DNA of 64,000 nt from Somniosus microcephalus (GCA_052327205.1 CM126211.1:119350001-119414000); one strand, 5' to 3'. Positions 1 through 64,000 are shown, counted from the first letter of the stretch. A program made the numbers and translations. The notes: generated by a model from the letters alone, not told the origin.

Positions 1-817
1 GGACAACATGGATCACTTTCCATACCTTGCGAGCCTACTGTCAACAAGGACAGACGTCGATGATGAAGTCCAACACCGCCTTCAGTGTGCCAGTGCAGCC
101 TTCGGTCTCCTGAGGAAGGGAGTGTTTGAAGACCAGGACCTCAGACCCAGCACTAAGCTCATGGTCTACAGAGCAGCAGTGATACCCGCCCTGCTGTATG
201 CCTCAGAGACATGGACCATGTACAGCAGGCACCTAAAAGCACTGGAGAGGTACCACCAACGCTGCCTCTGCAAGATCCTGCAAATCCAATGGCAGGATAG
301 GCGCACCAACATCAGTGTTCTCGCGCAGGCCAACATCCCCAACATCGAAGCTTTGACCACGCTCGATCAGCTCCAATGGACAGGTCACATCATCCACATG
401 CCCGATACGAGACTCCCAAAACAAGCGCTCTACTCGGAGCTCCGACACGGCAAGAGAGCCCCAGGTGGGCAGAGGAAATGCTTCAAGGACACCCGCAAAG
501 CCTCCTTGAAAAAGTGCAACATCCCCACTGACACTTGGGAATCCCTGGCCCAAGACCACACAAAGTGGAGGAGAAGCATCCGGGAAGGCGCCGAACACCT
601 CGAGTCTCTTCGCCAGGAGCAAGCAGAAGCCAAGTGCAAGCAGCGCAAGGAGCGCACGTCAACCCAAGCACCCTAACCACCTGCCCCTTCAACCACCATC
701 TGCCCCACCTGTGACAGAGACTGTAGGTCCTGCACTGGACTCACCAGTCACCTGAGAACTCATTTTTAATGTGGAAGCAAGTCATCCTCGGTTCCGAGCC
801 ACTGCCTAAGAAGAAGG
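1..817 (+). mobile_element. RTE-clade LINE, 3' portion (RT C-terminal region, C2H2 finger, AAG tail)
   Basis: ORF 8-676 has RTE-type motifs (HFPYL, LLYASETW). After a premature stop the frame continues to CPTCDRDC..HLRTH and ends GCCTAAGAAGAAG. Same family as 43768-44555 and 51837-53128. Confidence 0.9.
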
Positions 818-997
818 AGGCTTGTGGCCAACTGCCCCATAGTACAGCTTGAAATGAGATGGAGGAAGATTTAAGGGAACAGCTGACCTTACTGCCATTA
901 AGAATGCCTGCCCTACAGTGAATGTTAACTAGAGGTTATCTATGAGCATGCTTGTAGCACAGCATTATCAAGGCCTCTCTTGGGAATCAGAGCTTCT

Positions 998-2093
998 GGC
1001 CTAAAAATTCATTTTTCTGGCGCTAAACCGCCTCCTAAGCAACGTTCCCGTTAAGCTGCACAGCTGCACGGCTATCTAGAGATCCCGTGCAGACCGATCA
1101 TCGGCTTTTCAATGGGACGTTTCGCGCATGCGCAGAATTTTGAATGGGCCATTAAAGAGATCGCGCACCCAAAAAAAATTAGGAGGAACATTGCTCCAAA
1201 GCCTCCAATATGGTGGACAGGAAGTGCACGCACATTTCCGGCGTGTGTCGCCCTACCATTATATAAGGTAGATGGGCTCGTGGCAGGAGCACGTCAAGAA
1301 CATTTTAACGGCAGAATAATTTACACACATTGGCCCAGAACTTGGTGTCGGGGGCTTGCCGCGCGTGCAAGCCCCCGATGTGCGCTCACCCTGCGCGCCG
1401 ACATCTGAAACCTGGCCCGCAGTGGATTTCCTTTCAGTGGCCCGGTTCTGATGTCGGCACGCTGTGCTAACCTGACCCAGCGGCGTAGTTAGTGTGATGT
1501 GCCGGCTGGGATCAGGTGAGCACTGTTCAGCCAATCAGGGGAGGGGAAACTTCATTCATAAGTTTGAGAGTAAGAACTGTCAAACTCATGAGAAGTACTG
1601 CACCCCAAAACACTACTTAAACTTTAAATAAAATTTTAAAAAACATCCCAATCATTAAATTAAGTATAAATAAGTTTAAAAAAATAATTTAAACAATAAT
1701 TTTTTTTTTGAAAAAAATAAATTTTTAATAAAAAGGGCCTAAAACTAAACTTACCTTATTGTAGATTCTTTAAAATAATAAACCTGTGAAAAAAAAATTC
1801 TAAATTGCACTAAAACACCACTTACCTGTAAAAATAAATACTTACGTGTGCTTTTTACAAGCGTAAAGACCGGAGGCCTTTACACATGCGCAAATCCCCC
1901 AAAACAGAGGAAATCCAAGACGCACGCGCTGCCCCCTACAGCGCACGCGCTAGCCTCTTCAACTCTTGGGTGAGAGGAGAGGAAATGCCGGTTTTCAGCG
2001 CATGCGTTGTGCATGCTGAAAACCGGCATTTCCTCCGGCCAGACGCGTGAGTATCCCTTCTGTACTCACGCGTTTGGGGAGGAATTTCTGCCA
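998..2093. mobile_element. Non-autonomous Harbinger-like MITE with AT-rich core and internal hairpins
   Basis: Ends GGCCTAAAAATTC ... GAATTTCTGCC resemble the TIR of the intact Harbinger at 27474. Subterminal GGCGCTAA motif; no ORF. Confidence 0.6.
1040..1193. mobile_element. Short hAT-like MITE nested in the MITE above
   Basis: TIR CAACGTTCCC / GGAACATTG, flanked by a near-identical 8-bp TSD (CTCCTAAG / CTCCAAAG). A related end occurs at about 27117. Confidence 0.65.
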
Positions 2094-2269
2094 CATTAGG
2101 GCCCTGTGCATCTTAAAGGACCCGTTTCAGATTTTTGAATGCCCCAGACCATCACTCGCCACATGCTGAACTCGCACAGCATAACGCAGCAGGAAGGCCC
2201 CCATATTTTCCTCAATATGGAACCAGGAGTAGGAGAGCTCCTCCCGACCCCACATTAAAAGATGCGGGC

Positions 2270-3850
2270 TGCTTCACTTCACACTTCTCTGCGTTAAATT
2301 TCATCTGCCATGTGTCTTCCCATCTCACCAGTCTGTCTGTCCTCCTGAAGTCTGTTATGATCCTCCTCATTGTTTACTACATTTCCAAGTTTCGCGTCAT
2401 CTGCAACCTGTGAAACTCTGCCCTGTATACCTAAGTCCAGGTCATTATTATATATCAAAAGAGCAGTGGTCCTAATACCGAGCCCTGGGGGACACCACTG
2501 TATACTTCCCTCCAGTCTAAAAAATAACCATTCACCACTAACTCTCTGCTTTCTGTCCCTTCGATAATTTTGTATCTCTGCTGCCACTGCCCCTTTAAAC
2601 TCATGGGCCTAGAAATTCGCTGGGCTGCGCCACCAGTTAGCGCCTAAAGAGGGCACTCAGTGGCTTTAGCGCCACTGGCCGTGTCTCCCGCGATATTTAG
2701 CTGGGGCGCTAATGGCAGCATTAACCTGTTGCGCTGCACCGCCTCCGATGATGTCATCAGTGTGCGCAGCGCCCCGCTACCACCCCGATCTCGATATTTG
2801 GCAGCGACCGCCTCTGTAGCGCCGTTCGCAAATGGCGCCGGGTTCACGGGGCCTACCTGTGGCGGCAGTGGCACAAATTAAGGTGGAGGTGTGGGGTGGC
2901 CATTTTTTTCAGCGGCCGCCTGCCAGCACCTCCGTCCCCGGCCTCCTGATCGCCCCCCGTGGCATTGCCAGCTGTTTTCCAAGAGCCCGGCACTTCTCCT
3001 CGGTGCCGGGCTCCTTTGCCGGCACTCGCGATCTCTGATTGCGCTGGTGCAGGCCCCTCCCCCTTAGGAATGGGAGGAAGGCCTGCAGTACCGCAGCGCG
3101 CCGTGCCGCAGTGTGTGGTGCTGTGGCAGGTTGCGCTGCGATATTCAGTTTCAGCGCCCTAAGAGGGACGCGGAGCGCCTCGAGCCTCGCCCCATGTCCC
3201 TCTTGGGGCGCTCAAGCTGAATTTCCGGCGGTCGCTACTGCTCCAAACGCTGCGCTAAATCCGGCGCCCAGGCGAGCTTGGCGCCCCGTTTGCAGCTCCA
3301 CCCAATTTCTCCCCCATGGACTTTAACTTTGCTAACAAGTCCATTATGTGGTACTTTGTCAAACGCCTTTTGAAAGTCCATATACACATCAACCGCACTA
3401 TCCTCATCAACCCTCTCCGTTACTTCATCAAAGAACTCAATCAAGTTAGTCAAACAAGATTTGCCTTTAACAAATCCATGCTGACTTTCATTTATTAGCC
3501 CATACTTTTCCAAATGCCAATTAATTTTGTCCTGAATTATTGTCTCTAAAAGTTTCCCCACCACCAACGTTAGGCTGACTGGTCTGTAGTTGCTGGGGTA
3601 ATCCCAATCCCATTTTTTAAACAGAGGTGTAACATATGCAATCCTTCAGTTCTCTGGCACCACCCCCATACCCAAGGAGGATTTGAAGATTGTGGCTGGA
3701 GTCTCTGCAATTTCTACCCTTACTTCCTTCAGTAACATAGGGTACATCCTATCCAGATCAGGTGACTTTTCTACTTTGAGGACTGCAAATCCTTTAAGTA
3801 CCTCCTCTTTATCTATCGTGGTCATTTTTATCTCCTGGAAGTTGCTTTTT
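2270..3850 (-). mobile_element. Degenerate CR1 LINE RT fragment split by a MITE
   Basis: Minus-strand peptides SQHGFVKGKSCLTNLIEFF, YMDFQKAFDKVPH and KSPDLDRMYP. Confidence 0.9.
2606..3315. mobile_element. Harbinger-type MITE
   Basis: Ends GGCCTAGAAATT / AATTTCTCCCCC with a 3-bp TSD (ATG). GC-rich with repeated TAGCGCC/GGCGCTA; interrupts a CR1 fragment. Confidence 0.75.
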
Positions 3851-4589
3851 ATTACCTTCTTTATGGGGGCGGGGGTGCAAAGTGAAATATCCCAGAATAA
3901 ATTGTCCCTGAATTGACCTAGGATTTTCTTTTGCCTCTTCCAGGAGACTACATGGTGGGGGACATTGGGCAACATGTTGCCTAGTTGCAGTCAATGAAAC
4001 AGCTGGTCTTTTACAAAAAGGAAACAGATTTTGCATGTGGGTGCAAAGCATCTCGACATCCCTTCATTCGATCTTCTTTTCTTGATCCAACAAGCACAAA
4101 TCTATGGAGTTACCCATGGGGAACATTGTTGTCATCAATTATATATTAAAAACAGTGAGTTGTCTCAACATTCCAACAGTATTTGCACCCATATGTGGTG
4201 CTATGAGCTTAACGTTATGTGACATATCATCTAAAACAAAAATATAGAAACCTATCTTGGGAACCATGCAGGTGGAAGAATCAGCTTTAGAAAAACTCAA
4301 GGATAATGTACAACTCAGCCTGAAAGTGGAAAAAGGATCATCAAACTGCACAAACTGGAACTCAGAATGAAGCCATGCACCAATCAGAAAACCACCCAAA
4401 CCTGTTCATTGGAGACTGACTGAAAAAAAGCGGACCATAAAGAATTAATAAAACTCCTGGCCTTCCAAACAAAAGTCAGATAATGACCAACCTTCTTGGC
4501 AAAGGCAGAAATCCTTTGCCACAAGCCCCTACTGAAGCAAAACTCCCCCACCCTCACAGAGCCGACAATCAGTGAAATCTCGTAAATCA

Positions 4590-5157
4590 TTGAAACTGAT
4601 GAAAACTTCGGCTCTTCCGCAGTAAGTACACTGTTAAGTTAAAAGTTAGATTCAAAGAGATTAGGTGTAACTGGGGCTTTAACAGCGTATTGGCTGCTAA
4701 ACAAACATTAAGAGCCTGGAGAACTAATTTTAATTTTGTGCAGTGTGAAATTTGTCCATTTTAATAAAAATTAAAATTTTTAAGCAGCTTTTCAAGACAT
4801 TTTTAACATTTTTTTTGAAGTTTGTGCACCTTTATTTTAGGTTTGCCTTTTCCCCATGTGGGAACCCCAATCTTTCTTTTGCTCTCTCTAACTATTTTAA
4901 AAAGTTAGAATTTTAAGGGCTTACCTACTTCCTTGATCACTCTCTGCGAGAATTCTGCCTTTTGATTGGCTGCTTAGACAGCCTCTTGACGTCATAACAG
5001 TTCATAAAAGGGAATACCCATTAACTTCCGTTGAACTGAATTCAAGGTCGAAAACCCAAAGTTCTCGACACAGGGATTGCGAGATCCCTGTGTGGATTGT
5101 ACTTCAGAGCCAGAAGCTAACGCCTTTGCTTTGCTGCTGGCCACAAATTCCGGGCCA
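4590..5157. mobile_element. Partial non-autonomous DNA transposon (same family as 42014-49533)
   Basis: Shares GAAACTGATGAAAACTT, TTAGGTGTAACTGGGG, AACAGCGTATTGGCTGCTAAACA and the ..CAAATTCC.GCC end with the 42 kb element. Confidence 0.7.
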
Positions 5158-6896
5158 ATATTCAGCTGTGCGTCTGGCAAGCCTGGAAACTTTTTAAATA
5201 TGAATATGAATCGATGATATGCAGGCAGGAATATCAGACAATTATGTGCAAGTTTAAATAACATCTTTGAGTCTTCCTTAACATACACCGGTTGAATCGA
5301 CAGCTGGAAATGTGTATCATCTGTTAAATGAGTGAAGGCCTACTTTCCGATTGCATTTACCCTATTTGGTGTCCCAACTTGTGATCAATACCATGTGCAA
5401 TTTGTAAGTACTGTATGTATTTAAATTAGTAAATGTTCCAAGACAGACCTCCAAGATTCCCCACTCACAACCTCTTTCCAAATTACTTTTGCATTTAAAG
5501 ACACAGCTCTCATGTATTATTCACTTTGCCATAATGATGTTTATTTAAGCAAGTGAAATGCTACATGTGATGTAACTAAATCATATCAGCAGGCAATAAG
5601 GTATTCATTTACTTCATCAATATCATGTCTTGTGGCTGTAAGTTTCAAGAAATCCTGCTGATGAAACTGCAATTCAAGAAAACAATTTTTTCAAGTTATT
5701 AGTTTTTTAGTCTGGCAAGTAATAAATGGTTGTTAAAGCTGAATACTTAACATACATTACTCATAGTACCTTCTCTTGTTTCTTTTGTCCTAGTGTACTG
5801 GGTGTTATAATAATGGACTCTCACGCTGTTAATAGACTAAAAAATAGAAAAGTTATTAAATTATGTCAGATTTTGTCATGCAATCTGTATCTGTTACCAA
5901 ATTCTGTGCAATTCAAAATAATGTACAGTATGCTTGACTTAGATAGAATATACTAACAGCTTTTTTCCTAAAAATACCACAGATTTCATTAATGTTATTA
6001 ATGCTATTAAAATTAATTCTATTCTACATTACATTAAATTGTTCAAAGAAAGTTTACGATGCATACACTGCATAATATGGTACAAGTAATTACTAAACCG
6101 ACTTTTGGATGAGATGTAAAACTGAGATGTACCCAGAGATTTTATCTGAGACCTTTCTTATCTGTAAGGCTCAAAAATACAATATTGGTGCATACTGGGG
6201 GTATTCTTATCATGAAAATACTCTACAGGAGAAGAAAGAAATTTAGAGTGAATGCTTTAGAAACTGAAAAAAAATATATAGAATTGGTGTACTAATGAAA
6301 CATCGAGTGGATGATTTCGAATGTAAAACATGGAGTTAGTGTACTGATAAAGAATAGTTAATACCTTAGAATGTGAAAACTAACACTGGAACATAGAACT
6401 GTTGTATTAATAAGGTAATAATACTGGAGACATAGGCTGCAATTTTGCCGGTGACTCAGAGGGCGGGTTCGGAGGCGGTCCGCTGTCAAAATCGAAATGA
6501 TTGACAGCTGTTTGGGAGCCTGCACCGAACCCGCCTCCATGTAAGTTTCCAAAGTGTTGGGTCTGCGATTTCAGAACAGACCTGACACCAAGCAGCGGGG
6601 GAGGCATTTAAGTGCTTGTTAATGACTATTTTGGCAGCCTATTTTACCATATTTTTAACGGGGTTCACATCGTTCGGAGATCACGCCAGGTAAGTATGTC
6701 GGGAGTTCCATCGAGCTGAATAGTTCACAGCTGCAACTGCAGTATAAAAGTTAGCCTTTCACATCTGTTCACTTTCCAATGTCAGAAGTTGCTGATTTCA
6801 GGATTTGGAAGACACATTTGATCTTTATTGAGGCTGTAAGTGTGTGCTGTAAACTTTATCCACTGTCACCTCCTTGGAATAACCTCTCTCCATTGA

Positions 6897-8778
6897 ATGA
6901 TTGCTTCTAACATCTCATCCTCGCCTGCCATATATAACAGCAGAATAGGAACGATTTATACTCTCTCACCTTGGTCCTCAGAATCTGACCACAATCAGCC
7001 GCAGCAGCAGCAGAACCAGGCACACCAGCAGCACCAACAAGAGCGACAACCTTCTCCTCAACCACCTGCTGCTGCACAGGGCAGAGGCCATCAGCACAGG
7101 GCTGCACCTCGCCGCAGGAGATACTCCCAACACAGGGTTTACAGGCAGAGGATGAGCTTCCTCAACATGACTGAGCAGCAGTACCAAAGGAGGCTGAGAC
7201 TCTCATGACAGGTAGTCGCAGACATTTGCACAATGCTCGATCAAGACCTGCAGCCCAGAGGAGCGGGTGGACACTCCTTACCAGTGGTTGTCAAAGTCAC
7301 CACCACCCTCAACTTCTTTGCGTCAGGCTCCTTCCAGGGATCTGCTGCAGACATTAGCGGCATCTCTCAGTTGGCCGCACAAAGATGCATCACGCAGGTC
7401 ACCGATGCCCTCCTTGACAAGCCAATTACATCCACTTTTCCACTGATGAAGCCAGTGTTACCGAGCGTGTGCTTGGCTTTGTCAATCTGGCTGGCTTCCC
7501 ACGGGTGCAGGGCGTCATCAACAGGGGTAAAGGAGTACAGGAGTAAAGAAGTCTTACTCCAATTATATAGGGTCTTGGTGAGACCACACCTGGAGTACTG
7601 TGTACAATTTTGGTCACCTTACCTAAGGAAGGATATATTTGCCATAGAGGGAGTGCAACAGAGGTTCACGAGATTGATCCCTGGAATGGCGGGACTGTCG
7701 TATGAGAAGAGATTGAGTAAACTAGGCCTGTATTCTCTTGAATTCGGAAGAATGAGAGGGGATCTCATTGAAGCATACAAAATTATTACAGGGCTTGATA
7801 GGAAGGATGCTGGGAGAATGTTTCCCTTGGCTGGGGAGCCTAGAACCAGGGGCTACAGCCTCAAGATAAAGGCTAGGCCATTCAGGACTGAGATGAGAAG
7901 AAATTTCTTCACACAGAGGATGGTGAATCTTTGGAATTCTATACCCCAGAGGGCTGTGGAGGCTCAGTCATTGGATATATTCAAAACAGAAGTCGATAGA
8001 TTTCTGACTAGTAAGGGCATCAAGGGATATGGCGATAGGGCCAGTGAATGGAGTTGAGGCAGAAGATCAGCCATGATCTCATTGAATGGCGGAGCAGGCT
8101 CGAAGGGCCGAATAGCCTACTCCTGCTCCTATTTCTTATGTTCGCATGTGGCCATCAGGGCACCCCATCACAACCCAGCAGTATTTGTCAACCGCAAGGG
8201 CTTCCACTTCCATAATGTGCAGCTGGTGTGCAACCATAGGAAGAGCATCATGCATGTGTGCGTCAAGTTCCCTGGCAGCTGCCATGATTCTTACATCCTG
8301 TGCCAGTCCACTGTCCCTCAGCTCTTCGCACCGCCAAACAAACTTTCCGGCTGGCTCCTTGGAGACAAGGGTTATCCCCTGAAGACGTGGCTGATGACAC
8401 CTTTGAGGAGGCCATCAAATGAGTCTGAGGAGCATTATAACCAAACCCACAATTCCACCAGAAGTCTCAGAGCAAACAATAGGGTTGCTCAAAATGCACT
8501 TCAAATGCCTGGACAGATCTGGTGGAGCCCTTCAGTATACACCAGCCAGGGTCTCGAGAATCGTCGTTGTCTGCTGTGCCCTGCACAACACAGCACTGTA
8601 GCGAGGATTAGCGCTGCATGAGGAACAAGGCGCAAAGCACACAGCCTTTTCAGAGGAGCAGAAAAAGGTTCAGCATGAGGAAAACCTGGAGGAGGCAGCT
8701 GAACCAATGCGACCAGCACGCGAGCACATTGCAGCCCATAATGCCAGGGATGGTCTAATCAATGCCAGATTCACCTAA
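6897..8778 (+). pseudogene. Harbinger (HARBI1-like) DDE transposase, disrupted
   Basis: Motifs [39 protein letters not shown] and [19 protein letters not shown]. Has stops, frameshifts and a CR1 insertion. Confidence 0.9.
7523..8141 (+). mobile_element. 5'-truncated CR1 LINE inserted in the transposase
   Basis: [19 protein letters not shown]...KGYG followed by the CR1 3' UTR and TTCTTATGTT tail. Confidence 0.92.
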
Positions 8779-9052
8779 CTTTATGCAGCATGCACATGTG
8801 GCTGCCACATGTGCATGAAGGTTGGAATGACCCCACTTCAACACCATAGAGCATCTCTACAATGAACTGTGCATTCCTTGCACTGTCATCACCGTTGCTG
8901 GACATAAAAGGCACCCTTACCCTTCACTCTGCCACTTCCAATTGTGAGCACACATATGGCATCGAATGCAAACCATCAGAAAAAAGTAATTTATTACAAC
9001 AAAGTAAACGAACAGAAACTTAACATTCATTTATAGCAAATCACCCAAGTGA

Positions 9053-10753
9053 CTAGCCTTGTGACTATTTATGTGGGATCTTTCTTTTACGCATACTTCT
9101 ACGTGGTGCTACCTCTGTGGCTTCAGCAGACGTGGAGGCAGCCTGCTCACTTCCCTGCTGTGCCTGCTTAGATGCCTTTGGTGGTCATCCTCTGGGATTT
9201 GGAACCTGTGAGGGCCCTGCAAAAGTCTGCTCCTCCTGCGGCTGTGCAGGGGCAGACTCGGCCATCACTGTCCGGGGAGGCATCTGGGGCTCTGACCAAG
9301 GGGTTGGCAGGGGGGTGGAAGTTTGACCGCTTGAAGAGGAGCCCCCACTTCCATGTTGCCGCCCACCATCATCCCTAGCATGGGTAACCCGCAATTCTCT
9401 ACCAGCAAGTAGCTGGAGAGCACCTTGCTGCACATCAGTGGGGCCATGAGAACCCATGTCTGTACTGACATTCCTCATAACAAGGACGTCCATAAACCTT
9501 TGGTTTCTCTCCTCAATAGGTGCCCATCTATCCTCCATAGATGTCCATCTTTTTAGAAGTGTTACCATGTTCTACTGAGTCCAGCGATTTATGTCCTTCA
9601 TGGAGGTGGACATCCTTTCCATGGTGGTACCTACATTTGCCAGTGCATGCGCCATGGTGGTGCTCATATTTGAGATGGACTCCTCCATTCTCTGCACACT
9701 CGCAGTCACCGTGGTTACTAACCCTGTACTTGGTCCTGAAGTTCCAGGATCACCCTCTTCCTGGATGGCCCCCGAGGCTCAGCGTCTGCATGCAGCATAG
9801 CAGAGCGAGGAGTCTCCACTGCTGTCCCTGTCTTCATCCATCTGATCTTGCTCACGTTTGACTTGTGATACACCAGGCGACAACACTACTCTATCTTGCA
9901 TAGGGCCCACCGAGGTGTGCGTCTCTGCGCTGGTGCTGGGTGCGCTCATTTCTGCTGATGCTGGATAAATATTGGCCTAGGACATCGGGGAGAACTCCCC
10001 TGCTCTTCATTGAAATAGTACCATGGGATCTTTCACATCCACCTGAGAGAGCAGATGGGGCCCTCTCATATTCTCAAATAATGCAGACTCTTTTGTATAC
10101 GTACATCTCAGCCAATGATGGCGGTCCTCCTCCTGTTCTCTCCCTCTCCCTCTTATTGTGGACTCTCTTTTCCTGCAATGAGGGAAAGAAGAGAAGTTTT
10201 AGTGAGAGTGATGGAATGAGTGTAAAGAATGGATGGGATAGATGTTTAAGAGGGATACTATGATGGAGTGGGGTGCCAATACCAAGTTTCCCCCTTTTGA
10301 GTTGTTAGTTGTCATTGCATAACGATGAGGGTGAGTGTGAGGGGTGCATAGTAAATTGGGGATGTGATTCTGTACATAGGGAGAGAGGGATGGGTGATGG
10401 TGCAAGGAATGTTGGGGTGAGTAAGGATGTGCAGGAGTATGGTTGGCAATGCAGAGTGTTGGGGATGTGATGACAGGCACAGCAGAATGAAGGTAAGTGT
10501 GCTTTTATACTCACTTTTCCTGAATGCAGAAGATCAGTAAACCTCTTCCTAAATTGCACCCAGGTGCGAATAACCACAGACCTTACATTGTCCTCCTTGG
10601 CTATTTGCAGCCAGGCTGCCCTTGTCTGATGAGGAGGTCTCCTCCTTCCATCACAGGGAATAGAACCTCCCTGTGTCCTCTGACTCCCTCCACAAGAACA
10701 TGGAGGGAGTCATCGTTGAATTGTGGCGCAGCCCTTTGTCTCTCTGCAGTCAT
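9053..10753 (-). pseudogene. Harbinger Myb/SANT-like gene, disrupted
   Basis: Exon 1 reads RAAPQFNDDSLHVLVEGV...RTWVQFRKRFTDL with a GTGAGT donor at 10514. Frameshifts and a SINE fragment near 9950-10065. Confidence 0.7.
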
Positions 10754-12664
10754 TTTTCCCACAAGCAGCACTCAGGAGCATGAAATCACAAGTGACAGCA
10801 AATGGGGACATGGCGCCTTTAAATATACCGGCAACAAACGCGTCATCAGATGACCTCACCAGACCTGCACCTTGTAATTGGGCTGGGTAACACGCACGGC
10901 AGGCTTAACAAGCCCAATTAACGTCAAATTATTTTCACAGAGCGGCTGAAGCCAGGAGCGGAACCGGGACCCACCAACTACCTCTCCCGCTGCGATCCCA
11001 CCTCCGCTGGCAAAATCCAGCCCATAGTAACTGCAGGTTCCCAAGGTGGAATGTGAGATTATGGTACTAGAGGGATACAGAATGAGACAGGCTGGTACTG
11101 GAGACCCAGAGGTTCCAAAGGATAGACGCCAACCAGATATCCAAAGAAGGTGCTACGTGGTAAGGTATCTGGTACTCACTGGTACCACATATTGTAGTCA
11201 TCCTCATTAGGTAAGCTATCGATAAGATGTATATCTACTTATTCGTTCTATCTTATATGGATTTGTATTTAATTCTTCCTTTTTGCTGTAATCATGTAAT
11301 GGTTCAATGTACACCAACACCTGAAAGTTTAAAAGGAGAGATTTTTAGCAGCTTCGGTAACTACACACCCAAGAGCTGGCAAGATAGAACAGAATTAAAA
11401 ACACACTGTTTTGATGAAAGGTCATTGACCTGATATGTTGGGCTTGATTTTATTAACAGAGGCGGGTTGAGGGCGGGCCCGCTGCTCGGCAGCTTTCCGA
11501 CCCGCACCCGACTCTGCCTCCCAGCACTTCCTATTTTTGCTTCATTGGCCTCGTTGCAGCCGACGTGCGGGTCCCTCCAGGCAATTGCTTGGAGGATGTC
11601 AGTTTCTCGCATCTGATAACGCGTTGTTTGTTTGAAAATTTAAAGGGGCCATGTCCCCTTTGCAAAAAATGTAATTGGGAGACCATATGACAGAAACTTG
11701 TTTGAGAGTAGGTGCCAGATCATGTCAAAGACTTTAGAGATGTTTAAGGCAATGACTTACCAAAATGTTCAAGAAGAGTTCCAGAGGTGCATAATAAAGA
11801 CAAGAGGAATGGCAACTGCAAGAACTGGACTGGTCTGAGCTTTCAACGTGATAGATAATTTGAGAACTGAAACCTCCATAACTTTAGAAAAGCAAGAGCA
11901 ATCAGTAGTTGGAAGGGTTGTAGGGATCAGTAAACTCTACTGATTCAGGATTAATTGTTTAACCTGGCTAACCTAACAAATATATGGAAGAGAATAGAGA
12001 CGCAGGTTTTGCTTCCCGAGAAAGTAGATCTGCATAAGGAAACCAGTCTAACTGTGAACATGAGAAAGATGTTTGGAAAATGGTAGGACATAACAGGGAC
12101 ATCAGAGTGAATATAAGTACAATGATTTCCTTTTGAAGTAGAAAGTGTAAGAAAGAAATTGGAAGGAGGACATAAAATTCAGTCAGAAACAATCAAAGGC
12201 TACATTACTGGAGATGGATTAAAATTAAAGGAGATGTTGTGAATGCAGGATAATAAGAAATAAGAGCAGGTGCAGGCCATATGGCCCCTCGAGCCTGCAC
12301 TGCCATTCAATAAGATCATGGCTGATCATCGACCTCAACTCCACTTTCCCGCCCGATCTCCATATCCTTTGATTCCCCTAGAGTCCAAAAATCTATCTCT
12401 CTCATCCTTGAATATACTCAAAGACTCAGCATTCACAGCCCTCTGGGTCAGAGAATTCCAAAGATTCACAACTCTCTGAGTGAAGAAATTCTTCATCTCA
12501 GTCTTGGAAATAGCCTACCCCTTATCCTGAGACAACCTCTGTGGTTTATAGTTGCTAAGGTCTTTTCTGGTGTAGCGGGGACTGTTGGTAAACCATACAA
12601 GCGCCTTAGAGTTTATCTTTCATTGGTGATAGTGAATTAATTTAAATTAATTAAAGGGTAAGTC

Positions 12665-13615
12665 ATGTCAGGACAGCCCAGCCCCGTGTTATGCTCCTCT
12701 TGCTCTATGTGGGAATTCAGGGACGCTGCCTGTGTCCCTGACGACCATGTGTTCCAGAAATGCATCCAGCTGCAGCTACTAGCGGACTGCATTGCGGTGC
12801 TGGAGCTGCGGATGGATGGGCTTTGGAGCATTCACGATGCTGAGAGGGTCGTGGATAACACGTTTAGTGAGGTGGTCACACCGCAGGTAAGGGCTGCACA
12901 GGCAGAAGGGAAATGGGTGACCATCAGGCAGAGCAGTAGAGGCAGGCAGGTAGTGCAGGGGACCCCTGTGGCCATCCCCCTCTCAAACAGGTATACCAAT
13001 TTGGATACTGTTGAGGGGGATGACTTACCAGAGGAAGGCAGCAGCAGCCAACTTCCTGGCACCAGGGGTGCTTCTGCTGCTCAGGAAGGGAGGAAAAAGA
13101 GTGCGAGAGTAATAGTGGTAGGGGATTCTATCGTAAGGGGAACAGATAGGCGTTTCTGTGGCCATAGACATGACTCCAGGATGGTTTGTTGCCTCCCTGG
13201 TGCCAGGGTCAAGGATGTCACTGAATGGCTGCAGGGCATTCTGAAGGGGGAGGGTGAACAGTCAGAGGTCGTGGTTCACATTGGGACCAATGACATGGGT
13301 AGGAAGAGGGATGAGGTCCTGCAGCAAGAATTTAGGGAGCTAGGTAGCAGATTAAAGAGCAGGACCTCAAAGGTTGTAATCACTGGATTACTCCCGGTGC
13401 CACGTGCTAGTGAATATAGGAATAGGAGGATAGAGCAGATGAATGCGTGGCTAAAGAGTTGGTGCAGGAGGGAGGGCTTTAGTTTCCTGGATCACTGGGC
13501 CTGCTTCTGGGGAAGGTGGGACTTGTACAAGTCGTACGGTTTGCACCTGAACCAGAGCGGGACAAATATCCTTGTGGGGAGGTTTGCTAGCACTGTTCGG
13601 GGGGGTTTAAACTAA
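12665..13615 (+). CDS. CR1 ORF1p (N-terminal Cys finger, coiled coil, SGNH/GDSL esterase-like domain)
   Basis: Open 316 aa; CSSC..KC, VVGDSIVRG, HIGTND and GLHLN motifs. Confidence 0.9.
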   Translation: MSGQPSPVLCSSCSMWEFRDAACVPDDHVFQKCIQLQLLADCIAVLELRMDGLWSIHDAERVVDNTFSEVVTPQVRAAQAEGKWVTIRQSSRGRQVVQGTPVAIPLSNRYTNLDTVEGDDLPEEGSSSQLPGTRGASAAQEGRKKSARVIVVGDSIVRGTDRRFCGHRHDSRMVCCLPGARVKDVTEWLQGILKGEGEQSEVVVHIGTNDMGRKRDEVLQQEFRELGSRLKSRTSKVVITGLLPVPRASEYRNRRIEQMNAWLKSWCRREGFSFLDHWACFWGRWDLYKSYGLHLNQSGTNILVGRFASTVRGGLN

Positions 13616-16587
13616 AATGGCAGGGGGTTGGGAACCTGAGCAGGGAGACAGAGGAAAGGGAAACAGGGATAAGAGCAAAAGGTAGGAAGGAGAAAAACAA
13701 AAGTGGCAGTCAGAAAAATCAACGGTTTAAATCAAACGTGGCCACAGTAAATAATAATTCTAATAGGTCTAAGAGCGTTAAAAAAACAAGCCTGAAGGCT
13801 TTGTGTCTTAATGCGAGGAGCATTTGTAATAAGGTGGATGAATTGGCTGCGCAAATAGAGGTAAACGAATATGATTTGGTTGGGATTACGGAAACGTGGC
13901 TCAAGGATGGCCAAGACTGGGAACTCAACATCCAGGGGTATTCGATATTCAGGAAAGATAGGCAAAAAGGAAAGGGAGGTGGGGTAGCATTACTGGTTAA
14001 AGAAGGGATTAATGCAATTGTAATGAAGGATATTAGCTCTGATGAGGTGGAATCTGTATGGGTAGAATTGAGAAATACTAAGGGGAAAAAAACATTAGTG
14101 GGAGTGGTATATAGACCTCCCAACAGTAAGGCGAAGGTTGGGGATGGCATGAAAAGGGAAATTAAAGAAGCGTGCAATAAGGACACAGCAGTCATCATGG
14201 GTGACTTTAATCTACATATAGATTGGGCCAACCAAATTAGTAACAATACTGTGGAGGAGGAATTCCTGGAGTGTTTACAGGATGGTTTCCTGGACCAATA
14301 TGTCGAGGAACCAACCAGAGATCAGGCCATCTTAGACTGGGTATTATGTAATGAGAAAGGATTAATTAGCAATCTTGTTGTACGAGGCCCCTTGGGTCGG
14401 AGCGAACATAATATGATCGAATTCTTCATTAAGATGGAGAATGAAGTAGTTGACTCAGAAACTGGGGTCCTCAATTTAAATAAAGGAAACGACGATGGCC
14501 TGAGGAGCGAATTGGGTAGGATTGATTGGGGAATGGCACTCAAAGGGTTGACGGTGGATAGGCAACGGCAAGCATTCAAAGACCGAATGGATGAGCTACA
14601 GAATTTGTTCATCCCAGTTTGGCATTAAAATAAAACAAAAAAGGTGACTCAACCGTGGCTAACAAGGGAAATTAGGGATAGCATAAGATCCAAGGAGACG
14701 ACATATAAATTGGCCAGAAAAAGCAATAATCCTGAGGATTGGGAGCAGTTTAGGATTCAACAAAGGAGGACAAAGGGATTAATTAAGAAAGGGAAAATAG
14801 AATATGAGAGTAAGCTTTCAGGGAACATAAAAACTGACTGTAAAAGCTTTTATAGATATGTGAAGAGAAAAAGATTGGTGAAGTCAAGCGTAGGTCCCTT
14901 GCAGTCAGAATCAGGGGAATTTATAATGGGAAACAAAGAAATGGCAGACCAACTAAATTCATACTTTGGTTCTGTCTTCACAAATAACCTCCCAGAGATG
15001 CCGGGGAACATAGGGTCTGATGAAAGTGTGGAACTGAAAGAAATCAGTATTTGTAGGGAAATGGTGTTAGGAAAATTGATGGGACTGAAGGCCGATAAAT
15101 CCCCAGGGCCTGATAATCTACATCCCAGGGTACTTAAGGAAGTGGCCCTAGAAATAGTAGATGCATTGCTGGTCATCTTCCAGAACTCAATAGACTCTGG
15201 AACAGTACCCATGGATTGGAAGGTAGCTAATGTTACCCCACTATTCAAAAAAGGTGGTAGAGAAAAAGCGGGGAATTATAGACCGGTAAGCCTGACATCG
15301 GTAGTGGGGAAAATGCTAGAGTCCATTATAAAAGATGTAATAGCAGAGCACTTGGAAAGCAGTGACAGGATCGGACAAAGTCAACATAGATTTACAAAAG
15401 GTAAATCATGCTTGACTAATCTACTGGAATTTTTTGAGGATGTAACTGGTAAAATAGATAAGGGAGAACCAGTGGATGTGGTGTATTTGGACTTTCAGAA
15501 GGCTTTCGATAAGGTCCCACATAAGAGGTTAGCGTGCAAAATTAAGGCACATGGGATTGGGGGCAAGGTATTGACTTGGATAGAGAACTGGTTGGCGGAC
15601 AGAAAGCAAAGAGTTGGAATAAACGGGTCGTTTTCTGAGTGGTAGGCAGTGACTAGTGGGGTACCGCAAGGATCGGTCCTAGGACCCCAGCTGTTCACAA
15701 TATATATTAATGATCTGGACGAGGGAATTGGATGTAATATCTCCAAATTTGCAGACGACACAAAGCTGGGTGGGAGGGTAAGCTGTGAGGAGGATGTCGT
15801 GAAACTCCAGTACGATTTGGACAGGTTGGGTGATTGGGCAGAAACATGGCAAATGCACTATAATGTGGATAAATGTGAGGTTATCCACTTTGGTGGCAAA
15901 AACAGGAAGGCAGATTATTATTTGAATGGCAATAGATTGGGAGAAGGGGAAGTGCAAAGAGACCTGGGTGTTCTTGTGCACCAGTCGCTGAAGGTAAGCA
16001 TGCAGGTGCAGCAGGCAGTTAAGAAGGCAAATGGTATGTTGGCCTTCTTAGCAAGAGGGTTCGAGTACAGGAACAAGGATGTCTTGCTACAGTTGTACAG
16101 GGCCTTGGTGAGACCGCATCTTGAGTATTGTGTGCAGTTTTGGTCGCCTTACCTGAGAAAGGACGTTCTTGCCATGGAAGGAGTGCAGCGAAGATTCACC
16201 AGGCTGATACCTGGGATGGCAGGAATGATGTATGAGGAGAGATTGTGTCGATTGGGCTTATACTCACTGGAGTTTAGAAGATTTAGAGGGGATCTCATCG
16301 AAACCTATAAATTTCTGTCAGGCCTGGACAGACTAGATGCAGGAAGGATGTTTATGATGGCCGGGGAGTCCAGAACCAGGGGTCATAGTCTAAGGATAAG
16401 GGGTAAGCCATTTAGGACTGAAATGAGGAGGAATTTCTTCACCCAGAGAGTGGTGAACCTGTGGCATTCTCTGCCACAGAGGGCGGTGGAGGCCAGTTCA
16501 TTAAATATATTCAAGAAGGAGTTGGATATATTTCTTAAGGCTAAAGGGATCAAGGGATATGGGGAGAAGGCAGGGACAGGGTACTGA
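13612..16587 (+). pseudogene. CR1 ORF2 (endonuclease and reverse transcriptase) with two in-frame stops
   Basis: Single frame from 13612 with LNARS, ITETW, GDFN, SEHN, QGSVLGP and FADD motifs. TAA at 14626 and TAG at 15643. Confidence 0.92.
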
Positions 16588-17551
16588 ATTTGGATGATCA
16601 GCCATGATCTCATTGAATGGCGGAGCAGGCTCAAAGGGCCGAATGGCCTACTCCTGCTCCTATCTTCTATGTTTCTATGTTTCTATGTCTACACTGTCAA
16701 TCCCCTTCAGAATCTTGTATGTTTCAATGAGGTCATTCTTCTAAACTCCAGAGAGTATAGGCCCATTCTACACAATCTCTCATCATAGGACAACCCTCTC
16801 ATCCCAGGAATCAATCTAGTGAACCTGCGTTGCACCGCCTCCAAGACAAGTGTATCCTTCCTTAGATAAGGAGACCAAAACTGTGCACAGTACTCCAGGT
16901 GTGGTCTCACCAAGGCCCTGTACACAATTGTAGCAAGACTTCCTTACTCTTATACTCCAACCCCCTTGCAATAAAGGCCAAATGCAAGAAGAGGAAACAT
17001 CAAAAGTGACAGGTATGGTTTTAAGTGCCTTAGGGGCTACGATGAATTTTGAATCTTCAGGTTTGCATATTATTCATGATGTTGATGTAGCGTAGAGAAG
17101 AAAGAGCAAGGACAAAGATCTATCACTACCATAATATGAGATGGGGTTGTTAGATCCCACACGACATGCCACAAATCCTATCTGTAGTTTCAGAGCTGCT
17201 CACTGGACAGAACTCCATGACAAATACATTCATACCATTGTGAACTCGCAGTGCAGCTAAATTGGGATCTTATCTTGCTGATGCAGCAGCTTCCCAATGT
17301 GCAATCAATGGATTTAGGCTGCTATTGATTAGGTGATCAAGCTATACTTGACCATGGCATCCTTTAATAGTTATAGCCCTTCTAACAACTTGAACTGTGA
17401 TGGAGCAGTAAGGGAAGAAAATTAGAAAAAGGAATTGATTTGCCAAAGTGTAGCGGTAGTTCGGAAGAAAGAAATTATTAAATTGAAGAGTCAGAGAGAC
17501 ACACAGATTGTTAAAAAAAAAGTCTGGTAACTACTACAGGATATCTTAGAG

Positions 17552-18004
17552 AAAGAAAGACTTGCATTTATATAGCGCCTTTCACGACCACCGGATGTCT
17601 CAAAGCACTTTATAGTCAATGAAGTGTAGTCACTGTTGTAATGTGGGAAACACGGCAGCATTATGCACACAGCAAGTTCCCACAAACAGCAATGTGATAA
17701 TGACCAGATCATCTGTTTTTGTTATGTTGGTTGAGGGATAAGTATTGGCCAGAACATCGGGGATAACTCCCCTGCTCTTCTTCGAAATAGTACCATGGGA
17801 TCTTTTACGTCCACCTGAGAGAGCAGACGGGGCCTCGGTTTAACGTCTCATCCGAAAGGCAGCACCTCCGACAGTGCAGCACTCCCTCAGCACTGTGCTG
17901 GAGTGTCAAGCCTAGCTTTATGTGCTCAAGTCCCTGGAGTGGGACTCTGAACCCACAACCTGACTCAGAAGTGAGTGTGCTACCAACTGAGCCACAGCTG
18001 ACAC
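17552..18004 (-). mobile_element. tRNA-derived SINE (DeuSINE/SacSINE-like), near full length
   Basis: Minus-strand head has an A box (TGGCTCAGTTGG) and a B-box-like GGTTCAGAGTCC; tail TATATAAATGCAAGTCTTTCTTT. Several copies in the window; the family name is recalled, not searched. Confidence 0.8.
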
Positions 18005-18084
18005 ATAGAGGGGTGTACACGAAAGGTGGCTGTAATACTATCACAGGCAATACAAGAAGACCTATATCTACTTATATGGAAGAT

Positions 18085-18325
18085 AATGGTTGATGAATAA
18101 ATGTTGGTCAAGGCACTGGGAGAACTCGTTGCTCTTCTTCAAATAAGAATCTTTTACGTTCGCCTGAGAGAACAGACCGGGCCTCGGTTTAACATCTCAT
18201 ACGAAAGACACTCCAACAGTGCAGCACTCCTTCAGTACTTCGCTAAACTGTCAGCATAGATTATGTGCTCAAGTCCTGAAGCGGCACTTAAATATGTGAC
18301 ATTCTGAATCGGGAGTGCTATCACC
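18085..18325 (-). mobile_element. Degraded SINE fragment, same family
   Basis: CCTGAGAGAACAGACCGGGCCTCGGTTTAACATCTCAT matches the neighbouring copy. Confidence 0.7.
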
Positions 18326-19039
18326 TTCTCCTCAGTACTTCTGGTCAGACCTCTGCATATGTAACAAATGCAGAATTATAAAGAAAGTAAGGCTAACTAT
18401 CTTGTGGCATTATTTTTACTCTTAAAATGAAGCACCCCTTAAATGACTCTAAGTCCATCCAGCTGTTTGGGGGTATAGGCAGCATTCCTAATCTGGAGCC
18501 TCTGATGGGGCCCCGTTGTGGAGGTTGGTAGTCCTCATCTTAGTGGGCATATTCCAAATTTATGTTGGGTCCCACTGAGGTTTGGAAGAGTGGGAATTCC
18601 CAATGTAGAGTCCCTACCCTGCACCCTCTGATGCTGGAGACCACATTTGGGGCAGTTGAAGGTTCTGTCCCAGCAAAGGCCTCCCAGAAACTCCCAGGTT
18701 TAGAGTTACAGTAGGAGTGCACCAGAAGGCCTATGCAAATTTGGGACCAGCTGTCAACTATTAGTAATGAAATGATTTTATTTATGTTAGAATTTAATAT
18801 ACTCTTTTTGAGAAGATATGCATCTGACATATTTCTGCTGACAGGTTGTGGCCACTGGTTGGATGGTTTATGCTTACAATGTGAAACAGCCTATCCACAT
18901 CATACATCTAAATTTACACAGCAAATAGAACATATACCAATTTTGGTTAATTAGTTACGCTTAGTATCTTCAATTAAATATGGTTTTGGTGGCAATTATA
19001 CCTATTTACAAAATGTTACCATCTGACAAAAACATCAGC

Positions 19040-22000
19040 CTATACAATACCTTCATAGTCTTCAATTGTTGTAAACAGAGAATCCTCATGTGACAAAACT
19101 TGTTGACATCCAGGATTATGGGGTGTGGAGCTTCGTGAAGACCTTTCATCATGTCTACGACTGTGAGAAGTTTCTCTTGTTGACCTTGGGCTTTCTGGTC
19201 TGTCACAATGTGAGGAGTAAGAGTAAGATTTCTCTTTTTGGTCTGTGTCTGAACCGCAGGTCAATATAACTGCGTTTTGCAGTTCTTCAGTTGGGCTAAC
19301 AAAAAGAATGCTTTGGCTACATAACTCAGATTTTCTCCCTTCTTCTTTATTTTTAAATGTTCTTGGTTTCTGAAAATCTTGCTTGGAAAATTTAGCCTTT
19401 GACTTTACCAAAGTCTCACCTGGTTTTGTTTGATTTGAATACCGACTTTGAAAAGTTTTCCTGCACTTTTTCTTCACAACATGAGTTCTGGAAGTATGAT
19501 ATGATGTATTGAGGTTTTCATAATAAGCACCATGGAGTTCCTCATCAGAAACGCTCAAGTGATTTCCATCATCAGGATCTTCAGATGTAATAATTATTCT
19601 TTCTTGCAAGGTACCACAAAGTCCTGTAGGTGATGGCTGTGCACAAATTATTTCTGATAGATCAACTTGCACTTTTTCTTCTTCATTCTGATTTTTAACA
19701 ATAGCACCACCTGCAATTATTTTAACATTTCCATGTTCTTCATCTTGCTGAATATGATTGTTTGTTTCCTCAGTCAATTGTTCTGAACAGGATATATTAT
19801 TCCCAATGTATCTTGCATTTTTTGATAAGATTTCTTCACAATCTACGTAAGGAACAGGACGTGGCAATAAAGCAGAACCCATATTTTGTTTCAGATAAAT
19901 GTTGAACTCCTCTTGCACAGTCATGGGGGATGAAGGCAGGTTTGCTCCTATTATTGCTGGACCTAAAGACACTCCCACAACAGTCGCTGGTTTATATGTC
20001 AAATCAGCCAATTTCTGATCTGATGTCCAAGTTGAAGAACCCACGGTTTTCATAGATTTTGGCCTATAACTGGGTGATGCTATGGAACAATCTACCTCAA
20101 GACAATCATCACTCCATTTGCTCTTTAAGTTTTGTTTTTTGAATCTTCTATAAGGGGTATTCAGCTTCAGCAAACTTTTACTTGTGGCTGAGTAGGAGCA
20201 TTTATCCACTGATTGCAGTTCCAAAGATTGCTTTGCCACATCTACATCAACTTTATCTTTAGACTCCAGTTTTGGATCGACAGAGAGTTCTTCCATACTA
20301 TTTACACTGCTGCTTTCCTTACCATCTTTACAGTTTGTTAAAGAAATTGTGCTTGCCCATAACTTCTGTTCAGCAGGTAAAACTATCAATTTTGCTCGGT
20401 TCAGATCTATTCAATCCTGTTGTACTTCCTTCTCCAGTTTCTAACAGTTGCATGAAATCCTTTACTGGGTATAAAACTATTCAAAGAGCCCTGAATAATA
20501 TTGGGAAGACCCTGTCTGTGATTTATGATCCAGTTGTTTGTAGTTATTTCCAATGCTTCCTTATATTCCTCACTTAGGAATATTAGCTCATTTACAGAAA
20601 CAGCAATACCAACATCGGGACACTAGCTAAAATGGTATAGAATCCGTTTTGGAGGAGATGGAATGAATGTGTCCATTGATCTTTGGATATGCAATGGTAT
20701 GCCCCACTGGTGCTGAAATCTTTTCGTTGTAATGTGCCATTCTAGAATGTCAATGGTTTCATTAGACTCGAAGGCTAATTCCATACCTATAGGTTCTATT
20801 TTAGCTCCACTTGCTTTGATTGCTGGAGGCAAAGGTGGTGCTTTAGGAATCATCATTTCAATTGACTTTTCATATGGCGTTTCAAGTCCCCAGAGATATA
20901 AAAGTTGTCTGTGTTTCAAGTTCATCTCTATCCGATCAATATCATCTTGTTCAGTAAAAAGAATATACCGTATTCTTGTTTTTTAAAATCCCCTGCCAGG
21001 TGCAATAAACTTTTGTAAAGGTATCTTTGATACTGGAGGATAGGTATTTTTGTAGAATTCCTTTACCAGTTTAGGCAAACAATCCATTTTAATTTCCAGA
21101 CACTGCTTTGTCAAGCTCATGTCCAGGTTATTTTTACACTCTGATCTGAGGTTAACACTGGCAGACATTTCTTTTACTTTATGTATGTTTATCTCATCTC
21201 TTTCACATTGGGAAAATAATTTTCCTCCTTTGAGTCGCAAGTTTGTACCCTGAGAGAATATTTTATAACTCTTACCTAGATTGTTATTGTTGGACATTGT
21301 ATTGTTTTCTTTAATATTTTTTGATGGTTGTATGAAGCCTTTGTCATCTGTAGTAGGAACCATAAATTGCATTAATGATGAGTGAATAACTTTGGGAAGA
21401 CCCCATTTGCGATTTATAATCCTTTTCTTTATATTTTGATTGGGGGCTTGCCTAAGTTCGTCACTAAGAAATGCCAGTTCAGAAGGAACAACAACTATTG
21501 CAAAATCAGGCTTGGAATTATACTGGGATAGAATCAGTTTTGGAGCAGGTGAAATGAATACTTCTAGTGACCTTTGAATATGTAACGGTAAGCCCCAATT
21601 GCACTGGAGTTTTTTCTGTGTTATGTGCCATTCTAGCCTGTCTCTTGTTTTAATTTTAATGAAAGTTGTTTCCATACCCATAGGCTCTATTTGAGCTCCA
21701 CCAGCTTTGATTACTGGAGGCAACAGTGGTCCTATAGGAATCATTATTGCTACGGATTCTTCATATAGAGTTGGAAATCCCCAGAGATAGGTAATCTGTT
21801 TATGCTTTAAATTCAACTCCAAGTGATCAACAGCATCCTGTTCAATAAATGGTAAATAACATGGTCTTGGTTTTTTAAATCCTTTACCAAGTACAATAAG
21901 CTTTGGCAAAGGTTTCTTTGATTTTGAAGGATAGGTGCTTTTGTAGAACTCCTTTACCATTTCAGGTAAGCACTCTGTCTTAATTTCTAGACACAGCTTT

Positions 22001-23651
22001 GTTAAACAGATCTCTAGTTTGTATTTCCATTCTGGTTTGAAGCTAGCAAGAAACAAATCCTCATCTATTTTCTTTGTTTTCTTGCTCCTGCCACCCTTTC
22101 CATATTGTAATGTGAATAATTTCCCCCTTTTGATTGACCGAAATGTGTGTTGAGGAACCATTTTATTTTCTTTATTGCCCACATTAATGTTGCTGGATAC
22201 ATCTGCAGCAGTAGTCATAAACTTATTCAAAGATGATTGGATAAGCTTGGGAAGACCCCACTTGCAATTTCTGATCTTTTTCTTTGTATTCATCTCCAAT
22301 ATTTTCTTATGCTCCTCACGAAGAAATGCCAGCTCAGTTGGAACAATGACTACTGAAAAAGCAGGCTGTGGTTTTAGCTGGGAGGGAACCAGTTTTGGAG
22401 CAGATGGAATGAATGTATCAATTGATTTCTGAATATGTAATGGTAAGCCCCAGTTGTTCTCGAGTTTTTTCTGTATACAGGTAGACTATCCTTTATCCGA
22501 AAACCTCGGGACCAGCCGAGTTTCGGATAAAGGAGAATTTCGGATTTCGGAAGGTGGGTCGGCAGGGGTCCGCGGGGGGGGTCGGTGGGGGGTCGTGCGC
22601 ACAACTTACGCTGACGCTCAGCGTAAGTCAGTCGGGGTCGGCGGGGGTCGGGGCCGGCGGGGTCCGCGGGGGGGTCGGCGGTTGTCGGGGCTGGCGGGGT
22701 CGGCAGTTGTCGGGGCCGGCGGGGTCCGCGGGGGGGTCGGCGGTTGTCAGGTCCGCGGGGGGGTTGGCGGTTGTCGGGGCTGGCGGGGTCGGCGGGGGGG
22801 TCGGCGGTTGTCGGGGCTGGCGGGGTCGGCGGTTGTCGGGGCCGGCGGTGTCCGCGGGGGGGGGGTCGGCGGTTGTCGGGGCTGGCGGTTGTCGGGGCCG
22901 GCGGGGGGGTCGGCGGTTGTCGGGGCCGGGGGGGTCCGCGGTTGTCGGGGCTGGCGGGGTCGGCGGTTGTCGGGGCCGGCGGGGTCCGCGGGGGGGTCGG
23001 CGGTTGTCGGGGCTGGCGGGGTCGGCGGTTGTCGGGGCCGGCGGGGGGTCGTGCGCACGACTTACCCTTTATCCGAACTTCCGAAACCGGAACCCTCTAA
23101 AAACCGAAGGTTTTTTCGTTCGTACGCATGACTTACGCTGAACGAAAAAACCTTCGGTTTTTAGAGGGTTTCGGTTTTCGGAAGTCCGGATAAAGGGTAG
23201 TCTACCTGTAATGTGCCATTCCAATTTGTCTCTAGCCTCATCTTCAATGAAAGCTGTTTCCATACCTATAGGTTCTATTTGAACTCCAATCACCTTGATT
23301 GCTGGAGGCACAGGTGGCGCTTTGGGAATCATCATTTCCACTGACTTTTCATACGACGTTTCAAGTCCCCAGAGATATAAAAGTTGTCTGTGTTTCAAGT
23401 TCATCTCTATCCGATCAATATCATCTTGTTCAGTAAAAGGAATATACCGTATTCTTGGTTTTTTAAATCCCCTGCCAGGTGCAATAAACTTTTGTAAAGG
23501 TATCTTTGATACTGGAGGATAGGTATTTTTGTAGAATTCCTTTACCAGTTTAGGCAAACAATCCATTTTAATTTCCAGAAACTGCTTTGTCAAGCTCATG
23601 CCATTCAGAGCTCCTTTGGATTCTTCAAGCTCTGTTGCATTACGTTGTTTT
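19040..23651 (-). pseudogene. Large terminal exon of a host gene with triplicated SPATA31/FAM205-like domain; disrupted
   Basis: Acceptor at 23652-23653. Frame is restored on removing the MITE at 22478-23208 (LEWHIIQKKLENNWGLP). Repeated LExxIxxKxxxxxWGLPxxIxxS motifs; nonsense codons at 20983 and 20623, a later frame change, and a 449-aa low-complexity C-terminal ORF. Confidence 0.65.
22478..23208. mobile_element. Tc1/mariner (pogo/Tigger-like) MITE with GC-rich minisatellite core
   Basis: TIR CAGGTAGACTA(T/C)CCTTTATCCG at both ends, TA TSD (22476-77 and 23209-10), internal GGGGTCGGCGGTTGTC repeats. Confidence 0.9.
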
Positions 23652-24799
23652 CTGTTTATTTGGAACACATAATAGTCAATACACAAATTAATTCTACTCA
23701 CTTTATCAATATATTTTAAGAACAAAACAATGTCATACAGGCAATTCTTTGTCATAAATATACATTTTAAAAGTACAATTATACCATTTAGCAGTTTGTC
23801 AATCAAGATTTGCTGTCTATGAGTTACATTTTCAGATCTGTATTTGGTAATTGAAAAGACAAAAAAAATACAGGGGATGATTTTCATATTTGGCAGACTA
23901 TCGGTGGGTGAAGCGATCAGGACGCCTGCTTGATGTCACCAGAGAGGAGTGAACCATTTTGATGGTTGGGCTTCATTTGAATTGGCAAGCTGCCCGCGCG
24001 TTTCCAGTGTTGATGGGCAGCTCGCCGTTTGGGAGGGCAGGATAGCTGGTGGCTCTAACATCTCTTTAAAATGTGCTTGCACCTCTTAAAGTAGCTGTAT
24101 CTTTTCATTGGTGCTGATTCAGAGATGAGATTTTATAATTTTTTTCATAAGGTTGACGACCAGGGCACCCAGTTTCTTTGATACTGCAGTGGAGATGTTA
24201 GTGGAGCAGGTCAGGGCCAGAAAAAAGGACCTTGATCCTTTGGATGGTAGGCAGGTGCCGAGACAACTCAGCCAACAGGCCTGCAAAGAAGAGGCTGAAC
24301 ATGTGAATGCCTACATCATAATTCCAAGGACCTGACTGCACAGGCTAAGGGAGAGAACCCTCCTGAAGAGATATTGTTACTCCAAGTACCAGCATAGAAA
24401 CTGACATTCCACATGGTATAGATAGTGAGTTAGAGGATTCTGCACTGGATAATTTACTGAACACAAGTGAGCATAGTACATAGGACAAATTACCTCACTA
24501 GAGAGCAAATGCATAACCCAGCTCTGCTGAAGAGGACACAGATGCAGATTTTAAGAATCCAACTTTAAAAGAAAAATGTTTTGTGTGCACCAGCAATTGT
24601 TGAATGCACTGGACTGCTTTCCAGGGAGCTTCCACAACATGTCAGAGAATGTGGAGGAGTTTGCCAACATCCATGGGGTCCAGGCATATGGTATCAACAT
24701 TCTGTAATCAGACATGGAGCATGTGCTCACCTCAATGGACACTGCAGCTGGAGTCTCTGGCACCAGTAGTGGCATCTTCAGATGGATACTTACTAAAAA

Positions 24800-25250
24800 A
24801 TTGACATGCATTTATATAGCTCCTTTCATGACCTCAGGTCATACCAAAGCATTTTACAGCCAATGAAGTACTTTGCAGTGTAGTCACTGTTGTAATGAAG
24901 GAAACACGGCAGCCAATTTGCACACAGCAAGCTCCCACAAACAGCAATATGATAATGACCAGACAATCTGTTTCACTGATGTTGATTGAGGGATAAATAT
25001 TGGCCAGGACCGAGGGGAGAATTCCCCAGCTCTTCTTCGAAATAGTGCCATGGGATCTTTTATGTCCACCTGAGAGAGCAGACTGGCCTCTGTTTAACAT
25101 CTCATCTGAAAGACGGCACTTCCGACAGTGCATTCACTGCGCTGTAGTTTCAGCCTCAGTTTTTGTGCTCAAGTCTCTAGAGTGGGACTTGAATCCACAA
25201 CTTTCTGACGCAGAGACAAGAGTGCTACCAACTGAGCCATGGCTGACACT
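24800..25250 (-). mobile_element. tRNA-derived SINE
   Basis: Colinear with 17552-18004, including head and tail. Confidence 0.85.
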
Positions 25251-25394
25251 ATACTGGTGCCATACAGGTTCCAGCTAAACCATCACCTTCTCATTGGCCA
25301 GGCCAGGGGACCTCCTAGATAGGAACCAGTTGCATCACAGATCTCCTATAGTTTGCTCTCCCACATATCAGTCGGAACGCTCAAGTCTCTGCAC

Positions 25395-25791
25395 TGTTCC
25401 AGGGACTTGCACAAAAATTCTAGGCTGACACTCCAGTGCAGTACTGAGGGAGCGCTGCACTGTCGGAGGTGCTGTCTTTCGAATGAGACGTTAAAAAGAG
25501 GCCCCGTCTGCTCTCTCTGGTGGATGTAAAAGATCTCATGGCACTATATCGAAGAAGAGCAGAGTAGTTATTCCAGCCAATATTTATCCCTCAATCAACA
25601 TCACGAAAAACAAATTATCTGTTCATTATCACATTGCTGTTTGTGGGAGCTTGTTGTGCCTAAATTGGCTACCGCATTTCCTGCATTACAAAAGTGACTG
25701 CACTTCAAAAGTACTTCATTGGCTGTAAAGCGCTTTGGGAGGTCCTGAGGTCATGAAAGGTGCTATATAAATGCAAGTCTTTCTTTCTTTC
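25395..25791 (+). mobile_element. tRNA-derived SINE, head truncated
   Basis: Reverse complement of the neighbouring SINE; ends TATATAAATGCAAGTCTTTCTTTC. Confidence 0.85.
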
Positions 25792-25944
25792 TGTTCAATG
25801 AACTGTTGACAAAGAACTCTGGCTGCAGGCTAGTGTTGGTGCCTTCTTGCTTCTGCACCATCCTCAATGTCATCAGGATTTTCATCAGGTGGCAGGTGGT
25901 GTAGGCTCCATTTGTATCGGCTGCACAGCAAAGATGTGGATAAT

Positions 25945-26583
25945 GCAGCCAAATCGCCCACTATCAACATCCTGGGGGGGTCACCATTGACCAGAAATTC
26001 AATTGGACCAGCCACATAAATGACGTGGCTGGTATTCTGCATCAAGCGACTTACCTCCTGACTCTCCAAAGCCTCTCCATCACCTACAAGGCACAAGTCA
26101 GAAGTGTGGTAGAATACTTTTCACTTGCCTGGATGGGTGCAGCTACAACACTGAAGAAGCTCGACACCATCCAGGACAAAGTAGTCTGTTTGATAGATAG
26201 CCCATCCACCACCTTAAACATCCATGACTGAGCTACAGGATGCACTGCAGCAACTCACCAAGGCTTCTTCGACAGCACCTCCCAAACCCGTGACTTCTAC
26301 CACCTAAAGGAACAAGAGCACCAGGTGCATGCCAACACCACCACCTGCAAGTTCCCCTCCAAGTCACACACCATCCTGACTTGGATATATATCACCATTC
26401 CTTCATTGTCACTGGATCAAAATCCTGGAACTCCCTACCTAACAGCATTGTGGGAGCACCTTTATCACCCAGACTGCAGCGGTCCAAGAAGGTGTCGCAC
26501 CACCACCTTCTCAAGGGCAACTGGGGTGGGCAATAAATGCTGGGCTTGCTAGAGACGCCCATATCTCAAGAATGAATTAAAAG
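25945..26583 (+). mobile_element. LINE 3' fragment (CR1/L2 group)
   Basis: YKAQVRSVVEYFSLAW..KKLDTIQDK and SWNSLP-type C-terminal motifs; 3' end CAATAAATGCTGG..AAGAATGAATTAAAA. Confidence 0.7.
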
Positions 26584-27834
26584 AAGCAACCATAACTTGA
26601 TACAGTCTTTCTGGGCTGTATTGCAAAAAGCCTCCAGACCTGTCCGGGGAGGGGAAGCATTGTTCCAGCACTCTAATTGTCTGTTCAACATTGGCTCTTG
26701 TTGACCTGTGGCTCTAGCTGTATCGCGTTTCAGCAAGTAAATGTGGATATCGGAGCGGTGTTATGAGCCAGATTGAAAGGGATAATCTTGGTGCTAAGCC
26801 ACCAGCCTCTAACTTGCTGTGCTGGGTTAAAGAGTAGGGTGGAATAGTGGACTGGCTCAGAAAGGTGGATACAAATCTATATGATATGCTGGTGGTGATC
26901 AAACAGCAGCTGAACATTAAAGGTGTGAAAGCCCTGAAAAAGAGGAAAGGTACGAATTGGATAGTTTTGCAAACAGGGCATCAGGCACCTACTGCCGACT
27001 GATTATTACTAGTATTCCCCATTTCAGCCTGGAAGGAGCCCGTATCCAAAGAAATTGAGGGCAGTTGTTACTTTCACTTCCACAAGCAATACAGTGCTGT
27101 GGTAAGGGGTTGCCGACAATGTTCCCTCTAATTTCTTTTTGTACTGAGCGGGCCACGATCTCCTTTGAGTGCGACCTTTTTGTCCGTGGGCAAATTTTAC
27201 TGCAACAACTTTTACAACAACAGCAACCACTTAAAAGCATATATACAGTAATGGCATATTGCCACCCCACCGTCTCAAATCATGAGACAATCAGACAAGG
27301 TTCTACACAAGTTTAACATAACTTCTTTGCTTTTGAGTTCCATTCCTCTATAAATTAACCCCAGTGCTTTATTTGCACTTTTATGGCTTTTTTTAACCTG
27401 CATTGCTACTTTTAATGATTTATGAATCTATACTCCTAGATCCCTTTGCACCTCTACCCCATTAAGACTCTTAGGCCTAGAAATTCAGTATAGCCACTTT
27501 TGGGGCGGTAAAGTCGGGCGGCCGCTAAATTTTGCGCCCGGCGCAAAGTCGCGCCCCCTTCGCCGATATTCAGTCGCATCGCCCCAAGAGGCTGCTGCTG
27601 CGCTAAAACAGGCGATGCACGACTATCTTTAGGCGCTAAGCCGGCGGTGCTGAGCGATACCACCGAGGCCAGGCGCAGCGCAGGTGCGGCGAGTTTTTGA
27701 TTGACGGCAGACACTCTGGCGCCGGTCAGCTCTTAAAGGAGGAGGGTCGATTTGTTTGCCTGCCACGCCCTGCACACTGCAGCCCTCAACCTAGGCCTGA
27801 CCACTTCAGCTTCACCTGTACAACACCCAGGACT

Positions 27835-29964
27835 ATGGAGAAGGCCAGGGAGAGAGCGCAGTGCTTCAGTGACGGTGACCTGAGAGTGCTGGTTGGCGGA
27901 GTGGAGCGTAGGCACCATGTTTTGTACCCAGAAGGTGGCAAGAGGCCGCTGCCCAGCGCCTACCGGAAAGCCTGGAGGGAGGTGTCCAACAGGGTGTCTT
28001 CCAACAGCGTGGTTGCCAGGACTGCTGTGCAATGCCGGAAGAAGTTCAACGACCTCACTCGGGTTGTCAGGGTGAGTACCCTTTCCAGTGTCCTCCTCAT
28101 CCTTGCATGTGCACCTCACATTATGGGCAAAGGGACCTGAAAGCCCTAATGGCCAGCCCTCATCCAGCAGCTATGGGACTGGCATGAAAATCACTTGCAC
28201 ATTCAGCACTTTACACACTGTCCAAGCTATTCGACCATGGGAGGCAGTGCAGACAAGATCAGGGCTACACACTGTCCAAGCTATTCGACCATGGGAGGCA
28301 GTGCAGACAAGATCAGGGCTACACACTGTCCAAGCTATTCGACCATGGGAGGCAGTGCAGACAAAATCAGGGCTACACACTGTACAAGCTATTCGACCAT
28401 GGGAGGCAGTGCAGACAAGATCAGGGCTACACACTGTACAAGCTATTCGACCATGGGAGGCAGTGCAGACAAGATCAGGGCTACACACTGTACTTAGAGG
28501 CCGTCCTTTCTCTTGCAGGCCAAGGTTGCGCACAACCGGTGCAACCAAACTGAGACCGGGGGAGGCCGTCCTGACATCAAAGAGCTCTCCGACCTCGACC
28601 AGTGTGTGGAGCGCATTATGGGAGGCCGGCTGATTGGCCCCGTCGCCACTGGAGATGCCGACCCTGTTCTGGGCACCAATGGTAAGGGCATGACCTTTTG
28701 GACCTCTCTCGTTCCACTTGCGCATCAGATCAGCATCCTTTCCCACTGTCCGACCAATGCGGTGAATGGCACCACTCATGCCTCCCTCGCTGCCGCCCTG
28801 TCCTCACTCTAAAGCTACTCTTGTGCCTTCCTGCTCTCAGATGGTGAATCGCCAGGTGAGGAGGCGGGCCCTCAAGCTGCCACTGTCAGCCCTTCGGAAG
28901 ACGAGGAGGAGGAAGAGGAAGCCGGCCCATCAGTGCCACCCTCAGCAGCGCCAGCCCATGCCGATGTAGGGGACATGTCTTCCCTGGAGGGGAGCCGGGG
29001 GGAAGGGTCGGAGGAGAGTGAAGCTCCGGGGCCCAGCAGCCTGCAGCAATGCGGGAGGGGTGGGGAAGCTCGGCGGACTTCTCCCCAGAGGGTGAGTGCA
29101 GCCTCCAGTCCTGCGACGGTCAGTGCAGAGGAGGTGCGCCTCCTAGAGGAAATGGCCGTCCAGGCTGAGCGCAGGCACACTGAGCTCATGGCTGCAGTGG
29201 CAAGGATGCCTGACTCCATAGAGTCACTGGCAAGGAGTGTGCAGGAATTCGGGTCAGCACAGGCCAGGAGTCTGCAACAATTCAGTGCAGCACAGGCCAG
29301 GAGTCTGGAACAATTCAATGCAGCACAGGCCAGGAGTGTGCAGGACATCAATGCAGCACAGGCCAGGAGTCTGCAGGACATCGCGGCAGCACAGGCCACG
29401 AATCTGCAGGACTTCACGGCAGCACAGTCGGCTTCTAGCCAAGTGCTCAGTCATGCCGTCCGTTCACTGGCTGGTGTATTGCGGACACAGACCAGGGCCA
29501 CACGGGCACTAACTGCTGCCACCCTCGCTGGATCAGCCAGGCCTCACCAGGGCACTCGCCGCGCAGCAGCAGCCCAGCAATCTGTCCTTCAGCTGGTTGC
29601 TGCGCATGCTGCACTGCTGGCCCGTGCGAGTGCCAATGTGTCAGGTGACCAGCGAGCACCTGCGATCTGCCAGGTTGCCACCATTCCTGCAGCCGACACT
29701 GCCACTCTGCCATTGCAGCTGCCACGAGCTGCTGGACAGACTGCTGCCGCCCAGCCAGAGTTGGAGCAGTCAGCAGCCGGCCCCTCCAAGGCCAGAGCTG
29801 GTGCAGGCCGACCCCCAAGGGCATCTGCCGTCTCGCCATCTGCCCCTCAGCAGCCTTCCCCCAGCATTGCTGCAGCCACTGGGCTCCCATTGAGGAGGAG
29901 CAGCAGGGCGGGCAGGGGCCAGGCAAGGATGCGCAAGGCATCGCCCTCGCAGGGCAAAAAGTAG
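27835..29964 (+). CDS. Harbinger Myb/SANT-like DNA-binding protein, 3 exons (27835-28071, 28519-28681, 28841-29964), about 507 aa
   Basis: FSDGDLRVLV...AWREV...RTAVQCRKKFNDL trihelix motif. GT-AG sites with phases 0 and 1 join all exons without a stop; basic C-terminus. Confidence 0.85.
28213..28492. repeat. 54-bp tandem repeat x5 in intron 1 of the Myb gene
   Basis: Unit ACACACTGTCCAAGCTATTCGACCATGGGAGGCAGTGCAGACAAGATCAGGGCT, near-identical copies. Confidence 0.95.
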
Positions 29965-30021
29965 AGGTATGCACAAATGCCTGGTGCTTGTTGGAAGGCC
30001 GACACTTGTGCAGTTGTTTTG

Positions 30022-30205
30022 GTGTAAGGCCGAGACTGGTGTCTATCTGTTTTTGTGTAAGGCCGAGACTGGTGTCTATCTTTATTTGTGTAAGGCCGAG
30101 ACTCGTGTCTATCTTTATTTGTGTAAGGCCGAGACTGGTGTCTATCTTTATTTGTGTAAGGCCGAGACTGGTGTCTTTCTTTATTTGTGTAAGGCCGAGA
30201 CTGGT
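30022..30205. repeat. 33-bp tandem repeat x5.5 between the convergent Harbinger genes
   Basis: Unit GTGTAAGGCCGAGACTGGTGTCTATCTTTATTT. Confidence 0.95.
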
Positions 30206-30403
30206 AGTTTTGTGTTTTTGGAGGGGGCTTCTCCACATGAGCATGTAATGTGGGAAGGGCAGAGGTTTTCAATAAATTTTTGTTGTTAAATTGCAGTGTG
30301 CATGGTTTTTTGGTTAAGTCCTGGTTGGCCTGCTCGGTGAGGGCTTGTGGAGCGGCTACATTCATCTGCTGACATTGGCACAAGCCAGTCCCTGAGAGGG
30401 GGC

Positions 30404-31534
30404 CTAGAACCGACGTTCAATAAGCCGGCGACAGGCGGCCCTTGCACTTTGTGCCTCCCTCCTGTGCTGGTCCTCCTCCTCCTCCTCCTGCTCCTCCTCC
30501 TCAGGTGGTCCTCCAATGTGTGGTGGCAGTGGCTGAGTCCTGCGGATAGCCAGGTTGTGCAGCATGCAGCAAATGACGACGAAATGGGAGACTCGCTCCG
30601 GCGAATACTGCAGTGCTCCCCCGGAACGATCGAGACAGCGGAACCGTTGCTTCAGGACGCCGATTGTTTGTTCGATGATGTTCCTGGTCGCTTGATGGCT
30701 CTCGTTGTATCGCTCTTCAGCAGGGGTGCTGGGCGCACGGAGCAGGGTCATCAGCCAGGTACACAAAGGATAGCCTTTGTCCCCGATAAGCCATCCTCGT
30801 GGGTGAGGCTGGGCCTGGAACATGTCTGCCACAGAAGTCTGTCGGAGGATGAAGGCATCGTGGCTGCTGCCTGGAAAGCGGGCATTGACAGCTAGGATGA
30901 GCTGCCTGTGGTCACACACCAGCTGTACGTTCAGCGAATGGTAGCCCTTCCGGTTGCGGTAATCCTCGGCATTCTCCAGAGGTGCCCGCAAAGCCACATG
31001 CGTACAGTCAATAGCGCCCTGCACCATGGGGAAGCCCGCGAATGCTGCAAAGCCCATTGCACGCTGTTGCTGCTTGTCAAGGGCCATGGAGAAGGAGATG
31101 AACTGACGTCTCCTTTTGAAAAGGGCATTGGTCACCTGGCGGATGCAGCAATGCACGGCGAACTGGGAGATGTTGGCAATGTCGCCAGTAGCGGATTGGA
31201 AGGAGCCGGTGACATAAAAGTTGAGAGCCACCGTCACCTTCACTGCCACCGACAGAGATGTCCTGCACCTCAGCTGTGGCTGCAGATCACCGGCAAGCAG
31301 CTGGCAGATCTCTGTGACCACGTCCCTTCTGAATCGCAGCCTCCGAACACACTGCTCCTCAGACATGTTGAGATAGGAGAACTGCTGGCGGTATACCCTG
31401 GGTGGGTAAGGCCTCCTTTGCCGATGCCTGTTGCCCCCTCTCCGTCTAGCCAGGGCTGCCAGTCTCTCATGGCGTCTCTGAGCCCTTTGGATGTAATTGA
31501 GAAAGCCAGCGTTTACACCCATTGCAGCCCCCAT
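30404..31534 (-). CDS. Harbinger DDE transposase, 376 aa
   Basis: Open frame with catalytic GAIDCTH, IGDKGYP and RNIIEQTIGVLKQRFRCL; N-terminal HTH region and acidic tail. Confidence 0.93.
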   Translation of the reverse strand: MGAAMGVNAGFLNYIQRAQRRHERLAALARRRGGNRHRQRRPYPPRVYRQQFSYLNMSEEQCVRRLRFRRDVVTEICQLLAGDLQPQLRCRTSLSVAVKVTVALNFYVTGSFQSATGDIANISQFAVHCCIRQVTNALFKRRRQFISFSMALDKQQQRAMGFAAFAGFPMVQGAIDCTHVALRAPLENAEDYRNRKGYHSLNVQLVCDHRQLILAVNARFPGSSHDAFILRQTSVADMFQAQPHPRGWLIGDKGYPLCTWLMTLLRAPSTPAEERYNESHQATRNIIEQTIGVLKQRFRCLDRSGGALQYSPERVSHFVVICCMLHNLAIRRTQPLPPHIGGPPEEEEQEEEEEDQHRREAQSARAACRRLIERRF

Positions 31535-31540
31535 AATATG

Positions 31541-31750
31541 CTGGCAAACAATGAGATGTCAATGAAGGCAAAAACTTTTTGAAAGCTGTGGCCTGAGGCC
31601 AGAAGTACCTGTCCGAGTGTTGGGCCAAAGCAGAAAGCTATCTACCTTGGTCTCTCTCCAAAGATCCGTTTCGCAAGAAGGTGTGCTGCAAAATGGCAGC
31701 TTTTTATATTGCAGGATGAGTGCCCTTTAATTTGCGCCCCCCGCATTGGC
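31541..31750 (-). promoter_or_regulatory. Candidate transposase core promoter and 5' UTR intron
   Basis: Minus strand has CCAAT (about 31749), TATAAAA (about 31708), donor AG|GTAGAT at 31645 and acceptor TTTGCCAG at 31541 just upstream of the ATG. Confidence 0.45.
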
Positions 31751-33593
31751 TGAGCACCGTTCCACTTCACAGTCGCTAGGGGCGCCAGGCGCACAATGGG
31801 GCGGCGCGACTGAAGTTCTGGTTGGGGGCGCACAAAGGGCGTTGCACGAGGAAATGACGTCATGATCTGCGCGCGCAGCTGAGCGCGCGCAAAGACTTTG
31901 CGCCGCCGCTAAATCTCTAGTGAAGTTGGGGCGAGGCGCAGTTCGCGCTTCGCCCGGGTGCAAGCCGCCTAGCGCCCGGAATCTACTCCTCCTAAGGCGC
32001 TAACAGCTGGCGCAACCAACTGAATTTCTAGGCCTTATTTTCCAAGGAGTAGGTAGCCTCCTTATTCCTCCTACCAAAATGCACCACCTCACACTTAACT
32101 ATACTGAAATTCATTTGTCATTTACATGCCCATTCTGCAAGTTTGTTTACGGTAGAATTAATTTAAAGCTTTTAGTTCGTCATGTACAAACTCTATTTTT
32201 TAAAAAGTTACTTGTCAGAAATGACTGGGATATAAAAGAACTGCATAATAATGCATTAACACTTCAGAAACATCACTCAGTTACACGGTTATGCATCGAC
32301 AAACAATCCAAAAGCCCAAGGTAAGCTGAAAGAGGCATATCTATTCGTGCAATTTGTATTAATTTTAACATTTTCAACGTATTAGCCTATCTCTCATGTC
32401 ACTATGGCAATGGCTGCACAAGTAGCAGGAGCAGCGACTTTCCTATGGCGCTGACGTGCTGGACGTCCAGATACGTAATTAGAATATTAATCACAATGCA
32501 ACCAGACAACCAACAAATATAAAGTGCTGTAGTTCTTTAGTTCACAGTATTAAAAAGACTTGAACAAGAACGGGTGTCCATATTTTCAACTTCAATCACT
32601 TCCATTAATAAATTTTATCTTCTTGAGCCAGCACACCCCCCCATGTAACATGTCAGAAATGCAGCACTTATTCACAAGTGCAGAAAAACACATACACAAT
32701 TTGTGTTACCGAATTAAAAACAAAAAGCAGGAAAAGCTATGATTTAACAGAAATAAACATTTATCTTTCTTCCTGGACAGGAGAACCAATCAGACTGACT
32801 TGGAAATGTTTACTAGTATGTTGACGTAAAAATGTTAATTTACGAATTTCGCTAATGTTTTTCTCTCCAACATTCGCCACAATATTTGAGGAGCTAGGAT
32901 CCAAATTAAAAAGCAGAACCTCAAAGGTAATAATCTCTGGGTTGTTACCTGAGCCACGCGCAAATTGGCATAGGGACAAACAGATTAGAGGTTTAAATGC
33001 GTGGCTCAAAGAGTGGTGTGGGAGGAAGGGGTTTCGGTTCATGGGGCACTGCCACCAGTACTGGGGAGAGGGAGCTGTTCCGTTGGGACGGGCTCCACTT
33101 AAACCGGGCTGGGACCAGTGTCCTGGTGAACCGAAGAACTAGGGCAGAAGACAGGGCTTTAAACTAATGAAGGGGGTGCGGGAGGATTCAGCAAAGAGTA
33201 AATTTAAAAGCAGCGAGAGAAATGTCAAGGCTCTAGAGCAGAGTAGGTTTCTGGGTAAAAATAAACACAGTGGGTCAGGAAGGGACAGCGAGAGTAACAA
33301 AGGTAATAAGGCATCAGTGACTAAGGTGACATTAGGGGAAAATAGAAATAAGTCAAAGCTAAAGGCACTATATCTGAATGCGCGAAGCATTCACAACAAA
33401 ATTGATGAATTAACAGTGCAGATAGAAATGATTAGGTTTGATCTAATAGTCATTACGGAGACGTGGTTGCAATGTGGCCAAGGTTGGAAACTAAACATTC
33501 CAGGATACTTAACTTTTAGAAGTGATAGGCAAAATGGAAAAGGAGGAGCGGTAGCCCAATAATAAAGGATGGGATAAAGACAGTAAAGAGAAA

Positions 33594-34326
33594 GGGGTAA
33601 AAATTGAGTCGCGCCCCCTTTGGGGCTTTAACTTCGCCGGGGTGCTACTTTTAATGCCCCGGAAAAATTAACGCCCCCGAGGCCGAAAATGAGTGGTGGC
33701 ACCCCAAGAGGGAAGCGGGGTGCTACTGGAAGTGTCCCGCCTCCCTCTTGGGGCGCAGCGAGGGAATATTGCGGTGCTATGTGCCGCGGTATTGCAGGCC
33801 TTCCTCCCCTTTTAGAAGGGGAGGGCCCTTGCACAGCGCGACCCGGGGCCCAGCTGGGCCACCAGGGATCGGAGTGCCGGCAAGAGAGCCCGGCACTCAA
33901 GAGAAGTGCCGGGCTCATGGAGCGCAGCTGGCACTCGGCGGGGGGGGGGCGGGTCAGGAGGCCGGGGACGGCAGCGGAGGCAGGTGCTGGCAGGCGGCCA
34001 GCAACAAAAATGGCTGCCCGGCACCTCGCCATTAATTAGCGCCACCCCGGCCGCAGGTAGGCCCCCCTGACCTCGTCAAACATAGCATCCGGCGGTAAGT
34101 CAGGGGGTGCTACCGAAGATTGCAGGCGGGATGCTGTGCACGGCGATGACATCATCATCGCCAGCGCAGCGCCGTGGGGTGCTAACGGTTAACGCCGCCG
34201 CTAACCTCCCGCTTAATTTTGCGGGAGGCATTGGCGACGCTGCGCCCGGGTTCTAGTTGCTTTGTGCCCCGTTAGCACCCTCTTAGGGCACCAACGCGAG
34301 GCGCAAAGCAACCAAATTTTTCCCCC
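33594..34326. mobile_element. Harbinger-type MITE in CR1 endonuclease region
   Basis: TIR GGGGTAAAAATT / AATTTTTCCCCC with 3-bp TSD AAA; CR1 resumes on both sides. Related to 3040-3315 and 42508. Confidence 0.8.
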
Positions 34327-35668
34327 AAAGGATCTTAGCTCTGAAAGTCAAGAAATAGAATCAGTTTGGGTGGAGCTAAGAAACAGCAAGGGGCAGAAAA
34401 CATTGGTGGGAGTTGGTTATAGGCCCCCAAACAGTAGTTGTAATGTAGCGCAGAGTATAAATTAGGAAATTAGAGGCGCATGTAACAAGGGTAATACAGT
34501 AATCATGGCGGACTTTAATCTACATATAGACTGGGCAAACCAAATTTGCAGTAATAGTGTGGAGGACAAATTCATGGAATGTATGCAAGATAGTTTTCTA
34601 GATCAGTATGTTGAGGAACCAACTAGGGAACAGGCTATTTTAGATCTAGTATTGTGCAACGAGAAAGGATTAATTAATAACCTTGCAGTAAAGGGGCCTT
34701 TAGGGAAGAGTGACCATAATATGATAGAATTTTATATTGAGTTTGAAAGTAATTTAGTTAAATCCAAAACTCAGGTCTTAAATCTAAACAAAGCAAACTA
34801 CGTAGGTATGAGGGATGAGTTGGCTATGGTAGATTGGGAAACTACATTAAAAGTAATGATGGTAAAGAAACAATGACTGGCATCTAAAGAATTAATACAT
34901 AATTTACAACAAATACACATTCCTCGAAGGCATAAAAACCCCACAGGAATAGGGGTCCAACCGTGGCTAACAAAAGAAGTTAAAGATAGTATTAGATCAA
35001 AGGAAGAGGCTTATAATGTTGCCAAAAAGAACAGTAAGCCTGAGGATTGGGAGGATTTTAGAATTCAGCAAAGTTAGTCCAAGAAATTGATAAAGAAAGG
35101 GAAAATAGAATGAGAGTAAACTAGCGAGAGGCATAAAAACACACTATATGTATGTAAAAAGGAAAAAATTAGCAAAAGTAATTGTGGGTCCCTTACAGGC
35201 TGAGACAGGAGAAATTATAATGGGGAATAAGGAAATGGCAGAGAAATTAAACAAATACTTATAGTGTCTGTCTTCAGAAGATGCAAAAAAACTTCTCAGA
35301 AATAGTGGAGAACCAAGGGTCTAGTGAGAATGAGGAACTGAAAGAAATTAATATTAGTAAACAAATAGTACTGGAGAAATTAATGGGACCGAAAGCCGAT
35401 AAATCCCCTGGACCTGATGGCCTACATCCAAGGGTTTTGGAAGAGGTGGCTATGGAGATAGTGGATGCATTGGTTGTCTTTTTCCAAAATTCCATAGATT
35501 CGAGAACGGTTCCCGCAGATTGGAAGGTAGCAAATGTAACCCCACTATTTAAGAAAGGAGGGAGAGGGAAAACGGGGAACTGCAGACCAGTTAGCCTGAC
35601 ATCAGCAGTAGGGAAAATGCTAGAATCTATTATTAAGGACGTGGTAACAGGGCACTTAGAAAATAATA

Positions 35669-36056
35669 CAGGAAACTCTTAGGTATCCAGCACCGACGGG
35701 ACTGTGATGGCGCCGGTTGATTAAAAATTCCGGATGACGGAGAGGGTTATCTACCGAGGCTATTTTTAACAAACAAATATAAAAAAAATCAAGAAATGTG
35801 CAGTATACAGTAGTTGGGTACTCCCGGCAGCGCGGGAGAGTCAGACTCCTGCTATTGAGGTGTTCGGACTTCCGACAGTGCCAAGAAGCCGAGTAGTGGC
35901 AGTTTAGAGAACTACCCCCACTGACTAACTCGGCCACCGCAGGAGACTCGGACTCGGCAACATTTCCAGTTATTGAGGTGTTGTTTTCGGAGTATGAATT
36001 TTGCCGGTTAATACAGAATTCCGGATATTTAGGTGCTGTTTAACGAGAGTTTCCTG
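35669..36056. mobile_element. Tc1/mariner-type MITE in CR1 RT region
   Basis: TIR CAGGAAACTCT(C) / GAGAGTTTCCTG with TA TSD; CR1 frame HLENN|NRIGQSQHG rejoins. Confidence 0.85.
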
Positions 36057-37356
36057 TAATAGGATTGGGCAGAGTCAACATGGATTTATGAAAGGGAAAT
36101 CATGTTTGACAAATCTGTTAGAGTTTTTTGAGGTTGTAACTAGCAGAATAGATAAGGGGGAACCAGTGGATGTGGTATATTTGGATTATCAGAAAGCATT
36201 CAATAAGGTGCCACACAAGAGGTTATTAAACAAAATTAGGGCTTATGGAATTGGGGGTAATATACTAGCATGGATTGAGAATTAGTTAACGGACAGAAAG
36301 CAGAGAGTAGGAATAAACAGGTCATTTTCGGGTTGGCAGGCTGTAACTAGTGGGGTACTGCAAGGATCAGTGCTTGGGCCTCACCTATTCGCAATCTAGA
36401 TCAATGATTTGGATGAGGATACCAAATGTAATATATCCAAGTTTGCTGATGATACAAAGCTGGGTGGGAATGTAAGTTGTGAGGAGGATGCAGAGGCTTC
36501 AAGGGGATACAGACAGGCTAAGTGGGTGGGCAAGAACATGGCAAATGAAATATAATGTGAAGAAATGTGAAGTTATCCACTTTGGTAGGAAAAATAGAAA
36601 AGCAGAGTATTTTTTAAATGGTGAGAGATTGGGAAATGTTGGTGTTCAGAGGGACCTGGGTGTCCTTGCACACGAATTACTGAAAGTTAACATACAGGTA
36701 CAGCAAGCAATTAGGAAAGCAAATGGTATGTTGGCCTTTATTACAAGAGGATTTGAGTATAACAGTAAATAAATCTTACTGCAATTATATAGAGCCCTGG
36801 TAAGACCACACCTGGAGTATTGTGTACAGTTTGGTCTCCTTACCTAGGGAAAGATATACTTGCCATAGAGGGAGTGCAACAAAGGTTCACCAGACTGATT
36901 CCTGGGATGAGGGGACTGTCCTATGAGGAGAGATTGAGTAGACTAGGCCTATATTCTCTAGAGTTTAAAAGAATGAGAGATGATCTCATTGAAACATACA
37001 ACATTCTTACAGGGCTTGACAGGGTAGATGCAGGGAAGATGCTTCCCCTGGCTGGGTAGTCGAGAACCAAGTGTCACAGTCTCAGAATAAGCAGTCAGGC
37101 ATTTAGGACTGAGATGAGCAGAAATGTCTTCACTCAGAGGGTGGTGAATCTTTGGAATTCTCTACCCCAGAGGGCTGTGGAGGCTCAGTCGTTGAGTATA
37201 TTCAACACAGATATCGATAGATTTTTAGATATTAAGGGAGTCAAGGGATATGGGGATCGGGCAGGAAGGTGGAGTTGAGGTAGAAGATCAGCCATGATCT
37301 CATTGGAGCAGGCTCGAGGGGTCGAATGGCCTACTCCTGCTCCTATTTTTTATGTT

Positions 37357-39922
37357 CTCCCTCCCTGCCCCCAGTCTCTCTCTCTTGCAACCCTTACTTC
37401 CTCTCTCTCTCTCCCCCCAGTCCCTCTCTTCTCGCTGCCCGTTCCCCCCTGCTCTCTCTCTCTCTCCCCCTCCCTCCCAGTCTCTCCCAGTTTCTATCTC
37501 CCCCTCCCAGTCTCTCTCTCTCCCCCAGGATAGATGCAGGGAAGATGTTTCCCTGGCTGGGGCATCTAGAACCAGGGGTCACAGTCTCAGAATAAGGGGT
37601 CATCCAGTCACTCTCTCCCCCCCAGTCTCTCTCTGAACCTCAGTCTCTATCTCACGCTCCCGGTCTTGCTCTCTACCTCCTCCCCCATCCAGGCTCTCAC
37701 CCTCTCTCCCCCAGTCCCTCTCTCTCGCTCTCTCCCCATCTCTCCCTTGTGCTCTCCCCAGTCTCTCTCACTCACTCTCTCTCCCAGTCTCTCTCTCGCT
37801 CTCCCCGCCGCCTCTCTCTCGCTCTCCCCGCTGCCTCACTCTCACCCCTAGTCTCTCTCTCACTTGCTCTCCCCCAGCCTCTCACTTGCTCTCTCCTCCA
37901 GTCTCTCTCTTGCTCTCCCCGCCGCCGCTCTCTCCCCCAGTCTCTCTCTCGCTCTCCCCGCTGCCGCTCTCTCCCCCAGTCTCTCTCTCGCTCTCCCCCG
38001 CCGCCGCTCTCTCCCCAGTCTCTCTCTCGCTCTCCCCGCTGCCACTCTCTCCCCGTCCCTCTCTTCCCGTCCCCCAGTCTCTCTCTCGCTCTCCCCGCTG
38101 CCACTCTCTCCCCGTCTCTCTCTCCCCATCTCCCAGTGTCTCTCGCTCTCTCCCCATCCCCCAGTGTCTCTCGCTCTCCCCGTCCCCAGTATCTCTCGCT
38201 CTCTCCCCGTCCCCCAGTGTCTCTCCCCGTCCCCAGTGTCTCTTGCTCTCTCCCCGTCCCCCAGTGTCTCTCCCCGTCCCCCAGTGTCTCTCGCTCTCTC
38301 CCCGTCCCCAGTGTCTCTCGCTCTCTCCCCGTCCCCAGTGTCTCTTGCTCTCTCCCCGTCCCCCAGTGTTTCTCCCCATCCCCCAGTGTCTCTCGCTCTC
38401 TCCCCGTCCCCAGTGTCTCTCGCTCTCCCCCGGTCCCCCAGTGTCTCTCCCCGTCCCCAGTGTCTCTCGCTCTCCCCCGTCCCCCAGTGTCTCTCCCCGT
38501 CCCCAGTGTCTCTCACTCTCCCCCCATCCCCAGGGTCTCTCCCCGTCCCCAGTGTCTCTCGCTCTCTCCCCATCCCCAGTGTCTCTCGCTCTCCCCCCAT
38601 CCCCCAGTGTCTCTCCCCGTCCCCAGTGTCTCTCGCTCTCCCCCATCCCCCAGTGTCTCTCCCCGTCCCCAGTGTCTCTCGCTCTCTCCCTGTCCCCCAG
38701 TGTCTCTTGCTATCTCCCCGTCCCCCAGTGTCTCTCCCCGTCCCCAGTGTCTCTCGCTCTCTCCCCGTCCCCAGTGTCTCTTGCTCTCTCCCCTCCCCCA
38801 GTGTCTCTCCCCGTCCCCCAGTGTCTCTCGCTCTCCCCGTCCCCCAGTCTCTCTCGCTCTCTCCCTGTCCCCAGTCTCTCTCGCTCTCTCCCCACCCCCT
38901 AGTGTCTCTCGCTCTCTCCCCGTCCCCCAGTGTTTCTCGCTCTCTCCCCTCCCCCAGTGTCTCTCCCCGTCCCCCAGTGTCTCTTGCTCTCTCCCCTCCC
39001 CCAGTGTCTCTCCCCATCCCCCAGTGTCTCTCGCTCTCTCCCCGTCCCCAGTGTCTCTCGCTCTCTCCCTGTCCCCCAGTGTCTATCGCTCTCTCCCCGT
39101 CCCCCAGTGTCTCTCGCTCTCTCCCCGTCCCCTAGTGTCTCTCACTCTCTCCCTGTCCCCCAGTGTCTCTCGCTCCCTCCCCCAGTGTCTCTCGCTCCCT
39201 CCCCCAGTGTCTCTCGCTCCCTCCCCATGTCTCTCGCTCTCTCCCCCCAGTGTCTCTCGCTCTCTCCCCCGAGTCTCTCTCCCCCCAAGTCTGCCTGTCT
39301 CTCTCCCCCAGTCTCTCTCCCCCCCCAGTCTGTCTGTCTCTCTCCCCCAGTCTCTCTCTCCCCCCAGTCTCTCTCTCTCTCCCCCTCCCTCTCTACCCCA
39401 GTCTCTCTCTCTCTTGCTCTCTCCCCCAGTCCCTCACTGTCTCCCCAGTCTCTTTCCCTGTCTCTCTTTCTCACTCAACCTCGTCTCTCTCTCCCTGTCT
39501 CTTTCTCTCTCTCTCTCTCCCTCTCTGTTTCTTTCCCTCTCCCTGTTTCTCTCTTTCTCTCCCTGTCTCCCCATCTCTCTGTCAATTCAATTCAATTTCA
39601 ATTCAATTCAAATGCTTTATTGGCATGAAAGTTTACAGAGAACCATATTGCCAAAGCTTTCTCTCTCTCTCTTTCTCTGCCTCTCTCTCTCTGCCCTCCG
39701 TCTCTCTCTCGCTCTCTCTGCCCCAGTCTCCCTCTCCCAGTCTCTCTCTCTCCCCGTCTCTCTCTCTCCCCGTCTCTCTCTCTCCCCGTCTCTGCCCCTC
39801 GACTCTGTCTGTCTCTCCCTTTCTGTCTCTCTCTCCCTCTCTGTCTCTGCCCCATTTCTTTCTCTGTCTCTGCCCCCGTCTCTCTCTCCCCGTCTCTCTC
39901 TCTCTCTCCCCGTCTCTCTTTC
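37357..39922. repeat. CT-rich satellite/minisatellite (CCCCAGTGTCTCTCGCTCT variants)
   Basis: Low-complexity tandem array running into an N gap; its long ORFs are artefacts. Confidence 0.95.
39583..39658 (-). mobile_element. Short LINE 3' tail with AATAAA and (TTGAA)n
   Basis: Minus strand GCTTTGGCAATATGG...CATGCCAATAAAGCATTTGAATTGAATTG embedded in a GA/CT tract. Confidence 0.55.
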
Positions 39923-40057
39923 NNNNNNNNNNNNNNNNNNNNNNNNNNNNNNNNNNNNNNNNNNNNNNNNNNNNNNNNNNNNNNNNNNNNNNNNNNNNNN
40001 NNNNNNNNNNNNNNNNNNNNNNNNNNNNNNNNNNNNNNNNNNNNNNNNNNNNNNNNN
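39923..40057. other. Assembly gap
   Basis: Run of N. Confidence 1.
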
Positions 40058-40590
40058 AAAAGATATTACCTCACACTTACCCACATTAAGTTGCATGTCA
40101 CCTGTGTGCCATTCTGCTAACCTACCTTTCTGAAATCTATATAGTTCTTCTTGCGATTTGTCATACCCCTTACTTTTAGATCAACAAATTTCAAGATTAT
40201 GCTCTCTATGCCCAAGTCTAAATTATCTATCTATACCAAAAACAAAAGTGGATCCAGCACTGGTTCCTGGAATACACTACTTACAAACATTATCTAATCC
40301 AAGCAACACCCATTTACCCTAAAGTTTTGTTTCTTGTTCATCAACTAACTTTCTTTCCATGCGACTACTTTTCTTTCCATACAAAATGTCTTTATTTTTA
40401 TAACAAGCCTCTTGTGAGACACCCTATTAAACACCTCTGAAAATCCATATACACTACATCCACTTTAACTTTTTCAAAAAAAAGTAAAATTTGTCAAATC
40501 CGACTAACCTTTAACAAATCCATGCTGACTCCTTAATTAACCAATACAATTCTAAACGCTCACTAATTTTACCTTGAATTATGGATTCTA
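40058..40590 (-). mobile_element. Old CR1 RT fragment
   Basis: Minus strand LNVGKCEVISF and LIKESAW (SQHG-derived) remnants. Confidence 0.65.
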
Positions 40591-41017
40591 GAGGGACGAA
40601 ATTTCGATCGATCGCCTTGCTCTGTCTCATTTGCATATTGCTAGTTTGAACAAAAAGCTGCCTCCTGCCAGTAACAGGAAAGTGACCCATAATATTCACT
40701 TTACGATCATTTGTCAAGACACTATTTCTTCTAGAACCTACAATGTGGGAAATAATTTTAATGATGCCCACACACTGCTTTCACAACTTGACTGTTACTT
40801 AGACTGTTACTTATGCTTCATGGTTATTCACGACTGCATGGTGAAGCTCCATTATTACTTGGACTACCTGAAAGTGATTGTTGTTTGATTGAAGTCACCA
40901 ACAATCTATTATAAAATGGCTCCAGTGGGATGTCTGATTTTAGCACGTGAACAGAAATTTATAATATATACTTTTGCCAATTTTTTTCCAGAACATCTTT
41001 TGAAATTTAAAACTTAC

Positions 41018-41102
41018 TTTTTTATGCAATAAAAACCCTGTTTAAATTTGTGTGTGGGCATATGGTTGTCCTTTTCCATCTCTTGCTCTGTCTCAGTTGA
41101 CT
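41018..41102 (-). CDS. Small internal exon of the host gene (ESTETEQEMEKDNHMPTHKFKQGFYCIK)
   Basis: CTGAC branch point, polypyrimidine TTTAG acceptor and GTAAGT donor. Phase 1 in, phase 2 out, matching the exon at 23651. Confidence 0.65.
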
Positions 41103-41218
41103 CTAAAGCAAAGAGTAAAATAGAGAAATGTCAGAATGATCAATAATGGTGTCAAAAATGCTTTTTAATCACTGAAATTGGTTATATAACTTGTTTGTCA
41201 AATTCATTCTAAAATTAC

Positions 41219-41285
41219 CATTAATTGCAGGTTTCCAACGGGTTTGAGTCTTCTTCCGATTCTTTAGCTTTTTACAGAAACAGCA
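41219..41285 (-). CDS. Small internal exon of the host gene (CCFCKKLKNRKKTQTRWKPAIN)
   Basis: TTTATTTTTAG acceptor and GTAATT donor; ends phase 1, giving G|AG in frame with the next exon. Confidence 0.6.
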
Positions 41286-42658
41286 CTAAAAATAAACAAA
41301 CATTTCATTTTTATTCGGATAGACTAGAAAATGAACTAATAATTCAGCAGCAATATGTGCCAATGAAGTGTTGAGGGGGGCAACATTCATTTTAGAAAAA
41401 CACTTATGAAAATGGGATAATCTGGTGTATGTACACAATTCACACATACAGCTGCTATATACATCTATTTATATAGTAATATCACTGAGCCACAAAATTC
41501 CATTTCAAAATGCACTGAAAACTTCTGTGGCAGGTTGTCTAAAGCAAAACCCAATGTAAAAATGTCATTATTTACACCTGGAGGTGGTGCTGTGATAAGG
41601 CCGTGTTATGTTAAAAGGCCATATAACATTAGCTCAGGAATGAGCTGTTGTGGCTGCTGTTTGATGCCTCAGTAATTCATCTATCATTAATATTCCCAAA
41701 GCTACTATATGGTTACGCATCAGCATTATTCCAACAGTTCAAGCGTGACCTAAATCCGAGGAAGATCTTGAAGCCCTTGATCAGGTATAACAAGCCAATT
41801 TGCGACAGTACCAAATAAATTTGCATGGCTTTTTAAAAAAGCATGTCAGCCTCCAACTGTCCCTTCAGGTCTGAGTACACGTACTCGAATTTCTAAGTGC
41901 TCATCTGCTGAAAGAACTTTCAGTGCATTCTTTCACTGCACCAAAGTGTAATCCCAATTCTCCTATGTCCTGTTCCTGTCTCATTTGTCTAATCCCACTG
42001 GATCTGACTCAATGGGTGGGAATTTGCGTTGGGTAATAACAGCGAACTAACAGCATTCGCCGTTATTACCCCTTTGAAACTGTCTGCAACTTCAGGATGT
42101 AGTGCATGTGCAACTAAACGCGGAAATCCTGAAGTTGCGGTCAGTCATTCACTGCTCCGACACTGGCTGCGCTGTGCCCCTCCCACCATAGCTGGCAATC
42201 TGTGTAATCAGTGAAACTGATGAAAACTTGGGATTTTCCACAGTAATATCGCTGTTAAATACCCCATTAAATGTTAGGCCTTGTTGGATTAGGTGTAACT
42301 GGGGTTTTAACAGCGTATTGGCTGCTAAACAATGGTTATGGCCCTGAAAAACTAGTTTTAATTTTGTGAAGTGTCAAATTTCCTCATTATGATAACAATT
42401 ACAGTTTTTAAGAAACTTAAAAAAAAAATTGTTTGTTCATGATATTTCAGGTTCTAAATTTTCCCCATGCGAGAGCCCCAATCTTTGTAACGCTCTCGCT
42501 AAAAAGTTGGGGGGGAAAATTGGGTCGTGTCCCCTTTGGGGTGCTAACTTTGCTGGGGCGCTAAAAGCCCTGAAAAAGTTAGCGCCCCCGCGCCGGAAAT
42601 TGAACAGTAGCGCCCCAAGCAGGAGGTGGGGCGCTACTGGAAGCACTGGAGAGAATGA

Positions 42659-43508
42659 NNNNNNNNNNNNNNNNNNNNNNNNNNNNNNNNNNNNNNNNNN
42701 NNNNNNNNNNNNNNNNNNNNNNNNNNNNNNNNNNNNNNNNNNNNNNNNNNNNNNNNNNNNNNNNNNNNNNNNNNNNNNNNNNNNNNNNNNNNNNNNNNNN
42801 NNNNNNNNNNNNNNNACAGAGAGAGAGATGGGAGTCAGAGACAGAGAGACCTAGAGAGAGAGACCTAGAGAGAGACTGACAAGAGAGAGAAAGACTGACA
42901 GAGAGAGACTGACAGAGAGAGAGAGACTGAGAGAGAGAGAGACCGAGAGAGAGAGAGAGAGAGAGACTGAGAGAGACAGAGAGAGAGACAGAGAGTGGGG
43001 GGGGGGAGCAGAGACAGAGAGAGAGATGGGGGCAGAGACAGAGAGAGAGAGAGACGGGGGCAGAGACAGAGAGAGAGGGAGACGGGGCAGAGAAAGAGAG
43101 AGAGAGACAGGGGGCAGAGACAGGGAGACCTAGAGAGAGACTGACAAGAGAGAGAAAGACTGACAGAGAGAGACTGACAGAGAGAGAGAGACTGAGAGAG
43201 AGAGAGACCGAGAGAGAGAGAGAGAGAGAGAGACTGAGAGAGACAGAGAGAGAGACAGAGAGTGGGGGGGGGAGCAGAGACAGAGNNNNNNNNNNNNNNN
43301 NNNNNNNNNNNNNNNNNNNNNNNNNNNNNNNNNNNNNNNNNNNNNNNNNNNNNNNNNNNNNNNNNNNNNNNNNNNNNNNNNNNNNNNNNNNNNNNNNNNN
43401 NNNNNNNNNNNNNNNNNNNNNNNNNNNNNNNNNNNNNNNNNNNNNNNNNNNNNNNNNNNNNNNNNNNNNNNNNNNNNNNNNNNNNNNNNNNNNNNNNNNN
43501 NNNNNNNN
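42659..43508. repeat. GA-rich repeat between two assembly gaps (42659-42815, 43286-43508)
   Basis: (GA)n/GACA variants flanked by N runs. Confidence 0.95.
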
Positions 43509-43767
43509 ACAAATTTCTCCATTATGATAAAAATTGTAATTTTTAAGAAACTTTATAATAGTTTTTATAAGTTTGCTCATGATTATTTCAGGTTCTGCCT
43601 TATCCCCATGTGAGAGCCCCAATCTATGTTTTACTCTCTAACATTTTTTAAAAAACGGAGAAAAGCAGGCTCTCATTTCCTGCTTCCCTGCCTGTGAGAA
43701 TTCTGCAATGTGATTTAGACAGCTTGTTGGCGTCACAGCAGATCGCGTTAGGGGTTCCCCACTATAC

Positions 43768-44555
43768 TCTCTTCTTCTTCATCGGCAGTCCCTCGGAACC
43801 GAGGATGACTTGCTTCCACATTAAAAGTGAGTTCTCAGGTGACTGATGAGTCCAATGCGGGACCTACAGTCTTTGTCACAGGTGGGGCAGGCGGTGGTTG
43901 AAGGGGCGGGTGGGTGGGGTGCTTGGGTTGACATGCGCTCCTTGCGCTGCCTGTGCTTGGCTTCCGCTTGCTCCCGGCGAAGAGACTCGAGGTGTTCATC
44001 ACCTTCCCGGATGCTTCTCCTCCACTTTGTGCGGTCTTGGGCCAGGGATTCCCAGGTGTCGGTGGGGATGTTGCACTTTTTCAAGGCGGCTTTGAGGGTG
44101 TCCTTGAAGCGTTTCCTCTGCCCACTTTGGGCTCTCTTGCCCTGTCGGAGCTCCGAGTAGAGCGCTTGTTTTGGGAGTCTCGTATTGGGCATGCGGACGA
44201 TGTGACCCGTCCATCGGAGCTGATCGAGCATGGTCAAAGCTTCGATGCTGCGGATGTTGGCCTGAGCGAGAACACGGACGTTGGTGCGCCTATCCTGCCA
44301 ATGAATTTGCAGGATCTTGCAGAGGCTGCATTGGTGGTACCTCTCCAGTGCTTTGAGGTGCCTGCTGTACATGGTCCATGTCTCTGAGGCATACAGCAGG
44401 GCGGGTATCACTGCTGCTCTGTGGACCATGAGCTTGGTGCCGGGTTTGAGGTCCTGGCCTTCAAACACTCTCTTCCTCAGGCAACCGAAGGCTTCACTGG
44501 CACACTGAAGGCTGTGTTGGACTTTGTCATCGATGCCTGCCCTTGTGACAGTAGG
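43768..44555 (-). mobile_element. RTE LINE 3' fragment
   Basis: ORF 43821-44558 ends CPTCDKDCRSRIGLISHLRTHF; (GAA)n tail. Confidence 0.92.
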
Positions 44556-44875
44556 CACCGCACTGAAATCACTTGCGTGCTGAAAAAGGGAAACTTCTCG
44601 CCACAGAGATCTCTGTGGACAGCTTTCTTCAGGGCCAGTGGCGAATGTGTTGCGTTTGCAAAGATAATCCAGAGGCCGTAAGCAGAGCTCAGTTCATGTT
44701 GCTTTTAATGACTGATCCAAACACACTCTACAGGCAAAAGCAATTGAAAACCTATATCCAATGTCAGACACAATACAACGATAATAGCACTATCGAACTC
44801 CATGTGCTCAGGCCAAGGCAATCGAGTACCTATCACCAATGTCAGACATAACATTTCCTCCCCCCTCACAGAATT

Positions 44876-47800
44876 TCAAACATGAAATGTAGTGACAAAG
44901 TCCTGTAGGTGGCCAGGGCGAGAACGTGTACGAACAGGCCAAGGTGTGGACTGGTGAAGAGCAGGCCGAAGTGGGGACTGGTGAGGAGCAGGCTGAGGCA
45001 CAATATCTGCTTGAGGGTTGGCTGGCTGAGCCACATGTGCATCCCGCCACTCTGGGGGTATGGCTTGGGGATTAGGTCCGTATAATCCCGCATCAGGGGG
45101 TGCTGGTACCTTCCGAAGGCGGCTGGCATGCCACCGAGAGCCGTCAGTGAGGCAGAAAGTGGCTGGTCCAAGTTGGCGGCTGATTTGGAGAGGGGAGGAC
45201 CAGAATGAGGCCATCTTATTGTTGCGGTGAGGCCTGCGGACTCTGACCCAATCGGAGACTGAGATGTTGGGTGCCTTGGCCCTCTTCGACTGGTCGAAGC
45301 GGAGTTTCATCTTCTCCTGCTGTCTAGCGACTGTGGCTTGAGCCGGTGGAGCAGGGCTCTGAGCTAGCGAGGGGCGGAGCCTGCCAAGGGGCAGCATGAG
45401 CTCACGGCCTAGCATGAGGGATGCCGGTGAGACCCCTGTAGTGGAATGCTGGGAGGCGCTGTAGTGCAGCAGTGTGTGGAGGAGGGCCTTGTCAAACGCA
45501 CACCCCTGGGATAGGTGTGCTCTGAGGCCATTTTTCAGTGTCTGGTTAAAACGCTCCACCCCCCCATTTGACCCGGGGTGGTAGTTTGTGCGTATGTGAC
45601 GGATGCCCTTGCTCTCAAGGTAAGAGGAGAGTTCCGAAGAGACTATTTGGGGGCCATTGTCTGTGGTGATGGCCTTTGGATGCCCCCAGCGGGAGAAGAG
45701 GGACTCAAGGGTATCGATGATGACCCGAGAGGTGACGGAGCCCACGGCAGTGACCTCTGGCCATTTTGAGTGCAGGTCATAGGTCACCACTAGGAACCGT
45801 TGATGGTGGGGGACACCATGGATCTCCTCGCAGACGTCCAGCTGCAGGTGCTCCCAGGGCTGAGAGGGCCAGGCATGGGGTTGCAGGGGTGGAGGAGCTT
45901 GGTGGCCAGTCTTGCCACTTACAAGGCAGGCTGCACAGTCCTTGACCAGGGCCTCGATTTCCCTGTCGATACCCGGCCACCACACTAGGTCTCGGCATCG
46001 TTGTTTGAGCTTCACTATGCCCAAGTGGCCCTCCTGCGCCATGGATAAAACACGCGCACGAAGGGCACTTGGGACCACAGTGCAGAGCCCACGTGCAACA
46101 CAGGAGTCATTCCAGCAGGAGAGCTCCTCTTTAACTCTGGAGTAGGCAGACAGTTCCTCAGGCACCTTGCGAGGCCAGCCATCTCTGATGAAGGTGCACA
46201 GCTGGGAGAGGGCCGGATCCTGTTCAGAGGCCTCTTTGAGCTCCTGGAGAGAGACTGTGGTTTGGAGAGGCGTGTGCAGCATCTGGACGATATCCTGTTC
46301 CACTTGTTCAGACCCGACGAGTGGGGCTGGGGCAGAGACAGTGCGGGAGAGCAGATCTGCAACAACATTGTCACATCCTGGTGTGAACTGGAGACTGAAA
46401 TTGTATTGGCGGAGGCGGTCAGACCAGCGGTGTAGACGCAGTGGTCTGTGGCCCATGCCGGATGTCGGCAGCAGGGCAGTGAGAGTCTGGTGATCGGTTC
46501 GCAGGGTGAAGGCATGGTCATACGTGTACAGGTGCCACTGCTCACATGCCCAGATGCACGCCAGCGCCTCACGCTCGCCTACTGAGTACTTCTGTTCAGT
46601 GGGGCTAAGGGCTCGGGAGGCAAAGGCGATTGGTTTCTCCACTCCATTCTGTATCTGTGATAACACCGCCCCCACAGCTGCAGTGGACACATCGCAGGTG
46701 ACGAGGGTGGGGCTGGCGACGTCAAAGTGAGCCAACACTGGAGGCGACGTGAGCTGCGATTTGAGGAGGCGAACAGCTTCTGTACAGGCTTGTGACCACA
46801 CCCAGGGCTCATCCTTTCGCAGGAGCTGGTGCAGTGGGGCTGTGGTGGCTGAGTACTGGGGCAAAAACTTCAGGTAGTACCTAGTCATGCCAAGGAAGGA
46901 GGCAACCTGTGCTGCAGAGCTGGGTTCCGGGATGCTGTGAATGGCATCCACGTTTGACTGGAGTGGGGATATACCGTCAGCCGACAACCGAAACCCCACA
47001 AATTCAATCTCTGAAACAGCAAAGACACACTTTTCGCCATTCAGTGTGAGCTTGTGTTTTGCTAGAGCTGTGAAAACTCTGTGAAGGCGTTCGTCGTGAG
47101 TGGAGGTCGAGGGCCCATGCACGACGATGTCATCCAGGTAGATGACCACCCCAGGAATGCCCGCGAGCACAGAGGACATCACCTTTTGGAAGCAGCTGGG
47201 TGCAGAGCTAAGTCCAAATGGCATCCTGGTGTACCGAAAGACACCAGCATGTGTCACGAAAGCAGTGAGGTCCCTGCTGCTGGGGTGGAGGGGAACCTGT
47301 AGATAGCCCTGTCGAAGGTCCAGTTTTGAGAACAGGATGGAACCATAGAACTGCGCTGTGAGTTCCTCTGACGTGGGCAGTGGATATTTGTCAGGGATTA
47401 CGGCCTTATTCACTGCTCGAAAGTCGACACAGACATGTAGACCACCTGACTTTTTTGTTGCGACCACCAGGTTGGAGACCCATGGGGAGGCATCAACTGG
47501 TTCGATGATGCCAGCTTCCAGTAGCTGCTTTAGTTCAGCTGTGACCCCGTCACGGAGAGCAAGCGGGATGCGGCGCAGTGGCTGAATGACAGGGGTAATG
47601 GTGGAGTCAACCATGGGCTGGTGGGTGAAGGCAGTCAGGCAGCCCAGACCCTCGAAGAGTACTGGCCATGTTTGGCGCCACGGTGAGGCAACGTGCAGAA
47701 TCGCAGACCCGCCGGTGTCCAAGAGAGAAAAACCCAGGTCAGTGAAAAGATCCAGTCCCATCAGGTTAGCTCCTTGGCGTGCCACATGAAAACAAAAATC

Positions 47801-48844
47801 TGGCAAAACTTTTGTTCCATAGCGTACAGTGAGGTTGACTGAGCCCACTAGTCCAATTTTTGAATTACCATAGCGGCAAAGGGCAGTGGAGAGCGCAGAG
47901 AGTGGCAGGGAGCTGAAAAAGCATTTGAATGTGTCCACATTCAGCAGTGAGATGCTGGCACTGGTATCCAACAACAGCGGGATGCACACATCATTCAGGT
48001 TAATTGTGCATGACTTGAAAGCCACTACTGGCCCAGAGCTCCCGTTGTGAATTATAGTGCTTGAGGACTGAGAGTGTTCATTTGTAGCAACTGGGGCAGA
48101 GCGGCAGACATTGGCAAAGCGATTTTGTTTTCCACAATTGCGACAGGCTTGGCCGTGCGCGAAGCAATTCTGCGCTCTGGTAGCATGTGAACGAGATCTG
48201 CAGTTTCCACACTGTTGCCGCGGTAGCGCGCGTTGCTGCCATCGTGCAAGCATTACCGTGTCAGAGCTGTCGGGGCCGAGGGCGCTGTCACTGGGTGTGT
48301 GTGCTAGTTTTGCTGCACATTCGGCTGCAGACTCCACTTGAAAGGCAATGTTGACTGCCTGTGACAACGACAGATCGTCGGGCTTGAGTAACAGTCTTTC
48401 ATGCACTCTGACGTTGTTGTTGTGCTCTATTAGTTGATCACGCACCATCTCATCTTGTAGTGCACCGAACTTGCATGAGCTAGCTAACCCCCTCAAATTA
48501 GCCACGTATTGATGCACCGACTCGCCGGGGAGTTGGTGACGCTGTCTAAAAATGAATCGCCACAGGAGGGCATTTTGTGGGGCAGAGAAGTGTGTGCTTA
48601 ACAGAGCCACAGCCTCATCATATGTTTGAATTGAGTCTGCTGTGCATAATGTCCCAAGAACATGCTGGCCCTCCGCTCCCAAGCAATGGGATAACAGTGC
48701 CTTTTTCCGTGATGTACTCACATTTTCTAGTCCAAGAGCAATGAGGTAGGTTTCAAAGGACTGTAACCAGCAAACCCATGGGATCGGCGGCTCACCGGGT
48801 AGTGCAAGGAAGGGAGGAGGTGGTGGAAGAGAGATTTCAGCCAT
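44876..48844 (-). CDS. Single Gag-Pol polyprotein (Gag zinc knuckles, protease, RT, RNase H, integrase), about 1322 aa
   Basis: Uninterrupted ORF with LLDTSAS, YLDD, EREALA, TDNGPQ and GGVERFN; order PR-RT-RH-IN. Confidence 0.9.
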   Translation of the reverse strand: MAEISLPPPPPFLALPGEPPIPWVCWLQSFETYLIALGLENVSTSRKKALLSHCLGAEGQHVLGTLCTADSIQTYDEAVALLSTHFSAPQNALLWRFIFRQRHQLPGESVHQYVANLRGLASSCKFGALQDEMVRDQLIEHNNNVRVHERLLLKPDDLSLSQAVNIAFQVESAAECAAKLAHTPSDSALGPDSSDTVMLARWQQRALPRQQCGNCRSRSHATRAQNCFAHGQACRNCGKQNRFANVCRSAPVATNEHSQSSSTIIHNGSSGPVVAFKSCTINLNDVCIPLLLDTSASISLLNVDTFKCFFSSLPLSALSTALCRYGNSKIGLVGSVNLTVRYGTKVLPDFCFHVARQGANLMGLDLFTDLGFSLLDTGGSAILHVASPWRQTWPVLFEGLGCLTAFTHQPMVDSTITPVIQPLRRIPLALRDGVTAELKQLLEAGIIEPVDASPWVSNLVVATKKSGGLHVCVDFRAVNKAVIPDKYPLPTSEELTAQFYGSILFSKLDLRQGYLQVPLHPSSRDLTAFVTHAGVFRYTRMPFGLSSAPSCFQKVMSSVLAGIPGVVIYLDDIVVHGPSTSTHDERLHRVFTALAKHKLTLNGEKCVFAVSEIEFVGFRLSADGISPLQSNVDAIHSIPEPSSAAQVASFLGMTRYYLKFLPQYSATTAPLHQLLRKDEPWVWSQACTEAVRLLKSQLTSPPVLAHFDVASPTLVTCDVSTAAVGAVLSQIQNGVEKPIAFASRALSPTEQKYSVGEREALACIWACEQWHLYTYDHAFTLRTDHQTLTALLPTSGMGHRPLRLHRWSDRLRQYNFSLQFTPGCDNVVADLLSRTVSAPAPLVGSEQVEQDIVQMLHTPLQTTVSLQELKEASEQDPALSQLCTFIRDGWPRKVPEELSAYSRVKEELSCWNDSCVARGLCTVVPSALRARVLSMAQEGHLGIVKLKQRCRDLVWWPGIDREIEALVKDCAACLVSGKTGHQAPPPLQPHAWPSQPWEHLQLDVCEEIHGVPHHQRFLVVTYDLHSKWPEVTAVGSVTSRVIIDTLESLFSRWGHPKAITTDNGPQIVSSELSSYLESKGIRHIRTNYHPGSNGGVERFNQTLKNGLRAHLSQGCAFDKALLHTLLHYSASQHSTTGVSPASLMLGRELMLPLGRLRPSLAQSPAPPAQATVARQQEKMKLRFDQSKRAKAPNISVSDWVRVRRPHRNNKMASFWSSPLQISRQLGPATFCLTDGSRWHASRLRKVPAPPDAGLYGPNPQAIPPEWRDAHVAQPANPQADIVPQPAPHQSPLRPALHQSTPWPVRTRSRPGHLQDFVTTFHV

Positions 48845-48964
48845 CCTCGTCGCCAAATGTTGCGTTTGCAAAGATAATCCAGAGGCCGTAAGCAGAGCTC
48901 AGTTCATGTTGCTTTTAATGGCTGATCCAAACACACTCTACAGGCAAAAGCAATCGAATACCTA

Positions 48965-49392
48965 TGTAAGAGTCATGAAAGAAAATACTTTAAAATATTG
49001 GTTAAATAGTATAATACAGTTAATTTACCTGACTGACTTATTGTATTGAGAAACCCCCTCTTTTCTTGTTACAATAGTATAGGCTGAGTGACCCCCTTTA
49101 TTCTTGCTACAATGGTACAGTCCTTGAGCTTGTCACATGGTATCCAGCCATTTTACAGCTCAAGCACCACGAGGCTGGAGAAGGCAGAAGCTTTGAGGGC
49201 TGGAGCAATACAGTTTTTGACCGTGTGCGTTTAAACGTGTTTTGCTTTGTAATTCTGTTTGTAAGGTGTTACAGTAAACAGTTTAAAGATAAAGTTATGG
49301 TTTGGAACATTTTATTTCGACACGCGTCTACTCGTTGCTAAAGCCTCAAAGCTCAGTGGCTGCATGTTTGGAAATTACGAAGTGCCACTACA
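48965..49392. mobile_element. Solo LTR of another family inserted in the Gypsy A 5' LTR
   Basis: TGTAAG...CTACA, 428 bp, 5-bp TSD ACCTA; host LTR rejoins exactly. Confidence 0.85.
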
Positions 49393-50689
49393 ACCTATAT
49401 CCAATGTCAGACACAATACAACGATACTAGCACTATCAAACTCCATGTGCTCAGGCCAAGGCAATTGAGTACCTATCACCAATGTCAGACATAACAGAAT
49501 GCCTTTGCTTCGCCACTGATCGCAAATTCCAGCCACTTTAATCTCAGCAATTGGAGTGAGTCCTTATCGTTACCCCCAATTGTCTCTTGCAGTTATGAAA
49601 GGCAACAAATTTCCATCTGCCACAGTAAAATTGTTTTATGAGCCTGTAAAAAGGAGTGATTGCAACTATCCTCCATTGGTTCAGAAATCAAGGCATGAAG
49701 GAAGTAAACTTGTAACTCATCACCCCCACTGACATAAAAAGGCCTGCAAAATGGAAAAGGGAACCTCGAACCCCCTCCACTGAGATGAAAATCAGTGTTT
49801 TTAGGAGGGAAGAGGAGCCCACTGAAACCACTCTTCCCTTCCCGCTAAGAGTTTCACTGCCTTTGCCCCACCCCCGCCCCACATCCTCATTTTTCTTGCA
49901 TCCCATTGCCCCCGTCCGATTCCCCCCCACCCTTCCCCCCTCTGCCTTAGCCCCTCCCCATCTCTCCAAGTCTCTTCCTCCCTCCATTTCTCTCTTCCTC
50001 CCTCTCTCCTGGCCTCCTTCCCCTTCTCCCTCCTCTGTTGGAGTCCAATCATTTCCCCATTCTCTAACCCCACTTGATCCAAATACTGCAATTGGTCTTG
50101 ACATCCCGTTTGCAATGCCATGGGAGATCAATTAGTACATTAAAAGTCTTGCGTATGATGAACACTTCCGGTCTACAAATCTTACTTCCTGTGTCACTAA
50201 TTTCACAACTACAACTTTCTGAAAAAGGGAAGAGGAGCCCACTGAAACCATAATTGAACAATAAAGATCAGTGAGGGGCAATCTCCTGAGGCAATACACA
50301 TGGGCGGTGGGTGGGATTCTCACTTCGTGCCAACGTTGAGCAGCGCCCAATGTCCTTGCCTTCTAGAAGCCCAAGCCAATTTGAGGGCCTCATTTCCATT
50401 TGATCAGTGATCTGCAAGCGCTAAACCAGTGCTAACAGGCAATCAGGGTGGGTGGCAACTTCCACAGAATTAATGGGGTGAACGGAGTGGGGAGGATGTG
50501 GACGGCCAGCAGTGAGTGGCAAGATTGTTGTGGTACCAGGAGGAGCATTCATGAGCAAGACCCCTATAAAGGACCACTGGTTATGCTGCTTAATGCATGG
50601 TGCCAATGGCGGAGCATGCACGGCACATACTTTACTCACTGGTATCCGCAACTTGCACTCAACATTTCAGCAGTATAGGGGACCTCAAT

Positions 50690-51796
50690 TAGCATGTTAA
50701 AAGTAGCCTCCCGTCTGATGTAAGGATGTAGTGGTGCTGCCTGGTATGAGGAATACAAATATGCCAAAAGACTTGAAAAACTGGGGCAGTTATTGTTAGA
50801 GCAGAAGAGATTAAGGGATGATTTTCTGGAAGTGTTTAAAATTATGAAGGGATGGGACAAAATACATTGAAACAGACTGTTTCCAGTGGTTGAGTGGGTC
50901 TAGAACAGGACATAGATATAAGATTAAAGCAGGTAGTTCAAAGAGGAGGATGTAGGGTTGGGATATTTCCATTTGGATTCTCCCGCTTGCCTGATATGAC
51001 TTTGTTTATGCTGTTTTTCAGGGGTTACGGCGGAGAATCAAGAGAACCCCCGTGGAAATTCATCCCTGTGGACTGAAGAAATTATAACGGGAAAAGATTG
51101 ACACCAAAAATGTGGCAAGTACTTAATAACAGGAAGTTAAGTGGTACAGACAGGAAGTGTACGCATTTGTATCATGCAACTACTAGGATGGTAGAAGAGA
51201 AACTACATGGACCATGGTATTTGTTTTGTCATGCAATTCCTACAAGTGTATCAATATATTAGATAAATATTAAATCTGTGTGCGAAGGATATTTACTATC
51301 AATTTCTGGTATAGAATCATAGAGATTTACAGCACAGAAGCAGGCCATTTGACCCATCACATCTTTGCCAACTCTTTGCTAAAGCAATCCAAAACTAATC
51401 TCACCAACCTACACTCTCCTCAAAGTCATGTATGCAATTTTCCCTTAAAATATGTCATGGTCTCAACCACTTGCTATGGCAAAGGATTCTATGCTCCACC
51501 AATTATGTGCGTAAAGAAATTTCTCCTAACCTCTTCCTCACTCCAACTGATAATTTAAAATGAATGACCCTCATCACTGACAAACCAGAGAAATGCTTCC
51601 ACTAAATCTCCTCTTAGCCCTCTCTGCTTCAATGAAATGATTCCAGTTTCTGATGTCTGTCCTCAAAGCTATAGATACCCATTCTTAGCATCTTAGTGAA
51701 CCCTGGCTGTACAATCTCTATGGCTTGAATGTTATTTCTATAATAGGTTACCTAAAACTACACACAGTTTTTTAAGTGTGGCCTAACCAATGTTTT
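50690..51796. mobile_element. Old CR1 3' fragments (about 50690-50950 +, about 51310-51796 -)
   Basis: YAKRLEKLG..LEQKRLRDDFLEVFKIMKG remnant; reverse CR1 tail ATAGAATCATAGA. Confidence 0.55.
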
Positions 51797-51836
51797 ATAC
51801 AAATTCATCATCACTTCTTACGCTTTTATTGCATGC

Positions 51837-53128
51837 TCAAAGTCGGCTGCCCCCAAAAGTTTGTCACTATCCTCCGCCTGCTTCACGACAAACTGCAAGC
51901 CATGATCCTGACCAACGGATCCACCACAGACCCAATTCACGTACGGACCGGGGTCAAACAAGGTTGTGTCATCGCACCAACGCTCTTCTCGATCTTCCTT
52001 GCTGCAATGCTCCATCTCACCCTCAGTAACCTCCCCACTGGAGTGGAGCTAATCTACAGAACAAAAGGGAAACTGTTCAACCTCCGTCACCTCCAGTCCA
52101 GATCCTAGGTCGTCCCATCCTCTGTCATCAAATTACATTATGCAGATGATGCTTGCATCTGCACTCACTCGGATGTCGAACTCCAAACCATCGTCAACAC
52201 CTTCCCCGAAGCGTATGAGAGCATGGGCCTTACACTAAACATCCGTAAGACTAAGGTCCTCTACCAACCTGCCCCCGCCACACAGTACTGCTCCCCGATT
52301 ATCAAAATCCACAATGAGGCCTTGGACAACGGGGACCACTTTCCATACCTCGGGATTCTACTGTCAACAAGGGCAGACATCGATGATGAAGTCCAACACC
52401 GCCTTCAGTGTGCCAGTGCAGCCTTTGGTCGCCTGAGGAAGAGTGTGTTTGAAGACCAGGACCTCAAACCCAGCACCAAGCTCATGGTCTACAGAACAGT
52501 AGTGATTCCCGCCCTCCTGTATGCTTCAGAGACATGTACAGCAGGCACCTCAAAGCACTGGAGAGGTACCACCAACGCTGCCTCTGCAATATCCTGCAAA
52601 TCCAATGGCAGGATAGACGTACCAACGTCAGTGTTCTCGCTCAGACCAACACCCCCAGCATCGAAGCTTTGACACGCTCGATCAGCTCCGATGGAAGAGC
52701 CACATTGTCCGCATGCCTGATACGAGCCTCCCAAAACAAGCACTCTACTCGGAGTTCCGACACAGCAGGAGAGCCCCAGGTGGGCAGAGGAAATGCTTCA
52801 AGGACACCCTCAAAGCCTCCTTGAAAAAGTGCAACATCCCCACCGACACCTGGGAATCCCTGGCCCAAGACAGCTCAAAGTGGAGGAGAAGCATCCGGGA
52901 AGACATCGAATACCTCGAGTCTCTTCGCTGGGAGCAAGCGGAAGCCAAGCGCAAACAGCAGAAGGAGCGCACGTCAACCCAAGCACCCCACCCACCCGCC
53001 CCTTCAACCACCATCTGCCCCACCTGTGACAAAGACTGTAGGTCCCGCATTGGACTCATCAGTCACCTGAGAACTCATTTTTAGCGTGGAAGCAAGTCTT
53101 CCTCAGTTCCGAGGGACTGCCTAAGAAG
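51837..53128 (+). mobile_element. 5'-truncated RTE LINE with 40-bp TSD
   Basis: GVKQGCVIAPTLF, YADD, C2H2 end and AAGAAG tail; flanks 51797-51836 and 53129-53168 are duplicated. Confidence 0.92.
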
Positions 53129-56100
53129 ATACAAATTCAACATCACTTCTTATTCTTTTATTGCATGCCCCTATTTATAAAACATTAAGGGTACAGTAAC
53201 ATACTGGACTAGTAATACAGAGAACGTGCTATCTGTTAAATCTGGATATCTTTAGGTAGTGTGTCCTTCAAATAATCGACAGAGGCTGCAGATAACAATC
53301 AACAGGTGTTTACTGGATGAGGGTTGCTCTAAAACTAAGCAGTACAGATCCCTACTCAGGGTTATATACAGGCGTGGTCACTGCCGGTACTACAGTATAC
53401 AGGAGCTGTAAAAAGTAGTTCTCCCCTTAAAGGTACATACACTACAATTCCTCCCCATTTAGATTAACAGTACCATAACATTCATTTAACAAATAACACT
53501 TTTAACATGCAACATTAACTGAAAATAGTCCATTTATAAATTCAGTCTTTGGGGTGGCTTCCTGATCCTTTCTGGATAGTGCCTTTCCTGAGTGTCTTGC
53601 TCTTGGTGCGGAGGCTATTCTGGCCACCTGTCGTCGGTTGGTTCATCAGCTTCCGATGCTACTGTTTCTGGGGTAGATGCTACCTGTATGTCGGGTTCAT
53701 TACCAGGTACGCGAGACATGGGGTTGACTCGTTCCTGTGACGCTAGGATCTGGTCGACATGGCGTCTCACAATGTTCTCCCCAACATCCACTGTGTACAT
53801 TAGTGGCCCCTGCCGTGTGCATATCATTCCTGGTTGCCATTTCTCTGTTCGGTAGTCGCGGGCCAAGACTGGTTGCCCTACATTGAAGCTCCTTGTCGGC
53901 TTCTCATTGAAGTGCTGGAATTGCTTATTCTCAACATTTCTTCGTACAATTGGTCTGAGCAAATCCAGACGAGATCTCAACCTTCGGTTAAAGAACATCA
54001 TGGCCGGGGTCTGGTTGGTAACTGCATGTGTCGCATTTCTGTAGGCTAACAGGAAATTGTCCACCTTATGCTGCAATGGAATGTCGTCATCGCACATGGC
54101 CCTTACTGCCTTTTTAAAGGTTTGTACGAACCTCTCAGCCAATCCATTTGTGGCTGGATGATACGGGGCGGATGTGTAATGCCTTACCCCATTCCTTTTC
54201 ATAAATTTCCGAAACTCTTCGGACACAAACTGTGGTCCGTTATCAGAGCAAATCTGCTCTGGCAGGCCGTTCCTGGCAAATATGGTCCGTAGGACTGCAA
54301 TCGTTTTCTCCGTGGTGGTGGAGGACATTTTGATCACCTCAGGCCATTTTGAGTGCGCATCCACGGCTATTAAAAACATTGAGTCCATGAATTGACCAGC
54401 AAAATCAATATGCACCCATTGCCATGGAGAGGAGGGCCACTCCCATGGGTGTAGAGGGGCATGTGGTGGTGCATTTTGGACCTTCTACATCCTGAGCAGC
54501 TCTTTGTCAGGTCCTCGATTTGCTGATCGATCCCCGGCCAGCACACATAAGCCCTAGCAAGGCTTTTCATTTTCACCCCTCCCAGATGGCCTTCGTGAAG
54601 CTCATTGAGCACTCTCTCCCTTAACTTGGGTGGAATTACCACTCAGGATCCACACATCAAGGTCCCCTGGCATACTGACAGCTGTTCTCTTCTGGATGAG
54701 AATGCTGGCAACAGTGAGTCGCCATGTGTTGGCCATCCCTTCACATATACCCGAGACAGTGTCGGGTCATTTCGGGTCTCCTTCTCTATATCCGCGTTAG
54801 TTACTGGCAAGCGTTCAATTATAGACGAATAAAATATTTCGACAGGGTCCACTGCTGGTGCTTCCTCCACAGTAGGCAGTGGCAGGCATGATAGCCCATC
54901 AGCGTTTCCATGCTGTTTCGTGCCCTTATACTCTATTTCATATTGGTTCGCCCCTAGAAAAAGGGAACATTTTTGTAGCCATTGCACAGTCATCACCGGA
55001 ACGCCCTTCTTTGGATTAAAGATGGAGACCAGTGGTTGGTGGTCAGTCAGCAAGGTGAACTTCTGCCCGTGCAGATAGTGGTTGAACTTTTTCACTCCCC
55101 ACACTAGGCTGAGGGCCTCCCTGTCAATCTGGGCGTAGTTACGCTCGGCTGAGGTTAGTGACCGAGACGCAAAGGCTACTGGCCTCTCTGAGACGTCCGG
55201 GAATTTGTGCGACAGCACCGCTCCAATACCATAGGGTGATGCATCACACGCCAACCGAATTGGTAGTGCTGGGTTGAAATGAGCCAACACCTCTTTTGAT
55301 GTGATCAATTCTTTGCACTTCTGGAAAGCTCATTTACATTCGTCATTCCACTTCCATGGTACCCCCGTTTGCAGTAGGGTGTTCAGTGGGTGTAGTACTG
55401 TAGACAAATTCGGCAAGAACTTATGGTAGTAGTTCACCAGCCCGAGGAACGACCTCAGTTGTGACACATTTTCCGGTGCTGGAGCCTTGACTACTGCCTC
55501 AATCTTTTCAGGGGACTTATGTAACCCCTCTTCATCAATAACGTGGCCACAATACGAGATCTGCTTCTGGGAAAACTCGCATTTGTGGCGATTAGCTCGG
55601 AGCCCATATTCCTTCAATCTAGTGAGCACCTGCTCCAGGTTGGCGAGGTGATCACTGTCATTTTCGCCCGTGACCAGGATGTCGTCCAAATAACACTGGG
55701 TCCCTGGAATCCCTTGCAGGACTTGATCCATTGCCCTTTGCCAAATATCCAGAGTTGATGCTACCCCGAACACCAGCCGATTGTATTGGTAGAGACCTTT
55801 ATGAGTGTTGATCGTGAGGTACTGTTTCGAGGCTTCCTCTACCTCCATTTGCAGGTACGCCTGGGCCAGATCAATCTTAGTGAAGCGTTTTCCTCCAGAT
55901 AGTGAGGCGAAAATATCTTCAATCCGCGGAAGCGGATATTGTACCGTGTGAAGGACTGGGTTCACTGTCACCTTAAAGTCCCCACAGATGCGAATCTTCT
56001 TTGGTTCCCCAGGTGTATTACTCAACGACCTCTTCATTACAGGAATGATGGGTGTAGCCCACTCGCTCCAGTCCACTTTGGACAGTACTCCAGAACGTTC

Positions 56101-56984
56101 CAAACCTTCCAGCTCTGCTTCGACGGCTGGGCGGATCGCATAAGGCACCGGTCTGGCCTTAAAAAACTTTGGGCTTGCATTTTCCTCTATGTTGATCGTT
56201 GCTGTTATGCCTTTTAGTGTTCCGAGTCCCTCCTGGAACACTTCTTGTGCATCAGTTAGCATTTTTGACAGTCGTCCATGTAGTGTATGTACCTTTAAGA
56301 GAGAACTACTTTTACAGCTCCTGTATACTGTAGTACCGGCAGTGACCACACCTGTATATAAGCATTGAGCAGGCATCTGTACTGTTAGTCTTTAGACTAC
56401 CCTCCTCCAGTAAACACCTGTTGATTGTTAATCTACAGCCTCCGTCTAGTTATTGAAGAACACCATACCTTAAGATTTACGGATTCAACAGTGGCGACGA
56501 GGTCGATTCGAATCTACCTGCAACTCTGCATTTCCTTCAAAGGATTCGCTCCGGGAGGACGGTGGAAGAAAGTCGAAGCCAGAAGCATGGGCGTCGACCA
56601 CGAGCAACTGCCCAGTCATCCGGCAGAGAGAGTGAACATCGCAGGGGAGGCTGTTGAGAGCTGGGCTTGGTTCCCCAGCCACGACGATCCAGCAACAGAC
56701 TGGCAACAGGTACAGCGCAGGCCCTTCCCGGACAGCGGCAGCTGGAGCCGACCAACGGCACAGAAAAGGGCGAGCAGCGTCGACGGGGTAAGAGAGAGGG
56801 TAGAGCGCACAGGGCGCAGCCGGGGGTTGAAGACCGAGCGGCGTCAACGGAAAACAAAAAGAATGAGAGGGTAAAGCACAGCCGGGGTTCAGGACCGAGC
56901 TGCGGCAACGAGAGAGGCGCACAGGAGAACGCGCAGAGCGCAGCCAGGGCTCAAGGGCAGAGCAGCATCCGCGGGGAAAGAAAG

Positions 56985-57187
56985 GGAGCGCGGGAGACGC
57001 CATTTGAGCCATGGAGAAGAAGGGAGAGCGCGCCATTTGAGCCGCGGAGAAGAAGGGAGAGCGCGGGAGACGCCATTTTTGAAGCCGCAGCGGAGAAGAA
57101 GGGCGAGCGCGGGAAGAAAGGAAAGCGCAGGAGACGCCATTTTGAGCCAGCGGAGAAGAAGGGAGAGCGCGGGAGACGCCATTTTAG
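56985..57187 (+). repeat. Tandem repeats in Gypsy B leader
   Basis: About 5 variants of AGCGCGGGAGACGCCATTTGAGCC..GGAGAAGAAGGGAG just upstream of the gag ATG. Confidence 0.85.
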
Positions 57188-57208
57188 AAAGTCTAACCAC
57201 ACCCAGGG

Positions 57209-60200
57209 ATGCCGAAGAGTGGCAGTGTCACTGCATTCGACAATGAAGTCGAAGAGTGGGCGACATATGTGGAATGCATTGAGGTGTACTGCAAGGCGAA
57301 TGAAGTGCCAGATGCCAGGAAAGCACTGGTTTTGTTGAATTCCATGGGTGCAAAAATGTATGGCTTACTGCGAAACCTAATAACCCCAGAGAAGCCAGTG
57401 GATAAGGATTTCAAAAGCATAGTGGAAATCCTACAGGACCAGTTAAACCCCACACCGCTGCTGATAGCAGAAAGATTTAAGTTCCACAAAGGGAACCAGC
57501 AGAAAGACGAAAGTAATGCTGAGTATTTAACGGAACTGCGCAAGCTATCGAAACACTGCCAGTTTGGAATGGGACTAGCAGATACGTTAAGGGACAAGTT
57601 TGTGTGTGGGCTTCAAAGTGAAGGAACCCAGAAACGGCTTCTATCAGAAAAGCATCTTACGCTGGACAAGGCTTTCAGCATGGCAGTATCACATGAAGCA
57701 GCCACATGGGGCGCTGTAGAGATACAACGGAGACCGCAAGAATATGGCACCAATGAAATGTCATATGGAGCAGGGAAGTGCTATCGCTGCGGCAGAACAA
57801 CACACGACCAGAAGGATTGTTGGTTCAAAGACCAAGTGTGCAGACAGTGTGGAAAAGCAGGACACATAGCAAGAGTCTGCAGGTCAGGGAAGAAAACCAG
57901 CAGCAAGAAATCTCCACAGGAGAAGTACAAAAAGGTACATAAGGTGACGGAGAGTAGTTCAGACGAACAGAAAAGTGATACAGACTCCGGAAGCAAGGAG
58001 CTGGGTTGTCTGAAACATAATGTAATCAAAATGGAGGATCACCAGACTATCTGGGTCACGCTCAAGATAGACGGAGTCCAAGTGAAAATGGAATTGGAAA
58101 CAGGATCAGCCCTAACAGTCATAAACCGAAGGGACTACAAGCGGCTATTCTCACACATACCCTTGAAAGCTACAGAGATTGTCTTGAAGACGTACATGGG
58201 GCAAAAAGTCTACCCCAAAGGAAAAATAAGGGTGAACGTGATATACAAAGGCCAGGAAATACCTAAAATGGACCTATATATATTGCCAGATGGAGGACCA
58301 CCAATACTAGGACGTGAATGGATCCGGAAGATACAATTAGATTGGCATTCCATACAGGCACTGAAGGTTGAGGCCAAAAAGGATGACAACGTCACACCTG
58401 GACGACTGTCAAAAATGCAAACTGACGCAAAAGAAGTGTTCCAGGAGGGACTCGGAACACTAAAAGGCATAACAGCGACGATTAAAATAGAGGAAAATGC
58501 AAGCCCAAAGTTTTTTTAAGGCCAGACCGGTGCCTTATGCGATCCGACCAGCCGTAGAAGCAGAGCTGGAAGGTTTGGAACATTCAGGAGTACTGTCCAA
58601 AGTGGACTGGAGCAAGTGGGCTACACCCATCGTTCCTGTAATGAAGAGGTCGTTGAGCAATACGCCTGGGGAACCAAAGAAGGTCCGCATCTGTGGGGAT
58701 TTTAAGGTGACAGTGAACCCAGTTCTTCACACGGTACAATATCCGCTTCCACGGATTGAAGATATTTTCGCCTTGCTATCTGGAGGTAAACGCTTCTCTA
58801 ACATTGATCTGGACCAGGCGTACCTGCAAATGGAGGTAGAAGAAGCCTCGAAACAATACCTCACGATCAACACTCATAAAGGTCTCTACCAATACAACCG
58901 GCTGGTGTTCGGGGTAGCATCAGCTCCGGCTATTTGGCAAAGGGCAATGGATCAAGTCCGGCAAAGGATTTCAGGGACCCAGTGTTATTTGGACGACATC
59001 CTGGTCACGGGCGAAAATGACAGTGATCACCTCGCCAACCTGGAGAAGGTGCGCACTAGATTAAAGGAATATGGGCTATGAGCTAATCGCCACAAGTGCG
59101 AGTTTTTCCAGAAGTAGATCTCGTATTGTGGCCACGTTATTGATGAAGAGGGGTTACATAAGTCCCCTGAAAAGATTGAGGCAGTAGTCAAGGTTCCAGC
59201 ACCGGAAAATGTGTCACAACTGAGGTCGTTCCTCGGGCTGGTGAACTACTACCATAAGTTCTTACCAAATTTGTCTACAGTATTACACCCACTGAACACG
59301 CTACTGCAACAGGGGGTACCATGGAAGTGGAATGACGAATGTAAACGAGCTTTCCAGAAGTGCAAAGAATTGATCACATCAAAAGAGGTGTTGGCCCATT
59401 TCAACCCAGCACCACCAATTCGGTTGGCGTGTGATGCATCACCCTATGGCATTGGAGCGGTGCTGTCGCACAATTTCCCAGACGGGTTGGAGAGGCCAGT
59501 AGCTTTTGCGTCTCGGTCACTAACCTCAGCCGAGCGCAACTACGTCCAGATTGACAGGGAGGCCCTCAGCCTAGTATGGGGAGTAAAAAAATTCAACCAC
59601 TATCTGCATGGGCAGAAGTTCACCTTGCTGACTGACCACCAACCACTTGTCTCCATCTTTAATCCAAAGAAGGGCGTTCCGGTGATGACTGCACAACGGC
59701 TACAAAGATGGTCCTTTTTTCTAGAGTATAAGGGCACGAAACAGCATGGAAACGCTGATGGGCTATCACGCCTGCCACTGCCTACTGTGGAGGAAGCACC
59801 AGCAGTGGACCCTATCGAAATATTTTATTCGTCGATAATTGAACGCTTGCCAGTAACTAACACGGATACAGAGAAGGAGACCCGAAATGATCCGACACTG
59901 TCTCGGGTATATGATTTGACGGTGAAGGGATGGCCAACATATGGCGACTCACTGTTGCCAACATTCTCATCCAGAAGAGAACAGCTGTCAGTATGCCAGG
60001 GGACAGTGATGTGTGGATCCCGAGTGGTAATTCCACCCAAGTTAAGGGAGAGAGTGCTCAATGAGCTTCACGAAGGCCATCTGGGAGGGGTGAAAATGAA
60101 AAGCCTTGCTAGGGCTTATGTGTGGTGGCCGGGGATCGATCAACAAATCGAGGACCTAACAAAGAGCTGCTCAGGATGCCAGAAGGTCCAAAATGCACCA

Positions 60201-63158
60201 CCACATGCCCCTCTACACCCATGGGAGTGGCCCTCCTCTCCATGGCAATGGGTACATATTGATTTTGCTGGTCCATTCATGGACTCAATGTTTTTAATAG
60301 CAGTGGATGTGCACTCGAAATGGCCTGAGGTGATCAAAATGTCCTCCACCACTACAGAGAGAACGATTGCAGTCCTACGGACCATATTTGCCAGGAACGG
60401 CTTGCCAGAGCAGATTTGCTCTGATAACGGACCACAGTTTGTGTCCGAAGAGTTTCGGAAATTTATGAGAAGGAATGGGGTAAGGCATTACACATCCGCC
60501 CCGTATCATCCAGCCACAAATGGATTGGCTGAGAGGTTCGTACAAACCTTTAAAAAGGCAATAAGGGCCATGTGCGATGATGACATTCCACTACAGCATA
60601 AGGTGGACAATTTCCTGTTAGCCTACAGAAATGCGACACATGCAGTTACCAACCAGACCCCGGCCATGATGTTCTTTAACCGAAGGTTGAGATCTCATCT
60701 GGATTTGCTCAGACCAAATGTGCGAAGAAATGTTAAAACAGATAAAAAATATAAAAACAGATAGTAAGAGTTTTTAGAGTTATATAAAAAGAAAAAGGGT
60801 GGCTAAAGTAAATGTTGGTCCCTTAGAGGATGAGACCGGGAAATTAATGGTGGGAAATATGGAGATGGCAAAAACACTGAATGAATATTTTATATCAGTC
60901 TTTACAGTAGAAGACACTAAGAATATCCCAACACTGGACAAACAGGGGGCTAAAGGGGGGAGCAGCTAAACACGATCAAAATCACTAAGGAAGTGGTACT
61001 CGGTAAAATAATGGGACTCAAGGTGGATAAATCACCTGGACCTGATGGCTTACATCCTAGGGTCTTGAGGGAAGTGGCGGTAGGGATTGTGGATGCACTG
61101 GTAATAATTTTCCAAAACTCCCTGGACTCGGCAAAGGTCCCGGCAGACTGGAAAACTGCTAATGTAACACTCTTATTTAAAAAGGGCAGTAGACAGAAGG
61201 CTGGAAACTGTAGACTGGTTAGCCTAACATCTGTGGTAGGTAAAATTTTGGAGTCCATTATTAAGGAGACAGTAACAGGACATTTGGATAATCATAATTT
61301 AATAGGACAAAGTCAGCATGGTTTTATGAAGGGGAAGTCATGTTTGACAAATTTGCTGGAGCTCTTTGAGGAAGTAACATATAGGGTGGATAAAGGGGAA
61401 CCAGTGGACGTAGTGTATTTAGACTTCCAAAAGGCATTTGACAAGGTGCCACACAAAAGATTATTGCTTAAGATAAAAAATCACGGGATTGGGGGTAATA
61501 TTCTGGCATGGATAGAGGATTGGCTATCTAACAGAAGGCAGAGAGTTGGGATAAATGGTTCATTCTCAGACTGGCAATCAGTAACTAGTGGTGTTCCACA
61601 GGGGTCAGTGCTGGGTCCCCAACTCTTTACAATCTATATTAACGATTTGGAGGAGGGGACCGAGTGTAACATATCAAAGTTTGCAGATGATACTAAGATG
61701 GGAGGGAAAGTAGTGAGTGAGGAGGACATAAAAAACCTACAAGGGGACATAGACAGGCTAAATAAGTGGGCAGAGATTTGGCAGATGGAATACAATACTG
61801 GAAAGTGTGAGGTTATGCACTTTGGCAGGAAAAATCGTAGAGCAAGTTATTATCTTAATGGCAAGAAACTGGAAAGTACTGAAGTACAAAGGGATCTGGG
61901 GGTCCTGGTGCACGAAACTCAAAAGGTTAGTATGCAGGTGCAGCAAGTGATTAAGAGGGCCAATGGAATGTTGGCTTTCATTGCTAGAGGGATAGAAAAT
62001 AAAAATTGGGAGGTATTGCTTCAATTGTACAAGGTATTGGTGAGACCGCACCTGGAATACTGCGTACAGTTTTGGTGTCCATACTTAAGAAAGGACATAC
62101 TTGCTCTCAAGTCAGTACAAAGAAGGTTCACTCGGTTAATCCCAGGGATGAGGGGATGGACATATGAGGAGAGGTTGAGTAGATTGGGACTCTACTCATT
62201 GGAGTTCAGAAGAATGAGAGGCGATCTTATTGAAACATATAAGATTGTGAAGGGGTTGGATCGGGTGGATGCGGGGAGGATGTTCCCGATGATGGGTGAA
62301 ACTAGAGCTAGGGGGCATAGTCTTAGAATAAGGGGCTGCTCTTTCAAAACTGAGATGAGGAGGAACTACTTCACTCAGGGGGTGGTAGGTCCATGGAATA
62401 TGCTGCCCCAAAAAGCTGTAGAAGCTACATCATTACATAAATTTAAAACAGAAATAGACAGTTTCCTAGAAGTAAAGGGAATTAAGGGTTACGGGGAGCA
62501 GGCAGGAATTTGGACATGAGTCTAGGTTCGGATCGGTCATGGCCCTGTGGGTAGCGGAGCGGGCCCAGGGGCCATGTAGCCTGATCCTGCTCCTATTTCG
62601 TGTGTCTAATTCTGTTAGATTCAGGAGATGGTTCTGTGATAGTGGATTGGCGGTTAGGATCAGATCAGCCATGATCTTATTGAATGGCGGAGCAGGCTCG
62701 AGGGGCCGATTGGCCTACTCCTGCTCCTATTTCTTATGTTCTTATGTTCTTATGTTATGTAGGATAAGCAATTCCAGCACATCAATGAGAAGCCGACAAG
62801 GAGCTTCAATGTAGGACAACCAGTCTTGGCCCGCGACTACCGAACAGAGAAATGGCAACCCGGAACGATATGCACACGGCAGGGGCCACTAATGTATACA
62901 GTGGATGTCGGGGAGAACATTGTGAGACGCCACGTCGACCAGATCCTAGCGTCACAGGAACGAGTCAACTCCATGTCTCGCGTACCTGGGGATGAACCCG
63001 ACATACCGGTAGCATCTACCCCAGAAACAGTAGCAGCGGAAACTGATGAACTAACTGACGAAAGGGGGCCAGAATCGTCTCCACACCAAGAACAAGACAC
63101 TCAGGAAAGGCGCTATCCAGAAAGGATCAGGAAGCCGCCGCAAAGACTGAATCTATAA
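57209..63158 (+). pseudogene. Gypsy B gag-pol, disrupted
   Basis: Two CCHC knuckles, LETGS protease variant, frameshift near 58515, stops at 59079 and about 59116, YLDD, integrase split by CR1. Confidence 0.9.
60734..62760 (+). mobile_element. 5'-truncated CR1 LINE inserted in the Gypsy B integrase
   Basis: Open RT ORF 60993-62519 (QGSVLGP, FADD) and (TTCTTATG)n tail; Gypsy frame RRNV|..KQFQH resumes after it. Confidence 0.93.
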
Positions 63159-64000
63159 ATGGACTATTTCAGTTAAATGTGCATGTTAAAGTGTTAACTG
63201 TTATTTGAATGTTATGGGTACTGTTAATCTAAAAGGGGAGGAATTGTAGTGTATGTACCTTTAAGAGAGAACTACTTTTACAGCTCCTGTATACTGTAGT
63301 ACCGGCAGTGACCACACCTGTATATAAGCCTTGAGCAGGCATCTGTACTGTTAGTCTTTAGACTACCCTCCTCCAGTAAACACCTGTTGATTGTTAATCT
63401 ACAGCCTCCGTCTAGTTATTGAAGAACACCATACCTTAATATTTACGGATTCAACAGTCCAGGTGTGACATCGTCATCCTTTTTGGCATCCACCGTCAGT
63501 GCTTGTATGGCATGCCAATCTAACTGTATCTTCCGGATCCATTCACGTCCTAGTAGTGGTGGTCCTCCATTTGGCAATACATATAGGTCCATTTTTGGTG
63601 TTTCCTTGCCGTTGTATATCACGTTCACCCTTATTTTTCCTTTGGGGTAGACTTTTTGCCCCGTGTACGTCTTCAAGACAATCTCTGTATCTCTCAAGGG
63701 TATATGTGAGAATAGCCGCTTGTAGTCCCTTCGGTTTATGACTGTTAGGGCTGATCCTGTGTCCAATTCCTTTTTCACTTGGACACCGTCTATCTTGAGC
63801 GTGACCCAGATAGTTTGGTGATCCGCCATTTTGATTACATTATGTAGTTTCAGACAACCCAGCTCCTTGCTTCCGGAGTCTGTATCACTTTTCTGTTCGT
63901 CTGAACTACTCTCCGTCACCTTATGTACCTTTTTGTACTTCTCCTGTGGTGATTTCTTGCTGCTGGTTTTCTTCCCCGACCTGCAGACTCTTGCTATGTG

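Follow-up and report, generated by a model that had tools for sequence, protein, structure and literature searches.

The question raised by a CR1-type LINE in the genome of Somniosus microcephalus is how its ORF2, which encodes the endonuclease and the reverse transcriptase (RT), is translated. Translation of ORF2 in LINEs is only partly settled, and the animal cases that have been studied, L1 and SART1, use re-initiation. In the window, by which is meant the whole 64,000-nt stretch of DNA that was analysed, the element spans positions ~12665-16690 on the plus strand, and a preliminary description of it proposed that this CR1 makes a Gag-Pol-like ORF1-ORF2 fusion. A programmed -1 frameshift at the heptamer U_UUA_AAC that joins ORF1 to ORF2 is the best explanation of the sequence comparisons described here and is quite likely. 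The conserved heptamer and the lack of a conserved AUG support the proposed fusion, while the hairpin that formed part of the proposal did not hold up.

The element and its ORF junction

ORF1 (12665-13615, plus strand) encodes a protein of 316 amino acids that possesses N-terminal Cys motifs, an SGNH esterase domain and a C-terminus reading GGLN before the stop. The esterase matches Lipase_GDSL_2 (E 1.3e-15), the closest solved relative of ORF1 is the LINE ORF1 esterase in PDB 4C1B (E 5.3e-28), and the nearest named proteins are those of cartilaginous fish. ORF2 (13612-16587, plus strand), which encodes an APE endonuclease and RT, lies in the -1 frame and has its first in-frame ATG at 14023. 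The window copy is dead, ORF2 being interrupted by stops at 14626 and 15643. The 3' UTR (16588-16690, plus strand), read directly from the sequence, contains the complementary arms GGAGCAGG and CCTGCTCC along with a short tail of TTTCTATG repeats, a tail of the CR1 type. It is on this tail, the domain layout and the vertebrate homologues that the probable assignment of the element to CR1 and not L2 is based. The element has the type IVB layout, with Cys motifs and an SGNH esterase in ORF1 and APE and RT in ORF2, which matches that of the vertebrate CR1 subgroup 7, where the type IVB ORF1 combines a zinc finger/leucine zipper with an esterase (PMC4120745, whose type IVB passages do not discuss translation of ORF2).

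The slippery heptamer occupies 13606-13612 (plus strand) in the phase of ORF1, which reads GGT TTA AAC at this point, and is followed directly by the ORF1 stop codon TAA (13613-13615, plus strand). It has the X_XXY_YYZ form in zero-frame phase that is expected of a programmed -1 frameshift site. The preliminary description identified it with the coronavirus slippery site, and U_UUA_AAC is indeed the site of IBV and, on mammalian ribosomes, one of the heptamers most prone to shifting (PMC5009743). A second in-phase heptamer, G_GGU_UUA (13603-13609, plus strand), overlaps the first; G_GNU_UUA is present in most lineages with DNA compared, although frog or turtle proteins that end in CLN, FLN or TLN do not imply it. 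The -1 frame is stop-free from 13591 to 14625 and runs open into the endonuclease, and the ATG at 14023, at codon 140 when counting starts at the heptamer, comes after the NARS (codon 69) and ETW (codon 96) motifs. Another ATG at 13617 belongs to the third frame, where it opens 22 codons (13617-13685, plus strand) that are not conserved in other lineages. The phase of the heptamer before the stop, the open -1 frame, the lack of an in-frame ORF2 ATG before 14023 and the out-of-frame position of the ATG at 13617 are thus all as the preliminary description had them.

This junction is real and deeply conserved. The genome contains 58,170 exact matches to the heptamer followed by the stop, 7 nt and GGGG, versus 12 for a reversed control, and while these matches are repeat copies and not independent events, the difference places the junction pattern above chance. 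The junction is common to all 30 of the closest genome copies and therefore is not a private mutation.

Conservation of the heptamer

An upstream coding pattern for DGLHL, chosen blind to the junction, matched the genome 30,571 times, and the first 100 of these copies were taken as a sample. The exact heptamer stands in register in 70 of them and has been moved out of register in 11 by indels, most of which lie in the upstream G-run; one mismatch is present in 16 copies and more than one in 3. When 219 junctions were clustered, they fell into seven multi-copy clusters plus singletons. Comparisons between lineages used 17 representatives; those of multi-copy clusters were selected to have an open frame and the exact heptamer, and their tallies are inflated for this reason.

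Eight of the 17 representatives passed an intact-frame and motif filter and were used for a test of codon conservation, their ORF1 proteins being 48-86% identical. The terminal Leu is encoded by TTA and the terminal Asn by AAC in 8/8 lineages, while TTA accounts for 27/230 of the Leu codons of ORF1. The base preceding TTA is T in 29/29 sequence groups, which are not independent of one another, and the residue encoded there varies among G, A and D. No synonymous variation was found in the heptamer among these lineages and groups, and conservation at the nucleotide level exceeds what the protein needs. One could suppose that ORF1p merely needs a C-terminal Leu-Asn, or that shared ancestry has left the codons unchanged, and codon-invariant columns do occur elsewhere in ORF1 (2/24 six-fold, 5/24 four-fold and 4/19 two-fold columns, with the terminal Leu and Asn left out). 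None of the 14 other conserved Leu columns keeps a single codon in the same eight lineages, however, and such a constraint on the protein leaves the ORF2s without an AUG unexplained. It is further opposed by evidence from other hosts, described next, and must be regarded as extremely unlikely.

Homologues of ORF1 end in LN in 67 of 107 cases, from sharks, rays, a chimaera, a teleost, frogs and turtles. Among 67 homologues showing a DGxH motif, 60 end in LN, nearly all of them 26 residues from DGxH. The residue before LN is one that has no T-ending codon (E, Q, K, M or W) in 2/67 proteins, compared with 38 at position -4 and 19 at position -5; the counts are also low at -6, -7 and -9 (3, 1 and 4, respectively), which makes this a weak test.

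DNA from outside the sharks is available for the junction at three loci only. Among 33 metagenome loci, the three that have turtle-like best hits and reach an intact junction (L091, L095 and L102) read GCTTTAAACTR followed by a G-tract, and these amniote-like loci use the same Leu and Asn codons as the shark lineages. Locus L093 appears decayed, L109 does not have the site, and the remaining loci are other elements or do not reach the junction. At L092 an esterase ORF1 that is associated with a fish L2-like ORF2 continues beyond this position and does not end in LN, and the esterase fold therefore does not demand such an end. Searches of viral contigs (where nine pattern matches were left aside) and of prokaryote genomes gave no further non-shark DNA for the junction, and a turtle-type query had no match in the Somniosus microcephalus genome at E 1e-60.

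The linker and the start of ORF2

The heptamer is joined to the endonuclease by a basic linker in the -1 frame (13612-13809, plus strand) that is stop-free and has no ATG. Linkers of the 17 representatives range from 120 to 270 nt and have 35% ungapped identity. In 16/17 representatives the length is divisible by three, the other two frames carrying 2-14 stops each in those 16, and 15/17 are stop-free. Counts over all copies of the seven clusters are fairer, and here an open -1 frame connects the heptamer with the endonuclease in 63/97, 42/53, 8/15, 11/14, 7/8, 1/5 and 2/4. Single copies, which were not selected, are in frame in 7/10 cases, or 7/8 if two with evident insertions are left out. 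When freedom from stops was tested against shuffles in 12 lineages, the log10 product was -12.4, a value inflated by the choice of open copies. Variants shared among linkers displayed no synonymous bias (10 nonsynonymous and 2 synonymous, a small number of variants), and the case for translation of the linker consequently rests on frame and stop avoidance. An esterase-ORF2 fusion was not encountered among 30 hits for longer ORF2 homologues, which is a weak test. A turtle gene model (P0098) does join the esterase and the endonuclease; it is probably a broken copy.

The downstream ORF is open in the -1 frame but has no conserved start codon. The first in-frame Met ranges from codon 4 to codon 74 of the linker frame and is absent before the endonuclease in 5/17 representatives, so that a conserved in-frame AUG ahead of the endonuclease, which would have told against frameshifting, was not found in the 17. 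In the two largest clusters, 29/61 and 20/41 open copies have no Met up to approximately the ETW motif. One natural copy (L362) has both frames intact, with 308 codons in ORF1 and 975 codons in the -1 frame, where NARS (codon 48) precedes the first Met (codon 74). Some sister lineages do have an in-frame ATG in the linker, in one case as UAAUG, an observation that the preliminary description overlooked.

These ATG codons bring up the possibility that ORF2 is translated by termination-coupled re-initiation, in which ribosomes stop at the UAA and restart nearby, either at an AUG as in the UAAUG of SART1 or independently of an AUG as proposed for L1, to make a separate ORF2p. Precedents exist for both modes (PMC2699510 for SART1, PMC5009743 for L1), and like CR1 both SART1 and mammalian L1 have a bicistronic RNA with ORF2 just after ORF1. 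The ORF1 stop always adjoins the heptamer, and 12/17 linkers have some in-frame Met before the endonuclease. One CR1 lineage, with 1,048 matches, shares the UAAUG of SART1 (PMC2699510), and a decayed copy of the junction from that lineage lies elsewhere in the window (33158-33169, plus strand), where the same heptamer is followed by TAATG with an in-frame ATG overlapping the stop. Linker codon 45 is GTG in the window element (13738-13740, plus strand) and in 33/34 copies of its lineage, whereas it is ATG in 24/27 copies of a sister lineage and in the majority of RNA reads from a related species (1,445/1,938 and 1,825/2,444). On the other hand, UAAUG or AUGA is absent from the junction in the window's lineage and in 16/17 lineages overall. 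An ATG overlaps the stop in just 1/17, the others having AAA, ACT, AAT, ATT, GCT, GTT, GGT or AAG in its place, and CR1 thus differs from SART1 and L1 in that the stop-start AUG is missing in 16/17 lineages while the junction carries a fixed slippery heptamer. Even the UAAUG lineage retains the heptamer, which is exact in 83/100 of the matches listed (counted by eye). A TURBS-like UGGGA motif, considered as a possible aid to re-initiation, was rejected given that it has no fixed position or distance across the 17 lineages and is missing in two of them. Re-initiation also leaves the fixed TTA, AAC and preceding T unexplained, and it is considered unlikely, if less so than the other alternatives to a programmed frameshift.

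The junction could also serve a purpose unrelated to translation, as a recombination or template-switch point, a binding site for RNA or protein, a splice signal or an internal promoter signal, with ORF2 translated from lineage-specific AUG or near-cognate codons. CR1 lineages do exchange ORF1 and ORF2 modules at the junction. The window's lineage is itself mosaic: the final 71 nt of ORF1 differ by 2.8% from one lineage and the linker by 3.5% from another. Such exchange may add to the uniformity of the junction within one genome. Exchange inside one genome cannot explain the heptamer in the amniote-like loci or the LN ends of the frog and turtle proteins. One lineage reads ACTAAC..CAG/G, which resembles a branch point and acceptor. 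RNA reads used to examine these possibilities came from a related species, with both strands in X23, and do not show the element's own mRNA. They have loose ends at 13599 and at 13632-13633; the pile of read starts at 13599 coincides with loose ends of another ORF1 type and is not a transcript start. Splicing at the junction was rejected, as no splice joints were present there in the related-species reads at a depth of ~2,800-4,400 and only 4 reads, in another comparison, skip 13723-14146, with non-canonical ends. Moreover, the motif keeps to the phase of ORF1 and to the -1 frame even though the linkers are unrelated in sequence, and a non-translational role as the reason for its conservation is accordingly very unlikely.

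Candidate stimulators of the proposed frameshift and related systems

The preliminary description pointed to G-runs and a CAGG..CCTG hairpin downstream of the slippery site. The hairpin was rejected as a stimulator, being weak (-6.5 kcal/mol, z -1.11) and not conserved across lineages, while the G-tract is conserved. The latter is a candidate stimulator at 13623-13632 (plus strand), consists of GGGGG (13623-13627) and then GGG, and starts 11 nt 3' of the heptamer after a 10-nt spacer. At nt 18-22 relative to the heptamer, G is present in 17, 17, 15, 16 and 14 of the 17 representatives, respectively, although the tract is ~3 nt closer to the heptamer in 2/17. The conserved G positions include two third-codon positions, and third positions of ORF2 are G in 764/2,481 codons. 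No shared stem-loop or pseudoknot was found 5-9 nt downstream in the 17 lineages (z from -1.72 to +1.27), where folding was by single-sequence MFE, a method that cannot model pseudoknots. Long-range partners for the G-tract, sought within 3.2 kb, were likewise rejected, since in 12 elements the best duplexes had about the stability of those formed by shuffled queries, and the best energy beat all 8 shuffles in 1/12. A G4Hunter-type score of at least 1.2 was obtained in 14/17 representatives, and ViennaRNA predicted a quadruplex, mostly two-tier, in 7/17.

Structural stimulators are located 5-9 nt from the shift site, while the spacing is 11-14 nt in arteriviruses and cardioviruses and 11 nt for the protein-bound motif of PRRSV (PMC5009743). 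The CR1 G-tract, as a linear motif, falls within the 11-14 nt range. In PRRSV, nsp1beta and PCBP act on CCCANCUCC, a linear motif that likewise follows the shift site at a distance of 11 nt (PMC5009743). The likeness is one of spacing only, as the CR1 motif is G-rich and that of PRRSV is C-rich, and the spacing match may point to a comparable arrangement. According to the same 2016 review, natural use of a G-quadruplex in frameshifting was not then known (PMC5009743).

As in the coronavirus 1a/1b and retroviral Gag-Pol systems, the CR1 junction would use a heptamer of the same class to fuse a structural ORF to a polymerase ORF at low frequency. CR1 differs from these systems in that it is not a virus, no stem or pseudoknot was found 5-9 nt downstream and no protease domain was found in the domain search of the window element. 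The best explanation is that the CR1 site works like a Gag-Pol frameshift site yet departs from the classical expectation of a structured stimulator. Among non-LTR elements, TRE5-A and TRE3-A of Dictyostelium are stated to need a -1 shift of frame if their ORF2 is to be translated (PMC5911963). These are APE-type elements with two ORFs, as is the CR1 of the window, but belong to another clade and host and have an unrelated ORF1, and they are likened to CR1 by the stated requirement for a -1 shift and not by their shift sites.

A full-text literature search that did not extend to the primary CR1 papers returned no statement that CR1 ORF2 is translated by frameshifting. The CR1 papers of 1997 (Haas 1997, Kajikawa 1997) reportedly describe ORFs that overlap or lie close together, and frameshifting may have been suggested there. 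The 2016 review discusses HeT-A, TART and L1 but does not mention CR1 in the first 300,000 of its 449,034 characters (PMC5009743). In the text available from PMC3905857 the word frameshift has 0 occurrences, that from PMC8665684 has none of the terms sought, and the relevant passages of PMC11835228, PMC5006619, PMC6609765 and PMC4255032 contain no statement of frameshifting in CR1.

Under the frameshifting model, most ribosomes would terminate at the UAA and release ORF1p, while a minority would slip by -1 at the heptamer, with tRNA-Leu and tRNA-Asn re-pairing on UUU and AAA. The predicted product of the slip is a fusion of ORF1, linker, endonuclease and RT of ~1,300 amino acids, in which a peptide such as GGLNLKWQG would span the junction. 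More speculatively, the stimulator could be the linear G-tract 11 nt downstream and not a stem or pseudoknot; the tract might act when bound by a protein or as a weak G-quadruplex, and a pause at the adjacent stop codon perhaps helps. A broader proposal is possible, though on balance doubtful: that all jawed-vertebrate esterase-type CR1s, among them the repeats that dominate in sharks, reptiles and birds, have kept a -1-frameshift fusion for >400 million years, that it is stimulated by a linear G-tract (through a bound host or element protein or as a natural G-quadruplex) and not by a stem or pseudoknot, and that this is not yet in print.

If the frameshift is confirmed, its rate would set the ratio of ORF1p to RT, and the RT would be tethered to an ORF1p that self-associates and bears an esterase. 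It would also explain the erratic start methionines of predicted CR1 ORF2 proteins and would guide the building of a working CR1 assay. An unstructured G-tract could constitute a new class of stimulator, and for its study a single genome offers tens of thousands of natural variants of the site.

Setting and composition of the CR1 element

The sequences that flank the window's CR1 LINE (12250-12540 and 16590-16990) resemble by eye the 3' end of another CR1 element on the reverse strand, and the window's element is probably a nested insertion within such a 3' end. CR1 lineages in genome G000 exchange ORF1 and ORF2 modules, with the crossover at the junction between the two (window 13580-13635). 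Comparison of these lineages identified the window's lineage as a mosaic in which ORF1 comes from one CR1 lineage, and the linker and ORF2 from another. One protein with 60% identity to this vertebrate LINE ORF1 (P0010) is catalogued under Pseudomonas aeruginosa, where it is named an SGNH hydrolase; it likely reflects host DNA contaminating a bacterial record.

Junctions in which the frame is maintained

ORF1 continues as a single long frame in some copies, as at the loci L208, L342 and L373, and the open frames of such copies span 615-1143 amino acids. An extra base in the G-run upstream of the slippery heptamer is the probable source of the single frame. A +1 shift occurs in 5 of 100 sampled copies (the first 100 of 30,571 genome matches to the upstream DGLHL codon pattern). 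At another locus (L092:225-2753), ORF2 of an L2-like element with an esterase ORF1 immediately follows the ORF1 stop in the same frame (TAC TGA TAT); readthrough or re-initiation is a candidate route to its translation.

A lineage with both junction signals

The slippery heptamer and the UAAUG stop-start pentamer occur together in one CR1 lineage, which has 1,048 exact matches and is represented at window 33158-33169 as well as at the loci L349-L360. This lineage constitutes a natural test of frameshifting versus re-initiation.
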